Positions 1 through 14,906 are shown, counted from the stretch's first letter. The stretch is DNA of 14,906 nucleotides from Vitrella brassicaformis CCMP3155 (GCA_001179505.1 CDMY01000861.1:1-14906), one strand, 5' to 3'. Notes: generated from the sequence alone by a model not told the origin. Made by a program: numbers and translations.

Positions 1-811
1 CGCTTGTCTATCGCCCTCGCGCGTGCGACTAGCTTCTGTCTGCGTGGGGGAGGGAGGGGAGGGTTTGCGGGATTGGGGTGTGCTGATGGGGCGGGGATTG
101 ATTCCTCCTCCCCTTGAGCCTGTTTGACTCTGCGTGCTGATGGGACTGTATTTGTATGAGTATCACGGACACACAGACGAGTGTTACGGTTAATGACAGT
201 TTCCCCTCTATGACGGACTCGGTGGGTGGTCGGACAGAGGGTTACATTTGGCATGCTTGCAGTGATTGAATGAAAGGGACAGCTAGCTAGTTTTTAGTTT
301 GCATTCTTGATGGACTCCTCATGCCGATGCGCTTTCCGTTAATCCCGTGCACACACTTTTCTATTAGGGTTTGTCAATTAGTTGGCGCCCTTGGGTTAAA
401 TTCCGATCTAAAAAAATTAAACCCTAAAACAGCCTAGGACATTCCGTGAAACTGCTCGCTGGGAGCCGCTGCTGCCAGGAATATCTAGAGGGGATCCTCT
501 CAGGATATTACTTGGTGAAGCCTTCAAATCAGACAACGTAAAGCAATGGACAAGCACACGGGAACAAAGTAGATTCTGATGAAACGAGAAACGATTCGGG
601 CCTAAAAAAAAAAAACTTTCTGATCTTCCTCCTCTGGCGATCGTTTCTGGACGTGAATGATGTGAGAATGTAAGGGATTTTACTTCGGGACTCGAAGAGG
701 ATGGAACAGACGCCCTGCGCGCCGAGCATCTGCGAGGCGCCAGGGCGATCAGGGCTTTTTTGGATGGCTGTCTCGAACAGCCAGTACACACGCACCTTTG
801 AAATTCATCCA

Positions 812-1466
812 TCAAGCAAAAGTGCTTTTCGCGATCTTTTTTGGTCGGTCTCTCGAGCGAGGTGCCTCGTTGTCAGCCGTCGATGTGCCCCCACCTGACG
901 AGGTGCCCCCACCAGGCGCGCCCGCACCAGACGACGAGCCCCCACCAGACGAAGACGACTGCTGCTTCTTCTGCACCCACTTCTCTCCTGGGCCAGCCTT
1001 TCTCGGGCCAGCACCGCCACCATTGCCGCCCCCACCGCTCTTCTGGTTGCTCTGGCTGTTCTGGCCCCCACCGGACTTCTTGTTGCCGGCGGTGTAGGCA
1101 GTGCCCGTGTCGATGCCAGGGATGACGTCCGCGTACTCTTGGAAGGTGAGGGACGGCAGGGTGGGCTGGTTGGCGGCTTTGAGCGACTGGTTCATCGCCT
1201 TCCTGGACAGCTCGAGCTGCTGGACGTGCGGCGCCAAGGACTCGGGGATGGTGGCCTTGAGCTTCTGGATCCGGTCCTCCTCGAGCGGCAGCGGCTCGCC
1301 CACCTGCACCATCTCCCTCTCCACGGCGAGGATCTGCACCACCGCCTTGTCGGCCGTCTCCACCCTGCCCAGGTCGAACCAGCGCCTCCACAGCCTGTGG
1401 CCCTTGTCCTCCGCCCGACGCTCTTGGAGAGACACGAGTGCCTTGTAGCCCTCGAGCCCGGTGGTT
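812..1466 (-). mobile_element. Ty1/copia LTR retrotransposon Gag (UBN2/Retrotran_gag_2-like) fragment, truncated
   Basis: The ORF 812..1594(-) segment GLEGYKALVSLQERRAEDKGHRLWRRWFDLG..VVQILAVEREMVQVGEPLPLEEDRIQKLKATIPESLAPHVQQLE..LTFQEYADVI follows the copia Gag pattern (W/Y..L......L.r.l..l ... el..vGe.i.eed.i.klL..lP.sy...v..le ... lt.ee). Strongly GC-biased codons run from about 860 to 1465 only. A G/S/Q-rich tail follows, with no CCHC knuckle, protease or LTR visible. Confidence 0.65.
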
Positions 1467-2642
1467 CTAAGAGGTAAATGGCGAAGGGGAGGCCCATTTT
1501 TCTTCCTTCGAATCCCTAACCGATACGGCGCGCGTGTGTGTGAATACCCTCGTTGCATGCACCCCCCTTTTTGCCTCCCCCTGACCATCACCATTGCTTA
1601 GACAGAGCCTCACAGGGACGAGACATGTCCAGCTGCGCTGTACCTGTCTCCGCCTGCGATTGCAGAATGTGCAACTCTCAGCACCGAGGCATCAGGGAAA
1701 TTCCCCCCATGCACGAACAATCATTGACTCCCATCGTAATGCAGGAGTCCCTCGAGTCTCCCAAGGTATCGATCGGTTCATTGCGACGGTAGTGGTGTCG
1801 AGTCAGCCCACAGCAACCGGAGTGGAGATCAGAGAGAGAGAAGGCGCGCCCATGCGTCGGTTCCTGCCCCAGCGGGTGGTTCACGTCGAACAGCGGAGGG
1901 CCCGTTCATCTTATCTTCTCATCATCCTCGCTGCTGCATCTTCGCCAAGGACTGTGAGTACCTGCATTTAAGATCGACTGAGAGATGAAACAATGGAGAC
2001 ACACAGAGTCTTGGTTGAAGGTTCGGTATGTCTGGGGCACACGTGGGTCTGCACGTCACACATGTATGCCCAGCTTGGACGGCTCCATCCGTCTCTGCCT
2101 TCTGATGGCTTCATGACCTCTTTATTCGTTAATGGTGAGGCTTTACCATGCTTTTTCATTCTCTCGGTGATGTAAGCATTCAAAATCCATCACCGTCCGT
2201 GGCGTAGGTGGTGCACTCTTCAAGTGCCCCACCGCCTACCCCGATTGTTCCAAAAACGACTTCTTCATCCATGCACTGATGCACTTGTCACGTGTATGTA
2301 AGCCAAGCCCGCCCCCCGTTGCCGTCCGTCCTTATAAATCCAGCTACCGACCGCTCTCACGCTCTCTTATGCTCTCTCATTGCCGACATACACTCCAGCC
2401 CTTCTCTCGTCGCTCAGCTCTCAGCCGAGCGCACATAGAGCAGTATGTCACCGCCTCGCCACGGCGACGAAGGTAGCGATGAATCCATCCGTGCAGTGCC
2501 TCCGGTATGTGTATATGCATCACATCATCAACGTACTCGACATACACCCCCTCCAGTAGTGATATCCTCCGTGATTGAGCCGATGGCTCGATGGCAGCAT
2601 CCCTGGCAGACTTCGGCAGCGACGGCAGACACATGGGCGACT

Positions 2643-2672
2643 CCCGTCAGATGGGCAAGCCCATCTGACGGG
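2643..2672. repeat. Perfect 14-bp-stem palindrome (CCCGTCAGATGGGC-AA-GCCCATCTGACGGG)
   Basis: Read directly: 2643-2656 is the exact reverse complement of 2659-2672, with a 2-nt loop. Confidence 0.95.
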
Positions 2673-2954
2673 TGGAGGGAAGGAGAGCCGTCCCGGGGGT
2701 GTCTAGTCGCTCATCATGGCGCCCTCGCCTGTGGCTTCGGCCTCCTCTGGGCCGGCAGGGATGTCGTCAGAGGTGAAGTAGAGAGGGGTGATGTCTCCGG
2801 AGGGAGAGGCTCTTGCGGTCTTGACGGCGATGCGTTGAAGTACCTCGGGGGCAGGGCAGAAGGCTTGGATGCTTGTTCGTTGAAGTCAGGAAGAGAATCG
2901 AGAGCGATGATTTTGTTGATACCAGATGAAGCAGAATGGGCAGAAATGACGACC

Positions 2955-3020
2955 TGATCATACCCATGGGAATGATCATCATACCCCATGGGAATGATCA
3001 TCATAGCCATGGGAATGATA
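2955..3020. repeat. Three tandem 20-22-nt quasi-palindromic units (TCATA-C/G-CCATGGG-AATGATCA)
   Basis: Units at 2958-2978, 2979-3000 and 3001-3020, each centred on CCATGG. A 9-bp stem follows (CCTGGCCGG 3022-3030 / CCGGCCAGG 3043-3051). Confidence 0.9.
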
Positions 3021-3148
3021 GCCTGGCCGGCCAGTCATTTCCCCGGCCAGGGACACAACACTTGACTTGAGCGTCATCTTCACCCACGCACGCCACTGTT
3101 CTTTTCATTTGAGAAATGAGTCATGACAGCCGCTTTTGCCCCTTTGAA

Positions 3149-4013
3149 TCAGTAAAAACGGAGGCTACATGCCTTCCACACGGCGGTGCGTTCTTGTCCA
3201 CTTCTGCCTGGTGGCCAATCTTGTTGACGACTTGCACCCAGATGAGCGAGCGGGTCGAGCAGCTGGTGGAGGTTTGAGTAGAGCAGCTGCCGAGTGCCTG
3301 CATCCATCCGACACAAGAGAGTGATGTGCGGAAAGATAGTGGTGCGTATGAGATGCACGATACGTACCTGTACAGACAGACAGGTGTTGTAGGCGTGGTA
3401 CTCCGTCGGTCATGGTCATGCCCAAGGCTGCGAGCTCCATAGCGCCGTAAAACGGATGCATGCTCTCCAGCCCCAGTGCAACGAACCATGGCCAACATCG
3501 TATCAATCGCCATCAAAACCAAGCGTGGATACAATGGGCCAAAAGCAAGAGGCCAATAACAATACACAGCGTCATGTAGGCGCGACAAAACGAAAAAGGG
3601 TGCAGACAGTAGACAGGTGTACGACAAATACTTCATTAGACGGCAAGAAACGGATTGGACTCAACACAGGGACAGACACACACACACACACACCAGAGAG
3701 AGAGAGATTCATCGCATCAAAAATACAAACCTATCATCGCTATCTAGATTCAATGAGCCGATACTGCTTCTGGAAGACTTTGTTTCAGAGCATCTAGCGT
3801 GCGATTTCCATACCTGACGCCGTGCGTAACACTACTGCCTCATCAACGCTGAAGAACTCACAAATATCTATCTGACTATTTGGATCCCACACCAACTTGA
3901 AGTCCCGCACAATGTCGTCCGAAAACAGCGGCGTCCGAAAACAATGCCATCCTCAGTATCAGAAGAAGATCCTCCCGCCGCGGAAGGGTAGGGTTCCGTG
4001 ATGGCCGTGACAT
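3149..4013 (-). pseudogene. Probable frameshifted, spliced gene of unknown family with a weak F-box-like N-terminal pattern
   Basis: ATG at 4013. Removing a 16-nt tandem duplication (CGTCCGAAAACA at 3916-3927 and 3932-3943) gives MSRPSRNPTLPRREDLLLILRMALFSDDIVRDFKLVWDPNSQIDICEFFSVDEAVVLRTASG. This ends at a phase-1 donor (CAG|GTATGG, 3814/3813) that fits the acceptor at 3298/3297 (GATGCAG|GC) and continues TRQLLYSNLHQLLDPLA... to TGA at 3149. The putative intron has a sense-strand (GT)n tract and a long AG-free pyrimidine-rich stretch. Confidence 0.35.
3676..3706. repeat. Compound (CA)n(GA)n microsatellite
   Basis: acacacacacacacacacaccagagagagagag read directly. Confidence 0.9.
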
Positions 4014-4146
4014 AGATAGACATCACGTTGCATATAGGCAGCTGTTGTCTGTCAGTAGTAAGTCGCATGTGTATGCTGGGCGGACAAGTGCGGATTTCAA
4101 AGCTGATTGTCATCCCTCTATTTGCCTATGGCTAGCTTCAGCGAAT

Positions 4147-6937
4147 CTACCGGCTTTCAGAGACACTGAGGCGTTCGAATTCAACAGGACTAATACGGGC
4201 CACCCAGCCAGCAAAATCAGTCAGGATGCCCTTTCCTTTCCATCCTCTCATTTGCGAATTCTTCACGAGGAAAGCGGTATACCCTGCACCAACGACACGT
4301 CTCCACACAGAGATGAACTCATCCTTGGACATAAGGGTGTCATAAAGAGGAAGGTTGTCCACTCGCAGATCGTATGGCGGCACGATTGGTCCCTTGTTGT
4401 TCTCAAATCNNNNNNNNNNNNNNNNNNNNNNNNNNNNNNNNNNNNNNNNNNNNNNNNNNNNNNNNNNNNNNNNNNNNNNNNNNNNNNNNNNNNNNNNNNN
4501 NNNNNNNNNNNNNNNNNNNNNNNNNNNNNNNNNNNNNNNNNNNNNNNNNNNNNNNNNNNNNNNNNNNNNNNNNNNNNNNNNNNNNNNNNNNNNNNNNNNN
4601 NNNNNNNNNNNNNNNNNNNNNNNNNNNNNNNNNNNNNNNNNNNNNNNNNNNNNNNNNNNNNNNNNNNNNNNNNNNNNNNNNNNNNNNNNNNNNNNNNNNN
4701 NNNNNNNNNGACCCCAGTCTTGGCTCCGCCGTGTCCGGGCAATCTCTTCCATCCAGGCCAACAAGAAGGGATTCCTTGGTTCAAAATTGACCAAAGGATC
4801 GTTTTGAATGTGGAACTTCCACTTCGGGTTGGCGTTGGGGTGCTGCTTGTGCTTTCCATCTACCAAAGTGAACGTGGACCCAAAATAATGTTTCTGTGTT
4901 TCCCCGGGCCATTCCAGGATTGGAAGCACATTTAGATCCTGCATGATGGGGCGCAGCATCAGGTCATCCGTGTCCATCCAGGTACCTCCCCATTTCCACA
5001 GCGCTACAAGCCGAACCGCATCGCTGGTTTCTCTCCAAGCCACAGGTTGCATGCCTTGAAGCGGCGTGTCGTCAAAGAAAGATTGAGACCAAAACAGTAG
5101 ATGCACCTTGGGATATTCAGTCAACTTTTCCTCCAGACTTGCCGATACAATCTTACGCTCCGTAATGAAATAGACATGCGATTTTGGTTGGAACAGGGAT
5201 ATACTCTTAAGCAAATGTTGAAGTTGGCGGGAGCGATAAATGTCGGGCGGTCTTCCGCACCACATGAGAAAAATATTGTCAATCGTGGGCGTAGGATGAT
5301 CAAACGAAGACGGCGTGATGCGTGGATGTCTTGCGAATTCCTCAACCTCGCGATGTACTAGAGTCATTGTCGTCATGAGCGGCAGCTCATTACCTTTCCC
5401 GAATGTAACAGCAAAAGTCCAGGATGGTGATTCGGAGTCCGACTGCTGCTGCTCCGGCCGCCGAGAGAGCCGTCTGGGAAAAGGGGCCAGGCCGACGGCA
5501 AAGTAAAAAGAAGTGTCTCGATTCTGCACGGCAATTGGATCCACTGGCATGATGGACCGACAGCCGGGAATCCATGCATCATAGCTCGGATGTCTCTCCG
5601 CATTAAAGATTACAACGCGATGATCATACCAAAGGTGTCCTTTGATTCGTTTTTGTTGATGAACGATGGCCACCATCAGGGACTTCTCGCTTAGGGGTTG
5701 CTGCATCAAGGCATCAATGGCATGTGCACCATTCAGCCCCCAATCCAATGGCACGAGTTGAGAGCTCCCACGCCACTTGGTACTCTTGAGAGTTTGACAT
5801 GATCCGGGCGATAATGACATGGATGTACGCCAGACGGCTTGACCATTAGTTGTATCGATCCCAGAAACTAACGGTCCGCTATTCTTCTCGGCCCCAAAAT
5901 CCACAAACACGTTGACATTCGTCAGATCAGGAAGGGGATATAGCATCGGCACGAGGTTTTTGCGGGGTATCCGGTCTTCGTGCATCACAAGTTCTACGCC
6001 GCTTAAATTGTCGGTGCACGCGCCGACACAGTTCACTGCCATCATTTGTACGCCTTGATATCCTGAGGGCTTAGGCACGCAACATCGAATCTCGATCGAG
6101 AGGGGCTGCCCATCCATTCCGTGTGGATACCGCTTATCATGAGACGCCTCACATGGCCGCGGACATGAAGCCCACAGAGTGTCGTCGAACCGCAGCGCGT
6201 CCATCCTGAAAATGCGCTGTGAGTAATTGGCCGTCATTCTGTATCCTGCCCGTCTCCAGTGGCCTCGTCTCGTTCCCCCTGAACCCGCCAGAGCAAGTTC
6301 TCCATCCTTTCCATGTCGGGTCAGGAACAGACGCACGTCGGCCACCTTTTCACCCCGCATGTTTTGCACGAAGGTAGGCTCTACAAGCCAATCGCCAACC
6401 TGCACAGACAATCATTACAGAGTATCTTCGCAAGCCTACATTTACCTGCACGGAATGTGATGGCCCGTCAAGAATGTGTTGCAACCGCTGAGGCCGGATG
6501 AAGCCGACGAAATTGTGAGCTCCATACGCCGCGTTGGGAATGCGTGCAAACCATGAGATGGCCAACACCCCCTCCAGACAGTAGGGAGAGACACCCACAA
6601 ATAAGGAACAGAGCGGAGCCCATGCATATTGTGGAACAAAGAGGATGGAGGGGTTGTACGGAAGCCATTTCTCTTGACGAAGGTAGGACCCGCCCAGGGT
6701 AATATGCTGTCCCGATTGGATTAGACGCAGCATGTCTGCGGTCGTCATCGGGATAGCCGCCGGGGGGGCCTCCGATTGTCTCGGGATTGCACCTCGAGTC
6801 TGGTCCAGAATCAAATACCAGCCCAGCCATTGGCAACCCAGAAATAAACCCAGAAATACACATACGGGCCACATCCATCGGACAGCAGGCAGCGGGATAG
6901 ATACAGATTCCGACTGGACTGGACTGCCTTGTGTCAT
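4147..6937 (-). CDS. Type II membrane multidomain glycosyltransferase: signal anchor + GH130/GT91/GT108-like beta-propeller + GT32 (Gly_transf_sug, DxD) domain. Exons 6937-6446 and 6399-4147; contains a 300-N gap
   Basis: GT32 signature SDAVRLVALWKWGGTWMDTDD (about 4963-5025), preceded by IFLMWCG and LLKSISLFQP, with QDWG at the gap edge. Hydrophobic anchor WMWPVCVFLGLFLGCQWLGWYLIL at residues 21-44 after the ATG at 6937. Propeller-type motifs YNPSIL, ADVRLF, KNLVPM, RGSSQLVP, IVH..YDHR, FAVGL and VTFG occur in the expected order. An in-frame phase-0 intron at 6445-6400 joins the two ORFs. Nominal length is about 914 aa, but the true gap size is unknown. Confidence 0.85.
4410..4709. other. 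Assembly gap (300 N) inside the GT32 domain
   Basis: Run of exactly 300 N. All four gaps have the same length, so this is a placeholder size. Confidence 0.99.
6400..6445 (-). other. 46-nt GT-AG intron of the glycosyltransferase gene
   Basis: Minus strand reads CAG|GTAAATGTAGG...GATTGTCTGTGCAG|GTTGGC. It is phase 0 and puts ORF 6350..6952 in frame with ORF 4147..6411. Confidence 0.8.
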
Positions 6938-7358
6938 CCTCCAGCCGATCACCTCACGAAAGAGAACGGCTATGGAACCGCCGGTTGGGAAAAGTGAGCA
7001 GAAACAATGGAACAGAGCAACCCGCTCACTGTGCTTCGTGAAGTGTATTCCGAGTAAGGGGCACCCACTGCGTGGGCATCCCGGGCCGCGAATTGGGCGG
7101 GGGTCGAATAAAGCGTGCGAAGTTCATTCATTCATTCATTCACTCGAGCGTCCTCATGAACACACAAGGCATTCATTCGGACGAATCGAGCGCACTGCGG
7201 GACACCCTGCAGAGACCAGGGCGGCGAGTCCGGCTCACCAAGGTTTCCCTTGGCTACCCCTGGGTTTCACATGCCCCGTATTTTAGAAGCGCGGGGGAAA
7301 AGCGCCCTGCCCCTGTTTGCTATCCCGTCGGGCGACGGCTGGCTGGTTGTGCTCGTGA

Positions 7359-7511
7359 GTGTGTGTGTGTGGGTGTGTGGGTGTGTGGGTGGGTGTGTGT
7401 GGGTGTGTGGGTGGGTGTGTGTGGGTGGATGTGTGTGGGTGGGTGTGGGTGTGCGTGTGTGTGTGTGTGGTGTGTGTGTGTGTTTGTGTGTGTGTGTTAG
7501 TGTGTGTGTGT
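7359..7511 (+). repeat. (GT)n/(GGGT)n microsatellite immediately after a GTGAGT donor-like site (7355)
   Basis: About 150 nt of GT/GGGT repeats read directly. The ORFs crossing it (CVCV/VWV runs) are repeat artefacts. Confidence 0.95.
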
Positions 7512-7720
7512 TAGGTTGTTCGTGAGGGTGCGTGATGTTCAGGTTTCTGTCTGCCCCCTTCCCCCTGTGGCCCGGGATTTTGTCCGTGACTAGACAACGC
7601 TATGAAATAGCGCTTACTCGATGCTAATTGACCAATCGATAAGAGACACAATTAAGAATAAATGACGACAAGCAGACGAGTTAACACGAGTCAACTCGAC
7701 CGATGTCACGCGCACCGCAG

Positions 7721-8108
7721 GTTTCTCTGTGACAGGGTCGCCAATGGCTACGCTACAGCCCACTTTGAGAAGATCGAGGACAAGCTGCGGGAGGTCAGGG
7801 CTAAAGAAGAGGTCCCTGCCCAGGACCAGCCACTGTTCGGCGGCCTTAGCATGCTCCTGTTTGGTGACGTCACCCAGTTCGGTCCTGTGTCGGGCACGGC
7901 GCTGTGGGAGAGGGAGAAGGTGGAACAAAAAAGCAAAATGGCGCGAGGTACGGAATAAACGTTATGCTGCAATATAAAAGCATCTTTCGTGTCAGATGTC
8001 AATTTAGGTGCATTCATCTATGCGGCAGTCATCATGCTGCAAGATGCCAAACGACTGAAAAACACTAACGAAGGCCGCTGGTACAATGGCTCTATCGGGC
8101 ATTGTTGA
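7721..8108 (+). pseudogene. PIF1-family (SF1B) helicase fragment, spliced and degenerate; possibly Helitron-derived
   Basis: HFEKIEDKLREVR...PLFGGLSMLLFGDVTQFGPVSG matches the PIF1 pattern 'id..LR.i...pFGG..vil.GDf.QLPPV'. After intron 7948-8007 it continues GAFIYAAVIMLQDAKRLKN (motif IV-like V.L...R), then NGSIG before TGA at 8106-8108. The Walker B-equivalent position reads LCDRV rather than IIDEV. No convincing Walker A, Rep/HUH domain or C-terminal motifs were found. Confidence 0.72.
7948..8007 (+). other. 60-nt phase-1 intron in the PIF1 fragment
   Basis: CGAG|GTACGG...TCAATTTAG|GTGCA. It is AT-rich and contains the TAA that ends ORF 7662..7958. Removing it extends the helicase-like frame. 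Confidence 0.6.
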
Positions 8109-8245
8109 AATCATCCCCACATGCGATGTCGACCTCCTCCGATGAATCGCATGTCGCCAGGACCGTCACGGGGAGGCGGAGCTGATGCCGTGCTCTATCT
8201 TATGCCTCCATGGCTCTATCGGGCATTGTTGAATCATCCCCACAT
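8086..8245 (+). repeat. 37/36-bp direct repeat (ATGGCTCTATCGGGCATTGTTGAA(A)TCATCCCCACAT) at 8086-8122 and 8210-8245
   Basis: The two copies are identical except for one A indel. Confidence 0.95.
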
Positions 8246-8306
8246 TTTTTAAAACGTCCCAAATGTGCTGAAAATATAAAAATCGGCAAACCGCCGAGAA
8301 ATATTT
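8188..8306 (+). repeat. Diverged, rearranged copy of the 9954-10080 repeat family
   Basis: Shares CCGTGCTCTA, GCCTC..ATCGGGCATT and CATTTTTTAAAACGTCCCAAATGTGC.GAAAA..AAAAA.CGG.AAACCGCCGA..AATATTT with 9954-10075. Confidence 0.85.
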
Positions 8307-8394
8307 GGGAATCGTCAAATGAACAAATATTTGATCAATCAATAGCCCCCATGATTGAGTTGGTGATTTCTCGGCTGTTTCTCCTCCTTTTCGG

Positions 8395-9311
8395 ATGAGG
8401 GAGCGTGTATCGGACTACACCCAACCCCCTCCAGCGACCCTCATCCCGCGAGACGGCGTCGGGCCCCCCTGTTGCGCATGGAACGCGAATGGGAAGTCTG
8501 CCCTGTCCACATGCAGCCGACGATGTGACTGCCGGAAAAACAAGCGCCTCTGCACTCACTGTGTCAACTGCAAGCGCGGCACGTGCACGAATTTGGCGTA
8601 TCCCGCGGACCCGGCCGTCTCCCCCTCTGCTGGCCCTGCCGTGCCCTCCACGGCTTCCTTTGTCGATGAGAAGATGCGCGAGGCCTTCGGCGAGCCCCTC
8701 GTCAACTCTGCCAGTGGATCGACTTTCCCTGAGTGGGAGGCATATCACGAGCGGGTCTGCCAGCTTCGACTGCGGTGCGTGAAGGATCTCAGCAAGCTTG
8801 GCAACCTTGGCCGCGCCATCGCCGATGCCATCGCTGATGAGGTGGAGAAGATCTCCAAGCTCGAGGCACCGTCCGAGTGGTGTGGTGCAGTTTTCTGTGT
8901 CGTTGACTTCTCGTTGGACCTCTGCGTATCATTCATTATACGTCTGTGGTCATCAACGTCACGCACATCCGCTCGGCGGTCCAGCACACGTTACATCACG
9001 GCGATACCACACTTACCACACGTTTGTCTGTCTGATATGCATTTAATGCAATGACATTGAAATTCATTCAATGCCCTTTCTGTCTTTTTCTGTATGTGCG
9101 TAGACAATTGCGCGACTATCGTGTGCCGAAAACCTTTGACCCTCAGTCTGCCACAAGAAGGCGTTGCATTCAGGGTTTTGGGTGAAGGGGTTTGCGAGTT
9201 TTTGCCGTCGAAGCGAACTACGGCCGCCTTTGGCGATCTAGTCTTGATCGACTTGCACTATGCTATGCTCGTGAGATACTGTGCCGCGCGACTCGAGGAG
9301 CACACCGTTGA
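8395..9311 (+). mobile_element. Internally deleted CRE-like (RLE-type) non-LTR retrotransposon remnant: Cys-rich N-terminus and pre-RT region, plus a possible frameshifted C-terminal tail
   Basis: ORF 8395 carries a CXC-like cluster (CCAWNANGKSALSTCSRRCDCRKNKRLCTHCVNCKRGTCTN), then VDEKMREAFGEPLVNSASG..W..RV.QLR...GNLGRAIADAIADEV...PSE (ends 8877). From memory this resembles the region upstream of the RT in CRE-like elements. Around 9160-9311 two frames give EGVAFRVLGEGVCEFL and NYGRLWRSSLDRLALCYAREILCRATRGAHR*, resembling their extreme C-terminus. No RT (YxDD) is present. Confidence 0.5.
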
Positions 9312-9349
9312 AACCACCAGCGGGAGCATGACATCGCCATGCAGCGAAA

Positions 9350-9863
9350 AATGCTACAGGGTGGCATGAAATGACACACAGACAGTTAACACACTGGTCG
9401 GCCGGGGGGAAGTCGACGACAAACAAATCCCGGGTCCGTAGCACACTCGCGAGGTGCTGCGAACGTCATGTAGCTGTGACGCGAGTGATGACACACACGA
9501 ATGACAGCTCCGTCAGGATGCCAGGACTCCCACGCCTCTGAGAGGAAGACGCGCTGCACAGCAGCCGGTCCTCATGCCGGTCCTGCATCCATGCGACGTC
9601 AATACGCAAACGAATGGTCATTGGTGGGTTGGGCCATTCGGATGGCGAAGCGGAGGAAGGAGTTTTTGCCACTGTCTGTGGGTTTTCTCCTTCTGCAGCC
9701 GAGGTGCATCACTCAGCGGATGTGTTGATGTGAGATGGATTATGTGTCATATTCATGCGCCTTACACACCCTGCAGCCGATAATGGTGCTGTTCGGAGCC
9801 CAGCACATGAAGGGAGGGAATGCTACAGGGTGGCATGAAATGACACACAGACAGTTAACACAC
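9350..9863 (+). repeat. Identical 45-bp dispersed direct repeat at 9350-9394 and 9819-9863
   Basis: AATGCTACAGGGTGGCATGAAATGACACACAGACAGTTAACACAC is present twice, 469 bp apart. Confidence 0.95.
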
Positions 9864-9919
9864 GAGAAGAAACATGACACTGAAGAGCATTTGGCCTCAT
9901 CGTTGATGATATACCGCTG

Positions 9920-10260
9920 CGCTGATGAAGGGAGGGAGATGTCAGCATCTCCCCCGTGCTCTAGAATTGAGCAGCATTCACCCCGTGCAAGCCTCTTCCC
10001 CTGATCGGGCATTTTTTAAAAACGTCCCAAATGTGCCGAAAAATATTAAAAACCGGAAAACCGCCGAAATATTTAAAACAACGCAAAATATCAGTCGACT
10101 TTGGCAGCCCCGGAAAGGACCGATCGGACGAACAAGCGGAGAAAAAGTAGTCCAGAGCACTCGCCCGGGCAATCGGGCGAAGCAAAATAAAGGCAATCGG
10201 GCGCGTTGGCCTGCTGATCCCACTGCTTTTCGCATCGATCACCATCACTTGCATTTGGGT
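9920..10260 (+). repeat. 341-bp segment duplicated at 13065-13405 (gap-edge overlap, likely assembly redundancy)
   Basis: Apparently identical by eye, with identical ORF translations at offset 3145. Copy 1 ends exactly at the gap at 10261 and copy 2 starts exactly after the gap at 13064. Confidence 0.95.
9931..9964 (+). mobile_element. Helitron-like 3' terminus signature: GC-rich hairpin followed by CTAG
   Basis: GGGAGATG-TCAG-CATCTCCC (9934-9953, extendable by 2 bp across a bulged A), then GTGCT and CTAG at 9961-9964. It lies downstream of, and co-oriented with, the PIF1 fragment. The next base is A rather than the canonical T, and the spacer is short. Confidence 0.35.
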
Positions 10261-10560
10261 NNNNNNNNNNNNNNNNNNNNNNNNNNNNNNNNNNNNNNNN
10301 NNNNNNNNNNNNNNNNNNNNNNNNNNNNNNNNNNNNNNNNNNNNNNNNNNNNNNNNNNNNNNNNNNNNNNNNNNNNNNNNNNNNNNNNNNNNNNNNNNNN
10401 NNNNNNNNNNNNNNNNNNNNNNNNNNNNNNNNNNNNNNNNNNNNNNNNNNNNNNNNNNNNNNNNNNNNNNNNNNNNNNNNNNNNNNNNNNNNNNNNNNNN
10501 NNNNNNNNNNNNNNNNNNNNNNNNNNNNNNNNNNNNNNNNNNNNNNNNNNNNNNNNNNNN
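10261..10560. other. Assembly gap (300 N)
   Basis: Run of 300 N. Confidence 0.99.
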
Positions 10561-10952
10561 TTCTTCCCCACTTTAGTACATTTCTCTTTCCTTGTTCGTG
10601 GAAGAATGACAGTACATGCATTAGTGGCTACCTGCATGAATTGCAGTGTTTCCGGCGATAGATGGAGAACTAAGACATAGACGTGGCAGCGAAAGTCGGT
10701 CGTGAGACGTCACGGTTCAAGGGTGTGTCAGTGTACAGACAATGCATGCCCGTCCATTGCCCTTCTTGTTCTGACTGGCACTGGTTTGCGCCGGCAAGCG
10801 CTAAATACAAAGTGACTGACTGAGGAACCGTCTGAGACTTGTACGCGATGATTGGGATTTGTAAGTGAAGCGAGAGAGACACTCAGATACTCTGCTTACT
10901 CGGTATGTCGACCGACCGACCGAAACACATTCACCCTGTCCTATCCAGTCAG

Positions 10953-11001
10953 TTGATTGATTGGTTGATTGATTGATTGACTGGTTGATTAATTGATTGG
11001 T
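10953..11001. repeat. (TTGA/TTGG)n microsatellite
   Basis: ttgattgattggttgattgattgattgactggttgattaattgattgg read directly. Confidence 0.9.
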
Positions 11002-12379
11002 TCGTGTACGTACAAGCCCCGACTGTCTGTCTCTGTGAAGGCTCGGCTGCATCTGCCGACACTGTCTGGCTGTTTGTCTGTATGAATTATGTATTCATGT
11101 CTCTATGTGTTGTGTGTAATCTCATGTCTGTCTTATGTTTCCTGTGTGTATTTTGTGGAAGTGTGAAGGCAAATGAACTGTGTGGACAATACAAACGAGT
11201 GTTATCTAGTTCGATGTGTGAAGGACATTGGTTTGCGAGAGAAGACCATGGCAAGGAAGCTGTGATTCAACGGGTTGCAACCCACAAGTTTTAAATCCTC
11301 CTTTTTTTGCGGCCTTTAAAATGCGTTCCTTCTTTGTCTGATTTCTTCAAACAAAGAAGAATTTCTTCTTTAGTTTGTATTTGTTTGCGTTCTTTTAAAA
11401 GCTTTTCGGCGATTTGCCGGTTTTTAAATATTTTTTGGCACATTTGGGACGTTTTAAAGAATGCGCGATCAGGGGAGGAGGCTTGGATGGGGTGTCATCA
11501 CTTCTTCGCGGATAATCAGACAAGAGATCGTGCTCGGAACGGATCAAATAACCTAAACGGAGCAGAGAATGTAAAAAACGGGTATATGGATGCTGTAATT
11601 AGAGCCCGGATTACTTCGATGCACGGAAAGGAGACATCTTAAATTCGGGAACGGTTTTTGAAGCTGAGGCAGTGTCAGGCCTTAGAAGGGCCCATGTTGG
11701 ATTATCAAAGTGTCGGCTTTCCGTCAAACCTCTACATTCTCTCATTGTTGGGTCTTTGTTTAGCACGAAGGCCTTTACACAAGTGAGCAGAGCATCTTTT
11801 TGCCTCTCTGACAAACCCAATCATCGCAACAAGCCGTGTCTCAGAGTGTCTCAGACGACTCTTTAGTATTTTTTAGTTAGTCAAACCGTGTGGTCTACTG
11901 ACAGAACTGAAATCGTGGTTATTGCAGGGTTATTGTAGAAGAGACTTGGCACTTGACAACGACACACAAAGAAAAGCTCTCAGGCACAGAACACTGTTCA
12001 CCTTTCGGCTTTTACACGGGCCTGGCCGGGGTGGCGCTCAACAGAGGGCGAGGTGAAGCACATACGCGGCTGCAAAAGACCAGAGCGGGGTGCGAAATCG
12101 TGCCTGACGGGATCCACACGTTTGATAACCCACGATGCAGAAAGACAGCGACGGCCACATGCGTGAGGACCGAGCTGGGAGAGGTGTATCTTGATATAAT
12201 TGGGATTATTGACGGCTGTGTAAACTTTCGGTGGCAGCCGCTTGCAGTGTGAACACAGCATAGCGAAATGTATCATGCATTGATACAATCGTGCTGATTT
12301 AGGTCCACGGCTGTGCCAACTTTCAGTGGCTGGCTCGCTTTCTCGAGAAGGCGCAGGGCTGTTGCAGAATGATACGCCC

Positions 12380-12764
12380 ACAGGTTGGAGAACAGTTATA
12401 CGCGCCCTAGAGCCATGCGAATGCGAATGCGAAATGGCGGATAGATAGATGGACGGTTAGCGCCCGCTCTCCTTCTGTCTACCTGTCCCTCCTTGCATCG
12501 GACAAAAGACTCTTGCGTGTTCCGTGAAGGCTCTTTGTGCTTGGTGTGCGTTAGTCGATACCTCGCTTGACCACTGTGTTACGCAACTGGTTATGAGCCC
12601 ACTTGGCTACTCCTGCGGGGAGAAGGCACACAAGCTTGCGGCCAGGGCAGTTCCCATGCTGCTGATAGGCTATGATGGTCGAACCAAGGATGCCTATTGC
12701 ATGTGGAACCCCAAAACGAGACGCGTCATCATCTCGCGTGATGTTCGTTTCCTCGAGAAGCGTA
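12380..12764 (+). repeat. 385-bp segment duplicated at 14031-14415 (gap-edge overlap, likely assembly redundancy)
   Basis: Apparently identical at offset 1651. Copy 1 ends exactly at the gap at 12765 and copy 2 starts exactly after the gap at 14030. Confidence 0.95.
12602..12764 (+). mobile_element. Ty1/copia Pol fragment (post-integrase SH3-like domain), first assembled copy, cut by gap
   Basis: KLAARAVPMLLIGYDGRTKDAYCMWNPKTRRVIISRDVRFLE matches the copia consensus KL..RA....flGY......Y..w.P..rrv..SRDV.F.E. Confidence 0.85.
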
Positions 12765-13064
12765 NNNNNNNNNNNNNNNNNNNNNNNNNNNNNNNNNNNN
12801 NNNNNNNNNNNNNNNNNNNNNNNNNNNNNNNNNNNNNNNNNNNNNNNNNNNNNNNNNNNNNNNNNNNNNNNNNNNNNNNNNNNNNNNNNNNNNNNNNNNN
12901 NNNNNNNNNNNNNNNNNNNNNNNNNNNNNNNNNNNNNNNNNNNNNNNNNNNNNNNNNNNNNNNNNNNNNNNNNNNNNNNNNNNNNNNNNNNNNNNNNNNN
13001 NNNNNNNNNNNNNNNNNNNNNNNNNNNNNNNNNNNNNNNNNNNNNNNNNNNNNNNNNNNNNNNN
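12765..13064. other. Assembly gap (300 N)
   Basis: Run of 300 N. ORFs spanning it (e.g. 12524..13660) are chimeric. Confidence 0.99.
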
Positions 13065-13730
13065 CGCTGATGAAGGGAGGGAGATGTCAGCATCTCCCCC
13101 GTGCTCTAGAATTGAGCAGCATTCACCCCGTGCAAGCCTCTTCCCCTGATCGGGCATTTTTTAAAAACGTCCCAAATGTGCCGAAAAATATTAAAAACCG
13201 GAAAACCGCCGAAATATTTAAAACAACGCAAAATATCAGTCGACTTTGGCAGCCCCGGAAAGGACCGATCGGACGAACAAGCGGAGAAAAAGTAGTCCAG
13301 AGCACTCGCCCGGGCAATCGGGCGAAGCAAAATAAAGGCAATCGGGCGCGTTGGCCTGCTGATCCCACTGCTTTTCGCATCGATCACCATCACTTGCATT
13401 TGGGTGTTTCAAAAGTACTTGCCACCGGCAGTGCGCCATACGTAAAGACTTGGGAAATCCCGACGACGTCTTCACCCACTAGATTCTCTCTACGTCCGCT
13501 TGCCCTTGAAGAGGTGAAGCAAATAATTCGCTCTCCGGCTGGTTTCAAAGATGACTGTGGATTCCCCGAGGATCATGAATCTATGCCATACAGTAGACGT
13601 CGTGCGTACGTTATGACATTGCCTGAAGCTGAGGGAGAACCGGCGCGTTGTTCATCATGAGAGACAGCCATGGGGGAGGGTGCAGGGGGCGAGGTGGAGT
13701 CCATGACGGGTGAGGGGGAGGTGAGTGAGA

Positions 13731-14030
13731 NNNNNNNNNNNNNNNNNNNNNNNNNNNNNNNNNNNNNNNNNNNNNNNNNNNNNNNNNNNNNNNNNNNNNN
13801 NNNNNNNNNNNNNNNNNNNNNNNNNNNNNNNNNNNNNNNNNNNNNNNNNNNNNNNNNNNNNNNNNNNNNNNNNNNNNNNNNNNNNNNNNNNNNNNNNNNN
13901 NNNNNNNNNNNNNNNNNNNNNNNNNNNNNNNNNNNNNNNNNNNNNNNNNNNNNNNNNNNNNNNNNNNNNNNNNNNNNNNNNNNNNNNNNNNNNNNNNNNN
14001 NNNNNNNNNNNNNNNNNNNNNNNNNNNNNN
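13731..14030. other. Assembly gap (300 N)
   Basis: Run of 300 N. Confidence 0.99.
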
Positions 14031-14252
14031 ACAGGTTGGAGAACAGTTATACGCGCCCTAGAGCCATGCGAATGCGAATGCGAAATGGCGGATAGATAGA
14101 TGGACGGTTAGCGCCCGCTCTCCTTCTGTCTACCTGTCCCTCCTTGCATCGGACAAAAGACTCTTGCGTGTTCCGTGAAGGCTCTTTGTGCTTGGTGTGC
14201 GTTAGTCGATACCTCGCTTGACCACTGTGTTACGCAACTGGTTATGAGCCCA

Positions 14253-14906
14253 CTTGGCTACTCCTGCGGGGAGAAGGCACACAAGCTTGCGGCCAGGGCA
14301 GTTCCCATGCTGCTGATAGGCTATGATGGTCGAACCAAGGATGCCTATTGCATGTGGAACCCCAAAACGAGACGCGTCATCATCTCGCGTGATGTTCGTT
14401 TCCTCGAGAAGCGTACCTGGCATCGACGGCTCGTGCCGGCCAGCTGGGAGGCCACCCATAGACTCGGTGAACCTCTCCAGGCCCGCCCTGAGCTTGTCGA
14501 CGACCACGCGCAAAGAGGGGATGGACTGGCTGACTTAGCGCACCAATCGGCTCGAAGAGGGGATGTAATAGTCAACCCTGAGAGCGACCCGATTGTTGCC
14601 GAGAAGCCCGAGATAAGAGATGTTGAGCCCGATGAGCTGGAGGAGATGGGTGACCTCGATCAGCAAGGCCATGTGCAGGCAGGCGGGGATGAGTCGTTCG
14701 ATGGGCCGAGTGGGGCAGGCGACGTCCAAATGGACGGGCAGCCGAGAGCCAGCAACCCAGAGCACGACCACATGGATGCAGATGGGATGGATGCCAACCC
14801 GGCATCAGGCCCAGCAGCCCCCCAGCCGAGCGATGCAGATATGGAACTCATGCCGATCGATGAGGGCGAGATGGCTCTCGACCGACGAGCACCACCACCC
14901 CCTCCG
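14253..14906 (+). mobile_element. Ty1/copia Pol fragment: SH3-like domain plus acidic IN-RT linker, 5'-truncated, open to the window end
   Basis: Same KLAARA...SRDVRFLE motif. The frame stays open to the last base: ...FLEKRTWHRRLVPASWEATHRLGEPLQARPELVDDHAQRGDGLADLAHQSARRGDVIVNPESDPIVAEKPEIRDVEPDELEEMGDLDQQ...MALDRRAPPPPP. It is absent from the ORF track, apparently because it has no stop in the window. No DDE integrase core lies upstream. Confidence 0.85.

What the first reader, a model, noticed from the sequence alone, without database searches (positions are those of the whole stretch)
4147..6937. Two-module glycan enzyme: GH130/GT91/GT108-like beta-propeller fused to a GT32 domain behind a signal anchor
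Seen: after splicing, one protein carries an N-terminal TM anchor and the ordered motifs YNPSIL, ADVRLF, KNLVPML, WRGSSQLVPL, IVHQ..YDHRVVIF, FYFAVGL and FAVTFG (about 6660-5390), then a clear GT32 core (SDAVRL..WGGTWMDTD). Established: the series NPSI / EDxRLF / KNWxPF / RGG-S / H..Y.H / F..GL / yG marks five-bladed propellers related to GH130 mannoside phosphorylases, Candida BMT beta-1,2-mannosyltransferases (GT91) and Leishmania MTPs (GT108). GT32 enzymes are retaining alpha-glycosyltransferases (Och1, A4GalT). Inference: a Golgi-type bifunctional enzyme that could add alpha- and beta-linked sugars in one polypeptide, or synthesise and trim a surface or wall glycan. The Asp-x-Arg of the EDxR motif is retained. 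I do not know of a characterised protein with this architecture. This is the strongest candidate for new biology in the window.
Basis: partly seen in the sequence, partly recalled or inferred. Interest (0 to 1): 0.75.

Follow-up and report, generated by a model that had tools for sequence, protein, structure and literature searches.

The report
GH130-fold propeller fused to GT32 transferase
The alga Vitrella brassicaformis expresses one membrane-anchored protein joining a propeller shaped like bacterial and Leishmania beta-mannose enzymes to a GT32 sugar transferase. This pairing recurs in other protists and in virus-like gene clusters and has not been described, so it may mark a new glycan-building enzyme family.

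Summary
A minus-strand gene (ATG 6937, 46-nt GT..AG intron 6445-6400, stop 4149-4147) encodes about 850 aa.

- **Gap:** the 300-N gap really holds 108 bases, in frame. Contigs of four runs and a public Vitrella protein bridge it with 37 conserved residues.
- **Transcript:** spliced contigs cover 4013-7075, so anchor, propeller and GT32 lie on one transcript and in one ORF.
- **GT32 half:** it passes Pfam PF04488, keeps D-x-D-D and models as a retaining-type GT-A.
- **Relatives:** an exhaustive HMMER search found only 27. Nearly all long ones carry the same GT32 subfamily, in either order (two deep clades). In gene-dense AT-rich contigs the two are adjacent genes inside glycan-synthesis clusters with pyruvyl transferases.

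Best reading: a secretory-pathway two-module glycan synthase, with an alpha-retaining GT32 and a beta-inverting GT108-like propeller. Activity, sugars and residue-level active-site equivalence are untested. It is a new sequence family and architecture within known folds.

The parts
4147..6937 (-). Whole coding region of the gene (two exons, one intron, one assembly gap). About 850 aa once the gap is read as 37 codons.
   Evidence: ORFs and translations. P0001 is 100% identical over exon 2 and spans the exon junction and the gap. A single spliced contig covers 4013-7075 in runs X1 and X3.
6446..6937 (-). Exon 1: Met1, short cytosolic tail, signal anchor, stem and the first blade motif (YNPSIL).
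   Evidence: There is no ATG in any frame in the 138 nt of transcript upstream of 6937.
6806..6877 (-). Hydrophobic signal anchor or TM segment, aa 21-44.
   Evidence: Kyte-Doolittle 19-residue windows reach 1.83. Homologues P0003, P0004, P0006, P0008 and P0013 have an N-terminal hydrophobic segment at the same place.
6400..6445 (-). 46-nt GT..AG intron, phase 0.
   Evidence: Sequence. The 46-letter skip is seen in contigs of X1 and X3 and is retained in the X4 contig.
5350..6727 (-). Five-bladed beta-propeller module (aa about 71-514) of a sequence family unknown to Pfam, with a Cys-rich insertion between blades 2 and 3.
6337..6339 (-). Asp185 (full-length numbering) in ADVRLF: candidate catalytic acid of the propeller.
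   Evidence: Conserved in 19 of 20 aligned relatives, family consensus ADPRLF. Equivalence to GH130 D104 and GT108 Asp86 is inferred from blade position and spacing only.
5956..5961 (-). Lys311-Asn312 (the KN of KNLVPML). Lys is the only invariant residue of the family alignment.
   Evidence: Spacing fits GT108 Lys136 and GH130 R150/K; this is inference.
4246..5289 (-). GT32-type GT-A glycosyltransferase module (aa about 535-818), interrupted in the window by the N gap.
4963..4974 (-). D-T-D-D (Asp640, Asp642, Asp643): the DXD metal and nucleotide-sugar motif.
   Evidence: Invariant D118, D120 and D121 in the 11-sequence alignment A3.
4410..4709 (.). Assembly gap written as 300 N. The real content is 108 nt coding 37 residues together with the edge bases, including conserved motifs of the GT32 subfamily.
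4013..4146 (-). 3' untranslated region, at least this long, on the transcript contig.
   Evidence: X1 record 1 starts at 4013.
6938..7075 (-). 5' untranslated region without any ATG. The contig stops at a dispersed 31-nt repeat.

Best explanation
This is one expressed Vitrella brassicaformis gene for an about 850-aa type II (signal-anchored) protein of the secretory pathway, with two luminal enzyme-type modules.

Module 1 is a five-bladed propeller with the GH130/GT108 fold. It belongs to a small sequence family not yet modelled by Pfam.

Module 2 is a GT32-type GT-A domain with an intact DXD motif.

I propose that both modules are active glycosyltransferases working on one glycan. The GT32 module would add an alpha-linked sugar with retention from a nucleotide sugar. 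The propeller would add a beta-linked sugar, most likely mannose from GDP-mannose, with inversion, as the GT108 enzymes of Leishmania do. In that mechanism a blade-2 Asp acts as the acid, and a Lys/His/Tyr set holds the donor phosphate.

Together they would build an alternating or branched alpha/beta motif of a wall or surface glycan, in the manner of two-domain synthases such as LARGE or EXT.

Shown: gene structure, expression as one transcript, both folds, conserved pairing.

Inferred: catalytic activity of the propeller, donor and linkage, Golgi location.
For: - Gene model and gap.
- One spliced contig 4013-7075 in two runs, and the gap bridged in four runs by 108 nt.
- The public protein P0001 is 100% identical and spans both the junction and the gap.
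- Differences in a second strain or allele: 18 synonymous against 21 non-synonymous, one in-frame 3-nt insertion, no stop.
- Conserved polar residues sit at the start of successive blades: N95, D185, R187, K311, N312, D331, R374, H411, Y422. After removing the low-confidence insertions, their spacing matches GT108 Asp86, Lys136, His212, Tyr229, Asp289 and the GH130 key residues.
- GT32: above the gathering score; invariant D-x-D-D; retaining GT-A fold, Och1 among the matches.
- Functional coupling: of the long HMMER hits, 7 are propeller-GT32 and 6 are GT32-propeller, two of the latter being N-truncated ORFs.
- The two orders fall in two clades separated with 98/99 support.
- In locus L003 the propeller (P0016) is a separate gene next to a GT32 gene that is 35% identical (E 3e-50) to the Vitrella GT32 half, and next to a pyruvyl transferase.
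- P0025 is a propeller-pyruvyl transferase fusion inside a cluster with GT32, GT25, O-FucT, methyltransferase and hexapeptide acyltransferase. L006 has a sugar-nucleotide epimerase/dehydratase next door.
- These are biosynthetic contexts, not catabolic ones.
- N-terminal anchors or signal sequences occur in most eukaryote-type relatives, and conserved cysteines occur in the insertion.
Against: - No sequence-level link to GH130, GT108 or any Pfam family. The relation rests on a predicted fold with 7-12% identity.
- I could not obtain a residue-by-residue superposition, so the active-site equivalences are spacing-based inference.
- The residue before the candidate acid is Ala, not the Glu or Tyr of GH130.
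- About 20 residues after the conserved Lys, roughly where GH130 and GT108 carry a phosphate-binding Arg or His, this family has a conserved Asp (D331).
- The Vitrella copy deviates from the family consensus: ADVR instead of ADPR, and Asn501 where most relatives have Asp. It sits on a long branch (2.05).
- GH43 hydrolases score nearly as well as GT108.
- No activity, localisation or glycan data exist.
Confidence: 0.5

Rival explanations
1. The propeller is not catalytic. It would be a carbohydrate-binding or acceptor-positioning module, a dead-enzyme lectin that presents a specific glycan to the GT32 domain, which is then the only enzyme.
For: - No sequence-level membership in a catalytic family.
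- The Vitrella copy departs from the family consensus at several motif positions and is a long branch.
- One relative (P0013) has Asn in place of the candidate acid.
- Propellers often serve as binding modules.
Against: - A constellation of polar residues (N, D, R, K, N, D, R, H, Y) is kept across a family with only about 21% mean column identity. This is typical of an active site.
- The propeller also occurs as a stand-alone gene in biosynthetic clusters, and fused to a pyruvyl transferase without a GT32 in the same chain.
Confidence: 0.25
2. The propeller is a GH130-like glycoside hydrolase or phosphorylase that trims or remodels the glycan made by the GT32 domain (synthesise and trim).
For: - The best fold matches are GH130 phosphorylases and hydrolases.
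- GH130 hydrolases are the members that carry signal peptides.
- A conserved extra acidic residue (D331) lies where GH130 phosphorylases have a phosphate-binding Arg, which could fit a base for hydrolysis. This is inference.
Against: - The genomic contexts of relatives are purely biosynthetic: nucleotide-sugar enzymes, several GTs and modifying transferases.
- A conserved His/Tyr pair at the spacing of the donor-phosphate binders of GT108 is retained.
- Fusion with a GT in both orders across a deep split is more typical of co-polymerising enzymes.
Confidence: 0.15
3. The fusion is an artefact: two neighbouring genes joined by mis-assembly across the N gap, or by a wrong gene model.
For: The window has an N gap inside the gene, and the public model P0001 starts at an internal Met.
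Against: - The propeller-GT32 junction lies in uninterrupted sequence about 600 nt away from the gap, inside one ORF.
- Contigs from four studies bridge the gap in frame.
- Homologues from other samples have the same continuous architecture.
Confidence: 0.02

Closest known systems
GH130 beta-mannoside phosphorylases and hydrolases (e.g. RaMP1 5AY9, BfMGP 3WAS/4KMI, Teth514_1788 9GPH, Uhgb_MP 4UDG)
   Different: - 7-12% identity, with no Pfam PF04041 hit and no HMM hit.
- About 130 extra residues in insertions, including a Cys-rich one.
- Ala instead of Glu or Tyr before the Asp.
- Membrane-anchored, eukaryotic, and fused to a GT.
- Found in biosynthetic rather than catabolic contexts.
GT108 mannosyltransferase/phosphorylases of Leishmania (MTP1, 2, 4; 6Q4W, 6Q4X, 6Q50)
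   Different: The MTPs are small (about 300 aa), cytosolic, single-domain and make storage mannogen. No sequence-level similarity was detected. The position of their Arg/His phosphate switch seems occupied differently here.
GT32 enzymes (Och1 alpha-1,6-mannosyltransferase 9N3S; A4GALT and related)
   Same: Pfam PF04488 above threshold, DXD motif, GT-A fold, type II membrane topology.
   Different: - A distinct subfamily with its own conserved motifs after the DXD, seen only together with the propeller.
- No hit to the Gb3-synthase C-terminal Pfam region.
Two-domain glycan co-polymerases (LARGE1 GT8+GT49, EXT1/2 GT47+GT64)
   Same: Works-like comparison from general knowledge: one Golgi type II polypeptide with a retaining and an inverting transferase domain that alternate on one chain.
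   Different: Different folds for the inverting half (GT-A or GT-B there, propeller here). No evidence yet that this protein makes a polymer.
Glycosylation gene clusters of giant viruses (Megavirinae fibril glycans; PMC10117803)
   Same: The split version of the pair (L003, L009) sits in compact clusters with pyruvyl transferase, hexapeptide acetyltransferase, papain-like DUF1796, methyltransferases and several GTs, like the clusters listed in that paper.
   Different: The viral origin of those contigs is inferred from gene density, AT richness and gene content only. That paper mentions no propeller-type or GT32 enzyme.

Membership tests
GH130 | Five-bladed beta-propeller fold | tested here: met
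GH130 | Significant sequence similarity to family members (Pfam PF04041 or PDB chains) | tested here: not met
   No hit at E up to 10 for any of the 23 family members against Pfam, nor for the single sequence or the profile against PDB sequences.
GH130 | Catalytic Asp proton donor (D104 in Uhgb_MP) preceded by Tyr or Glu | tested here: inconclusive
   A conserved Asp in A-D-P/V-R at the start of a blade-2 strand. The preceding residue is Ala. No residue-level superposition was available.
GH130 | Phosphate-binding Arg/His pair (R168/H231) for phosphorylases, or a second carboxylate for hydrolases | tested here: inconclusive
   A conserved His411 and Tyr422 are present. At the expected Arg position the family has F-x-D-F (D331). 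The mapping is by spacing only.
GT108 | GH130-like propeller fold | tested here: met
GT108 | Sequence similarity to MTPs | tested here: not met
   no MTP chain was matched at E up to 10.
GT108 | GDP-mannose-dependent beta-1,2-mannosyl transfer | not testable with these tools
   Needs an enzyme assay.
GT91 (Candida BMT) | Sequence similarity to beta-1,2-mannosyltransferases of yeasts | tested here: not met
   No Pfam family of any kind matched the propeller at E up to 10. The claimed fold relation of GT91 to GH130 was not tested here.
GT32 | Match to Pfam PF04488 (Gly_transf_sug) above the gathering score | tested here: met
   28.7 bits against a cut-off of 23, E 2.1e-6. The same domain is in 11 relatives.
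GT32 | DXD motif | tested here: met
   D640-T-D642-D643. These are invariant columns D118, D120 and D121 of alignment A3.
GT32 | GT-A fold of retaining type | tested here: met
GT32 | Retaining alpha-transfer from a nucleotide sugar | not testable with these tools
   Needs an enzyme assay.

The most novel reading that the evidence does not exclude
The propeller founds a new glycosyltransferase family. It would be an inverting beta-glycosyl (probably mannosyl) transferase with the GH130/GT108 fold that works in the secretory pathway of protists and in giant-virus factories.

It would always be teamed with a dedicated GT32 subfamily, as a fusion in either order or as a neighbouring gene, to polymerise an alternating alpha/beta glycan. 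In some lineages that glycan would then be capped by a pyruvyl transferase.
Probability: 0.3. Interest if true: 0.8.

Novelty: new variant of a known kind. Interest (0 to 1): 0.62.

Why it matters
- **Fold as transferase.** Only one glycosyltransferase family (GT108, cytosolic, in Leishmania) is known to use the GH130 propeller fold. A second, secretory-pathway family would show that this fold was recruited for glycan synthesis more than once. It would give CAZy a new family candidate.
- **Conserved pairing.** The strict pairing with one GT32 subfamily holds in both domain orders and as adjacent genes. It is a clean Rosetta-stone case and predicts a specific alpha/beta glycan motif in algal walls and possibly in giant-virus fibrils.
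- **Testability.** It gives a directly testable handle on the almost unknown surface glycans of chromerids, the free-living relatives of apicomplexan parasites.

Tried and rejected
- **Pfam on exon 1, exon 2 and the post-gap piece:** only PF04488 was found. The hits to dehydratase, Caps_synth and TcdA_TcdB were below threshold.
- **phmmer and profile hmmsearch of the propeller against PDB sequences:** only chance hits to diol dehydratase and ribosomal eS1.
- **Pfam scan of all 23 aligned propellers at E up to 10:** nothing relevant.
- **Word-based protein search:** it found only the protein itself and one homologue, which is why the exhaustive HMMER search was used.
- **The search for related loci in viral contigs with alignment A2:** failed because no stretch was conserved enough.
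- **Residue-level mapping to GH130 or GT108:** not possible. The tools return no structural alignment or coordinates, and I had no GH130 sequence from a tool.
- **Organisms of most relatives:** not named. Only Vitrella, Amoeba proteus (a transcriptome, so contamination is possible) and Prymnesium polylepis (a fragment) carry names.
- **Mis-assembly or two-gene artefact:** rejected.
- **Exon joining:** Searches used the exons by reference, or the public protein P0001, which already spans the junction.

Full report
**Gene structure and the gap**

The feature lies on the minus strand. Exon 1 runs from the ATG at 6937 to 6446 (164 codons). A 46-nt GT..AG intron (6445-6400) follows. Exon 2 runs from 6399 to the stop at 4149-4147.

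The program's first question was the N run at 4410-4709.
- The public protein P0001 (UniRef A0A7S1P3F1, Vitrella brassicaformis, 782 aa) is 100% identical to the exon-2 translation on both sides. It fills the gap with 37 residues.
- The lone C before the gap and the GA after it complete the first and last of those codons.
- Independently, contigs of four public runs from four studies bridge 4409 to 4710/4712 with 108-110 letters.
- The two sides are therefore continuous and in frame, and the gap is 108 nt rather than 300.
- The bridging residues carry motifs conserved in all relatives.

**Expression and 5' end**

In runs X1 and X3 a single contig covers 4013-7075 and skips exactly the 46-nt intron. 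The X4 contig keeps the intron. The anchor exon, the propeller and the GT32 module are therefore on one spliced transcript. The junction between the two modules lies inside one uninterrupted exon in any case.

The 138 nt of transcript upstream of 6937 hold no ATG. Met1 at 6937 is thus the first start codon. The public model, which begins at Met69, most likely lacks the real N-terminus.

Residues 21-44 are hydrophobic. Most eukaryote-type relatives carry a hydrophobic segment at the same place.

A diverged strain or allele (X8, X4) differs at 39 coding sites: 18 synonymous and 21 not. It also has one in-frame 3-nt insertion and no stop. This fits moderate purifying selection.

Searches used the exons by reference, or P0001.

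**The GT32 half**

- Pfam gives PF04488 above its gathering score (28.7 against 23 bits).
- The D-T-D-D motif is invariant among 11 relatives.

**The N-terminal module**

At sequence level it is unknown. There was no Pfam hit and no PDB sequence hit with the single sequence or with a 23-sequence profile.

An exhaustive HMMER search of 1.84 billion representatives found only 27 relatives. With their alignment (A2), AF2 gave a confident model (pLDDT 81.3, pTM 0.86).

- ESM Atlas look-ups point the same way.

The module is therefore a five-bladed propeller closest to GH130. By sequence it is not a member of GH130, GT108 or any modelled family.

Each lies at the start of a strand of successive blades.

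After discounting the low-confidence insertions, the spacing Asp185, Lys311, His411, Tyr422, Asn501 matches the GT108 donor-binding set Asp86, Lys136, His212, Tyr229, Asp289 (PMC10913872). It also matches the GH130 key residues (PMC7660257). This mapping is inference, because no residue-level superposition was available.

Differences from those families:
- Ala precedes the Asp, where GH130 has Glu or Tyr.
- A conserved Asp (D331) lies near the place of the phosphate-binding Arg/His.
- Vitrella has ADVR and Asn501 where most relatives have ADPR and Asp.

**Relatives and context: the strongest new evidence**

- Seven long relatives are propeller-GT32.
- Six are GT32-propeller, two of them N-truncated ORFs that start inside the GT32 domain.
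- One is propeller-pyruvyl transferase, and four are propeller alone.
- In the propeller tree the two orders fall into two clades split with 98/99 support.
- The GT32 halves from both orders are 27-40% identical to the Vitrella one and share the subfamily motifs.
- In the gene-dense, AT-rich locus L003 the stand-alone propeller P0016 lies between a stand-alone GT32 gene (35% identical to the Vitrella GT32 half, E 3e-50) and a pyruvyl transferase. A hexapeptide acyltransferase and a papain-like DUF1796 lie nearby.
- L009/L010 place the propeller-pyruvyl transferase fusion in a cluster with a double GT32, GT25, O-FucT, a methyltransferase and a hexapeptide transferase.
- L006 has a sugar-nucleotide epimerase/dehydratase next to the propeller.
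- These clusters resemble the fibril-glycan clusters of Megavirinae (PMC10117803). That these contigs are viral is my inference.
- Named sources are few: Vitrella, Amoeba proteus (transcriptome) and Prymnesium polylepis (fragment). The rest are marine and other metagenomes.

**Mechanism**

The contexts are biosynthetic. The pairing with a retaining GT is kept across a deep split and in split form. The fold has a precedent as an inverting, GDP-Man-dependent beta-mannosyltransferase (GT108), and recently as a dual phosphorylase/transferase in GH130 (PMC12814180).

I therefore favour a two-activity glycan synthase: an alpha-linkage from GT32 and a beta-linkage from the propeller. It would act in the lumen of the secretory pathway and work like LARGE or EXT.

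Rivals are a non-catalytic acceptor-binding propeller, and a trimming hydrolase or phosphorylase. A mis-assembly artefact is excluded.

**Novelty**

Literature searches for GH130 with GT32, and for GT91 with GH130, found nothing on such a fusion.

Two earlier notes of this scan, on other pieces of the same genome, report a similar propeller fused to GT64 (s1-205498) and another propeller-GT32 fusion (s1-231229). I did not test them. If they hold, Vitrella has a small set of propeller-plus-retaining-GT fusions, which fits the co-polymerase idea.

The protein itself is already in UniProt, but only its GT32 part is named.

I rate it a new sequence family and a new architecture built from known folds, with interest 0.62.

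Noticed in passing
window 7046-7078: A dispersed repeat of about 31 nt, with a short CCCAC...GTGGG palindrome, lies at the 5' end of the transcript contig. In all four runs many contigs share it and diverge on both sides, and the summed depth there is 3 to 40 times that of the gene in three of the four runs (1524 in X8, where the adjacent exon-1 bins have no coverage). It may be a common 5'-UTR or promoter element, or a small mobile element.
   Followed up: no
window 12524-12763 (+), continuing after the N gap 12765-13064: An ORF matches Pfam PF25597, the retroviral-polymerase SH3-like domain (E 2e-13). It is a copia-type LTR retrotransposon remnant of the alga, broken by assembly gaps. I only noted it.
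   Followed up: no
window 7250-7525: A long imperfect (TG/GTGTGC)n microsatellite just upstream of the gene produces spurious Cys/Val-rich ORFs on the plus strand.
   Followed up: no
window 10261-10560, 12765-13064, 13731-14030: There are three more N runs of exactly 300. The one inside the gene really stands for 108 nt, so these lengths are placeholders too.
   Followed up: partly
L003 1452-4616; L009 2603-9049: Gene-dense AT-rich metagenomic contigs carry GT32, propeller and pyruvyl transferase as neighbours or fusions. They also carry a hexapeptide acyltransferase, papain-like DUF1796, DUF5767, GT25, O-FucT and methyltransferases. This looks like a giant-virus glycan cluster.
   Followed up: partly
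P0001 against window 6734-6937: The public Vitrella protein model starts at Met69 and so lacks the signal anchor that the transcript contig and the homologues support.
   Followed up: yes
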